This document shows, one piece after another, positions 1 to 64,000 of a stretch of 64,000 nt of DNA (the first letter of the stretch is position 1; the number at the start of each line of letters is the position of its first letter). Under the pieces are notes generated by a model, which was given only the letters and a program-made list of their open reading frames with translations, was not told where the DNA came from and ran no database searches. The stretch lies in assembly GCF_009914755.1 (NCBI RefSeq), contig NC_060947.1; one strand, given 5' to 3'. Source of the DNA: the human T2T-CHM13v2.0 reference genome, Homo sapiens. Made by a program: the position numbers and the translations under genes.

Positions 1-880
1 ACACACATATTTTTATAAACTCAGCCATTTTCACTGAAAACCATCACTCTACCCTCTCAAACTCAAGCACAATCACTTACACACACAGGTATAGTCACAT
101 TGACTGACACATATATAGGCTTATTCACATTCAGTACTCATACAAATTCACATAAACATACATACTGCACATGTACTTAACACTCACATATTCACTCACT
201 TTCACATTCACGACTGTACACTCAAAATTATACACGCCCTTATTCCCACAGACAAGCACTCCTCCACATTCGTGTACATGCACATGTGTACCCCCTCACA
301 CACCATCCCCCACTCGTACATCACACATTTTCACACTGGCCCAATCACACTTACCACACACTCACATTCTTATACATTCCCACTCTTCTACTTTCATACT
401 GACACACCCTTACTCACTTCGCTACACACGTTTGCACCAGTGCACATATAATGACATGCACAGTCACTGACTTGCATTCATGCTAGCACATACCACACTG
501 ACATACACAATTCACATTGCAATAGTTGACTGTGCTTCACACAGGCAATTACTGATACCACATATGACAACATAGACTCACACTCACACTCGCCATGCCA
601 CATTCTCACTTACATTGATACACTTACACTGACACACCTGTTCAGGAAGTCAAACACTCTCCCGTAATCCACCATGTACTCTTACTCAGACTCTCACATG
701 AACACGTTGACACTTAACTACCACTGAGATAATCACATTGACCCACATCTATTCACATTGATTCACACATACTGCTAGTGACCCACACTCTCACTCATAC
801 GTACTTTCCCAAACTCTTACACATCCCCCTCCCATCCCAATAGCCCTGCATTTATATACTTTCTCACTGACACACACACA
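1..880. repeat. Degenerate CA-rich low-complexity tract
   Basis: G-poor stretch rich in CAC/ACA/CAT with recurring TCACATTGA; runs off the left edge of the window. Confidence 0.85.
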
Positions 881-2580
881 CGGATACATCTAATTGCAAG
901 AAATAGTTTATATTCACAGTTGTCTCTTTTTTCTTTGTTTGCCACTAGTGCTCTCCTCACCCCTGCTGAAAGGTTATATTGGCAACCAGTTGCCAGAGGA
1001 AAAATGTTGGTCTCATCCAGGAGGTCAATGAGAAATAGATCCTTTCAGAGCAGAAAGGAGTAGAATTTATGTCTAGGATTAAAAAAGAAAAGGCTCAAAC
1101 CCACAGATCAAGTTTTCCTTATCCTTTCCACATACTTTTTCTTTTTTCAGAAATCATCTCCAATACAGCCTTAGCCAGTCCTGTCCAACACAGGTTGGAG
1201 TTTAGATGGTGTGTTTATTTTCTGGAAGTTTATGGCTTAACTTGCTACCTCATTTCTTTCCTATAGTGAAAGGAAGATGAAGGATGTGTTTCTTTATGTG
1301 CTGTTAATGGTTTCTTATGCAAAAGTGCATGTCTCTGGTTTTATATTTATGATCTGGAATTGCCTGCTGATTACACACATGGAAAGGGCAGGCCTGCTTC
1401 CACCAGGCACCTCTAATCTAGCCAGGTATACTTAATACCCTGTTAACCCTGGAACATGGCACTCAAGGAAAGGAAAGAGAAGGTTAATGAACTAGCTGGA
1501 TGATAAGGTAAATTTGTACTGTAAGTGTTCATGTGCGATAGTAGACCCCACTGAAATTTCAACAGCTGTTACTAACAAGTTACAAGAGGAGATTTTTCAG
1601 TAGGCGTGGATAAAGACAAGCTGAAGGAAGTTTCTTGCACTTCAGAAAGACTGTAGATTTCCCTGCAAGTGGATAAAAAGAAGCACAAACCCAGGAGTGA
1701 ACTAATGGATCAGGAGCCTGGTGCAAGAGTCATGTGCCAACAGAGATTTGAAAACACAAGAGCATCTTGCAAGGGTGTCTCTAGTACATGGCTTCTCCTG
1801 CTGGAGTCACCCTGGAGCAAAAAATGAGTTCAGAATATACCCAAGCTGCCATTTGGTATGGGTTCTAGCATGCCTTAGGGAAGAGCTTATTCTCTGGAAT
1901 ATAACCCAACTCCCTGCCATTAGATTGAGAACTTCTTTGATAGCAAGAACTATATTATCTTACTCATTTTGGTTTCTTGATGCCTAGTGCAATGCTAGGT
2001 CCAGAAAAGCTACTTGTGAGACTCAGTTAAGAAACTAAAGGGGATACCTGAGCAGGAACATCTTATCAATACAGACCCAGTGTCTCTCTTCTTCTCTTCC
2101 TCAATCCCAGATTTGCAGTGGCATTACCAGCTCAGATTGAGGATTGTCTGTAGGCCCCACATAGAGCTAGGCCCAGAGATTCAAATGGGTGAAAGACACA
2201 CCTATTGCACTCTAAGGTACTTTCATTTGTGTGGGAAAGATCAAGTTGCCATGAAACAGTAGTATGAGGCAACAGTCTGGAAGCTTGGGCATGGAGGGAT
2301 CTTTATCATGAAATCCAGTGGTCTGTAGGCTCCAAAGGTCTTGACGGTTCATAAGTAGTTGGGGACAGCAGTCAGAATTTAGAGAAGTCACTTTCCAAAG
2401 TAAACTTCCTTGTAGATAGCTTGCTTAGCACAGGGCTGTGCCATATTCCCAGAAGATTGTATAACAGAGTACTCTGTTACTGGGCCTAAAGTGGAGTAAT
2501 AAGAGTGATCTGCAGACCTTAGTGAGATTATTGTACTTATTAAGATCTAACCACCACCTCCTCCAAGAGACAGCTTAAGA

Positions 2581-2918
2581 CAGGGGTTCCCAAACTCTGG
2601 ACTGCAGACCAGTGCTGGTCCACAGTCTGTTAGGAACTGGGCAGCACAGCAGGAGGTGAGTGGTGGATGACAAGCATTACTTCCTGAGCTCCACTTCCTG
2701 TCAGATCAGCAGCAACATTAGATTCTTATGGGAGCGTGAGCCCTATTGTGAACTGCACAGGCAAGGGATCTAGGTTGTGTGCTCCTTATGAGAATCTGAT
2801 GCCTGATGATCTGAGATGGAACAGTTTCATTCCAAAACCACCCCATTGCCCCATGTCCATGGAAAAATTGTCTTCCACAAAACTGGTACCTGATGCCAAA
2901 AAAGGTTGAGGACTGCTG
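2581..2918. mobile_element. MER1B-like hAT-Charlie non-autonomous DNA transposon, complete
   Basis: Ends CAGGGGTTCCCAA...GGTTGAGGACTGCTG, typical MER1 interior, perfect 8-bp TSD GCTTAAGA (2573-2580 and 2919-2926). Confidence 0.9.
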
Positions 2919-3179
2919 GCTTAAGAGAAACAGCTGGGCAATTTTACATTTGGAAATTTTTGGCCATTACTTCAAGATTCACCAAAGGCAATTTATATAA
3001 TTTGCAGGACTGGCTGAATATTAGGAAGAGAAAAATGCACCTGCCTGAGTGTGCTTGAATTCAGTGAGAAGCACTGAGAAAACCCATTCCCAAACCCATC
3101 ATGCATTTATATGATATTTTATACTTTTAAAAATGTTTAATAACCCATTCTTCCATTTCAATAGAGGTGTTAGGAGCAC

Positions 3180-3470
3180 CAACTCTGGTATCAGCCAGAC
3201 CACCATTTGAATCCCAGTTTGGCCACTTCCTAGCTGTGTAACCTTGTTTGAGAAATTATCCCCATTGCTTCTTAGGCCTTTTGGCTAAGATCAAGTGAAG
3301 AGAAATTACTTATCCCCCTTAAGCCTCAGTGTCCTTATGTGTAAAATGGGAGTGACACTAATGTCATCTACCTCATGGAGTTGTTAAGAGGATGAAATGA
3401 GATAATATATGAAAGTGTTTAGCAAAATGTCTGGCTTATAGTAAATGTTTGACACAGTATAGAGCTTATT
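3180..3470 (+). mobile_element. MIR SINE interrupted by the U2 retrocopy
   Basis: TTTGAATCCCAG..CACTTCCTAGCTGTGTAACCTTG..GCCTCAGT..TGTAAAATGGG MIR core. Confidence 0.8.
3264..3297 (+). pseudogene. 3'-truncated U2 snRNA retrocopy (5' ~33 nt of U2)
   Basis: ATTGCTTCTTAGGCCTTTTGGCTAAGATCAAGTG versus U2 ATCGCTTCTCGGCCTTTTGGCTAAGATCAAGTG. Flanked by the direct repeat GAGAAATTA(CTTA)TCCCC at 3250-3263 and 3300-3317. Confidence 0.9.
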
Positions 3471-6099
3471 ATCTTTACCATAGCCCTTTGAGGTAGGCAC
3501 CTTCAAAGGGACAGATCCTTGACATAACAGAGAAACAGTATGGTTCTTTGCAGCCAAAGATTGATTTTCACAGGACTTGTTGCCTGTTTTCCTTTAAGTC
3601 TTTATTTCTGCCTAGCCACAAGCTAGGTGTCAGTATTCATTCCCACTCAAGACGATGAGTGAAAAATAGGATTAGTCCATGGAGTTTCCTCAACTACTGT
3701 GTCTCTTTAGGACATGTTTATCTTGCAGAAATGTGTCCTGTTCATTTAGCTATCCCCTCTAGTCCTACTTCCACCCTTGAAATCAGTAAAGCCATCAGTG
3801 ATGCCACCTTTATTTGCCAGTACCCAAACTTGTGGGGGTGGTGAGTAGAAGAGATTCCTAATGTAGGTGGAACCAGCAATTGGTTCTCTTACCATAGGCA
3901 TTCTTCTGTCCTTGATTCTGATTGTTGAAATGTCTGTTTTGTGGGTGGAAGATCTGCTCATTTTCAGGCTTTCGTCCCAAACGCCACAGTGGAAGCACAG
4001 TTTACTTACGACAAAGCCCTAAGAACATTCATGTTCATGTAAAAGCTGTGAGTAACTGCAGAATTTAATATGAAACTTTCCGTGACTTAGGAAACAGAAA
4101 TAAGCGCACGGGCATTGATGTCACATAGACATGGGATGGTATAATCTTACTATTACATTTACTAGTTCTGTGACCTTGGTCAAGTGACTTAATGAATGTG
4201 CTTCTTCATATGTGGAATGAAAATACTGTAATAACACCTCAGGGGTTATGCAAGTTATGTGAACTTGTACCTAAGTAACTTTTAGCAGAGTGCGTAGGCC
4301 ATGATAAGATTTCAGCGAATGATAGCGATTTTGTTTATGGCTTGTGAAATCTGTGAAAATAAACTGTAAACATCTATTGGTAGAATGTCTTGAATTACTT
4401 CAAAGCAGTTCCCAAATGTGGATATGTGATCCTCACAATCTACTGGTGACGTGATCACCCTTTCTAGATGAAGAAATAGCTTCAGAGGGGTGAAGAGATG
4501 TACCTAATGTCACGCAGCTTGTGAGTGGCAGTACTAGGCTGAGAAAGCACCAGTTCAGATGATTGAATATTTGCACCTTCACTTGGTAAAGCCTTTGGGG
4601 GCTACAGTTAGCAAATAAGAACAATTTGAACTGAGCATAATCCTTCTTGTGACAAAAATATCTAAATGTGAGCTACAGTTTATCTACAAATCGAACCATA
4701 GGTGTTTCTCTTTGTATCTTGTGCAATGCCCAGAATGTTGCAAGAGTGAAACAAATGTGACATCATAAATGTTTGGAAAGCAGTACCTTTCCAAACATAG
4801 CTGAGTGACATAGGGCCACAGTAGTACCATTCACCACCAAGAGGAAAATCTTTCTTGAGGCATAAATACTGTGTGGTTCTGCTCATGTTGCTCCAGTAAC
4901 ACCAAATGTTCAGAGTCTGGGAATTCTTAAAACATACGGAGACACTTCAACAGACCTGTGGTGCCACTTGGCCATTTCTGTCCTGACATGAGAATTATAA
5001 GACATCAAGCTTAGTAAACGTTAGGGAGAGGATGGGAGGACAAAAAGATAGGAGCACTTTTGGCCTTTTTGTAACATTTTTCTCATAGCCAAACATTCAC
5101 CTTGAAGCACTCTTCTCTTGGTTTCTATGACAACATATCAGTTCTCCCGCCTCTTTGACCATCTTTCTCAGGGATCATTAGTCACTCTTCCTCTTCCAAC
5201 CTCTAAATGTTGGTGTTCCACAGAGATCTGGTCTAGTCCTCCTTCTCATTGTGTATTCTTCCTGAGCAATTGTGCATATTCCCATGCTGATGGCCTCCAA
5301 ACAAATATCTTCATCCCACATGTCCAGCTCTCCATTGAACAGTTTCATAATGCCAAATGAATGTGTTAGAACCACTGCTACAATTGTATCTGTCTTAATA
5401 TTGCTATCTCTGTTATGAGGAATAGATATAGCTAGAGATACAGTTTTTCCACCACATGTGAATTGATGTTTCCTTCAATTATTTTATTACTTGCCATGTA
5501 GATTATACTTTTCAAAGACAAGATGCTTAGATATGTGTCTTGCTTCCCACTAGATATTTCTAGTTAAGTTTTTACTGATATTTCTATTGTGTCACTGGTT
5601 TTATCCTCTTATCTTTGCCTGTTGTAGTCTTGATAGTATTATTATGTTTGTTGGTAAAGTCTGGATAAAAATTTAGATGAATTTTCTATAAAACTTATTA
5701 TAAGTGCCGTTCTATTGGCCAAAAATATTATAATAATTTGTTCTTATTCTCTTTAGAGTGCAATTATTACAGGTGGTCTAATGGTTGCTAATACAAGGGA
5801 CTTCCAACACATTCATATTTGTTATCAGCACACTAACTTCATTAGTTATTTTTCATCTCCATTCTAAGCTATTCGGTTATTTTCATTTCACAAACATGGA
5901 AACTGAGGCACGGTTCTATTTGGAATCCCAAATGTAAACTAAAGCTTGCAAAAACCATTAGGCCATTAGGCCTCCCATACTCCTCTGGGCCTCTTGGCAT
6001 AGAAATATATCTCTACCCTGATTTCCATTTGGGGTCCTGAGAACAGTTAATCCTATCAAGGCTGGCATCTCTACCATCTTTGGCCAATGTCCACTGTAG

Positions 6100-7600
6100 A
6101 GACCTCTCTTGACATCTCTCTTCTCCTGTCTTCCTATTCCCATGCTGCATGTGCTTCCTGTCTCTTGACTGATTATCTTAGTGTTGTCACTTTTCAAAAT
6201 GATTTCCATGTTCCTACCTGGAACATCTGACTCCATAGGAAAAACCTTTCCCAAGTCTTCAACCTTAGACATCTGCTACATTGTCACCTGAGTAATAGTT
6301 CTGAAATTCAAAGTTAATCATGCTATCTCACCACTTGAAACCTCTTCATATACACAAGAGGAGTCCAAACCTTGTAGAAACGCATATTAAACCCTTCTTA
6401 ATTCGTCTCTATGGATCTTATTTTTTTCCATTCCTCTTTTTTGTCCCTAATCTCCTTAATACACGTTGCTGCTTGACCTGAAAAATGGTGTGGTTAATTG
6501 TTCTTCCTAATTCAACTCGACTGTACTTCCCCTGTGAAGCCTGCTTCGTCAGGCTCCAGGGAGTCTCTGTCTCTGTCCTTCTATAGCAACCTTTTCTCAT
6601 CTTTGCACTGAGATGTCATGGCTGACATCCATTATATTTTAAGTCTCTTCAAGGGCGGGGTCAACTTTGTTCATCTCTCACCCTAGAACCTGGTGAACTC
6701 CTACTTTCCTTTAATACCCTGTTCAAGTGCTATATCCTCTGAACCCTCCAGGCATCATTAGCTACCCTTCTTCCACTGTCCTTTCAAAGCATCCAATGCC
6801 TACCTTAGCACATAATAGACACCATATAAATGATGAATAAATGAATAAATTTAAGAAGGTTTAATGATTTCTTCAGGATCACAGAAAAATCCAGAAGTAG
6901 AGCTAGAGTTAGTCATTCATTCCTTCTGTTAGAAACAATTCTTTTGGGTTTATAAAAAATCTACTAAATAAAAATCAACCCCCCAAATTAAGTCTGCCTA
7001 ACAACATGCAACTTAGTTCTTAAATGTAACATCGAAGTTAAGTTTCTTTTTCCGAGTGTTATGTGCCTAATAAATTTCCCCAAAGAGATCTGTCCTGCTT
7101 ATATATGGATACAGTTCTAAAAATGCTTTTAGGTCTTACACATATTATTTTCTTCCAGAGTTTTGAGATCTATTCTTTTACTTATACAGCACCAATATCA
7201 TTCAGTCCAGCAGAAACAGGCCCAAGGCTAATAAATCTAATCTAGCATGCTTGAAGTATTCATTGGTTGAAATATACTGTTGAATAATAATACCTTATGC
7301 CAACCTAGTGCTTCCTACCTTTCAAATCCTATTGAATTCCTGCTCATCCTTCCATACCCTGCTCAAGCGCTATATCCTCTGAACCCGCTGGGAATATTAG
7401 CTATCCTTCCTGCTCTGTCCCTCCAAAGCATCTTGTGCCTACCTAGATTGTATCACACTGTATTCTTATTGTATATATGCGTGTCTGCCTTCCTCACTAG
7501 ACTAGAAGCTCTTTGAAGATAGAGATGTGTCTTTATTCTTCTCTCTTTGTATGCTTCCTGTACCTGACATAATACCTAGTACATATGAATGTTGGTGGTG
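6100..7600 (+). mobile_element. Fragmented L2 LINE 3' segments
   Basis: L2-like 3' phrases (ACTAGACTAGAAGCTCTTTGAAG, TGAATAAATGAAT); boundaries approximate. Confidence 0.55.
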
Positions 7601-7814
7601 GGAGGATGTAAGGCCAGGCAGCTATGTTCCCTGGAACAATATCAAACACATTCCTTGTGTGTGGTAGTATGATTTCTTATATAGCAATAAGATGAAGAGA
7701 GTCTTGCCCTTTTCTGAAGTGCTGTAGCTCCTCTTTTTAAATTTTTACTCTCATTTTGCAATGCACATATCCTTACTTGGTTTGTAGTTCTATTTTTGTC
7801 TGTATATGACATAC

Positions 7815-8397
7815 TTTTTTTAAATTATACTTTAAGTTCTAGGGTACATGTGCACAACATGCAGGTTTGTCACATATGTATACCTGTGCCATGTTGGTGT
7901 GCTGCACCCATTAACTCATCATTTACATTAGGTATATCTCCTAATGCTATCCCTCTCCCCTCCCCACTTCCCCCACCCCACGACAGGCTCCAGTGTGTGA
8001 TGTTCCCCACCCTGTGTCCAAGTGTTCTCATTGCTCAGTTCCAACCTATGAGTGAGAACATGTGGTGTTTGGTTTTCTGTCCTTGCAATAGATTGCTCAG
8101 AATGATGGTTTCCAGCTTCATCTGTGTCCCTACAGAGGACATGAACTCATCCTTTTTTATGGCTGCATAGTATTCCATGGTGTATATGTGCCACATTTTT
8201 CTTAATCCAGTCTATCATTGATGGACATTTGGGTTGGTTCCAAGTCTTTGCTATTATGAATAGTGCTGCAATAAACATACGTGTTCATGTGTCTTTATAA
8301 CAGCATGATTTATAATCCTTTCGGTATATACCCAGTAATGGGATGGCTGGGTCAAATGGTATTTCTAGTTCTAGATCCTTGAGGAATTGCCACACTG
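7815..8397 (-). mobile_element. 5'-truncated L1PA-family 3' end
   Basis: TTATACTTTAAGTTCTAGGGTACATGTGCACAAC L1PA 3'UTR (reverse); TSD TATGACATAC at 7805-7814 and 8398-8407. Confidence 0.93.
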
Positions 8398-11300
8398 TAT
8401 GACATACATTTTACATATAATGTGTGGCCAGGAATGAAACCCACTGCTGGAGCCTATAACCTCACTCAGAGCTAGACACTTATTTATCTGCTTACACCCA
8501 TCACTTAGTATGATGCCTAGCACATAGGCACTGGTAAATATTTGTGGTTCAAGTAAATGAATTCATGCACAGATGGGTTACTTAAGGGGCCTCAATAATA
8601 TATTCTCAGTTACTATCTGTCACCTCAAAGAGTAGTACCTCTCTGTTTTGGGCTCAGGATTTTTTGAAATGAAAGTCAACCAGAAATGAACAAGGATAAA
8701 GCATTAGTTGGTATATTTTCCTGTAAAAAGGAATGTTGGGCTGACATAAGATCTTTTCCTCTCTTTATGCAGCTGTGTGACCTATAGACCTTCATTATTA
8801 AGCTGTGCAGAAGAGTATAGGGCATGCCTAGGTGATCTGCTAAAGGCCACAAAACCAACTGGTGATTGACTGGCATAATTGGGAGTACTATGACGTAGAG
8901 GATTTGTCAGGCTCAATCTTGAAGAAAAAAGAACACTCTAAGATGAGCATCATTTGATACAGAGTTATATACATTTATTATGAACACCCGAGTTTCCTCC
9001 CCTTTCTCTCTGCCCAGTGCCTTTGTCAGAATGTGCTCTAGGCTACACTGCAGTCTCCGCAGGAATGAGTCAAGAACTACTGACTGATTTACCCTCAGGC
9101 CTGCTGATTACAGCTCCTTCCACCAAGCCCTGCTTCTGTTTTATCTGCAGTTTTCCTCCCAAAATACCCTAACTTCCTTCTTGTGTGGTAAGGGCTGGGC
9201 CCTGTGATCTCAGCTTGGGGGCTTCCCAGGCCCACAGAAAGACTTAGGCACACAGCAGTCTTTGTTTTGTATGTATATGAGCACTAGGGAAGTAAAGCTG
9301 ATCTTGTGCTGTGGTAGACATCTACTCTAGCATGAACTAAAGATGAACCATATATTCTATAAGTGGACAGCAGCAGCTGCAACCAGGTAGTAAAATAATA
9401 AGCATTGAGCCACTTGCAAGTTATGAACTTGTATAAGCTGGGCATGGAAAGGCCATGGGAAAACCAACATACTCAATCATGAGTTCGTCCTTCAGATCAG
9501 GCTTTTAATTTCTAAAGAGACTGCTTTGGGTGTATTATAATCTTTTTTAAAATACCCATGCCAGTTTTCTTTAATGCAAAACATTTGTCTGGTGGGCTCG
9601 AATATGGGGAATTCCTACAAGTAAGGCCCTTGTCAGCTAAATGTTTATCCCCCACCATTGTGAAGTGGGATGGGTAGAAAGTAGGTTTTGTCATGTTTCA
9701 TTCTTCCTTCAGTATTTAAGAAAGCCTGTTTTTAATAGATGTTATTTCCTCTTCCTTAACCATAGCTCCCAAATGAGATGTTTAAATGCATGCTCAGTAT
9801 AATAATAATGAAATTAAAAAAAGTATGGGCATGTAAACATAGGTCAAGGGGCAAAAACTTGAGGAAGTGTTGCTGCATTTTACACCAGTTCAAATTCTTT
9901 AACTTCCATTTCTGGCAAGAAGTCACTTTTTTGGTGAACTGTGAGATTTGCTAAATTGATCTAAGTTCCTAGTTTAGAAATAACACCAAATCTCCATTGC
10001 CCCAGGTAGCTCTTCTCTTCAGATGTGAAATGGGCACCTTCCCTGTAGAAAGCTGATTTGGGTACAGAGAAATTGGGAATAGAGCAAGGACCTAGGATGA
10101 TGAGCCATGATGCACAGTTTGAAAAGCAACATTCAGGCACCTCTGTGGTATGCAAAAATCTCTAGGAAATTCAGGAATTGAATTTCCAAGCTTAAATTTG
10201 AGGACATTTGTTGATATTTCATTGGGGTGGATCAATAAAGAGTATAATTATTATCCATGCATAGTAACAGAGACAATCGAGACCCCCAGAGACTCAAGAC
10301 ATTGGTTTGCCATGTCCTGCTTGCTTGGGATGTTAATCTATCTAATTTGTTCCATCTGAATGCTTCCAAGGATGTTATGTGCTCTGAGAACTAGGAAATG
10401 TTTTCTTACTAAGTTTTGCTTCTCTTTTCTTTTTTCCACCAATTTCTCTGAGGCATCTCTTAGGGTAATTACTTTTGTTTTTTATGCTTAAAATATTTCT
10501 ACCTCTATTCTTTATGGATCTTATTTTCTCTTTTTAGAAGCATCAATATTGGAAACAAAAAGCTGAAACCTGTAATAATGCATCGGTTTGCAAATATAAG
10601 TACATGTAAGATAATCATTAGCATTTTCTGGGCATTAGCTCATGAAGCACACACAATGAATAATAAAGTATGGTGCTGCATATGTTTAGAGGCTTAAGAA
10701 GTCATTTGAAAAATAACTATACTTAAGAAAAAGAATGATTTTTTCCTTATATGCAGTATATGGAGTCTGGATGCTGGATTATACCTATTGACTTCCTATT
10801 TGCAACCTGACGTTGAAATTTGCAACTATAATATGCTGGCTTCTTGGACTCAATTAATGTCAAGTTCCTGCTGAAAACAATGGAAGTCACTCATAAAAAT
10901 GTTAGCAGACAACAATACTACAGCAGAACTGACCTCATTTGCTTGTTTGTATGAGAGAGAACATGAATGTATGCTGTGTGAGTGTGCTTGTATGTATGTC
11001 AGCAGTGAGCTATCTCTTACATGATCTAAGATTGAAACTAGGTGGCTGTAAAAAGAGCTAGTGCCTCTCTTTCTTGTCTGGCTGCTTTTGCAGATCTCCT
11101 GCCTAACAAGTAGCTCAGCTCCTTCTGATCAAATGATCTTAGAATTGGCTTCCCTCCATTACACACTGTAATGGTATCTCCCTAGTGAGGCTCTCTGAAA
11201 CAGCACACCCCTGTCTCTGATAGCAGAGTTCCCTTGGTGAGTGCTCCAGAAGAGGCGAGCTCCAAAACGAGGCCATCTAAGAATTGGTACAACTGGCCAA

Positions 11301-12922
11301 CGAAACTTGTTGGAGTGTTGTCAGTAAATCACCTAGCCTTGTGTCTTTAAATGGGAAAAGCCATTTGAAATAAGTAAGTACCAGCATGAAGTGGGTTGAA
11401 ATGAATAGGGTAGACCTGTCGTATGAATATTTTAAGAGGATAAAAATGTATATATGAAGAGTGTGTTTGTGGGTTTACTTGGATATGCGTTGTATTGGTG
11501 TACTGGAAAGGGAACTGATGAGTTTAGGAGCTGAGGGATTGGATACTATTCTCAGTTTTTTCATTTGTGACCTTGGGCAAGTACTTAAACTCAATGCTTG
11601 TAAATTCCTCATGTAAGAAATGGAGATGATACTTTCTTCTTCGCAATGTTGATGTCAGGCTCAAAGAAGAGCAAGACGTGGAAGCCCTTTGGACATTACA
11701 AAGTCATATGTTTTTAAAATGAGGTGTTGGTAATCAGATGGTAGCTGGCTTTGAAATGATGCCTAACTACTTGGCAGTTAGACTAGTGCTGATATTTCCA
11801 AATATGCTTTCTTGTCTCTGACCTGCTACAATTAGGTCTATAGGCTTATGTAACATTATGAAAAACTTACTCCAAGCTGTAACAAATACATAGGATGTAT
11901 AGAGTTCCATTTTGTTACTTTACACATGTATTTAATGCCTGTTGGTAACAAGAGACTGTACTAGTAGTATGAAAGTGTATAATTACGACTGAGGGGCTCT
12001 TACCCTCATGGAACTTATGATCTAATGAGGGGAGTGACTTGGATAATGACTGTGCAATTTGAGACAAGATGATACAAATGGTAATTTGGGCCCATCTAGC
12101 TGGCTATAGTTAGTGGTTGGGCTGCCCCTTTTCCACCTAGTTTGGGAATGGTAGTGTGGGTTCAGAGCTGCTAGGAGACCCAGATCTGGTTCATTCTTCT
12201 CCCTGTAAAGTGCCCGCTTTGGCATCTTAGTATATTATGGGCATTAATGTCTGAAAAGTCACTAGAAATCTTCAGATGCTAGTTGCTGTAGAAATGCAAG
12301 GCAACGTATAATATTTCTTTCAAATCCTAAGACATTGTCTCCTTTGTGGAAGGCTAGATGATTTTTTCTTTTTTTGGCAGTTAAAAATGTTCACTACATC
12401 TTCTTACATTATCAGTCATAAGTGAGGTGGTTGGTTCTTTTGTAAATAACGCATCTAAGTTAAAGTGGATTTTGTATCAGCATAGGCTAGTTAGCAAAGC
12501 ATGGTTTGTTTCCCAGTCAAGTCTATGCCTGAAAGCTCAGCTAGCCATCTCGAAAATGTATGCCTTTGGTTAAAAGAGAGCCCAAGAAAGAGCCAGCAGT
12601 TGTAACTCTTGGATTTTGTTGCCCACCACCAAAAGTACAATTCAGATATATATATATATGTATATATATCTCAGATTAGGAAATTCACCTTGGAAATTTC
12701 TCTTAGTGAACAGCTCAGTCCTGTGTTTGATCCTCTCATTTGCTATGAAAAGGACGTTAAACAGCCTTGGTGTGTGCTCAGATTTGTGATAATAGCCTTG
12801 TGTGGCTGGTGGTTTTGGAGATTTTCTTCTGGGTTTGTTAGATCATGACTGTACATTGCTAACCTGGGGTTTTGTTTTTAAAAGGATGGCAGTGTTAATT
12901 TAGTTTTCATTGGAAAAATATA

Positions 12923-12989
12923 AAAATAAATAGTTATGTCTAAATATGAAATAGTTATGTCTAAATATGAAAATAAATAGTTATGTCTA
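12923..12989. repeat. Short tandem repeat, three copies of AAATAGTTATGTCTA(AATATG)
   Basis: Exact 15-mer at 12928, 12949 and 12975. Confidence 0.9.
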
Positions 12990-15900
12990 TTTTGAAAGCA
13001 GACAGAATAATACAGACATTATTATTCTACAGTTTGCAGGACCATCTATTAAGCCATGAGCAATTGAAATAAATATTTTTATCAGATATCATACCATCAG
13101 AGAAATAGGGCTTTACTGCAAAGCATTTTAGAGAAAAAACTATTACCAAGATGCATGGCAACTATAGATTAATAAAGCTCTGTGTCAAGGCAAGTTAATG
13201 AAGGTCACTCTGTATGTGTTCTTGTGTGCCCCTGTGTGTACATGCCTTCAAACTTGTGTGGGGAGTGGGGAGAAAGGGAGAGAGAAAGACAGGGAAAGAG
13301 AGAGGTAATCTCTCCTAGTACTCTGAAGAAAAGGGGTATTTAGGCTCTTTGCCTATCATGAAACAAGAGGCTTATGTCTTATTGCTGATGAATTGCAAGT
13401 GTAATTACAGAGCATTGCTAAACCACATTAAGTCCCAAGGGCTGAATAAAAAAATATACACCATCTACAAAAGCCATTTAAATTATCTCTGAAAAACCTA
13501 GTAGTCAAGTATGAAATCAGTCTGTGAGCAGATATAAACCATTGCTGGTTATCCATTAAAATTAGCTCCACAATGCTAAGGGCCAGTCTCCAAAAGAAAA
13601 ATGAATGGCCTGTGGCTATATCTAATGTGCTACTCACAAGTTTCTGTACTGTTACAGAAATGAACAACAACAGTTGAACTTTAAAGATAAACAGTTTTTT
13701 TTATCGGATTCCTAGAGAATAATGGTGCTTATGTACAATTCTTGAAATAGAGCCTACAGCCGCCCAAAATAAAATAGTCTCTTTCAAGATCTTGGAAATA
13801 ATGACATCATAGGCAGATTGAACCAGCAATCCATTAATAGTATCCTTTATAGAAAGCTGTCTCAGGGGAACACATGGCTAAGTAGATTGGCATTGTTTAT
13901 AAACATAACATAATAAAATCCCTTTTTAAATATGTTTGTGGAATAGTAGGAGATACTTCCCACTTGGGAAACAAATACTTTAACCACAAGGATTCCTTGC
14001 AGGTCCCTACCCTTTCTCCATTGGTCTTCTAAAAGTGTGCTTAGAGGCACTTGATTTGAAGGTGAGTTAAAATACCAAGGACCTCCTGTACTATTCTTTC
14101 AACAGCAAAGCAGAATTATCTGGAATCATTAGCAGAGGATGATTGGTTGTGCCTTGTAATGGGTAGTAAAGAACCAAAGTAATATCAAGATAATTAAAAC
14201 AAAACCATATCTGAACTGTCTAGGAAAATGGTTTGGTTCAAGCTTTATTAAGTTCCTAGTGTGGACCTGGACATAGGTTCTTCAGTTTCACTTGTGTCTT
14301 TGTAAAAGGTGTATTCCAGCTCCTCTTATGATGCCTTGATTAGTTGAATGACATTGAAACACTTCCAGTTTGGTGGGCAATAGGAATGTATGTCACATAA
14401 GCTGAGTCCTTTGCAGAATGTCTGTGATACTGACCATGGCAAATGTGTGTTATTGAATTTTTGGTCAGGGATTTTTAGTGCAATATAGAAGAGTTTAGTT
14501 TGAGTTTTAGATCCCAAGTATTCCTTTCTTCCCAACCTATATTATACTTGGTCAAATAAAGTCAGGGTAATCAGGCAGCCTGAAAGGAAGCAGGGCATCT
14601 ACCTGCCTCTCTGGTCAGATGGAGTAATTAGGAACAAAAAAGGCCACTCTGTTGTTAGCCACACCTATTTATCAAGAACAAAGGAGCATAGCATTTTAAA
14701 TTCATTTGAGCTGAAACCCTGGCTGGCTCAGACTCTTACTTGTCTTATCACGCAAGATCAGCTTTGTATATCATTTTAAAGAGGTCGTGTGGCGTGTTTT
14801 CCTGACTTCTGTCATCTCAAGTTAAATATGTCATCAGAAAATATATATCATCCAGAAAATGGTGGCTCTCTCTTCCTGTGAGACACTCTTTTTAGAAATT
14901 TGTCTTCTAGGTATTTCTATTTTAAAATGTTCAGTTTCTCTGCAATAACTTTCAAATTTCATTATTTTTACCAAGCTAGATTTTGTATATCTGTATACAT
15001 ATTTATGTAATAATCACTTCATATTTGCACATAGTTTTTGAACCCAGAAAAGTAAAAGAGAAAACTAGTGACTTGTCTCTGGTGGCAAATTTTCTCTGTG
15101 ACTAAATTAAAACCATGAACCTGTCCAGTACAGAATAATGCCACTGGTGAAGTCAGTCTTAAATTCACTTTAATTCTAGAGAAACTGTGAATTTAGAAGG
15201 ACCAAAAGTCAAAATGCAAAAGATAATGCAGACACATTAGCACTGGTCTCATATTCCAGTTCAAATATTTACTCTAGTACCGATAGTATCTCTGAATATA
15301 CTTTATCCTTGACATCACAATTACTTTTTCATTGTACCTTGTTCTGTAGTTTGACCTAAATAGGAAAATGTAAGGTTTATGAAATTGTTGGTGATAGTGA
15401 CAAACCATTTATTACTTAGTATTTTCACTGTCATTATTACTGAAAAAATATAGAATTGGTCTTAATTCATTAAGATAATGCAAGACATGACACTTAGCAA
15501 AACAAAAGCGATCTCCCGTTCGAATCAAAATCAAACCAATTGTTAGTTGTCAATCACCTGTGCAGATGGAGAAGCTATTAATTGATAGTAACCTATTCTT
15601 GAGTAATTACAGACTGTATATGTTTGAGAGAATTTAGAACAAAATAAAATTTTTAAAATTCTCTACCTAACATGATGTAACTTAGAGTGCATTACTGAGA
15701 GTAATAAACATACTATAACCACTAAAGGGCCGGAAAGCATTGATAGATAATTTTTCAGCACAACAGTTAATGAGTAGACCCCTGTTTTTGTTTTTATTGT
15801 TCTTAGGTTTGTTCATAGTAAATGTTGTGGAAACAAAGTGATAATGCTAAGTCATGTTTGGAGAGTTGTAATGTTCCTAAATTAGTACCAGGTAATACTT

Positions 15901-16164
15901 GATAAGTTTACAGAGATATAGTTTTAAAGGGATTTGATTTTCCTTGAATTCAAACTGGGGATTCATTTGGAAGGTACTATTAGTACCTGACTTGTGCTGG
16001 GGTCAGGACCTTATGGAAGGACTTGAATTAGAGTAGGAAAATACCTGGAGACAGAAACATTTCCTTGGGGAGTTCATGCTTTTCCAGTTTACTTTATCCT
16101 CCCAGGGGAATGAAAACCAAATATACTCAGATGTAGACACAAGATACTAAAGAATAATGAACTT

Positions 16165-16530
<366 letters not shown>

Positions 16531-17289
16531 CTACCTCTGTCACCTCCCTTTTTCCTTCTTCCAAGACGTAAAATGTGGCAGGGAGTAAGGTTATGGTGTC
16601 TCCTCGGGAACTGGCCCTCCAACATTTGCCCACCTTTATCTTCTGCCTGCTTGGGAGAATATGGAACATTGTTTACCCTAACAGCACACTCCAACTCTGT
16701 TGAAACTGCCAGATCTATGGGATGGTTTCTCGGTTAATTATCATAAAAACAGGAGAGTGCATTTTGTGACTGAGGTACACACATGTAAGAAATAAACACC
16801 AAGGACATCTCGATGTTAAAGCAGCTAACAAGTCATTGTTATGGGCCATTAAAAATCAACAGCCAAACCTGTGTCAATTCCAAACTCTGAGGAGGCTGAT
16901 CACCTGACCACTACAATCATCAGGATAGAATTTTAAAATAAGATTGTAAATTGTTCACTAAAACACTGTTAGTGGGGAGGAGAAAATAGAGTTTCAATGT
17001 GGGAAAAGCAAAGGGACTTACATATTTTTATAATATTTGAAAAGCCATTAATTACTGCCTTCACTTTCCTTTTTTGAAAATTGCATCAGGGTTTTTGGGA
17101 GGTAACTTCCTTCCCTCCAGAAGAGAAACCCCTAAAAACGATCCTCACACAAAACCTGAGAAAACATGAGAGCAATGCTTTTGTTTCTAAGATGTTAGAA
17201 TCCACATATTTATTAGGTTTTTAGACCTCTTCTCCCTCAACTCCTTTTTTTTCCCTCCTTTTCTTTAGGAGCTGTGAAATTAGTTGTAA

Positions 17290-17493
<204 letters not shown>

Positions 17494-18174
17494 TGAAAAT
17501 GGGCTAGTTTATTCTTTCATTTTCACTTTCTTTCTTAGGTAGTTGTTTCTTGAGGATTGACTGTTCAGGGCCTGCCGGCCCTTTACATCTACGTCTTCAG
17601 AGGTTGCATTTTGTCAGAGAATAATGTTTGATTGATTTACTGTGGGCTGACAGAAAATACATTTACACTATGTTTGCTTTTCACATAAAATTAAATTCAT
17701 AGTGTTAAGCCAAGGGTAATCATAGCAACAGTACTGTCTTGAATATATCAACAGTGACTTTCTTTCTGATAATGTAGAGTAGAATTTACAATAATCCCTC
17801 CCTAACTATAAGTTGTTCTTTTTGGAAATTTGGGTATAGGTAGGTTTACTTCTGTATACCTTTTTGATAACTGAAAATTTTGAATTCAGTATATGAGAAT
17901 CAGTCCACGTTGCCACAATATTGTCTCTCTGACTATATTGTAAGTGGGAAGGCATTTCTGAGTCATTTGTTTCCATTATCATTCTTCAACCTGTTTTCCC
18001 CTAGACAGCCCCATGTGTACTGAGTAGCACACCAATATATTATAATTTATCCTTCTGGTGTTTGTAATACCATTTGGTGCTTAAATGTCATATGCTAATG
18101 CTTTGTGACGTGCAGGGATATGAAATCTCTAGTAAGTAACTTTCAGGTTACATTAATTAGCATAAAGCTGAAAC

Positions 18175-20200
18175 ATGGCTTCTACAGATATGAAGCAAGT
18201 ACAAGGGCACTGACACCATAGAAACTTGTCAGAAGGGCAAGAAGGGTGATGTCTTTAGAAGAGAAACAGGACATTCTCAATCTACTTCTTCAAGGTAAAA
18301 TAAATAGCTTTGTAGGTCACTTATATAGTGTTAATCAATCTACAATTCATACCACAAAGAAAGCTGAAACTATTAGTATGGCCAGTACTGCCACTTGTAC
18401 ACCTGCATAACTTAAAAGATGCTTTGTTCTTCATGACCCAAGGATGGAAAAGATGGAAATGAAGTTAAATCTCTGGATTGAAGATAAACTGAAGAATAAT
18501 GAACCACATTCCATGCAAGAGATTTGTGACTATGCAAGAGGAATTTTCAGAGACATGTCTTTAGACACTGAAATGAATCCAGAAAAAAATTTGTTGGGAG
18601 TAAGGGATGGTTTGAGGAATTTAGGGTGTACCATAATGTGGAGACCAGGTCTTATTTGACAGTTATGCCAAAGAACAAACAGTTCCTGCAGCTCTCATGT
18701 TGTATTCACCACAAATTCAGGAAGTGGCTGAAGAAGGGGATTACATGCCTGCACAAATCTTTAGTGCTATCGAGAGTGTCAAGCTTTGAAACCCTTTGAA
18801 TACTTCTGAAGAGCAAGCGCCCACTGATGCTGAGGTCAACAAAATCAGAGAAGCTGACATTTCCATTTTTTGCCAATACTTCAGGTGACCTCATAATGAA
18901 ACCCTTGCTGCTCTACAGAAAATTGTGCCCAAACCCTCTCAGGGGAAATAAATGAGCCAAGTTTCCAGTGTACTAGCAAGCAAACAGAAAAGCCCAGATG
19001 AATCTTCCTCTCCTTAAGGGATGGTTTGAACAGTACTTTCTTGTGGATGTTCAAGACTACTTAAAAGAAAAAAAAAATACCTTGAATTCAAAGTCCTGCT
19101 GATTCTTCAGTCTATTTGGTGCTTCAGGTACATTTGCCAATATGCATCCTCATGGTAAGGTTGTCTTTATAACTAGCCACATGTCTGAGATTCTTGAGCC
19201 TTTCAGTCAGTGTTTGATCTGGCCATTCAGGAAGGCTTATTATAAACTAATGTATAACTTTGTTCACAATCTCGCAAAGTTTCCACTGTCTGAAAATCCT
19301 AGTGCATGAGACTCCTACATCGTTATTAATGGCATATCCTTAATAAAAGTTTGGCTTTTGATTTTTAATGGGTTTTCAGGAGATAACTTCCCAAAGAGGC
19401 ATTAGATAGTTTAACAGAGCCTGTCATTAATGTGACCTGTGAGAAGACTTGGCTAGAGGTGGTGAAATATCTTTCCTCTATCCCTCCCAAAGACAAGAAA
19501 AACCTATGGATGAGGATGAAAATTTGGCACAAGAGCAATCATTGGCGGAAGTTGAATCTGAAACTGTTGACACCAATTCAAGTTAATGCTGCTAGAGGCT
19601 GATCCTCAGGAAGCTTTCTTGACTCCAGAGGTTATTATCATAAGTGATGATGAAGACAATTAGGAGGCTGTGGGACTGGAAACAAATACAGCAATAAGAA
19701 ACAGGAGCAAAATTTTTAGAACAAGATTAAAACCTCCCTAAGAAGGTAATTAAAATTGGCATCTTTACATGTGTCAGATATTACCTGTTCAAAGTTTGAG
19801 TGACTTAGAGTTCTATAAAGAGGTGCTATGATGCCATCAAACATAATCATATTGGACAGAAACAATCTTCAATAGAACTTAAATCATGTGCCATTTAATA
19901 CTGTTGCTGGACAGCTGATAAAACTACCTTCTGACAAAGTTTGATTTAATTAGACTCTAATAAAAGGTCCTATGAGACTTTCTAAAAGACTATATTGGGA
20001 AGAAAGAAACCTCAGAAAAGTCTAAATTATCAAGTAGTACCATTTAAATACTCTTACTGGACAGCTAATAAGCTACCTTCAGACAAAGATTGAATGATTA
20101 AATTGAACTCCATACAGAACTGCTAAGGTGTCTTCAAAAAGGACTTGAGAAGATGAAAGCATCTTTAGAAGGGCCACTTAAATTCACTTGCTTGATAGAA
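18175..20200 (+). pseudogene. Decayed pogo/Tigger-family (CENP-B/TIGD-like) transposase-derived ORF
   Basis: Colinear motifs across frameshifts: RRVMSLEEKQDIL...YSVNQSTIH (HTH), MEKMEMKLNLWIED and FVGSKGWFEEFR (CENP-B-type HTH), then EEGDYMPAQIFSAIES, ANTSGDLIMKPLLLYR, FPVY*QANRKA, LEFKVLLILQ and KVVFITSHMSEILEPFSQCLIWPFRKAYY (DDE_1 region). Multiple stops and frameshifts; 3' boundary approximate. Confidence 0.85.
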
Positions 20201-20689
20201 ATAAAGCCTCAAGCAAGTTGTTATAACTTCAGGATTCGACTTCACTGACTCTAAGAGTATAGACATCCATAATTTGAACTAATGAATAGTCCACTTCTGT
20301 TCATTGCTTCTCTGTCACCCCCATTTGCCACTACCATAATGAGTGATAGATACATCTTCATCACCTCTGGAAATCATCTCAGGATCTAAATGGAAACTGT
20401 ATAAAGCCTATCATTTTTACTGATTTAAACTATGTAAACTCATTATTCTTTTTATGTAATGTGCTGTTGTTATTGTTTACCTGCATAAAAATATTTATGA
20501 GGGTTTTCAACAGTTTACTTGAGACCTCATTTTTGCCCATTTTTTTCCTTCCCGATATCATGATCTCCTCAGCTGAACTTTCTTACCTTGGGGGTTGTTC
20601 AGGAACTGACTCTCATGGGGAAAGAGGGATTACTATTTCTGTGTTCCTATCTCTTGGTAACTGCTTAACCACAGTCAGTCTTGAACTAA

Positions 20690-20890
20690 TGGAAGGAGCA
20701 CTGGACTTGGGTTCTTGAGACCTGGGTTCATGTTCAGTTCTGCCACTGATTATTGTGACATTGGGCCAGTCACTTGATTTCTCTGAGCCTCAGTTTCATC
20801 ACCTGTTAAGTGAGGATAGTAATACCTGGCACAAATATCACAATATTAGTGATAATTGAATATAATTATAAGTACCCAATGGCTATTAAA
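20690..20890 (+). mobile_element. MIR SINE
   Basis: CTGGGTTC..TCTGCCACT..TGTGACATTGGGCCAGTCACTT..TCTCTGAGCCTCAGTTTC. Confidence 0.8.
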
Positions 20891-22584
20891 AGTAAAACTA
20901 GGAAGTGCTGAATAACCATAATATCATTATATTTGTAGCATTTTGGACCTTATCAATGAACAACTGAGAAAACTAGGTTTTTGAATTCTTTTACTTTTTA
21001 AAGTAACTTCCTCCCATTTTTATGTCAATTATAGAAAATTTTAAAAAGAAAATTAAATGTGCCTATAATTTTATAAGCCGGAGGTAACTAAGTTGGTATT
21101 TTTCTTCTTAGTACCTCTTTGTCTCATCATAAATTGTTCATCAATGTCAAAAACTTGGAAAATAAAGATAAGCATATAGAAAAAAATAAAAACCACCCAT
21201 AATCACAAATCCCAGAAGCAATGTTAATATTTTGGTGGATTTATTTCCAGTCTTTTTCTATGGCTATATGTGCACATATATAATTTTTACATAGAAAAAG
21301 TCATAATGCATACAGCTTTGTTGCTTTTAGCATTTTTATCATGAATATTTTCCTACATTTATGCAAAGTATTTGTAAATATCATTTTCAATGGTGTATAA
21401 TATTTCATCATAGGATGACATCATGGTTTAGTTAACCATTTTCTTTTGTTGGATATTTGAGGGTCTTTCCAAATTTGGCCATTGTAATTTCACAATGTCT
21501 TTTTCATTACCTAACTGAAAATATTTGCTTTGGTGAAAGCAGAGGATTTTTTGTTGTTTGTTTGTTTGTTTTTGAAGAAGTCCTTTTAATAGCTACATTT
21601 CATTGACTAAGTGGAACTTCAAGAGACAGGTAGAAGAAAAAAAAAAAGAAACAGTAGATGTAATTTCAAGATTGAGGATTTATTTTGTTAGTGACTGTTC
21701 CAGAAGCTGAATTTTGGTGTTAGAGCAATTCAGGAGGGACAGTTTGCCACCATTTTATGATACTTTACTGTAGAAAAGTTTTCAGGATTTAGACCAGGAA
21801 AGAGACATCCTAACCATATGGGTTGATTTTATTTTATGGACCCTGTGAAGTCTGGGACTGATCAGGTTTCTCTTTTGTTGGCTACTAGAAAGCTTGGAGT
21901 CAAATGTGTGGTCAATGCATAGCACTTGTAATGGGACTCTACGGTATGTATGCACTTTGTATTAGCTTTCTGCCAGGCTCCATTTCGTGTTCCTATCTTT
22001 ATTGTTTTTGTTTTTTCCTTTTACTTTCTTATCTACTTTGAATTTATGCTATCATGTTGTATTTTGTGTATTCTTGTAAGCCACCTGACATCCATCTTGG
22101 AACATGGTGGGGAATAAACACACTAATAAATAAATACATTAATAAATACATGAATAAATAAACCAATAAGGAAAAAACAATGAGGCAAATGAATGCAGCC
22201 AGGACTCTGAAAATTGCATAGTGCCTCCAAGAATAATCAATGTTAAGGACTTGAAGCTTGGAAGAACATATTGGAAAGAAGCAGGTGAGGCTGCGAGGCT
22301 GCATTTAGAGGTGACGTGTTCTGTGTGACGTCTGTGTCTACTGAAGCATGCTTATATGTCTTGTGTCTTCTGCTGCACTTGAGCATTAGGTGTGTTTCAG
22401 AGGATATGCAGTGCTGCGTAATGGACTGTGTCTTTAGAGGGCACAGTTCATGTGCATTTTATTTGTGGGGAATCTAGAGAGATTTGGGAGTTGGTGAGCC
22501 TGGGAATGATGTGATGATCCTTTTTCATGGAGGCATAGGAAGGAATCATTGTATATAAATCAAATCAAGACAAATAGGAAGTTT

Positions 22585-22810
22585 CCTACCATTTACTAAC
22601 TAGTTACTGGGTGCCAAGCTATGTGCCAGGCACTTTACATGTATTGATTTAACACTTAACAGCCACTCTATATTATTCCCTTTTTACAGATGAGGCAATT
22701 TAAGCTCAAAGCATTTAAGTAGACAACCAACCTAGAATCACATAGCAAATGACAGAAGCCAGAGGCCTCCCAAGTCTCTCTAACTCCAAACCCTATGCTT
22801 ACTCTACTAT
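22585..22810 (-). mobile_element. MIR SINE
   Basis: TATGTGCCAGGCACTTTACA..TTTTACAGATGAGGCAA reverse MIR core. Confidence 0.75.
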
Positions 22811-25800
22811 ATCACACTACCTTGCAATAGGACAAAGGGAATATGTGGTAAACTATGTTCCCAGCATCTAAAAGCCAGGAGTGGTTTTCATTTTTCTTTA
22901 AGAAGATGATAGTGTGATTTGAAACATATCTGAATTTCAGAAGAGGGGACTTTTAAAAATTGCCACTCATAAGGAAAGAAAGAACTTTTTCACATATTTT
23001 TGAAAGAAACGATGGTGAGAAGATATTCTTGATAATAGAGATATGCTAACATTTGCTTTGGGTGTTTTGTAGGTTAGATTTTTTTGGTGTGTACTTTATA
23101 GGCTTGCATATTGCTTACTTTAAACAGCTGAAGTTCTAAGTAAGAGTGTTCATATATGTGAAAGAGTTCTTAAAGTACTATATAGTTTTGTTATTGTATT
23201 GAATATATATTGTTCTAATTCCTAGAGTATGTCATCTTCTATATACTCTATACAGCAGGAATCCTTGCTGTACAACAATTATATTAAAGAAAACTCTCAG
23301 TTATCCTTTATGGTCTTGTCAATCAAATGTTTTGGTCAATGCATATTACTAACTTTCATCTAATTAATGCACAATAAAATATACTTAGTGTGATAACAGT
23401 ATGCAGTCTTTCTTTGGTGATACTGGAGACCCTTTGGATCTTGCAGTAGCTCAAAGTTATTATCACTGCACCAATAATGTGTAAGAGTGTCAATTAATTC
23501 AGGGTTCTGTTATCAGAAAGCCAGGTATCAGAGACTGCTACATCCTGAATGGTGCTTACATTCTTGGTTCTGCAAATGTAGCCCATCCAGCTTAGCAAAG
23601 AGTGTTCTTTGGAAATCACTGCCCTGCCCTTTTGGAAACCTGAAGGACATGGCATCTTGCTTGTCCTCTAGGGTCAGTGCTATGCCCCAATAGAAGAGTC
23701 TCTTGTACTACTCCTTTACTCCTAGGAAACCCGTGTTGAAATGGGAAGAAGGTGGAATAAGGACACACTCTCCCTATCTACCAGGGTCTGTGCTTCCACT
23801 TTAAGGCCAATGAATGGGGAAACTGGGCACAAATATGGTAGCCCCGTAAAACCAACAGACAGTCAAATGCAAGAGAAGTATGGAATGTAGGGTTGGGAGA
23901 TGTTTACACTAAGGTAAAGAAGCCACAGGGAGAAATAAACTGAGAGGAAGTAATGACTGAAAGGGAGATTAGGAGGTGGAGAAGATACAGAGGATGGATG
24001 GAATAAGAGGGGAAGACAGAAGAGTGCTGTATCAAACACGCAGTTTGATATGCTTTAAAAAATGGAGTGTTGCAAGAAGAGGAAAATTGACAAAGGCTAA
24101 GGGATATGAAGTTGCTTTCCCCATTAAGGCAAATGAGGCCTCCTTTTTCTCCTCAGACTTTTACCCTATATAATTATCCACATGATCAGAAGTGTCTAGT
24201 TAGGACATTGCCTCATCTTTGCTTTTTGTTTTCAAATGTTTCCCATCAAAGTTGTTGCATATGTCAATTGAATGCAAATGAAAGTGGAACCAGTATGTGT
24301 TGCCTAGAGGGAGATGAGTAAGAGGTAACTTCCTAATGATTTCCCAGAATAATCACTGTTGCTGAATGTTTTTGAAGATGATACCACTGAAGGTGCTAGC
24401 TGTTTGCATGTGTGAGTGGGGGTGACTTGAAGGGCTCACATGTGACTATCATTTTACTTCCCCCATCCCATCATCCTCACGGAACATCTGACCTGTGAAT
24501 TGGGCTTGTGGTCACTCTTGCAGAATCAGGTACCACATTGAGTTTTATCTGTACATTAAAGCCTGCTAATTTGTGGAGGACATATGTTGTTTTCCATAGC
24601 CACTGAAGACCTAGCAGGAGAAACTGGGCTTAATATTCCACCAGAGAGAATGGAACTAGACATAAATTCCAGATAGGCTAATTGGATGCTATAGGTTACT
24701 AAGAGTGACATTTTCTAGAATCTTCATTAGATATCTCATGGCTTTAGCAAGTTCTACATGAAGGCAGGAGAATGGACCTTCCACCATGGGCCTTCCCAAC
24801 TATATGCTTTTGAGATTTGCTAATATAATAAAAGATATTATAATAAGAGCAGTGAATGTTTAAGATGGCCCAGTTTAATCCTCTTTTCTCAGTAGTTATA
24901 CTTCTAAGGATATCACTCATAAGATGAAAGTGCTAGGTCTAAACATAGTCACCCTGTTACTTAGTATATTGCCATAAGATGATGTATTTTGGAAAGCCGT
25001 TATAGGTGTATTACAATGTTCAAAACCTCTCATATCAGTTACCTTCTTCAAACTTCCTATGATGGAGGTAAGGCAGGGATTATTCCCATTTTACAGAGGA
25101 AGGCAGAAGTTCAGAGAGGTTAAATGACTTCCACAAATTTGCTCCACTACTTAATAACAAAGCAAGGCAGACCTAGAATTTGGATCCCCCAACTCCTAGT
25201 CCAGTGGTAGTTGAAGACTATACTGCTTACATAAAATGAGAGTAGCTTGTTTTGTAAACAGGTTTCAGCCAATGGAATATGCAAAAATGGAATTTTTACA
25301 GAAGCAAGTAGAACCCAGGTGCCTCAGTGGTTACAACAGTAGTCATACCTTTATCCTGACAAGTTTTTCCTCCTGAGGGCCTAATTTGCTAATAGGAAGT
25401 AACTAGCTTTTGTAAAAAAGAAAAATATGGAATATTAAAATAGAACACAGGAGTGGTGCACCTATCATCCCTCCCCTTAGATTCATTCATGATCCAGAAT
25501 GTAAAAGATATTTGGGCCGTCTTACTCATTTAATGAACACCTTCCTTTTCTGCTCAGAATCAATATGTATTCGCCCAAGATGCTAAGTTTATGCCAGAAA
25601 TATGTATGTTATGTGGAATTTCTTTTAAAATTCTTATTCAGCGTGTACTGTCAGTTGCTTTAAATACTTACTGCCAACAATAAAATCTATTTTTATGCCT
25701 ATCTTTCTATTGTAGTCACCACATATACTTTCACATATTTCCAATGCAAAAAAAAAAATAAATTTGTAGGCCCACACAATGATAGTCTTTATACCAAAAA

Positions 25801-28654
25801 AAATTTTAGGTGTAAACAAAAGAACTGATCTCTCCCTGTGTACAGGGAAATGTACTTCTTGTAAATCCAGGAGTTAAGAAATTCCTGTGGGTTCCCTCTT
25901 GTAATATGCCCCCAAACAGGATGTTTGTTTACAGAGCAGATGTCTCAGGGATTAGAACATGCTTTGCAGAAATCAGTCCCTCTGGAACTATTGCTCTCAC
26001 AAATGAGTGCCTGCCTCTTTGAAACCTGCAGGGCTGCTGTTGTCATAGGAAGAACTATTCTGAGACACTTACTGTTACCTAAGTATAAGGAAGGCTTCAG
26101 AAGGCTTCCCTAAGGAGGGTTATGGCACAGTGTGCTCTGTGACCCACAAATCAGAGGATGAAGCAAAATGGCATTTTTTTTTAATAAAAAAAGGAAAAAC
26201 CACAGTACTTAATTCACTTTCCTGGTAGCTAAGTAGACAGTAAGGCATTTCATTTCTTACAGGCCAAAGGCAACATTTTGTAAATGACTTGTTTGGGGCA
26301 CTAACTGACAGCCTTTTAGTAACAGATAAATCAATGGACCACCGAAAGCATCTATCATCCAGCTAAAGAGTAACGAAGTCACTAAGGATCATTTGTTAGG
26401 GAAATGAAGAATGTCACCCATAGGAGGTGGATGGCCCTTTAATAAGACTTATATATCCTTTCAACATGGATTTCCCAAATCAAGGCTCAGGAATATTGAG
26501 ATGAAAAATAGGCCTTTAAATATGACAGATCTCTAACCTAGCCATCTCCACTGTTTCTGCCAGAAGTGGTCCCTGTGACTACAAAAGTTGCTTGGCTTTA
26601 GGAATATATAACACTGAATGAATACAGATTGCACCTGGGCAGGGTGAGGGGGACAAAGGGTGGAAAGAAGGACAAGGGCTTCTGGTGTCAAGCTAGGGAT
26701 TATGAGATAAGTGCACCTCCCAGGAGGGCCTCGACCCCAGCAACTACACTACAAGCCTCCTAACGGAATGTTTTATTAGGCTTCCTTTATCTCAAAGGAC
26801 TTAATGGAAGACCACAGGATAGAGACATATGGGTATCCAGCCAATGCACAAATCTGGGCTGCATTCTGACTTTGAGCACAGATTTAATTTATTAGCTATC
26901 TCAGTTTAAAAGTTAGATATAACAGAATCTGGAGCATGTTTTTAACTGCTTATATACCACTCAGAAAAGAGTTGTGCCTACTTTTTATGTGCCTAGCTCT
27001 GTGCTGATTATTGTGAGGGATACTACATATGAGACAAGGTTCCCTATCCTCAGGTAATTTTCAACATAGTTGCAGAAATCATACACACACACACACGCCG
27101 AGTTTGTGGGAAATGTCCAGTAAGTGATCTTAGAGAAAACAGATACAGTGGTGGGGAGGTCCTCCCCATTCCACTCCCACCATTCATTCTTCTTTTCCAC
27201 CTGAGTGAAACAGCAACCATCTGGAAGCCTGCCCCCACCATGGCATGTGTACCTTTAGCAGCACACAGCTATCTAGCTTGTCTTCTCACACCTTTTTTTG
27301 TTGTGTCATTCAACTATTCAAAAACCTTTCTCAGCATATTTTGTATTACTACCTCCGATTTCATCTTTCTTCCCTTCCTGATTTCCAAGGCTACACCCTA
27401 CTTATTTATTGTGTCTTCTCATTTCCTCATCAACATGCAATATGCATCCCTACTTCCAACCTTTTACCTCTACTGTTCTTCCTCGTTGAGATGACTTACC
27501 CTTGCATCTAGGTATCCAGTCTTTAAGGCCCATTTCTCAAAACATACCTCCTCCAGTAAGCCCTGACTGTCCACCACAGATTTCTGTGATCTTTTCTTTT
27601 GACATGCTACTATCCTATATTCTGCCCAACTTAGCACCTAATTTTCTTTGGTAGTTTCTGTTGCTATTTCTTGTTTATTAAGGTTATTTCCCCAGTTAGA
27701 TTTCAAGTTCAGAATATTACTGAAGTTTCTAATGAATCACCCAGAATAACCTGTCACTACAGTGATCCACAATTCAATATAGTTGCTAACTGACTCACTG
27801 ATTCAAAGGAAAGGAAGCTGGGACAGTAGCAGGAGGAAGTTGTGTTTTAGAGCCAAGGTTGTAAAATGCTTGCCTCATAGAACTAGTCAAACTATGTGTT
27901 TATTTTTCTTTAGAAAAATTATTTCTGCAGTAAAAATGCTTTATATGATATTTTGCTTTTAGCTTTCTGTATTAACAAGGCTTCAAATGTTGCTTTTAAA
28001 ATTATGACATGTACCATAATATTTTGCATGCTTTTCATTGCTTTTAAAAAGATGATTATTGTTTTGTGCTTTTAGGCTAAATTTATGTAGGAAAGCATTT
28101 CCCTATGTCTGTCTTCTGCCATCCTTTTTCTTTTCCTGCATGCTCTGTTTTCAAGAAGCTAGAAAGAGTTCTAAAAAATAAATCTGAAAATGACCATATG
28201 ACATCCAGTGAATAGGCCCAACAAAACTTCCAGGAATTTTAGGGGAAGATAACAAATGGAACTCCTACAACAAGGAAGACTCAGGTGAGAGCTTTCTAAA
28301 TTGCTTTCAGAAGGCAGCCATAGCACCATCCAGGGATTTCATCTTGGGGGAGAATTGGTTGCTTTGCTCAACCTTGAACCATGCCCAGCTATGTTACCAT
28401 ATATGCCTTTGGCCCCAAAGTGGTACCTGGCAAGAGGTGTGCCTGAATGAATAGAGTCATCCCCACTGTTGGGGGAAAAACAGCAACAATGCCACCAAAA
28501 ACAACTTCAACTACAAAAACAACTGTAAAATATACTCCTCACCCTTAGGCCTTCTTGGCAGACATCGATCATCTTCTCCTCTTCTATGAACACATAACAG
28601 CAAATAGGCATGACCTGTCCCCATATACTGGGCCTTATTTCATATAATGAAGGT

Positions 28655-31400
28655 CATTCATTCATCCATTCATTTTTTGTTCATTTGCTTTTTCATTAAA
28701 CATTGAGTCAGATGCTGTGCTAGATAGGTGCTGGGGTACAAAGGTGAAAAAGTCCCAGTCCCTGGCCTTAAAGAACTGAAGCTCTAGTCAGGGACACAGA
28801 TAAGTTATTCAATGATTAGAGTTTAGTGTGATAAGTGTAATATGTAGGAGTGAGAACTGAGGAGAGGCAATTATTCAAGACTGAAGGAAGGGGTGGTTAG
28901 GGAAGGCTTCCTGGAGGAGAGGATTATTGAACTGAGGTGAGTCTTAAAGGAGGCATAGAACTAGCCATTAAGGAGTGAGTGGCATGCCAGGTAGAAAGAC
29001 CATCATTTTGAAGGCAGCAGGCATGACACGCTCTTAGTTGAGCTTCTATGAATACAACTACAAGTAGTTCAGAAAAACTGGTGCTCTGAGAGTGGGAGAG
29101 GGGTAGAGAAGAAGCTGTGGATGTAAGTGGGGACCAGATCCTGGAGGGCTTATCTATGCCATGCTAAGGGCTTTAAATTTGATTCTGAAGGCAATGGGGG
29201 AATATTGAAGCAGGGCAATGATATCAGATTTGTGTTTCAAAATATCACTCTAGCCACAGGAGGAATCGGGAAGAGGGGGAAAGAGACCAGTCAGGTTGTT
29301 GGAGTCATACAGGTGAGAAATGAGAGTGGCCTGGCTTAAGGGCCACTAATAGCAATAAAAGAGGACAATGCAGAGGGACTATTTAGGGAGGAGAATTCAT
29401 AGAACTAGGCAACTAATCAGATGGTGAGAGGAAGAGCTGGAGAAGGTTGAGTTAGGAAACAAAAGAAGAGTTGTTATTTCCTGTTTTTGATAGAGAAAAG
29501 CACTTAATTAGTTAGATAATTAATGAAATAATTAGGCTTGATTTTGAAAATATTTAGTGTGGGGGTCTGTGAGGCACCTAAATAGAGGTGTTCAATAGCC
29601 AGTTAACTACATGGGGTTGGGGTGCAACAGAGATGTCATGGCCGGAGGTATATATGGAGAATCACTAGTGTCAGTGGGGATTGAAATCATGCATGTGGAT
29701 GAGATGACCCAAGGGAGAAGTGTGTTGATGAGAAGGGATGAAGAGCCTTCTGCAAATGAGGCTGAGAAAGAAAACTGAGAAATGCAGAAATAGACTCTAA
29801 GAAAGAGTTGTATGAAAGAAGGTGGGGGAAATGTTAGCTTCAAGAAGTTCGTGGTCTCAAATGTCAGTTTTGACTGAGAGGTCCACACTTGTAAGGACAG
29901 AAAAGTAGCCATTGGTCAAGGAGGAGGCTAATTTGTGACTTCAGGGGAGTCATTACACTGGTTTGAGGAGTGAGAGCTAAGGAAATCTAGATTACCTTTT
30001 CAAGAAGTTTAACCTAAAGAAAGAAAAGCTAAGACTATAACAGCTAGAGAAGTATGTGAAGAAGCAGAAGCATTTTAATTTTTAAGGACAATAGTGATCT
30101 CAGCATGTTTTTTAAGCCAAAAGAGAAGTGCCAGTAGAGAGGGAGAGATTGAGGATACAAGAAGAAATAGAGCATAATTGGTGGATTCACTTTAGGTAGA
30201 AGGTGGCAGGAGTGAGACAGGAGAAGAGAAGAAGATGCTACTGCTGGAGATAAATTCATAGGGGCGGGAGAGAAAGTGAAATCAAAGGAATAACTGAAAA
30301 AAAAGGAGTCCCTCCATTTATCTCAGTGAAGTAGAAGGAAGGTCATATGCTGAAAGTAAGGGAGGAGGGGGTAGAGCTGAAGTTAGAGTGGAGTTCTGAA
30401 TTTCTGGAATATTGGGTGTGGTGATTGGAAAAGGAAGTTGGCAAGGGGTGACGAAACTATTGTCAAGCACCATTAATGACCCAGCTATCATAAGCACCAA
30501 CCAATCTGCATGGCTGTGTGATTTCCCTCCAGCAACTCTTGGCAGCCTTGACATAGAAGTGGAGAGCTTTCATGGTTGGATTCTATTAGGGTAGGGTTTC
30601 ATAGGACAATTATAACAAGAAGTCAAAGAGTGAAATTTTCCAGGACAGAAGCATAAGAGCAATTTACATGCTGGACGATAGAGTCTCAGCCAGAAGGAAG
30701 CTGAGAAATTGGCTAAAAATGGCAGTGACTAGAATGATATTTTGAAACTCAAATCTGCTATTATTGCCTTGTTTCAATATTCCCCATTACCTTCTAGAAA
30801 TGGAGGTCTTGTTGAGATCAAAGAACAAGTAAAATAGGAGTAAGCACTTGAAACAATTAGCAGGTTAGCCAGATGGGAAGCTGAGCTCAGAGAATGAGAT
30901 AACAAGGTTGAATATTGCAGAGAAAGGGTTATTCTGGATAATAAAAAGATCTGGGGCAACTATGGTTCTTCACTCTGGCTGTGCATTATCTCTGGAGTTT
31001 TAAAAATTCATTTGCCCAGGTTTCATCCCCAGAAATCCTGATATAGTAGGTTATTGGTGGGCTCTAGATATTGGTATTTTATGGAACTCTACAGGTTATT
31101 CTGATGTGCAGCCCTGCTTGAGAACCAATGGTTTAAAAGATGGCTGTGGGAATGATTGCAGAAGTGGAAGGGAGGTAAAATTCATTAGAGTTGAGAGAGA
31201 TCAAGGATCCATAAGGAAAGGGTATGAAGGAGGTGTCCATTAATACCCTGTTTCACACAGTGGTGGCAGCACAGAATGTAGGAAGGAAGACTGGGAGCCA
31301 AAGTACTCAATGGAGAACAACGCACTTGGCCAGGAGAACTAGGTGGTGATAATCTCAAAAGAGAGGATTTTGTAGGCAAGTGTAGAAGTACTGATCTCAA
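28655..31400 (-). mobile_element. Long fragmented L2 LINE with an internal MER5-like insertion (~30960-31135)
   Basis: Starts with a TTCATTCATCCATTCAT L2 tail in reverse and has a purine-rich L2-like body; boundaries approximate. Confidence 0.65.
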
Positions 31401-33051
31401 ATCATTTGGAGTAAAAAAAGAGAAAGTCTGCCTTCTCCATTCTCTCAGGACTACAGGCTTGGGATGAGAAAGGGTGAGCAGCCTCCACCAGTCTTATCTA
31501 AGGAAGCGGTACCCTCACTGGATAGTAGAGTCTAAAGTCATTGTTCTCAGTCCCAGCTAAGTAATATAAATACCTGAGGAGTTTTAAAAAATAAAGATGC
31601 CTAAGGCTACCCCAGACTAACTGAATCTGAATCTCTGGAGATGGCATCTCTCTTTTTTTTTAAGTTCTCAGATGAAAATGATGTACAGTGAAGTATGAAA
31701 ACCTAAGGCAAGAGGTGAAGGAAGAGGTAGAAAATGTAGAAAAAAAATGTTTCTGATAGGACAAACTCTTGCAGGTAAAAGAACTGCAGAACATTGGGGT
31801 GGGCATATAAAAGGTGATAGATGACTAGAGGGACTTCTCATTCTTTATGAAGTAGTAGAATAGAGAAAGATGTCAGGATGAGAGATTCTGGAGAGATTAG
31901 CTAGCCCCAGGAATTACAACCAGAACTCCCAATAGATCTCAAGGCCAAATGCTGTTTGCAGTTTGTGGTCCAGGCAGCAATTTGTAGCCTTGTTCTGAGT
32001 TCCAATAGAATATGGGAGGTACACTTAGAAAGTGATACTTTTTTGGACTTCTGCTCTCTGCAAATATCAACCCAGATAGCTGACCAGGTTGAGCTTTAAG
32101 ATAAATGACAAATGCTCACAGAATTTTGCAGGGTGATACAGACATTTTAGTGTATCTAAAAAACAAAACAAAAGAAAAACTGGTTTTCATCTAGGGTCTA
32201 GTTTATTGCTAAACACTTACTGAAAGCTAGAGCTCAAATCTTTTTTTTTTTTTTAATGCCACTGAGTAATAAATAGTTTAACTGTTGAAAACTTTGGTTC
32301 TGGAGACAAAGTGGGGACGTAGATTCAAATCCTGGCTCTGATATTTGCCAGCTGTGTAACCCTGGGTATATGATTTAACCCCAATGAGTCCCACTTATCT
32401 ATAAAACAAGAACAAGACCTGCCTCATATGACTGTTGCGGAGATTAAATGAGATAGCCCCAGATACTTGGCACGTGGTGAGTGTCCCATTCGTGATAGCT
32501 ATTAAGTCTGCAGGTACAAGCTAGTTGCTGGGGAATGTGAGAATAAATAAATTACACTCTTTACTGTCAAGTATCTCAAATTTTAGATAGAGAGGTAGAT
32601 ATGTAAAAAATACCAATCCTATGCTGATGGTACCAAGCTCAAAGTAGACACTGAGTAGTTCTATGGGAGCATGAAAGGACAGGCATTTAACTTTGTCTGC
32701 AGAGGGGAGATAGGAAAAGACTTGCCAAAAGTGAAAAAGCCCAAGAGTGAGTCTTTAAGAGTAAGGACTAATAGGAGTGATCCTCATAAATTTGGGGGAG
32801 AGGGTAAGAAGTAAGACTTTCCAGGCATAGGTATAGCATGTATAAAAGCTTGGAGGTATGAGAAAGCCTGGCAGTTTAGGGAGCATTGAATGTGTATAAG
32901 TAGTGGGGCACATGGCAAGAATAGAGAGGTTGGAGTGGTAAACTTAGGAACATATCATGCAGGCCCTTGGATATCATGCTAAGAAACATGAACTTTTAAC
33001 TTATGGGTAATAGGGGACAGCATTTAAGCATCTTAAAGTCAAGAATGTTAT

Positions 33052-33205
33052 TCAGGAGGCTGAGGCAGGAGAATCGCTTGAACCCGGGAGGCGGAGTTTG
33101 TAGTAAGCAGAGATCACGCCACTGTACTCCAGCCTGGGTGACAGAGCGAGACTCCACCAAACAAACAAACAAACAAACAACAACACACACACACACACAC
33201 ACAAA
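33052..33205 (+). mobile_element. 5'-truncated Alu right arm with (CAAA)n(CA)n tail
   Basis: CAGGAGGCTGAGGCAGGAGAATCGCTTGAACCCGGG; TSD CAAGAATGT(T/G)AT at 33040-33051 and 33208-33219. Confidence 0.92.
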
Positions 33206-36200
33206 TGCAAGAATGTGATCTAGCCACAGAGTAGAGAAATGAATGGAAGTGGATAAAATTGGAGGCAGTGATGCTAAGTGAGAAGTGATGAAGCCTTGGA
33301 CTAAGTTAGTTATTTGTGGGGATGAAGAGAAGAGGATGGATTCAAGACCAGTTTAGGAGATAGAATATACAAAACTTGATGATGAATTAGCATAGAAATA
33401 AAGGAGTGAAAGATGACTCCCAGATTCTTGGTTTGGGCAGCTGGGCCAGTGCTGGATTACTCAGGAGCCAGAACAAGCATTTGTATATGGCATCTAGTAA
33501 ATCTGAAGTACCCAAAATGTGGAAACAGTTTAATTTTGAATATATAGCTTAAAAAAAAGACTCAATCACCATAGGAACATCAGAAATTTTGCACTTCCTT
33601 AATTGTTTATGCCTTAGTATTGTTTTTATTTGAATTGCATATTGGAGAGGAGGATCATAATTTTTTTTCATTGCTTAGAGCCGCCTAAAGGAGGAGGAGC
33701 CTAAGGCCTTGCTTCTTCTCTAATCTGCGTGGTTAGTGGTATCATTTCACTGTGATAGAGAACACCAGAAGAGGAGCAAACTTGGGCTTCCTGCCTTTGT
33801 TATGCTTAGCCCTGAGTGAAGAAAATTGCATAGTTAGGCTGATAAGGCATTGGCAGTCTGGTGGCCTTCTAGGAAAACACCATTAATCCAATTCTGCATG
33901 TAACTCAGCCCAAGTGGAGTGTTGAGTCAATTTGCTACAAATATTTTGCCAATACTAATAGAAAAGTTGGGAGAGTTTATTTGCTGACAAGAGGGGCCAT
34001 GAATTCAAATTGATATAAGATTTGGAGGTACAGATTAAGGTAGGGGCTCTTAACTCAGAGTCCAGGAGAATTATGAACCTGTGAAAGTATATGTATATAG
34101 TACATTTTTATGGGCAGAAGTTCCATAGCTTTCTTCAGATTTTTCAGAAGATTGACCCCAAAAAGCTTACCAAGAGCTAATTACTGTGAAGTGAATGAAA
34201 CTGCTCCTTCAGAGTTACTCACTTGCCTGGAACCCTTCCAGGGCCCTGGAGGGGCCCCGGTACATTTGTATTTGTAATTTTATAATGTCTTTTACTTAAA
34301 GGGAACCTTCCTCTCAAATTACATGAAGTATTTGGTCCCCCAACATGTGGATCCACCCCTGCCAACCACAGATTAGGGAATTACCTAACATGAGTTAGTA
34401 TTTGGGAGTGGAGGCAATCCAATAGAGAAAGAAATGTAGAAGGCCAAAAACTGTACTAGCAAAGGCAAAAGCAATGACAATCAAAGAAAGAAAGGTCACT
34501 GAGAAAGGAGGAATGCCAGGCCACATTGTCAAGGAAGTAGAAAGAGAAGTAGCTAGCCATGGCCAGCATGGGTGGGACATCATGAAAGAGAAAAAGTAAG
34601 AAAATGATTACAGGAGTGGCTAGGACACCTTCAATAGAGTGATGACACCAGAGTGCCTTTCTGAACAAGTAAAAAATGGTAGTTGAACAAGTATAAATGT
34701 TAGCTATAGTTCACAAACATTCAGGGGAAGTAGAAGTACCAACAGAAAACTCTAAACTTCACTGTTAGGATAATATTCATGAATAAAGTAGGCTCACTGT
34801 AAAAATGGAATCTGTAATGAGGGTAAGTTATATGGCATATATGTATTTTTTCAAAATGAATCCTAAATGTGCTCCATGGCCAGACAAAGGCCTTGGGTGA
34901 CTCTTGTTCCCCTGCTCCCAACCTTTCTTTCCTGATCCTGTATAGTTCCTCTCACTACTTCAGTTTTCTTATTTCTGCCCCATATCTCTGTCCTGTGGCT
35001 GGAGATAAGGAACAGTGAGAGAGAGTGGAATGAGACAAGAAGCCATAAGAATAGCCTTTGAACATGAAAAGTTTTGAATTTAAAATTTATCATGGGTAAC
35101 CCACAAAACCAATAATCCATATACGGTTGAATGTTGTCTGTAATTCAGGCCAAGGCAACATCTATTTGAACCAGAATGTTCTAAATTGACCGCCCTGGCA
35201 ATTCTGAAGTTGATTGGTCTTAACTGGGTAAACCTGGTTCATGCTGACTTGCCCTGTATTAGGAGGGTGAGTACTATTTTTTTCAGTGTGAAATGCAGCC
35301 TCACCAGAGATACATGCTCAGATCTGCTAATAAGTGTGTTATGGAAGCGACTAGATGCCATTTTAGAGTGTTTCCACAGTGACTTCCTCCTGGGAACTAT
35401 TTCCAGATAGACTATAGTTCTCAACTTAGTTTATTCAGTGATTATATCTTTATAGGCTTTTAAATTATGAGCTACTGATACATTTATTTATAATTATGTA
35501 ACTATGAAAAATCTGCTACTTGAAAAAGACAATGATTTTTGAATGGCTGATATGACAAAATATAATGGAAACATGGACAAATAACTACAAACTAGAAAAA
35601 CTAAACCAAAGAATGGCTTTAAGTTTTCTGAAAACTAAATAAAATTAATTCAGTAAAAAAAGCAGCAATTTGTAGCTTTTTACTAGCAAAGTGCTGGGTA
35701 GGAAATGATTGAAATATTTTTAATAATAAAAAAGGTTTGTAACATAATTGATTTGCAGTGGTATTCTTGTTAATAGAAGAGTCTATTAAGATATGGTTAA
35801 TAATAGAAACATGTTAAATTAAATAAGTACCAACCACTTGATTATTAGCTATCGTTAACATAGAAACAATTCACAATATCTTTATTGAAAGCTGAAGTGC
35901 TTTTCTATTCTTTCTAATAGTATGCCTTAGCTTGACTTGTATATGATGAATTTCTTCCTTAGTAAGTGATATTTGATTCAACAAAGCCAGTTAAACACAA
36001 TATCCCTAGATATCTCCTGGTTACACTGGTAAAAGGCATAAATCAGTTTGAATGAGAGATTTGTTTCAAATGAGTTTTGGAAATTTTGAATTATTTGGAT
36101 ATGACATTTGTCATCACCCTCTTAGCTACTTCTGCAAATAATTGGAATTTCTGGAGTTAAGTGTTGTTAAAATTGTGTTGGAATCAATTGTCTTTCAACT

Positions 36201-36288
36201 TTGTAATTGTTTTGATGAACCTAATTGTACAACTTGTGGATGCCAAAACTATACCCCAAATAAATACATGTTAACATTTTGCCTTTAG

Positions 36289-36389
36289 CCAATAAGAAGA
36301 AGGAGAAAGAGCGCCCAGAGATCTCTCTTCCTTCAGACTTTGAGCATACGATTCATGTGGGGTTTGATGCAGTCACCGGGGAATTCACT
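36289..36389 (+). CDS. PAK3: PAK3 CRIB (Cdc42/Rac-binding) exon
   Basis: tttag|CC... gives (T)[33 protein letters not shown]; 101 nt, phase matches the previous exon; donor GTAAGT at 36390. Confidence 0.98.
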
Positions 36390-39052
36390 GTAAGTAAGCT
36401 CCTTGTTTTGTTTTGTAAGCCACGAAAGAATTCCTTTGTGAAAATAGTTTTCAAGCAAGAATTGCCATGTCCCAAAATGTCAGACTTAATATTTTTGATG
36501 GTTCCAAATAAGATGGACATTGCCTAGGCAATCATAGATGGAAATAGAGGATGGCAACAGCATTGACCAAATTATTTTGTCCATCTTTTAAAAAAGTTTG
36601 ATCACTGTATAGTCTCAACTTGGTTGAAAATATTAACTAACCATGGCACAGAAGATGTACTCCTGGCAGACAGATACTGCCTGAGCTTTTTCTTTATCAA
36701 GTGAATGGAATCAGAGAATCATCTACTCACCTTGGCCAGTGAAAATAATTCATCTGAATAATTCAGGCTTTACATTAAAACCTAGAATACCCAGATCAGC
36801 TAACTACGCTAACCAAGAATCTCTATGGAACTGACCTGTTTTTCCCTTTGATTTCTAGAACATAGATAAGTTTTACAATTTTTAGTAGGTATATTTTGTA
36901 GATTTTCAAAAAACAAACCTTATATTTCAAGAAGAAATATTGATGGATATATCATGTATGTTCTAGTTGTTTTGGGCATCTCTCTCCTCTCTCTCTAGAT
37001 ATCTCTCTCTAGAGATGTCATGCAATCCATAGTACATACCAATAAGAATTCGCTGGACAGACCATAGCTATAGATCAAGCCTTTTGCTGAATATTTGTAG
37101 TGCTCAAATAGCACAAGATCTCAGATCTATGGAATTTTATACTTTTCTTTTTTAAAAAAAAAGAACTGGTATCTTTTTTATTTTATTTTATTTTAGCTCA
37201 AGGAGAGAAAAGATGTGGCTATTGCTAGAAATATGTCCCCAGGAAGGTCAACTACCTTTTCCCATACTATTAGTGAACTCCATCAAAATGTACATTCTGA
37301 AATAAGGAGTAATTTTGAGGGCATTTCAAAAAAAATCTTTGATAGAGCCATCACCATCAATTCTTGGGCTGTTAAACCAGAGAGAAATTTACATATTAAG
37401 TAGTTGAGTTTTTTGTTTCATAACATAGTAGTGAATAGACTGTGTTATATGATTAAGCGGAAAAAAAGAAGGAACAAATTAATCTATGTGGAGAAGCAAA
37501 CAATGTTGCTGAATTGACAGTCAAATTATCTTATTTCTTCAATTCTGGAAGTAAGTGATAGGAGAATGGAAATGGAAACAGTAAACACCTTGGCCTCATA
37601 AAGTGGTGTAAGCTGATTATTTCTGCGTTCTCAGTAGCAAGCAGAGGAGAACGTTAAGAAATATTGACACATAAAGTGGAGATAGGTAAGATTTAACCAA
37701 TTTCATCATTAAAGTCAGAGACATTACTCAAATGGCTTTGAGTGTGAACCCATTCTTTACTATATTTGCAGAATATTCTCTTAGCCACACTTAGATACTC
37801 CAACCTTGCTATTATGACTACCACCACCATCATCACCACCAGAAAAAAACGTAATTTGTATAACCTGAAAAACGTTCTATTTTTAAAAAATTACAAAAAG
37901 ATTGTAACTATTTTTGCTGACACTTGAAACAAGAAGATCCCTTAAACTTTATAAAAATTTTGCCTAATAACTCTTCCCTTTTTTATTAATTTTTCCAGCT
38001 TTGACATTTTAATGTTCTCTGTGCTTTTCCTCATTTAAACTACTATTGTGTTTTATTGTTGTCATTCACTATTTTTCTTTTCTTTTTTCTTCCTTTTTGT
38101 TTTCTGATGTGAAAATTTTCTCATCCAGTTATCTCATGTGATATTCTAGTTGCTCTCCAATATTTTATTCTTTCCACTTTTCAAACTTACTTGTCATCTT
38201 ATGATACAGTATATCTCTAGCTCTTTCATTTATCATTCTGGATTCTGAATGGAAATGAAAGAAAGTAAATCACCACCATCTTGCTGACTGCAGCACCAGT
38301 CATTTTCAATTTGCTGTCAATTAGAACCCAAAGAACCCAAAGTGATGGACTATCTTTCCAATGATGAAAAACAGTTGGATACAACCAAACCATATGAAAC
38401 AAATACTCCTCTCCCTACTAAAAATATCCCCAATTTGAAATAAGATAGCTGTTCGGAAGTATTCCATTGTTACGAATCCATTGAATATATAGAAAGACAT
38501 AGGCTAAATTTGGAAAATGGAAGTACTTTATTGTCATCCTGATGATCTTTTGTAACTACTTGTTCATACATTATTCTTAAAGATGCCAAATTCTGCCCTT
38601 TTTGGTACTTTTTTAACCTGTGATTTACATTTACTATATTATTATGTTTATTAAATGTAAACATGCCAAATTATAAAAAGCTTTTAAGAAAGTCTTTTTA
38701 TTGGTAGGATTTAGAATTGGGTCCTAATTGTCATAGCACCACTAATTTATTGTGTGTTGGGAGGGGATCATATTAAGTTTGATTATCGTGGTTGTTGAGG
38801 TTGAATTTTGTGCAATTTGCTGAACTATCTAATCCAGTTGTCTTACAAGGGCTTGTTATTTTGAATATTTGGACACTGATTTGCTGTGTTGCTTGGTGAT
38901 TACTCTTTGGCTAATTGGCCCATATGACCTTGTATACCTGGTCATACACTTGGACCCTGAAGCTAAAAGTAGGTTGGGAGGTGAGATTTTTGGTATTCAA
39001 TGATTATAAGTCCTCATCCTTTATATTGCCATTTTTGTCCCAAATACTTCAG

Positions 39053-39115
39053 AACTCCCCTTTCCAGACCTCTAGACCTGTGACGGTCGCTTCAAGTCAA
39101 TCAGAGGGAAAAATG
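39053..39115 (+). CDS. PAK3: PAK3 alternative cassette exon c (63 nt, 21 aa)
   Basis: cttcag|AAC...ATG|gtatga; NSPFQTSRPVTVASSQSEGKM, phase 0-0; matches the known PAK3c insert. Confidence 0.92.
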
Positions 39116-40713
39116 GTATGAGTGATATAAATTATCATTTCTTATGATAAGATAAATGCTTGGCCTGTTATATCGTGCTGCCATTCTCCTGGGCTACACT
39201 GGACAACCCCCAGCTTAATTTACTTCTAGTTGGTATCCTATACACAGTCAGACATTGATATGTGCTCCTGCTTCTGATGCTCAAACTCCTAGGTCTTCAT
39301 TAGCTGTCTAACTTTTGGGATTAGTTCCTCAACGTGGCATAATGAGATGGCTTTATGACTATGTGCCTTTGTGGCATACATTCAAATTTGAATGTCGGGT
39401 TTTAGTGATAATTGGATTTGTCTCAACTTAGAAAAAAGAAATGTCAGCAGTGTAGTCAAAATTATGTCAGCAGTGTAGTCATGTGGTAAGTATAGTTGTC
39501 TGGAGGATTTTCTGCTATTGGCAGCATTTTTTCCTGCTGTCTAGTGATCATAAAACTATTTATCACAAAAGTTTAGAAGTGCCATGGGAATGTATAATAA
39601 CTGCCAATATTCTAATGATTATGGTAATGATTATGCCAGTAATGTCTGCTCTAGTGGTTATGTGCAATGCATACCTCAATTTGTAACACTTAATAACTCC
39701 TTTGGCCATTACGGTATTAACAAATGCTATTAATTGCACTTAGAATCATAACTGGGATCATGCATGGGCTCCTGAGTTCAAATTTTTGGCTTAAGGCTTT
39801 AGCATCTAGCTGCGTGAAAAATGCATGTAAAAGTGTCGTTTCACTGTGCTTGGAGTAACCCTAAATACCAGGAATCAAGGACATATATACAAAATCAAGC
39901 CAGTTGGGTCAAGCATGTTTCTGTAGCATTTGAGATATCTTTATTTAGGCAAAGCTGTTACCTTATATCTTGTCTTATTTTGTGGGAAGTGGGATTTTAG
40001 AACTGCAGCACTAAAATGGAAATTATATATATATGGTTTGAAATGGAATTGTTCCCCTTTCCCTGGTCTAAATATCTAAGAAACTTAACATATAGAGTCT
40101 GGCTATGTGGGAATGTTCTTTATCTAGTTTTCTCTAAGCCAGCCATGACTTTAGCTACAAAGTGCAAAAGAATCACATCAATGAGAATAAAATTCAATGT
40201 TTCCATACAGCCATCCTTTGAATTTTAGCCACATACACACTTTTGAAACTAAAATTGGTTAACCAGAATTGGGAACTGAAATTTGTAAGTTTATCACATG
40301 GCCATTGGCTACCTGTGATCACCCAGTTATAAAAACAACTTACAAATTATTGTCAAAGCTTTTCATGATGCCATCCTTCTTGCCTCCAAATTCATGTTTC
40401 TGCCTTTTAATAATTTCTCCAATCATTTAATGGTAATTCTTATTAATACATATTTATGGAGGAAGCATCTTGCCAAAAGTGGAATTATACATCCAAACTT
40501 TGAAGCATCGTCGTTCTCTCTGTTCTCTTAAATCTGTTGTCCTGTAGCCTGTCCTGTCCCTGATTTAGTTAAAACCTCCCTATTTTCATAACTGCCCCAC
40601 TTTAGAAGGGACTCCCCCCATTCAGACCCATTGGTTTCATCTCCTCCCACCTTCTAAGTTGTCCCACATTCTGTTTTAACTTTCTTTTCTTTCTTTATTT
40701 ACGTCCATTACAG

Positions 40714-40758
40714 CCAGATCTCTATGGCTCACAGATGTGCCCAGGGAAGCTCCCAGAG
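40714..40758 (+). CDS. PAK3: PAK3 alternative cassette exon b (45 nt, 15 aa)
   Basis: Long pyrimidine tract, ttacag|CCA...GAG|gtgcgt; PDLYGSQMCPGKLPE, phase 0-0; matches the known PAK3b insert. Confidence 0.94.
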
Positions 40759-41854
40759 GTGCGTCACAGGCCCAAAAGAAGCTTGCATCAAAGTGCTTCT
40801 TTGAGATGTCATAGCACTGCAGCAGCAGGTTCATGTGTGTGCAGTAGAGTTGTTGCTTGGCTTATCTCACTTTTTTTGTTGTCATTCCCAAACTCTGGAG
40901 GCCCACGTCACACATTGTTTTGCCGAGACTTCATAGGATAAAGCCACATAAATTGTGTCTGGATGCACTTCAGGAATAGTGTGTCTGTTTCTCTCTCCAA
41001 GTTGCTCTTGGAGGTTGGATAATTATGAAATTGGGACTTCTGTAGGCTGGACATGTAGGAAAGAATGTTGAATGCTCAATGCAAAGCTAACCTCTAATTT
41101 TTGCAATTCTCCTTGGTTAGATTTCCAAATATTCCCTCCTCTCTGCTCTAAATGCTTCAGATTATTATAAATTATCACAAGGCTTTGTCGTGGTTTTCAT
41201 AGTCCCCAGGTTCTATGTGGCCTATAAATGAAGTAAGGAGGAAGGGAGAGAGAGAGGAGAGGAGAAGGAGGGCATGCCCTGGAGAAAGCTGCAGGGGAAA
41301 TGCCCAAAGCAGCATTAATGTTACTGTTTAGCATCTCAGTGGTTCTTGCCCCTCCACAATTCTATTTTTGTCTCCTACCAACCTGCCTTTATAGTAAAGC
41401 GCTAGACCCAAAAAATTACATTTTGTAATCACAAAGTATAACCTGACCAAGGGTGATCCTTTCCTTTTATTCTAAAATATATTCTGATTACAACATGACC
41501 AGAAACAGCTTGTTATTCCAGTCATAAAATCCATTGATCTGCACTTTACTATGCTGTGCACAAATTTAGAGAAGTCTTGCTATGTCTGCCCTGAGTCGCC
41601 AGAAAAAAAATAAGCTAAGCCGTAAACATCATTTCATGGATGAGCAGAGTCAATATGGAGGTGATTTTCATGCGCTTTTTTTTTTCTATCACAGTCATAC
41701 TCCCACCCACCCTTTTTAAGTTGGATCCTAGTTTTACCTATGTGTTTTAATTAGAGAAGAGAATGATTGCATTATTAAGTTACTAACTTTAAATCTAGAA
41801 TGTAACTTCAGTTTCCCAAGTGTAATCCTACAGGTAGCATGGGCTTCTTGGTGA

Positions 41855-42118
<264 letters not shown>

Positions 42119-42672
42119 TAATTTCAATTTCAGAGTGTCATGTTGAGAACAAAATGTCTGTGGGACATTTGAAATCGATTCTAGTACCTTCTTCAAATGA
42201 CATCAACATAAGGAAACCAAAAAATGAGTTGGAATTTGAGGTTGATGTTAAGTTATATAACTCAAGTATGTTTAGAATCAAAATAAGGTAATTATTTAGT
42301 GAAGGAGTAGTTGTGAGCTTGAACTGGTAGTCACAATTGTTGTCTCTTTACTGTCATAAAGACACTCAGTCACTTACTGGGCTTTGTTATATGTTCATGA
42401 AGTAAGAGTTGTATGTATGAAACCATGCTCTCTGGAAATTTACTTTGTCCCTTAGATTCATTGATTTACACCATGATGACACAGCACACTGTTTTTTTGG
42501 TGTCAGGTTATTTTGCTAAGACCCCCAAATCAGACTGAAAAGAGAAAACTATGTGTGACTATTTTTAGAAACTGAAATATCCATGTTACTGCCAAATCTT
42601 GACCTTATTTGCTAGTGTGTAGATTTAGTCTTTTCTTGGAGCTTTGATGTTCAAATTTGCACTATAAGCAAC

Positions 42673-44953
42673 TGTATTAGTCCATTTTCATGCTGCTGGT
42701 AAAGACATGTCCAAGACTGGGAAGAAAAAGAGGTTTAATTGGACTTACGGTTCCACATGGCTGGTGAGACCTCAGAATCATGGTGGGAAGTGAAAAGCAC
42801 TTCTTACATGACAGCAGCAAGATAATATGTGAAGGAAAAAAGTGGAGAACCCCGATAAAACCATCAGATCTCATGAGACTTGTTCATTATCATGAGAATA
42901 GCATGGGAAAGACCAGCCCCCATGATTCAATTACCCACCCCCGGGTCCCTCCCACAACATGTTGGAATTATGGGATATACAATTCAAGTTGATATTTGGG
43001 TGGGGACACAGCCAAACCATGTCATTCTGCCCCGGCCCCTCCAAATCTCATGCCCTCACATTTCAGAACCAATCATGCCTTCCCAACAGTCCCCCAAAGT
43101 CTTAACTCATTTCAGCAGTAACTCAAAAGTCCACAGTCCAAAGTCTCATCTTAGACAAAGCAAGTCCCTTTTGCCTACGAGCCTGTAAAATCAAAAGTAA
43201 GCTAGTTACTTCCTAGATACAATAGAGGTACAGGCATTTGTTGAATACAGCCATTCCAAATGGGAGAAATTGGCCAAAACAAAGGGATTACAGGGCCCAT
43301 GCAAGTCCAAAATCCAGCAGGGCAGTCAAATCTTAAAGCTCCAAAATGATCTCCTTTGACTCCAGGTCTCACATCTAGGTCACGCTGATGTAAGAGGTGG
43401 GTTCCCATGGTCTTGGGCAGCTCTACCCTGTGACTTTGCAGGGTCCAGCCTCCCTCCCGGCTGCTTTCACAGGCTGCTGTTGAGTGTCTGCGGCTTTTCC
43501 ATGTGCAAAGTGCAAGCTGTAAGTGGATCTACCATTCTGGGATCTGGAGGACGGTGGCCCTCTTCTCACAGCTCCACTAGGCAGTGCCCTAGTAGGGACT
43601 CTGTGTGTGGGCTCTGAGCCCACATTTCCCTTCTGCACTGCCCTAGCAGAGGTTCTCCATGAGGGCCCCACCCCTGCAGCAAGCTTTTGCCTGAGCATCC
43701 AGGCATTTCCATACATCTTCTGAAATCTAGGTGTATGTTCCCAAACCTCAATTCTTGACTTCCGTGCACATGCAGGCTCAACACCACGTGGAAGCTGCCA
43801 AGGCTTGGGGATTCCACCCTCTGAAGTCACAGCCCAAGCTGTATGTTGGCCCCTTTCAGATAAAGCTGGATTAGCTGGGACACAGGGCACCAAGCCCCTA
43901 AGCTGCACACAGCACGGGGACCCTGGAGCTGGCCCAAAAAACCAGTTTTTCCTCCTGGGCCTATGGGCCTGTGATGGGAGGGGCTGCTGTGAAGTTCTCT
44001 GACATGGCCTGGAGACATTTCCCCCATGGTCTTGGGGATTAATATTAGGCTCCTTGCCACTTATGCAAATTTCTGCAGCCAGCTTGAATTTCTCCCAAGA
44101 AAATGAGTTTTTATTTTCTATCGCATAGTCAGGCTGCACATTTTCCAAACTTTTATGCTCTGTTTCCCTTATAAAACTGAATGCCTTTAACAGCACTCAA
44201 GTTACTTCTTGAATGCTTTGCTGCATAGAAATTTCTTCTACCAGATACCCTAAAACATCTCTCTCAAGTTCAAAGTTCTACACATCTTTAGGGCAGGGGC
44301 AAAATGCTGCTAGTGTCTTTGCTAAAACATAACAAGAGTCACCTTTGCTCCAGTTCCCAAAAGTTCCTCATCCTCCATCTGAGACTACCTCAGCCTGAAT
44401 TTTATTGTCCATATTGCTATCAGCATTTTGGACAAAGTCATTCAACAAGCCTCTATGAAGTTCCAAACTTCCCCACATTTTTCTATCTTCTTCTGTGTCC
44501 TTTCAAACTGTTCCAATTGCCTGTTGCCCAGTTACAAAGTCTCTTCCACATTATTGGGTATCTTTTTAGCAACACCCCACTCTACTGGTACCAATTTACT
44601 GTATTAGTCCGTTTTCATGCTACTGATAATGACATACCTAAGACTGGGAATAAAAAGAGGTTTAATTGGACTTATAGTTCCACATGGCTGGGGAGGCCTC
44701 AGAATCATGGTGGGAGGCAAAAGGCATTTCTTACATCGCAGCAGCAACAGAAAATGAGAAAGAATCAAAAGCAAAAACCCATGATAAACCCATCAGATCT
44801 TGTGAGACTTATCCACTATCACGAGAATAGCATGGGAAAGACCGGCCACTATAATTCAATTACCTCCCACTGGGTCCCTCCCACAGCACGTGGGAATTCT
44901 GGGAGATATAATTCAAGTTGAGATTTGGGTGGGGACACAGGCAAACCATATCT
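42673..44953 (-). mobile_element. Full-length THE1-type (THE1C-like) ERVL-MaLR element: LTR 42673-43024, internal 43025-44599, LTR 44600-44953
   Basis: Two ~350-bp direct repeats TGTATTAGTCC...AAACCAT(G/A)TC(A/T), MaLR internal sequence, 5-bp TSD GCAAC (42668-42672 and 44954-44958). Confidence 0.93.
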
Positions 44954-45755
44954 GCAACTGAAATATATATACCAAATAATACTTTCACATTTTGAGATAG
45001 ATGATTTGAGTTCTCTCTCTACAATAATTTATTAACTTATTAACATCTAAAGAATGAAGGGAGTATTATCATTAGTACTACAGCTATAAAGAGCCCTTAC
45101 CTCTTCGCACTGGATTTAGTATAAGCAGGCTTTAAGTTTCTTTGAGAATGATCCAAGGATACCCTTGGAAAGGGAAGAGTGTCTGATTTGGCCATATCAA
45201 ATATCAAAGCCCAAACTGCTAAATTGGACTATTGCTTAACTGCTGTTATCCAATGTTGAAAACCTAAAAAGAAAGCCATCAAGGGAAACTTTTTACTATA
45301 TTTAAGCTTCCACATAGAATAAAATATCTAAGAGATCCTGGTGATATATCAAAAAATGTTTCATGTGAGAAAATCAAGAGCTGTGCTCCAAGTTAGAACC
45401 ATAGGCAACCAGAACTGAAAATGTATTCAAGAAATCATTTCACTGTAACCAAGAATACACTTTAGAGTATCAGAGTTTGTTCTTTACTCCAAATAGCCAT
45501 TGCTGTTTAACACTTAGTTTTATATGCCAAATTTCTCTCAACTTACAAAGATGAAATCCTGACAACTATATTAAAACTCAACTGTACAGTTGTACTGTAC
45601 TGAGCTGAGTGTACCTCATCATAGGTTTTCTGAATGCTCTGGTATTGGGACTGACTAACTGAATAGGAAGAGAAGATGAAGATAGCACAGGAAGGTGGAA
45701 AGAAGGAATGGAAAGGAGGTAGGGAGAGAAGAAAGTGGGAAAAATCCTAGATTTA

Positions 45756-46298
45756 GAGTAGTTCTCCACTTATCCATGTGGAATATATTCTAAGATCTCC
45801 AATGGATGCCTGGAACCATGGATAGTACTGAACCTTATGTATATCATGTTTTTTTTCTATACCTACTTACCTGTGATAAAGTTATAAATTAGGCACAGTA
45901 AGAGATAAACAACAATAACCAATAATAAAGTAGAACAATTATAACAATATGCCAGCATCACTACTTTTGCTCTTTGGGGCCATTATGAAGTAAAATAAGG
46001 GGTACATGACTACAAGCACTGTGATAGCTCCGCAGTTGTTCTGATAACCAAACTGGCTATTAAGTGACTAATAGGCTGGTAGTGTAAACAGAGTAGGTAC
46101 ACTGGACAAAGGGATGATTCACATTTCAGGTGGAATGGAGCAGGACCGCGTGAGATTTTATCATACTCAGAATGGCATGCAGTTTGAAACTCATGAATTG
46201 GTTATTTCTGCAATTTTTGATGTAATATTTTTGAACCACAGTTGACCACAGGTAGCTGAAACCACAAAAAGTGAAACTTCAGATAGGGGGGACTACTA
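45756..46298. mobile_element. MER44B-like TcMar-Tigger non-autonomous DNA transposon
   Basis: Inverted ends (G)AGTAGTTCTCCACTTATCC...GATAGGGGGGACTACT, flanking TA, MER44-type interior. Confidence 0.85.
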
Positions 46299-46602
46299 TA
46301 GATGTACAGAATCATACCTGTTAAGAGTAGGTAATCTTGTCATTCTTCCATATAAATGAGATTCACTGGAGGCCTTCATTAATATCTGCAAAATGACCTG
46401 GTGAGAATATGGTGAGGATGTAATGGTGTGAGCTATTTTAAGAAAAGCTATGTCATTAGTCATAATATCTAGTTAATACTAAATTGGAGCATTTCCTTCT
46501 AGTTGAAATCATGCAGTTTTTTAATTTTTATTTTTCTGGTGTGGTCTCTGAATGAAACATTCTTTATGAAACAAAAATGACCTCTCTATTCTCACTTTGC
46601 AG

Positions 46603-46640
46603 ATAAAAGTGCACATGGATACATAGCAGCCCATCCTTCG
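46603..46640 (+). CDS. PAK3: PAK3 38-nt exon
   Basis: ttgcag|AT AAA AGT...TCG|gtaagt; (D)KSAHGYIAAHPS; phase 1 in, phase 0 out, consistent with both neighbours. Confidence 0.96.
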
Positions 46641-46734
46641 GTAAGTGAAAAATTGAAAACTGTTTCACATGATTGGTGTTTCCAAAGATTTAAGAGAATA
46701 TAACTGCACAGATCCAGTTTTTAGATATAAAGTC

Positions 46735-47260
46735 TTTTAAAAACAATTTTAAGGTATAATTCAGTTTATATAAAATTCACCTATTTTCAGGTAAACAGTT
46801 CAATGAGTTTTGGTAAATGTATATACCTATGCTACCATCACCACAATTGAGTTTTAGAACAAGTCCATCACCCCAGTAAAATCCTTCATACCTACTTACA
46901 GTTAACTCCACCCACCCCACCCTAGTCACAGGCAAGAACTAATATGGAATCTGCCTTTATGGATTTGGCTTTCTGGACATTTCATGTAAATGAAATAATA
47001 CAGCGTGTGACTTTTGAGGATTGGCTTTTTTAACTCAGTTTATTTATTTTAAGATTAATCCAAGTTGTTGTGTATATCAATAATTTGTGTTCCTTTTTAT
47101 CTCTGAGTATTCCATGGTATGATTGTACCACTGTTTGTTTAACCATTCAAACATTGAAGGCTCTCTAGAAAATTTTCAGTTGCTAGCTATTACAAATTAA
47201 GCTACTAGGAACATTCTTGTACAGGGTTTTTATGTGGACAATGTTTCTGTTTCTCTTACA
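46735..47260 (-). mobile_element. Old L1M 3' fragment
   Basis: TAAAATTCACCTATTTT..TCAATGAGTTTTGGTAAATGTATA..CATCACCACAAT L1M 3'UTR-like (reverse). Confidence 0.75.
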
Positions 47261-47924
47261 TGTAGAACTTTGAGAATAATAATCATGTTAATAGAAATTT
47301 CTCTGAACACCTACAGTGTACACTTATAATATAAACTGTAAGATAATTTTATTTTTATAGGTACTTAATCTTTCCTACAGCCCAGTTAAGTAAGTCTTAC
47401 CATTGTCCCCATTTTACAGGTGAGAAAACTGAGGTTTGGAGAAATTAAATAACTTCTCTAAGGTTATAACAGTATACGTTTTGTATGTCACTTGTTCCAA
47501 CAAACTGAGATACAGGGAGGGAAGTGCCTTTGTCCAAAGTCACATAGATAATTTTTATCAGAGAAGTGACTAGAAAATAAGTAACCTAGTTGTTGAAAGT
47601 GCTATAGTATCTGAAAGAATATTTGTACACATTAGACAGAAAATGATCTCAGATAAGGCTTCCCTTTCTGTGATTTTCATTTTGATATTCTGATAGAAAT
47701 TACTTCCTGCCTCATTTGTTTTTTTAGGGGTGAAATAATTTGCATTACTGAAAGTCTCCTAACCATTTATTCAAACAGTCATGGATGGCCAACCTGATTC
47801 TTCTTCCTTTTATAGCAGACCAATGCCTTTTATAGTGGACAGATGTCTGCTTGACATCACCCTGGGTAGCCAGTATGACACCAGTAGATCTTCTTTAGTT
47901 GTAAAGAGTAAAGGTTCTGAAATA

Positions 47925-48530
47925 TTATGTCAGTTTCTCAAAAATTAAAAATGGTATTAACCATATGATCTAGCTATTCCACTTCTGGGTATATACCCAT
48001 AATTGAATGCAGGGTCTCCAAGAGATATTTATACACCCACGTTCATTGCAGCAATATTCACAGTAGGCAAATGGTGGAAGCAACCCAAGTGTCCATCAAC
48101 AGATGAAGGGGTAAACAAAAGATGGTATGTATAAACAGTGGAATATTATTAAGCCTTAAAAAGAAGACAATTCTGACACGTTACAACATGGATGAACCAG
48201 GAGAACATTATGCTAAGTGAAATAAGCCAGTCTCAAAAGGGTATATACTGTATGATTCCACGTATGTGAGGTACCTAGAGGAGTCAAATTCATAGAGACA
48301 GAAAGTAGAATACTAGTTGCCAGGAGCTGGGAGCAGGGGGAGTGGGCAGTTGTTTAATGGGTACAGAGTTTCAGTTTTACAAGATGAAAAGAGTTATGGA
48401 GATGAATGGCTTTGATGATTATACAACAATATCCTCAACAGTACTGAAATACATACCTAAAAATGGTTAAGATGGTAAATTTTATGTTATATATATTTTG
48501 CTACAATTAAAAATAAAATGAAAAAAGAAA
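47925..48530 (+). mobile_element. L1MA/L1MB-type 3' fragment
   Basis: GGAAGCAACCCAAGTGTCCATCAACAGATGAA..ATGCTAAGTGAAATAAGCCAG..AAAATGGTTAAGATGGTAAATTTTATG plus A-rich tail. Confidence 0.88.
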
Positions 48531-49411
48531 GAATGAAGGCTCTGGATGTAGGTATTTAATCTGATTTCCCCATTTACTAAGTATGTGACATTGGGAAACT
48601 AGCTTAGCTTCTCTGAGCTTCTTTCCTCAGCTTTAAGAGGGAATAAAAATAGTACTTACCTCCTACGTCTTGTGTGAATATTAAATGTGATAATGTACAT
48701 AAAGTACTTAGTATAGTACTTAGCACATAATATATATTTATTAAATGTAAACTACTATTATTTTTACATGACAACAAGAGGAAAAACTCACTCTCTTCAC
48801 ACATGAAGCTTGTACTTGCGCTTTGCTCAGATTCCCCAAAACAGAACAGAATATGGCCCTCTCATCTGACTGGCCATTTCCTTTTCCTCCTTCTTTGCCA
48901 TGACAGCTTCCTGGGCCACACTGAAAACAACATGTGAAGGGAGGTAATAGGAAAATGGAAAGGACAAAAATGACAGCCTTCCATGATCAACACATACTTT
49001 ACCTCCTTTGACTTCATTAATATCATGCTTGTGCAATCTTGACTGGGTATTCTGGCAAAAAAAAAATAGTTATTATTTTTTTAGGTTGGTCAGTTATTTG
49101 AAACACCAACTTGCTAGGATAGCCTGTGTATTGGTTTTTGTTTTCTCCTAAGATATTAACTGTTTCTTTTGAGATTGGTTCTATTGGTTTTGCTTGTAGA
49201 ATTAAAATGAAGTCTATGTTATGGCTAAAATATTCCATTAAGTTAGAAAAAAAAATGATGATCTCACTGTCTGGAGATAAAACAAATAGATATTTACCTA
49301 TTTAACATATATTTACCAACTGCCTCCTTATAAGCTCTAGGAAGTTTGGATATCAGGCTGGTAGGGGAAGGTAAACATGGACATAAAGAAGTACAATACA
49401 GTATGGATAGT

Positions 49412-49708
49412 GGCTGAGTATAGTGGTTCATGCCTGTAATCCCAGCACTGTGGGAGGTCTAGGTGGGCAGATCGCTTGAGCCTAGGAGTTCAAGAGCAAA
49501 CTGGGTAACATGGTGAAACCCTGTCTCTACAAATAATGCAAAAACTAGCTGGGCATGGTGGTGCACACCTGCAGTCCCAACTACTTTGGAGGCTGAGGTG
49601 GGAGGATCACTTGAGCCCTGGAGGTGGAGGCTGCAGTGAGGCGTGATTGTGTCACTGGACTCCAGCCTGGGTGACAGAGCAAAACCCTGTCTCAAAAAAA
49701 AAAAAAAA
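49412..49708 (+). mobile_element. AluJ-like SINE
   Basis: GGAGGATCACTTGAGCCC J-type feature, poly-A, TSD (C)A(G/A)TATGGATAGT. Confidence 0.92.
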
Positions 49709-51682
49709 CCCAACAATATGGATAGTATTACATATCATAAAATATGTTGACATGCTATGAGATTTCAGAGAAAGTAGATTGCTTTTAGCTGGGGAGGGAA
49801 AGGGAAGCAGGCCCTTGTCTCCAAGGGCTGAAGCTCAGTGTCTGGTACCAAATAGATACTTGGTATGTATTTGTTGAATGTTAAGTTAGAAAATGCTTCA
49901 TATAAAAGTTGGCATTTGAGCTAGATCTTAAAGGTCAGATGAGATTTCGATCTGTGAAGATGGGAAGGGCATTTTAAGTAAAAAGAAAAGCATAAGAAAG
50001 GGTGTGTTGGTGAGTAGAGCAAGGAAACAAGGAATATGGGGTTGAATGAAAACTGAGATGCGAGAAAGGGAATCAGGAAATAAGTCTTGAAGGTTAAGGC
50101 GGAACCAAATCATACAGGCCCCTAAATGGTACTCCAAGGAATCTGGCTTTCCAGTATTCAGTGGGAAGCTTTTGAAGTGTTTTGGAGCAGGAGAGTTAAG
50201 TGATTAACACTTATACCTTGGGAAGAGTAATCTGACGGCAAATGTCCAGAATGAATTAAGTACAAATGGTGAGACTGGATGAAGGGAGACTAGTAGGGAG
50301 AATATTGCAAGCATCCAGGTAATCTGAGCCAGAAATGAGGTAGTAACAGTAGGAATGGGGAGATTACATTCAATTTCTAGAGGTATTTAGATTATTAATT
50401 GGATGTTGGAGGAAAGGGTGAGGTCAAAGATAAACGCAGGCTTAAACTGATAGGTCGTGGGTAAAAAGATAATGATGCTGTCTTTCAGGAGAAGCCAATT
50501 TCTGTGGGAAGATGCTGAGTTCCTTATTGGACAGTTTGAGTTTGAAGGGCTGGCAGGACTTTCAGGTGAAAATAATGGATTGACTGCTTGATGAAGGCTA
50601 GGTTTCTATTGATTGAATGAACTGAATTGGACCCCGACATTCTATTTGAATTACTTCAGTGGGACTCAGTTCCTTAGGAATGGATAACTGCACCTTGTGT
50701 TTTCCTTATAGTTCTAGAGGAGAGTATGCTTCGCAATGTGTATGTCTTTTTGCATCATAAAAACTCCCAGTAGATCTGGCTGTCTACAAAATCTGATTTA
50801 ATGGGTCTGACAACCCCTTGTAGACATAGCCTGAATTGATTACAAGTTTTGCATCCTTTAGTAGCCTGGGTGAGAATTAAAACAGAAGCAATGTTGCATT
50901 CTCTAAGTGTTTTAAACTCATGATTCTGTAATTAATATTGAACTCAGGGATAGATCTCATAGTCATATAACACCTGCTTTACTGCTTATTTGTGGTAGCT
51001 TCTTTGATATTAGTGTATTCAATTTCAAATACTGTTCAAGTCTCTACTCTTTAATTTGAGGCTAATTTTAAAATTTCATATTTTTATCGTACTGTTGAAA
51101 ATAAAATGACATATTTAGAATCCTAAGTTAGTATTCCAACTGGAAGGTAACAGCAATAATATGTCATTATTGTTTTGTCATATTGAACGTGCCATTATCT
51201 ATGCTTAGAGCAACTGGATGTGCAGTTGACAGATTGCTCTTTTGTGATTTGCAGTACTGGTTAATTTTTTTTAAACATAGTTTAAGTAATTCTTTTACTT
51301 CAGTGTGCATCAGAATTTCATGGGGATTCTGTTAAATTGCAGATTCCAGGGCTCCACTCCCAGAGTAGATCTGGAGTAGAAACCTAAAATCTACATTTTA
51401 AACAATCACCAAAAGTGGCCCCCAAACAGCATTTTATATTATCTAAAGCCTCTAAGTTCCTTACTTCTAAGTTCTTTGACCTTTAAAAATTAAGCTCAGA
51501 GAAAAGGAAATTTCCTAAGGTAGCTACTCTAGCTGGTGTATTCTCTAGAGCAACGTTCAGAACTTGGAGTTCATGGGTGGGCTTCAGATCTATGAACTGT
51601 TGAAGTTATACATAAGAGCATGTGTCTACCTGTACCTTTCCGGGGAGATAGACCAAACCCTAAGAGTCCGGGACCCAACTCA

Positions 51683-52048
<366 letters not shown>

Positions 52049-54379
52049 TCAAAAATATCTAATTTGATAAGACAAAAATATTCCTTACTTGTTATCCATC
52101 TATCTATATTTCTGTAAGTTTAGAAGTTTTAGATACAGTAATTCTCAGCCTGGAATGAAGAGCATGGAAACATTGCACCATTGACTCCAAAAATGATCAC
52201 CAGGAAAACCTCTAAGTAAAGCTATGTTTATTAAACTTAGAGTGACATAAAAGCATTACTTTGATAAAGTCTTTGTGTCTTAAGAAGGGGATGTCAGGAG
52301 GGAATATTTATAGGGTTTTAGGGCTTAGACTGTTTGATTTTAAAGCAGGTCTTGCAAGGCGAGGAATGGGTTAAGATTATGCAGTGTTTATGATAACATA
52401 GCTTTGTATTGGTGAATATAGCAAAGGAAGGGGCTTGAAGCAAGTTTTAGTGAGCAAGCTGTTAGTCTCAATGAGCAAACTAGTTGGTTCACGGTATCTT
52501 CTAGAAACAAGTATTTCCTAAAGTAAGAAGCTATGTTATTTTTGCTTATTCTCACTATTGTTTAATATAAGAACATTAAAGTATGTCTGTCTTGATATTG
52601 ACTAACACAGGGAAAATAAAATATGCCCAGTCCCAGTACTATTTACACAGTGATAGTAAAGTACGCCTAATCCCAGTATTTTTTAACTCAGGGACAGAAA
52701 TTGTTAATTTCAGTTCTCAGTACCAAAGATTGCTATCCTTGGTGGATTGCTGGGGATTTAATGCTCTCTGGCCCAACCATAATTCAAAACATACTATCCA
52801 CTCAATGCCATACATTCTTCCAAGTCAACCAACCAATATGGCAGGATAGTGTTTGGTCCAAAGTAAACAGAAATATCTGTCTTTTTCTTTTCCCACAAAC
52901 CTTCAGAGGACAAAAACCTTCAGGTTTTCTAATAGTCCCTTAAGTCTATCCTTGGAGATGGGGAATGGTTTCCACTGGAAGTTAGCAGTGAAGATAGTAA
53001 TGAATGTTAACAGTCAGTGAAATCTTGCAGGTGGATCTTATCTAGTGAAGTATTAAGACTTGAAATGTGTAAGGCTGCTCCTTGCCCCAGTAGGCAGACT
53101 GATCTTTGTACCAGTTTAAGGTTTGGGCCAAGAAGACTAGACCTTGAATCATTCTTTTTGCCTCTAGGGCCGTTTTTAGAGCCTAATAGACTGTATATAC
53201 TCTCACTTGTAGAGGTCACATCATGCATTGCTTTAAACATATTAAAGGGCCCCCATACTTCACTTTATATTTTTGCTGTAAATTTTTGAAATTATTTTTG
53301 ACATATTAATTTTGAAATTATTTACTTACAAGTAACTTTTAAAATGTATGGTTAGGTATAATTTCTTGTTAAATCATTGTAAATACTCAAGAATTTTTGC
53401 TAAATATGAAAATCAAACCTACAATTTATATTTAATATAATGAAATTTCTTTAAATGCTAAACATAAGAGACTAGTTAAGTTGGCATATTGTTATACTTA
53501 ACAGACATTTAATTAAACATTAATTAATTTTGACTTTATAGTTTTCTTGTGGCTTTTTGGAGCTGATGATTTATTTCTGATGGCAAACACTTTCACGGGC
53601 CCATGTAAAACTTATCAACCCTGGGCAAGGTTCGTATTGCCTAATAGATAAAATAGCACCATTTGTCATATAAAAAAGTACTCAGCTTCCATCCTTCTAC
53701 AAAGAAACAGTGATTAGGTACATTCTTGAACCCAGCTGGTGTAAGATAGGGCAAAACTTTCTGGAACATAATATCAAAGCAAATTTCGATAACCCAAAGC
53801 CCATTTCTCCCTGTGCCCCCTGAAATGCCCTGAAGAATTAGTGTTTTGCAAGAAGAAAGTGATTTTTTAAAAATCTGGAAACTTAATGTCATTAACAGAT
53901 GTTGCTATCCACATAGCTATACAATATAATAGCCCAGTTGTTATGGCTAAATTAAGAATAAATATAGGTGCATAAATAAGAAAACCAATATTCAGTAAAC
54001 ATACAAACTTCAATCTATAAACCACTTAGCATTTATATCAGGGCAATAAAATATTCTTTCAAATGCTTGTTTATAAATTCTAGGTTGGCTTTCTTCTCAC
54101 AATTGGTAAGTCTTTCTGGCTCCTATCAGATGTGTGATTACACCTTATTACTTCACCATAGGTTTATACATGATTGTAGAAAAGCCACATTGAATTTTTA
54201 ATCACAATTGAGGTCCTTTGATGTAATGGTCTATTAATAGGCTGCCTATAACTGCCTCAGGAGCTTTGTCCTCAAAGAATGAAAATTCATTGTCGGATTA
54301 TGTTAGGACAGTATACCCAGTGGCATAAACAAAAACAAAATAAATACACAAAAACAAAACAAAACAAAACACCTATAAT

Positions 54380-56152
<1,773 letters not shown>

Positions 56153-56159
56153 ACCTAAG

Positions 56160-56352
56160 CCATAGTTGATGGTTTTTAAACTTGAGCTTGCATCAGGATC
56201 ACCTGGAAGGCTTGTTATAATACAGATCGCTGGGCTCCACTTCCAGAGTTTCTGATTCATAGGTCTGAATGGAGCTTGAAAATTTGCATTTCTAACAAGT
56301 TCCTTAATGATGCTAATGATGCTGATCTGGGAACCACACTTTGAGAACCATG
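56160..56352. mobile_element. MER5A-like hAT element
   Basis: TGCATCAGGATCACCTGGAAGGCTTGTTA..TTTGCATTTCTAACAAGTTCC..CCACACTTTGAGAACCA. Confidence 0.85.
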
Positions 56353-57107
56353 GCCACAGTTCTTTCAAAATCCAACTTTGGAACCATTTTACCACTGTAT
56401 TAACATGAGTGATCAAGAACTGTCCCTAGGTATTGTTGCTATTGTACCACAATACTGTCGTATTATTGCAGTTTATAAAATATTGAAAATCTCCATTTAA
56501 CTCATGGTTAATATTGAGTAATTATTCATGTGGATGAGTAGTTCTTAGATCTTCATGTCTATTACTCTCTGAGTGCTTCTTTCCAGGAGGCTGGACAGGG
56601 AAGAGACATTTATTGGCTTGTTTGTTCTTAGTGAGTATTTACAGAGCTATATTAATACCATATGTATATGCATGCTCTGATCCTTAGGTAGAAAATAGTT
56701 CTTTTCAAGTTGACAAACTGTCAATCAATAAATTGATAATCTGCCCAGTATAGATTCAAGGCTCTAAGAGCAATTAGTTTGATTTTTAATGTATTTCAAA
56801 AACATTGAACTTTAAAATATTAAGTGAATAATAGTCCACTGTTTTTGAGCTCAGTGAGAAGTTTTTTAAAAAATTACACTTCATGGTTTTTTAAGCCATG
56901 ACATGAATTTATCTCTGAATAAGTTCAGAGATTGTATTCAGGTGAGCAAGTCCTGGCCACCAAATTGTTGATGATTCTGATCATTTGTGAAAGATGTAGT
57001 TTCCTCCTATCCCTACATGCTTAAATATTTCATTTCCCTTGTTTTATTTCTGAAGAAAAACAATGAGGAGTTAATACCTGATCTTTAAACTTTGTTTTTG
57101 TCACAAG

Positions 57108-57239
57108 AGTACAAAAACAGCATCTGAGCCTCCATTGGCCCCTCCTGTGTCTGAAGAAGAAGATGAAGAGGAAGAAGAAGAAGAAGATGAAAATGAGCCA
57201 CCACCAGTTATCGCACCAAGACCAGAGCATACAAAATCA
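57108..57239 (+). CDS. PAK3: PAK3 acidic (E/D-rich) exon with start of the PIX-binding motif
   Basis: cacaag|AGT...TCA|gtaagt; [44 protein letters not shown]; 132 nt. Confidence 0.96.
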
Positions 57240-57754
57240 GTAAGTCACAAAGGACTATTTCCAAATGATTCAAAAGATGCCCTTTGGAATAGTCATAGAG
57301 TTAGAATATAGTTAATCAGCTAGTACCTATTAAGCATCTTTTATGTTCCAAGAGCTAAAGTATAAAATATGACCAAGGTTTTGAGGATACTGTTTGAGGA
57401 TACAAGGTTAGCACATTAAACAATTAGAGAATAATACCAAACAATACATAAATAACTGCTAAGTAATAAAAATGTTGGAGAAGTTAAGGTAAGGAAGGAA
57501 ATCCATGTAAACCAGGTAGGAAGAGTTGCATAAACAGAGATCCTCAGACCAGAATTAGCAAGGCATGTATAGGGACATCCAAAGACTAGCTCCCATGATC
57601 TTTCAACAGTGTTGTACTTTCAGCTACTCAAAGTCCTTTTTTTTTTTAAGAAAATACCACTTGTCTTTAAAAATTCATTGATATTACAATACATTGACTC
57701 CACACTCTTTCCTTGGCCTGCTGTTTTAATTGCAGAGCTTTTTGGTTTTTTTAG

Positions 57755-57937
<183 letters not shown>

Positions 57938-59144
57938 TGATTACTTTCTACACGGGAGTGTTTCTCATAAGCCATTTAAAATGGGAATTGATCCTTTGGA
58001 AGTTTTAATCTGCTTATATGAACTCCAGACTTCCCAAAATCATGAGATGAAAAATTTGAGACTCACTGCATATGCCAGAACACTTTCTCCCTTCCACTCC
58101 TAATTTGACAGGAACTAAATATTTTTACTTGAAGGAATCAATTGAGGTGAAAATTGATAAGACAAATTAAGTAGCAAGTTTTAAGATTACATCTTCAAAA
58201 GAGAATAGTCTGATAAAATATGTTATGATCATAACCCAAGGGCTCTCAACTAATCAGTGATGATAGATATGTCAACCTCAAAGCCCAACACAGTCAATCA
58301 AAACTTGGAACAACAAATAATATAGCTTTTTCCCTTAATTCAGAAGCATTTATATGTGGCAGGAGAGACAGAACTAGCAAATGCTAGTAGCTTCCTTCCA
58401 CAATGTCATTAGTGTGTACATGCTCGTGTGTACACACTTGTTGCCCCAGTTTTATAAAACACTTACCTTCTAGTTACTTTTCTGGGTCAAGAAGATAAAA
58501 AAAAATGGATTATCTGCTGAAAAGTCAAAGGTTTGTAAAGCATATTCATTAAACTCATACTATAAAAGCATCTAACAAATTGCTAGATATCAGCAATAAG
58601 TGCCCCCCCCAACCCCAGTTTGACTAACTCCTACTTATCCTTCAATACTCAGCTCAAAAGTTGCCTCCTCAGAAGATGTTGCTTGTCCCTCCCAGTCCAT
58701 GTTAAGGGCATCTCTTCCTTACCACTTTTACTGGAGCAAATATCAAACCATATTAGTCTGACTTCTTTACTAGACTGTGAGATTCTCAAGAGCAGGGACT
58801 GTGCCCTTTTTTCCCTATATGTCCAACCCCTAGTTCATACCCATTACATAAAGGCATACAGCAAATGCTTGTTGAGTGAGTGAATGAAAAAAATAAGTAA
58901 ACAAATACATCTTTACTGAGTTCCTACTTGTCTGTTCTGTGCAAGAAACCTTGGAGGACACAATAGAATGAAACTTTCCTGTCATCAAGAAATTCAATCT
59001 TTTTTGGAAAATACGATTTAATAGTATGATACAATTAGAGCATAAGATAATCTCGTTTCATGCATATTTTTATTTAAAAGACCTCAGAAAAGGAAGACAG
59101 TAATTCCCACTATAGGCCACAGGGAGGCTCTGCAGAGGTGGTGG

Positions 59145-59350
59145 TAGGATGATTTTGCCCTCCAAAGGACATTTAGCAATGTCTGGAGAATATTTTTATT
59201 GTCCTGATTCAGAGACTGCTAGTAGCATATAATGGGTAGAGGCTAAGGATGCTTCTAAAACCCCAACAGTGCACAGGACGGCTGCCCTCCATCCACTTTA
59301 CAGTAAAGTATTATTCAGTCCAAAATGTCAACAGTACTGAGATTGAGGCA
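59145..59350. mobile_element. MER20-like hAT element
   Basis: GATTTTGCCC..GGACATTTAGCAATGTCTGGAGA..GGGTAGAGGCTAAGGATGC..CCAAAATGTCAACAGT. Confidence 0.85.
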
Positions 59351-60504
59351 TTTGAGTTAGATGCATTTGGAAAGGCAAAGGTCGGAGTTGCAGCTGTCAG
59401 TTAAAACTCAGAACTACAATTGCTAGATTTTTGCTGACTTTACTATTCATGATTAAATATGCCACTAGCACTGATACTAACCATTTGCTGTAATAACAGC
59501 AGTAATAATTCTCATTTATTGGGCACCTTCTGGGTGGGCCACTTTACATACATTATCATAGTTTCACAGTAATTCCTTGCAGCTGATTCTAATATCCTCA
59601 TTTTACAGACCAGTGAATGAAAGTAAGCTTTAAAAGGCTTAACTGACCAAGTCACCAAACCAATGTGTGGCACAACCAAAGTTTGAACTGAGACCAGTTT
59701 ACCTTCAAAGCTTACACTTTTTCCATTACCTACCTACTTTGCTTCTGCATATCCGAACTGTCTATTTTTGTAAAAAGGAAGAACTAAATGAAAGAATTGC
59801 CTCGATAATTTAAGTTCAATTATTCAGACAATTGGCACGTTTTTCTTTATTTTGCATATGTAGACATGACCTATGTGATTATATCAGATTTTAAAAATCT
59901 AACAGCCTTGCCTTAATAAAATGACTCTTATTTGGTATCTGTTTCAAATCTCAATAGATGTATTACAACAAAAATGCTTGTATAGTTTTGTTAGCTGACA
60001 GAGAAACAAGCATTATTTTCTTGGACCAAAATCTTGTTTTGCTTGTAAACTCTAGTGGTGCTAGAGCTGTGTCCTTATTATTTTGTTTATTCTGCTCTAC
60101 ACTGAGCAACATGGTGAAGAAGGGGAAGCTAACTTTGATTACATTTGAATTAAGAATTCAGTGGGGTTTTTTTTTTCTCTACTGGACTTCATGCTTGGGC
60201 ATAGAGAGAGTCATTTTCCCTCTAGCCAGCAGGCCACTTGTGACTGCCAACCTTACATTGGATTTGTAGATTTTGGCAGGGTGAACCTGCTGAGAAGTGG
60301 AGCAGTGCTTCTCATGAAGCAGATTCAGTGAACTATACTCCAAAGTCCACAAAGGCAGACTTTCCTGCTCCTGCTCCACCATTACCCTCTCTGTGCCTTC
60401 TCTCTGCCATTACGCCTTTGTCTAAGGAAAACTTCAGACAAGTCACTTAACTCCTCTGAGCCTCAATTTTTAACCTGTGAAATGGAGATAAGAATCATAA
60501 CTAC

Positions 60505-60792
60505 ATTTTTGTGAGAGATAACGTCTGGCTCTGTTACCCAGGCTGGAGTACACTGGCACAATCATGGCTCACTGCAACCTTGACCTCGTGGGCTCAAATG
60601 ATCCACCTCAGCCTCCCAAGTAGCTACAATTTTAGGTGTGCGCCACCATGCCCAGCTAAATTTTTTATTTTTTGTACAGATGGGAACTTGCTGTGTTGCC
60701 CAGGCTGGTCTTGAACTCCTGAGCTCAAGCAGTCCTCCTGCCTCAACTTCCCAATGTGCTGGGATTACAGGCAGGAGCCACCAAGCCTGGCC
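60505..60792 (-). mobile_element. AluJ-like SINE inserted in a MIR cluster (60420-61290)
   Basis: Reverse Alu ending CCTGGCC; TSD CAT(A/T)ACTACATTT; flanking MIR cores. Confidence 0.9.
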
Positions 60793-61811
60793 CATTACTA
60801 CATTTCAGGACTCTGTCTATAGGATGGATTTTAAGGAGCTCATCCTATGGTTAAGGGAGTCAGAAGGATCTACATTTAAATCATAGACCCATTGCTATTA
60901 GCTGTGTCACCTAGGGCCAGTTATTTAAATTTTCTGGGCCTCCATTTTCTCATCTAAAAAGTGGGGATAATGATAATATAAAAACCTCAGCAGCAGTATC
61001 AGGCACATCATAGGGGCTCAATAAGTGGTAATTGTTATTACATGGGTATAAAGCCTTCATAAGATAATACAATGGGTCAAGCTTTGAAATAAGTCATCAC
61101 TGGGTCTGAGTCATAGACTTATACTAGCTGTATGTCCTTAGTCAAGTCACTTAACATCTCTGAACATAATTTTCTTCATCTGAAAGATGGAGATAATAAT
61201 TGTACCCATATAATAGGGGTTGTGTGAGGACTAAATAAGTTAAAGTATATAAGACATCTAGCACAATAAACAGTAATATAAAATTGTTATTATGCTATTT
61301 TTACAGAGTGAGAGTGATCATATTTTTCAGCATAAAAATGGGGGTTTGGGGTCTTACAGTGTGACAGAATGATTGAAACCAGGAATAATCCCAGGTGTAT
61401 GATTACTGTACAGAAGCCATCAAGTATCTTGGACTCAAAGGCCACATTGGAGCTTGGGGAAAAAGTAGAGCAGCCTGTGCTGAGAGGCAAAAGAGAGGAA
61501 AAAGGGAAACAGGCAGGCAGAAAGATGGCCAATATCCCATACCAGAGTGGACCTCATAAGCATGGTGAAGAGTAGATGGCAGCCTCTACTAAACCATCCT
61601 TACCTTCAGTGTCAGGGGTCCAGTTACTAAGAGGTGGGCAGCCCAGACCACAGAGCTATTCATCTTCCATGCAGATGCTGATTGTGGTGGCCAGAGCAAG
61701 AGGTCATTATTGGGTGAAATGAACAGGTCATCTTTCAGTTTTACACAGACAAATAGCCTGGGTCTGGCTTGTTCATTGTGGTCTGTCTAGATCTGTTGAA
61801 AAATACAGAAA

Positions 61812-62072
61812 CAAGAACAGAAAACCAAACACTGCATGTTCTCACTCGTAAGTGGGAGTTGAACAATGAGAACACATGGACACAGGGAGGGGAATATCAC
61901 ACACCGGGGCCTGTCGGGGAGTAGGGGGCTAGGGGAGGGATAGCATTAGGAGAAATACCTAATGTAGATGACGGGTTGATAGGTGCAGCAAACCACCATG
62001 GCACCTGTATATCTGTGTAACAAAACTGCACGTTCTGCACATGTACCCCATAACTTAAAGTATAATAAAAAA
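61812..62072 (+). mobile_element. Short L1PA 3'UTR fragment
   Basis: CAAGAACAGAAAACCAAACACTGCATGTTCTCACTC...AACTTAAAGTATAATAAAAAA. Confidence 0.93.
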
Positions 62073-63289
62073 GGAAACCACCACATTTTAGTGACAAATT
62101 TCAAAAGCCATTACTGTCAGTAAAGTTGTGTAATACAGGAAATTTGTCTTCAACCTCCTTCCTCTGGGCCCCACTATCACCTACTCCTTGCCTCTCACCT
62201 CCCTCAGCATTCCCCACTCAAAACCCTTTTTCCTAATTCACCCTCATATAGAACTGATATCAATTTAGAGAATCTTTTTACTTTTTCTCAGAAATCAAAA
62301 TCTTCATTATGCTAAAAGGATAATCTTTTAATGGTGGGAGTTCACCTTAGCTTAATATGTCAGAAAATATATTGATGGGCTTTTCTGTCACTGAACTCAT
62401 ATCATGAATGCTATTTTCAAATACAAGTATTTAGCATTCTTAAAACCTGCACTTTAAAATGAATAGTTTATTTCTTCTTTAGGAAGTTCTGGTAGGAAAT
62501 TGTTCTGGTATTGCTTTTTTTTCTTTTGATTTTGATTTGCTGATTTTAAAAAACTTTCTCCCTATTGTGTCACAGTGTTTTTTCTTTATCGTAATTTACA
62601 AAAGCAAATTATAATAACTAATGGAAAAGATCACTTTAAAAGCTTGTTTTGTGATTGAGAATGGTAAACAAGGCCTCTAGTATACTTGCCTAACATCAGT
62701 AGATGGCAGCACACACTCTCCTGTGAAGGGCGATGAGTGTGGAGACACCATTTTATTTGAATAGCAGTTAAGTTCAGAAGTGGAATCTCATCAAAATGGT
62801 TTCTTTTGGTAATCTTCATGAAAGGATTTATTTCCAGTTTTTTTTCCCCCTGCATAACATGGAAATAAAGGTTGAATAATTTATTACCATAAAGCCACAT
62901 TAACTGAACCCCACCATTTGGAATGGGTCATAATTCAGAAAGTGGCTTGGGCTGAAGCTTTTTCTATATGGAAAAAAGTTGCTTAGCAACTTAATAGTTA
63001 AACTTTTTTAGAAGACTATAAACTGCTTAATAAAATTATGGCTTCAAGTGACTTTAAAATCGTCATTTCATTAAAATAAAAAAGTCCAGGCCCTTGCGCA
63101 TTAATAGCTAATTTGAATAAGGATGGCTCTCAGTTATATAGAAATCTGTTAGACAAGTTGAAAAATAAAAGACCAACTCAGAAATTGCTAAATTGGTGGC
63201 ATTCTATAGATATAGCTCAAGTAAAATATATTCTCCAACCCTTGCCTTAAACCATGGAGCATTTACAAAGGGAAATAACTAATTGTATT

Positions 63290-64000
63290 TTATTGTAATT
63301 CAGCAAATATATCAATATATTCTACACACGGCATTGTGTGAGGAGGCACTGAAGATACAGAGATGAATAAGACATGGCTCCTGTACTTAAAGACATAGTC
63401 TAAAAGGCAATATCAAATACCATACACACACAAAGGAACCTATGCAGATGACTGTTTAGTACAGAGAGTAACTCAGCACAAGTGTTACATTGTGACCAAG
63501 ACCTTAAGTGAACCAGGAAGATCTGTGGAATTCCCGTCATGTATATCATGTACATTTCTAGCCATAGATACAACATTGAATGGATGCCAGATGATTATGA
63601 AACCCTTCAGTTCTAATTCTTACAAGTCAAAGTTCCAAATAGATAGATATAGACATCTGATATATTAAGTACAGAGAGAGAGAGAACAAGGGCGAGAGAG
63701 AGAGAGAGAAGATACAGTAGTAGCACAGAAAAGTGAAGTTGTTAATTATTCAAGGGATCAGAGAAAGCTTCCTAGAAGAGGGAACATCTAAGCTAAGTTT
63801 GGAAGCATGAATAGGAACTTGCCACAGAGAAAATATGGGAAGGACATTTCAGGCAGCGAATGGCATGTAAAGAAGACTTGAAGCATATGTCCTGGAACTC
63901 TGACTTATTCAGTGTTACTTTAATAAAGAATTGGTGGTATATGGTGATACTGGCATTGTAGAAGAGGAAACTGAACTTTTAAGCAGGAGCTGATCATGAG
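63290..64000 (-). mobile_element. L2 fragments
   Basis: TTCAGCAAATAT..GATACAGAGATGAATAAGACATGG..CTTCCTAGAAGAGG L2-like phrases. Confidence 0.6.

What the first reader, a model, noticed from the sequence alone, without database searches (positions are those of the whole stretch)
18147..20205. Candidate extinct domesticated pogo/Tigger transposase gene nested in sense within a PAK3 intron
Seen: a near full-length, colinear transposase-like reading path broken by stops and frameshifts. It has HTH RRARRVMSLEEKQDILNLL..YSVNQSTIH (18231-), MEKMEMKLNLWIED (18444-), FVGSKGWFEEFR (18590-, after a frameshift in an A7 run), DDE_1-region motifs 18730-19243, KEALDSLTEPVINVTCEKTWLEVV (19393-), then ~700 nt of further protein-like sequence and AATAAA at 20200. 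I could not see Tigger-type terminal inverted repeats. Known: pogo transposases were repeatedly domesticated (CENP-B, JRK, TIGD1-7, POGK), usually as one coding exon, and PGBD3 in an ERCC6 intron is expressed through host splicing. Inference: this was a host gene using PAK3 transcripts, is now dead in this lineage, and may be intact in other mammals.
Basis: partly seen in the sequence, partly recalled or inferred. Interest (0 to 1): 0.85.

Follow-up and report, generated by a model that had tools for sequence, protein, structure and literature searches.

The report
Dead domesticated transposase gene in PAK3
A stretch inside an intron of the human PAK3 gene is the broken remains of a gene that mammals once made from a pogo/Tigger jumping-gene enzyme; the gene is still whole in some other species but has decayed in humans.

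Summary
Window 18175-19663 (+) reads colinearly against an intact 501-aa protein from public data (P0004): 325 of 478 aligned codons are identical, interrupted by 8 stops and 8 frameshifts, with at least one more frameshift just after the conserved ATG. It is single-copy in the human genome. The next best human match to P0004 is only 29% identical.

Three full-length relatives (501-510 aa, 74-82% identical to each other) have the pogo architecture: CENP-B_N, HTH_Tnp_Tc5 and DDE_1. They lack two of the three catalytic aspartates, and so do the human relic and every other clade member that covers the site.

A Pyrenean desman gene model joins PAK3 coding exon 1 to this ORF, in the same order and on the same strand as in the window. 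The locus is therefore orthologous in two mammalian superorders.

Intact copies sit on short tree branches (0.03-0.14); broken copies sit on long ones (0.24-0.40).

Verdict: this is a unitary pseudogene of an undescribed TIGD-like domesticated pogo gene. Use of PAK3 splicing is plausible but unproven. The claimed "~700 nt of further protein-like sequence" after 19663 is not supported.

The parts
17269..17470 (+). PAK3 exon holding the PAK3 start codon (coding 17296-17470, 175 nt, so the exon ends in phase 1). It is the upstream host exon that the desman model fuses to the transposase-derived ORF.
   Evidence: Exon coordinates come from the hub's gene table. Desman protein P0007, residues 1-43, matches window 17347-17475 at 95% identity.
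18175..19663 (+). Unitary pseudogene of a 501-aa pogo/Tigger-derived protein, from the conserved ATG to the TAG stop at 19661-19663. It is broken by 8 stops and at least 9 frameshifts.
- Stops: 18219, 18408, 18787, 18953, 18974, 19307, 19366, 19384.
- Frameshifts near: 18185-18192, 18588, 18674, 18832, 19079, 19114, 19340, 19495, 19584.
   Evidence: Frameshift-aware alignment to P0004: 478 codons aligned, 325 identical. tblastn of P0004-P0007 against the window. It is the best match to P0004 in the human genome.
18231..18386 (+). Relic of the first helix-turn-helix (CENP-B_N type). It corresponds to P0004 residues 27-78 and aligns without gaps.
   Evidence: Pfam CENP-B_N on P0004-P0006 at residues 27-78: P0006 scores 23.6 bits, above the 21.2-bit cut-off; P0004 and P0005 score below it. 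Alignment.
18453..18650 (+). Relic of the second DNA-binding domain (HTH_Tnp_Tc5), approximately P0004 residues 101-166. It is split by the frameshift in the A-run at about 18588.
   Evidence: Pfam HTH_Tnp_Tc5 on P0004 at residues 101-166: 25.8 bits against a 22.2-bit cut-off. Alignment. Coordinates are approximate.
18848..19446 (+). Relic of the DDE_1 (RNase H-like) core, approximately P0004 residues 240-421. The human residues at the three catalytic columns are I, Q and S.
   Evidence: Pfam DDE_1 on P0004 at residues 240-421: E 1.9e-27. Catalytic columns, human residues read from the alignment. Coordinates are approximate.
19497..19660 (+). Relic of the variable acidic C-terminal tail. It ends in an acidic run directly before the stop, as in P0004.
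   Evidence: The tail is the least conserved part among the intact proteins, at 46-57% identity.
19664..20205 (+). 3' flank with no protein similarity, probably former 3' UTR. It holds a tandem duplication of about 145-150 nt (19790-20093) and AATAAA at 20200-20205.
   Evidence: noise only; direct repeats D2, D3 and D5, spacing 145-150 nt.
18441..18443 (+). AG acceptor (18441-18442) of the RefSeq alternative PAK3 terminal exon 18443-23396. It lies inside the relic's coding path. Joined to the phase-1 PAK3 exon it reads in the wrong frame and stops after 6 codons.
   Evidence: Exon coordinates come from the hub's table. The frame was worked out from the sequence.

Best explanation
Window 18175-19663 is the dead human copy (a unitary pseudogene) of an old, single-copy, domesticated pogo/Tigger transposase gene. 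The gene sits in sense orientation in the intron that follows PAK3's first coding exon.

In species where it is intact, it encodes a protein of about 501 aa. That protein keeps the transposase's bipartite helix-turn-helix DNA-binding region (CENP-B_N plus HTH_Tnp_Tc5) and a strongly conserved RNase H-like DDE_1 core. It has lost two of the three catalytic aspartates, so it cannot transpose. It most likely acts as a sequence-specific DNA- or chromatin-binding factor, like CENP-B, JRK and the TIGD proteins; this step is inferred.

The catalytic loss is shared by every member of the clade, including the human relic, so it predates their divergence. The locus is shared by human and desman, so the gene existed in their common ancestor.

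In the human lineage selection was lost long ago and the ORF accumulated stops, frameshifts and small indels at roughly the neutral expectation.

The way it is expressed is inferred rather than shown. Most likely it is transcribed within PAK3 pre-mRNA as an alternative terminal exon and translated either from its own conserved ATG or as an in-frame fusion to the 58 N-terminal residues of PAK3. I put the fusion at about 0.35.
For: **The relic is real and colinear.** Against P0004, 478 codons align and 325 are identical, with 8 stops and 8 frameshifts.

**It is single-copy in human.**
- A DNA search of the human assembly finds only the locus itself.
- With P0004 as query, the two best human matches are this locus (63% and 53% identity per frame piece). 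The next is a 631-aa open frame on contig C2 (chromosome 2) at 29% identity.
- The relic's own pieces find nothing above 39% or 33% elsewhere in the genome.

**Intact counterparts exist.** P0004 (501 aa), P0005 (501 aa) and P0006 (510 aa) are 74-82% identical to each other.

**The architecture is that of a pogo transposase.**
- DDE_1 scores E 1.9e-27 and HTH_Tnp_Tc5 scores 25.8 bits on P0004; CENP-B_N passes its cut-off in P0006.
- The AlphaFold model (pLDDT 73) matches the Mos1 transposase (E 5e-6) and the CENP-B DNA-binding domain (E 9e-4).

**Catalysis is lost.**
- The first aspartate is V or I in 4 of 4 clade proteins, and the second is H in 3 of 3. Among 16 other pogo proteins, 12 keep the first aspartate and 13 keep the second.
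- None of the 17 clade sequences covering the first column has D: 12 by pattern, and 5 more read by eye. The human relic has I.

**There are signs of constraint.**
- Identity among the intact proteins is 89-93% in DDE_1 and 46-57% in the tails.
- Terminal branches are 0.033-0.14 for the intact copies and 0.24-0.40 for the human relic and three other broken pieces.
- The whole clade has 100/100 support.

**The locus is orthologous.** The desman model P0007 consists of PAK3 exon residues (window 17347-17475, 95% identity) followed by this ORF (window 18192-19657).

**There are no TIRs**.
Against: - No nucleotide sequences of the intact copies could be fetched, so dN/dS was not computed. Constraint is argued only from proxies.
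- The organisms behind P0004-P0006 are unnamed. The only named relative, the desman model, lacks 112 residues of the core. It comes from a homology and ab initio pipeline run on a hard-masked genome without RNA-seq, so neither its intactness nor the fusion is demonstrated.
- Apart from the desman entry, no named protein turned up among the 7 and 23 hits. This is odd for a gene conserved in mammals. It suggests the gene is broken or unannotated in most annotated species.
- 21 short public ORF pieces of the same gene, several with out-of-frame tails, show that decay is widespread. Function may therefore have been confined to a few lineages.
- The human RefSeq acceptor at 18443 is out of frame with the relic.
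- All 3 intact proteins keep their own ATG and a conserved first ~10 residues. Those residues would be intronic in the desman-type fusion.
Confidence: 0.85

Rival explanations
1. This is an ordinary decayed copy of an ancient multicopy Tigger DNA transposon that landed in the PAK3 intron and was never used by the host.
For: The human genome holds very many Tigger-like relics: 150 scored matches from 1577 candidates with the DDE piece. The relic is as broken as such copies usually are. The piecewise Pfam hits are weak.
Against: - No second human copy is closer than 29-39% identity.
- There are no TIRs.
- Full-length open counterparts 74-82% identical to each other exist, with an ancestral loss of catalytic residues.
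- The same ORF sits behind the same PAK3 exon in the desman.
- Intact copies evolve 3-10 times more slowly than broken ones.
Confidence: 0.05
2. The gene was domesticated as a stand-alone gene with its own promoter and start codon. It merely resides in the PAK3 intron. The PAK3-exon fusion in the desman is a gene-prediction artefact.
For: All 3 intact proteins start with the same Met-Ala-Ser-Val N-terminus, and the ATG is kept in human at 18175. The desman annotation used no RNA-seq. The human alternative acceptor at 18443 is out of frame. According to Gao et al. 2020, most known domesticated pogo genes derive from the complete transposase gene, with only CENPB, POGK and POGZ being chimeric fusions (passages read).
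Against: - There is no CpG-rich or promoter-like region just upstream in human: GC is 34-38% over 17700-18450.
- The gene lies in sense orientation directly behind the exon with the PAK3 start codon.
- Human RefSeq still lists PAK3 transcripts that end inside this intron (hub table).
- Transposase capture by splicing is a documented route (Cosby et al. preprint, passages read).
Confidence: 0.45
3. The intact proteins P0004-P0006 are transposases of a still-mobile element in other animals, and their likeness to the human relic is only family-level.
For: Their sources are unnamed and their genomic context was not seen.
Against: - They lack catalytic aspartates 1 and 2.
- They have 1-2 member sequences each.
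- They are 60-68% identical to the human relic, against at most 38% to any other protein among 1.84 billion representatives.
- They form a 100/100 clade with the human and desman sequences on a stem of 1.19 substitutions per site.
Confidence: 0.03

Closest known systems
TIGD1-7, JRK, JRKL, CENPB (domesticated pogo/Tigger transposase genes of vertebrates)
   Same: The origin is the same (pogo superfamily) and so is the architecture: CENP-B_N, HTH_Tnp_Tc5 and DDE_1. Like them it is single-copy and lacks TIRs. It has partial or complete loss of the DDD triad, as reported for several TIGD genes (passages of PMC7325037 and PMC7386202 read).
   Different: - It is not an orthologue or close paralogue of any of them. 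The best intact human frame, on contig C2 (chromosome 2), is 29% identical; I take it to be TIGD1 from its position and length, which is recalled and not given by a tool. Others are 22-28% identical.
- It forms its own clade on a long stem.
- It is dead in human and in many other lineages.
- It is nested in a PAK3 intron.
- It is absent from the gene lists in those two papers. PAK3 occurs 0 times in their main texts and in the supplementary files held.
CSB-PGBD3 (ERCC6 intron 5), SETMAR, KRABINER: host-transposase fusions made by splicing
   Same: A transposase ORF lies in sense orientation in an intron of a host gene. The desman model splices the upstream host exon in frame to the ORF. This mechanism is described in the Cosby et al. 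preprint (passages read).
   Different: - The fusion here is only a computational model.
- The transposase is pogo, not piggyBac or mariner.
- The host part would be a 58-residue kinase N-terminus rather than a large functional domain.
- The human copy is a pseudogene.
- PAK3 and 'kinase' occur 0 times in that preprint's main text. Its supplementary tables could not be seen.
Unitary pseudogenes (genes lost in the human lineage with no functional paralogue)
   Same: There are many disabling mutations at a conserved syntenic position, intact counterparts elsewhere, and no close paralogue in the genome.
   Different: The parent gene is itself transposon-derived. It appears to have been lost repeatedly: 21 broken or partial pieces from at least 17 sequence groups.

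Membership tests
pogo/Tigger transposase superfamily (by descent) | DDE_1 (RNase H-like) transposase domain | tested here: met
   P0004-P0006 score E 1.9e-27 to 4.5e-26 over the full profile. The human relic aligns colinearly to this region, though its best single piece scores only E 0.096. The fold matches the Mos1, Metnase and Sleeping Beauty catalytic domains.
pogo/Tigger transposase superfamily (by descent) | Bipartite N-terminal DNA-binding region (CENP-B_N / HTH_psq plus HTH_Tnp_Tc5) | tested here: met
   HTH_Tnp_Tc5 is above its cut-off in P0004 and P0007. CENP-B_N is above its cut-off in P0006 and just below it in P0004, P0005 and P0007. Foldseek hits the CENP-B(1-129)-DNA complex at E 9.4e-4.
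Active (autonomous) pogo/Tigger transposon | Intact DDD catalytic triad | tested here: not met
   The triad reads V/I, H, D in the intact proteins and I, Q, S in the human relic.
Active (autonomous) pogo/Tigger transposon | Terminal inverted repeats with a TA target-site duplication | tested here: not met
   The inverted-repeat scan of 17471-20600 found no flanking pair, only short chance-level matches. Very old TIRs could have decayed beyond detection.
Active (autonomous) pogo/Tigger transposon | Multiple related copies in the genome | tested here: not met
   The DNA search finds 1 match, the locus itself. By protein, the next best is 29-39% identical. The tool's counts are lower bounds.
Domesticated transposase gene | Orthologous (syntenic) single locus in distant species | tested here: met
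   Shown for human and Pyrenean desman. P0007 joins the PAK3 exon to the ORF in the same order and strand as in the window. The context of P0004-P0006 was not seen.
Domesticated transposase gene | Open reading frame kept across divergent species | tested here: met
   All 3 full-length records are open at 74-82% mutual identity. At 32% divergence the human copy carries 8 stops and at least 9 frameshifts.
Domesticated transposase gene | Purifying selection (dN/dS well below 1) | not testable with these tools
   No nucleotide sequences of the orthologues were available. Only proxies exist: short branches for intact copies against long ones for broken copies, and domain-dependent conservation.
Domesticated transposase gene | Expression and function in the host | not testable with these tools
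   No transcript or protein data for the species with the intact ORF.
Host-transposase fusion by alternative splicing (CSB-PGBD3 type) | Transcripts joining host exons in frame to the transposase ORF | tested here: inconclusive
   The desman model is in frame but purely computational. The human RefSeq alternative exon 18443-23396 joins out of frame and stops after 6 codons (worked out and the hub table).
Unitary pseudogene in human | Disabling mutations and no functional paralogue | tested here: met

The most novel reading that the evidence does not exclude
Early placental mammals had a PAK3-pogo host-transposase fusion gene. PAK3's first coding exon contributed 58 residues, including its proline-rich N-terminus, spliced in frame to a catalytically dead, DNA-binding pogo transposase encoded in the next intron. 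This would tie a neuronal kinase locus to a chromatin-binding product. The gene survives in a minority of mammals and was lost independently many times, including in the human lineage. In humans its remains still supply a splice acceptor and an intronic transcript end for short PAK3 transcripts.
Probability: 0.3. Interest if true: 0.7.

Novelty: new member of a known kind. Interest (0 to 1): 0.55.

Why it matters
Domesticated pogo transposases (CENP-B, JRK, TIGD1-7, POGK, POGZ) are catalogued mainly from genes that are intact in human. This locus points to a further, independent domestication that human-centred catalogues miss because the human copy is dead.

It offers a natural experiment in the birth and repeated loss of a transposase-derived gene. 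It is also a candidate host-transposase fusion with a kinase gene, and it gives a concrete explanation for the alternative intronic 3' ends of PAK3, an X-linked intellectual-disability gene.

The idea is directly testable with existing mammalian genome alignments and RNA-seq. I found nothing in print linking PAK3 to a pogo/Tigger-derived gene:
- The search 'PAK3' + 'transposase' gave 29 papers, and none of the 15 listed was relevant by title or abstract.
- The search 'PAK3' + 'Tigger' gave 2 papers, both irrelevant.
- PAK3 occurs 0 times in the main texts of five papers on pogo or transposase domestication.
- PAK3 occurs 0 times in the four supplementary files held.

Tried and rejected
- **Pfam on 15 single ORF pieces of the relic.** Nothing reached a cut-off. 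Besides the two expected sub-threshold hits there were two unrelated weak hits (a SHOCT-like domain and HBB), which I treat as noise.
- **tblastn of the relic's pieces against ten human loci.** Similarity is confined to the N-terminal HTH. There is no sign of a sister copy.
- **Scan of prokaryotic genome contigs for contaminating mammalian DNA carrying the gene.** I hoped to obtain nucleotide sequence for dN/dS. Of 39 pattern matches, none was confirmed.
- **PDB sequence search with P0004.** 0 hits at E <= 0.01. Only the fold search linked it to solved transposases.
- **Search for relics of a longer ancestral transposase C-terminus downstream of the stop, or of coding sequence upstream of the ATG.** Noise only.
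- **TIR search.** Nothing found.
- **Tree resolution inside the clade.** I considered using the tree to place the unnamed intact proteins relative to human and desman. The basal forks have support below 80-85, so no taxonomic inference was drawn.
- **Possible SUMO-interaction-like motif.** I considered reading the hydrophobic-then-acidic C-terminal end this way. It is not conserved in P0005 or P0006 and rests on recall only, so I dropped it.
Full report
**What is in the sequence.**
Between the PAK3 exon that carries the start codon (17269-17470; coding from 17296, from the hub table) and the next PAK3 exon lies a pogo/Tigger transposase-like reading path on the + strand.

Piece by piece the signal is weak. 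In Pfam, 0 of 15 ORF pieces reach a curated cut-off. Two give sub-threshold hits to HTH_Tnp_Tc5 (E 0.1) and DDE_1 (E 0.096), and two give unrelated weak hits.

Read-through translations with X at the stops (P0001, P0002) find many Tigger-like places in the human assembly:
- The N-terminal piece gives 115 matches at E <= 10 (150 of 163 candidates scored). The best non-self match is 39% identical.
- The DDE piece gives 150 matches (150 of 1577 candidates scored). The best non-self matches are 31-33% identical.

So the relic belongs to the pogo/Tigger superfamily but has no close copy in the human genome. A DNA search of the assembly finds only the locus itself. The tool's counts are lower bounds.

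**Intact counterparts.**
Searching 5.8 billion public proteins with the DDE piece, restricted to longer proteins, gave 2 hits among 107 candidates. P0004 and P0005 are both 501 aa and 67% and 62% identical to the query.

With P0004 as query, 7 of 7986 scored candidates passed E 1e-10:
- P0004 itself;
- P0006 (510 aa, 79% identical);
- P0005 (74% identical);
- P0007 (397 aa, 88% identical over half the query), which NCBI names 'Tigger transposable element-derived protein 1 [Galemys pyrenaicus]';
- three ordinary pogo proteins at 26-34% identity.

A frameshift-aware alignment of P0004 to the window aligns 478 codons, 325 of them identical (68%). It contains 8 stops and 8 frameshifts and ends at the same acidic C-terminus, followed by TAG at 19661-19663. 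Two of the stops lie in a human-specific insertion of about 45 nt. The ATG and the next two codons are kept at 18175, but a 7-nt shortfall before 18192 adds a ninth frameshift (read).

In the reverse direction, P0004's best matches in the human genome are this locus (63% and 53% identity for two frame pieces). The next is a 631-aa open frame on contig C2 (chromosome 2) at 29% identity. I take that frame to be TIGD1 from its position and length; this is recalled, not given by a tool.

**Same locus in another mammal.**
The first 41 residues of the desman protein are PAK3 residues. By tblastn, its residues 1-43 match window 17347-17475 at 95% identity, and the rest matches 18192-19657 on the same strand and in the same order. 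The ORF therefore sits behind the same PAK3 exon in a laurasiatherian and in human. This dates the insertion, and given the shared catalytic loss described below the domesticated state too, to before their common ancestor.

There is a caveat. The desman annotation was made with MAKER2 from protein homology, AUGUSTUS and SNAP, on a RepeatMasker hard-masked genome, without RNA-seq (PMC8288019, passages of sections 2.2 and 3.3 read). The in-frame splice is a prediction. The 112 core residues missing from the model may simply have been masked.

**Evidence that the gene was a host gene, not a mobile copy.**
1. *Architecture.* P0004 has DDE_1 (E 1.9e-27), HTH_Tnp_Tc5 (25.8 bits, cut-off 22.2) and CENP-B_N (below the cut-off in P0004 and P0005, above it in P0006). 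An AlphaFold model (mean pLDDT 73) matches the Mos1 transposase (E 5e-6), the CENP-B DNA-binding domain bound to DNA (E 9.4e-4), and the Metnase and Sleeping Beauty catalytic domains.
2. *Catalytic triad.* The first aspartate is V or I in 4 of 4 clade proteins. The second is H in 3 of 3. The third is kept in 3 of 3. Among 16 other pogo proteins in the same alignment, 12 keep the first, 13 the second and 8 the third. The human relic has I, Q and S at these columns. None of the 17 clade sequences that cover the first column has D: 12 by pattern, and 5 more read by eye from the sequences printed. The loss is therefore ancestral to the clade.
3. *Pattern of conservation among the three intact proteins.* Identity is 89-93% in DDE_1, 77-88% in the first HTH, 64-80% in the second HTH and 46-57% in both tails.
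4. *Rates.* In a maximum-likelihood tree of 18 proteins, the human relic, P0004-P0007 and three short public pieces form a 100/100 clade on a stem of 1.19 substitutions per site. Terminal branches are 0.033-0.14 for the four intact or model proteins. They are 0.35 for human and 0.24-0.40 for the three broken pieces.
5. *Open frames.* The intact proteins differ at 18-26% of residues with no stop and essentially no indel. The human copy, at 32% divergence, has 8 stops and at least 9 frameshifts. By my own estimate, about 130 amino-acid changes accumulated neutrally should bring roughly 6-8 nonsense changes and many frameshifting indels. This is an inference, not a computation.
6. *TIRs.* No TIRs flank the ORF.

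**How isolated the gene is.**
Against 1.84 billion representative proteins, P0004 has 4699 relatives at E <= 0.001. The best full-length one (P0011, 939 aa) is only 38% identical. The gene is therefore a separate lineage, not a paralogue of a known TIGD/JRK gene.

**Widespread decay.**
A search for shorter proteins gave 23 hits among 995 candidates:
- 21 are pieces of this same gene, at 51-85% identity to P0004;
- one is the window's own ORF;
- one is an unrelated pogo protein.

At 88% identity the 21 pieces fall into 17 groups. Several show out-of-frame tails. All come from unnamed sources, so the species are unknown. The picture is of a gene kept in a few lineages and lost in many.

**What the human remnant still does.**
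According to the hub table, RefSeq lists PAK3 transcripts with a read-through exon 17269-23396 and with a terminal exon 18443-23396. The acceptor AG at 18441-18442 lies inside the relic's coding path. Joined to the phase-1 PAK3 exon it reads six codons and then stops, out of frame with the relic (worked out). The locus thus still acts as an intronic transcript end for PAK3, consistent with an ancestral gene expressed through PAK3 transcription, though this does not prove it. No CpG-rich region lies upstream (GC 34-38%).

**What is not supported.**
The '~700 nt of further protein-like sequence' is not supported. From 19664 to 20500 only noise-level matches appear, as they do in the 17471-18200 region. 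The 19664-20205 stretch is best read as former 3' UTR, with a tandem duplication of about 145-150 nt and AATAAA at 20200.

**Literature.**
I found nothing linking PAK3 to a pogo/Tigger-derived gene.
- The search 'PAK3' + 'transposase' gave 29 papers. None of the 15 listed was relevant by title or abstract.
- The search 'PAK3' + 'Tigger' gave 2 papers, both irrelevant.
- Term searches found PAK3 0 times in the main texts of these papers:
  - Gao et al. 2020 (PMC7386202);
  - Dupeyron et al. 2020 (PMC7325037);
  - the 2022 Tigger survey (PMC9219625);
  - Mateo & Gonzalez 2014 (PMC4231638);
  - the Cosby et al. preprint.
- PAK3 also occurs 0 times in the two supplementary files held for each of the first two papers.
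- Gao et al. note that they excluded 'TIGD1-like' sequences of narrow distribution (passage). This gene could be among them.

**Limits.**
- No orthologous nucleotide sequences were available, so there is no dN/dS.
- The taxa of the intact copies are unknown.
- Fusion to PAK3 is not shown.
- The tree is not resolved inside the clade.

**Verdict.**
This is a real feature: a unitary pseudogene of a previously uncatalogued, TIGD-like domesticated pogo gene nested in PAK3 (confidence about 0.85). It is a new member of a known kind and of moderate interest.

Noticed in passing
window 18575-18660; proteins P0162, P0163, P0165: Downstream of the A-run near 18588, the human relic and three unnamed public pieces all read the same stretch in the same shifted frame; each has a '..DGLRN..'-like peptide where the intact proteins have '..KGWFEKF..'. 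This is either a shared ancestral frameshift or recurrent slippage in the homopolymer. It could date the loss.
   Followed up: no
window 19790-20093: The 3' flank holds a tandem duplication of about 145-150 nt (direct repeats D2, D3 and D5; 77-88% identity), just upstream of AATAAA at 20200.
   Followed up: partly
window 18441-18443 and 23376-23396: The RefSeq alternative PAK3 terminal exon starts at an AG inside the relic's coding path and ends 3.7 kb beyond the relic's stop. With PAK3 exon 17269-17470 it would encode only 58 PAK3 residues plus 6 more. The read-through exon 17269-23396 would add 8 residues and then stop.
   Followed up: partly
protein P0011 (939 aa, unnamed source): The closest full-length relative of the gene (38% identity) is itself a fusion. 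By eye its N-terminal part resembles a SCAN domain; this is recalled, with no Pfam run. It is joined to a pogo transposase whose first catalytic residue is A and third is E. This may be another host-transposase fusion in some vertebrate.
   Followed up: no
protein P0158: The public protein database holds a 135-aa 'protein' that is the window's own relic (18998-19402) read with two TGA codons as W. The tool flags it as encoded by the window.
   Followed up: yes
L005, L007, L008 (human contig C7 at 75.85, 76.05 and 76.30 Mb); L009 (contig C23 at 99.19 Mb): Three near-identical open frames of 233-243 aa on contig C7 (chromosome 7), and a 173-aa open frame on contig C23 (chromosome X), match the relic's N-terminal HTH region at 30-34% identity without stops. 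They are probably known pogo-derived genes or segmental-duplication copies. They were not identified.
   Followed up: no
window 18141-18146: A polypyrimidine-plus-AG acceptor-like site (tttcag) lies 28 nt upstream of the relic's ATG. This is the position where the Cosby et al. preprint reports that captured transposases usually carry their acceptor. In human it would be out of frame with PAK3 exon 1 and would hit a stop after 4 codons.
   Followed up: partly
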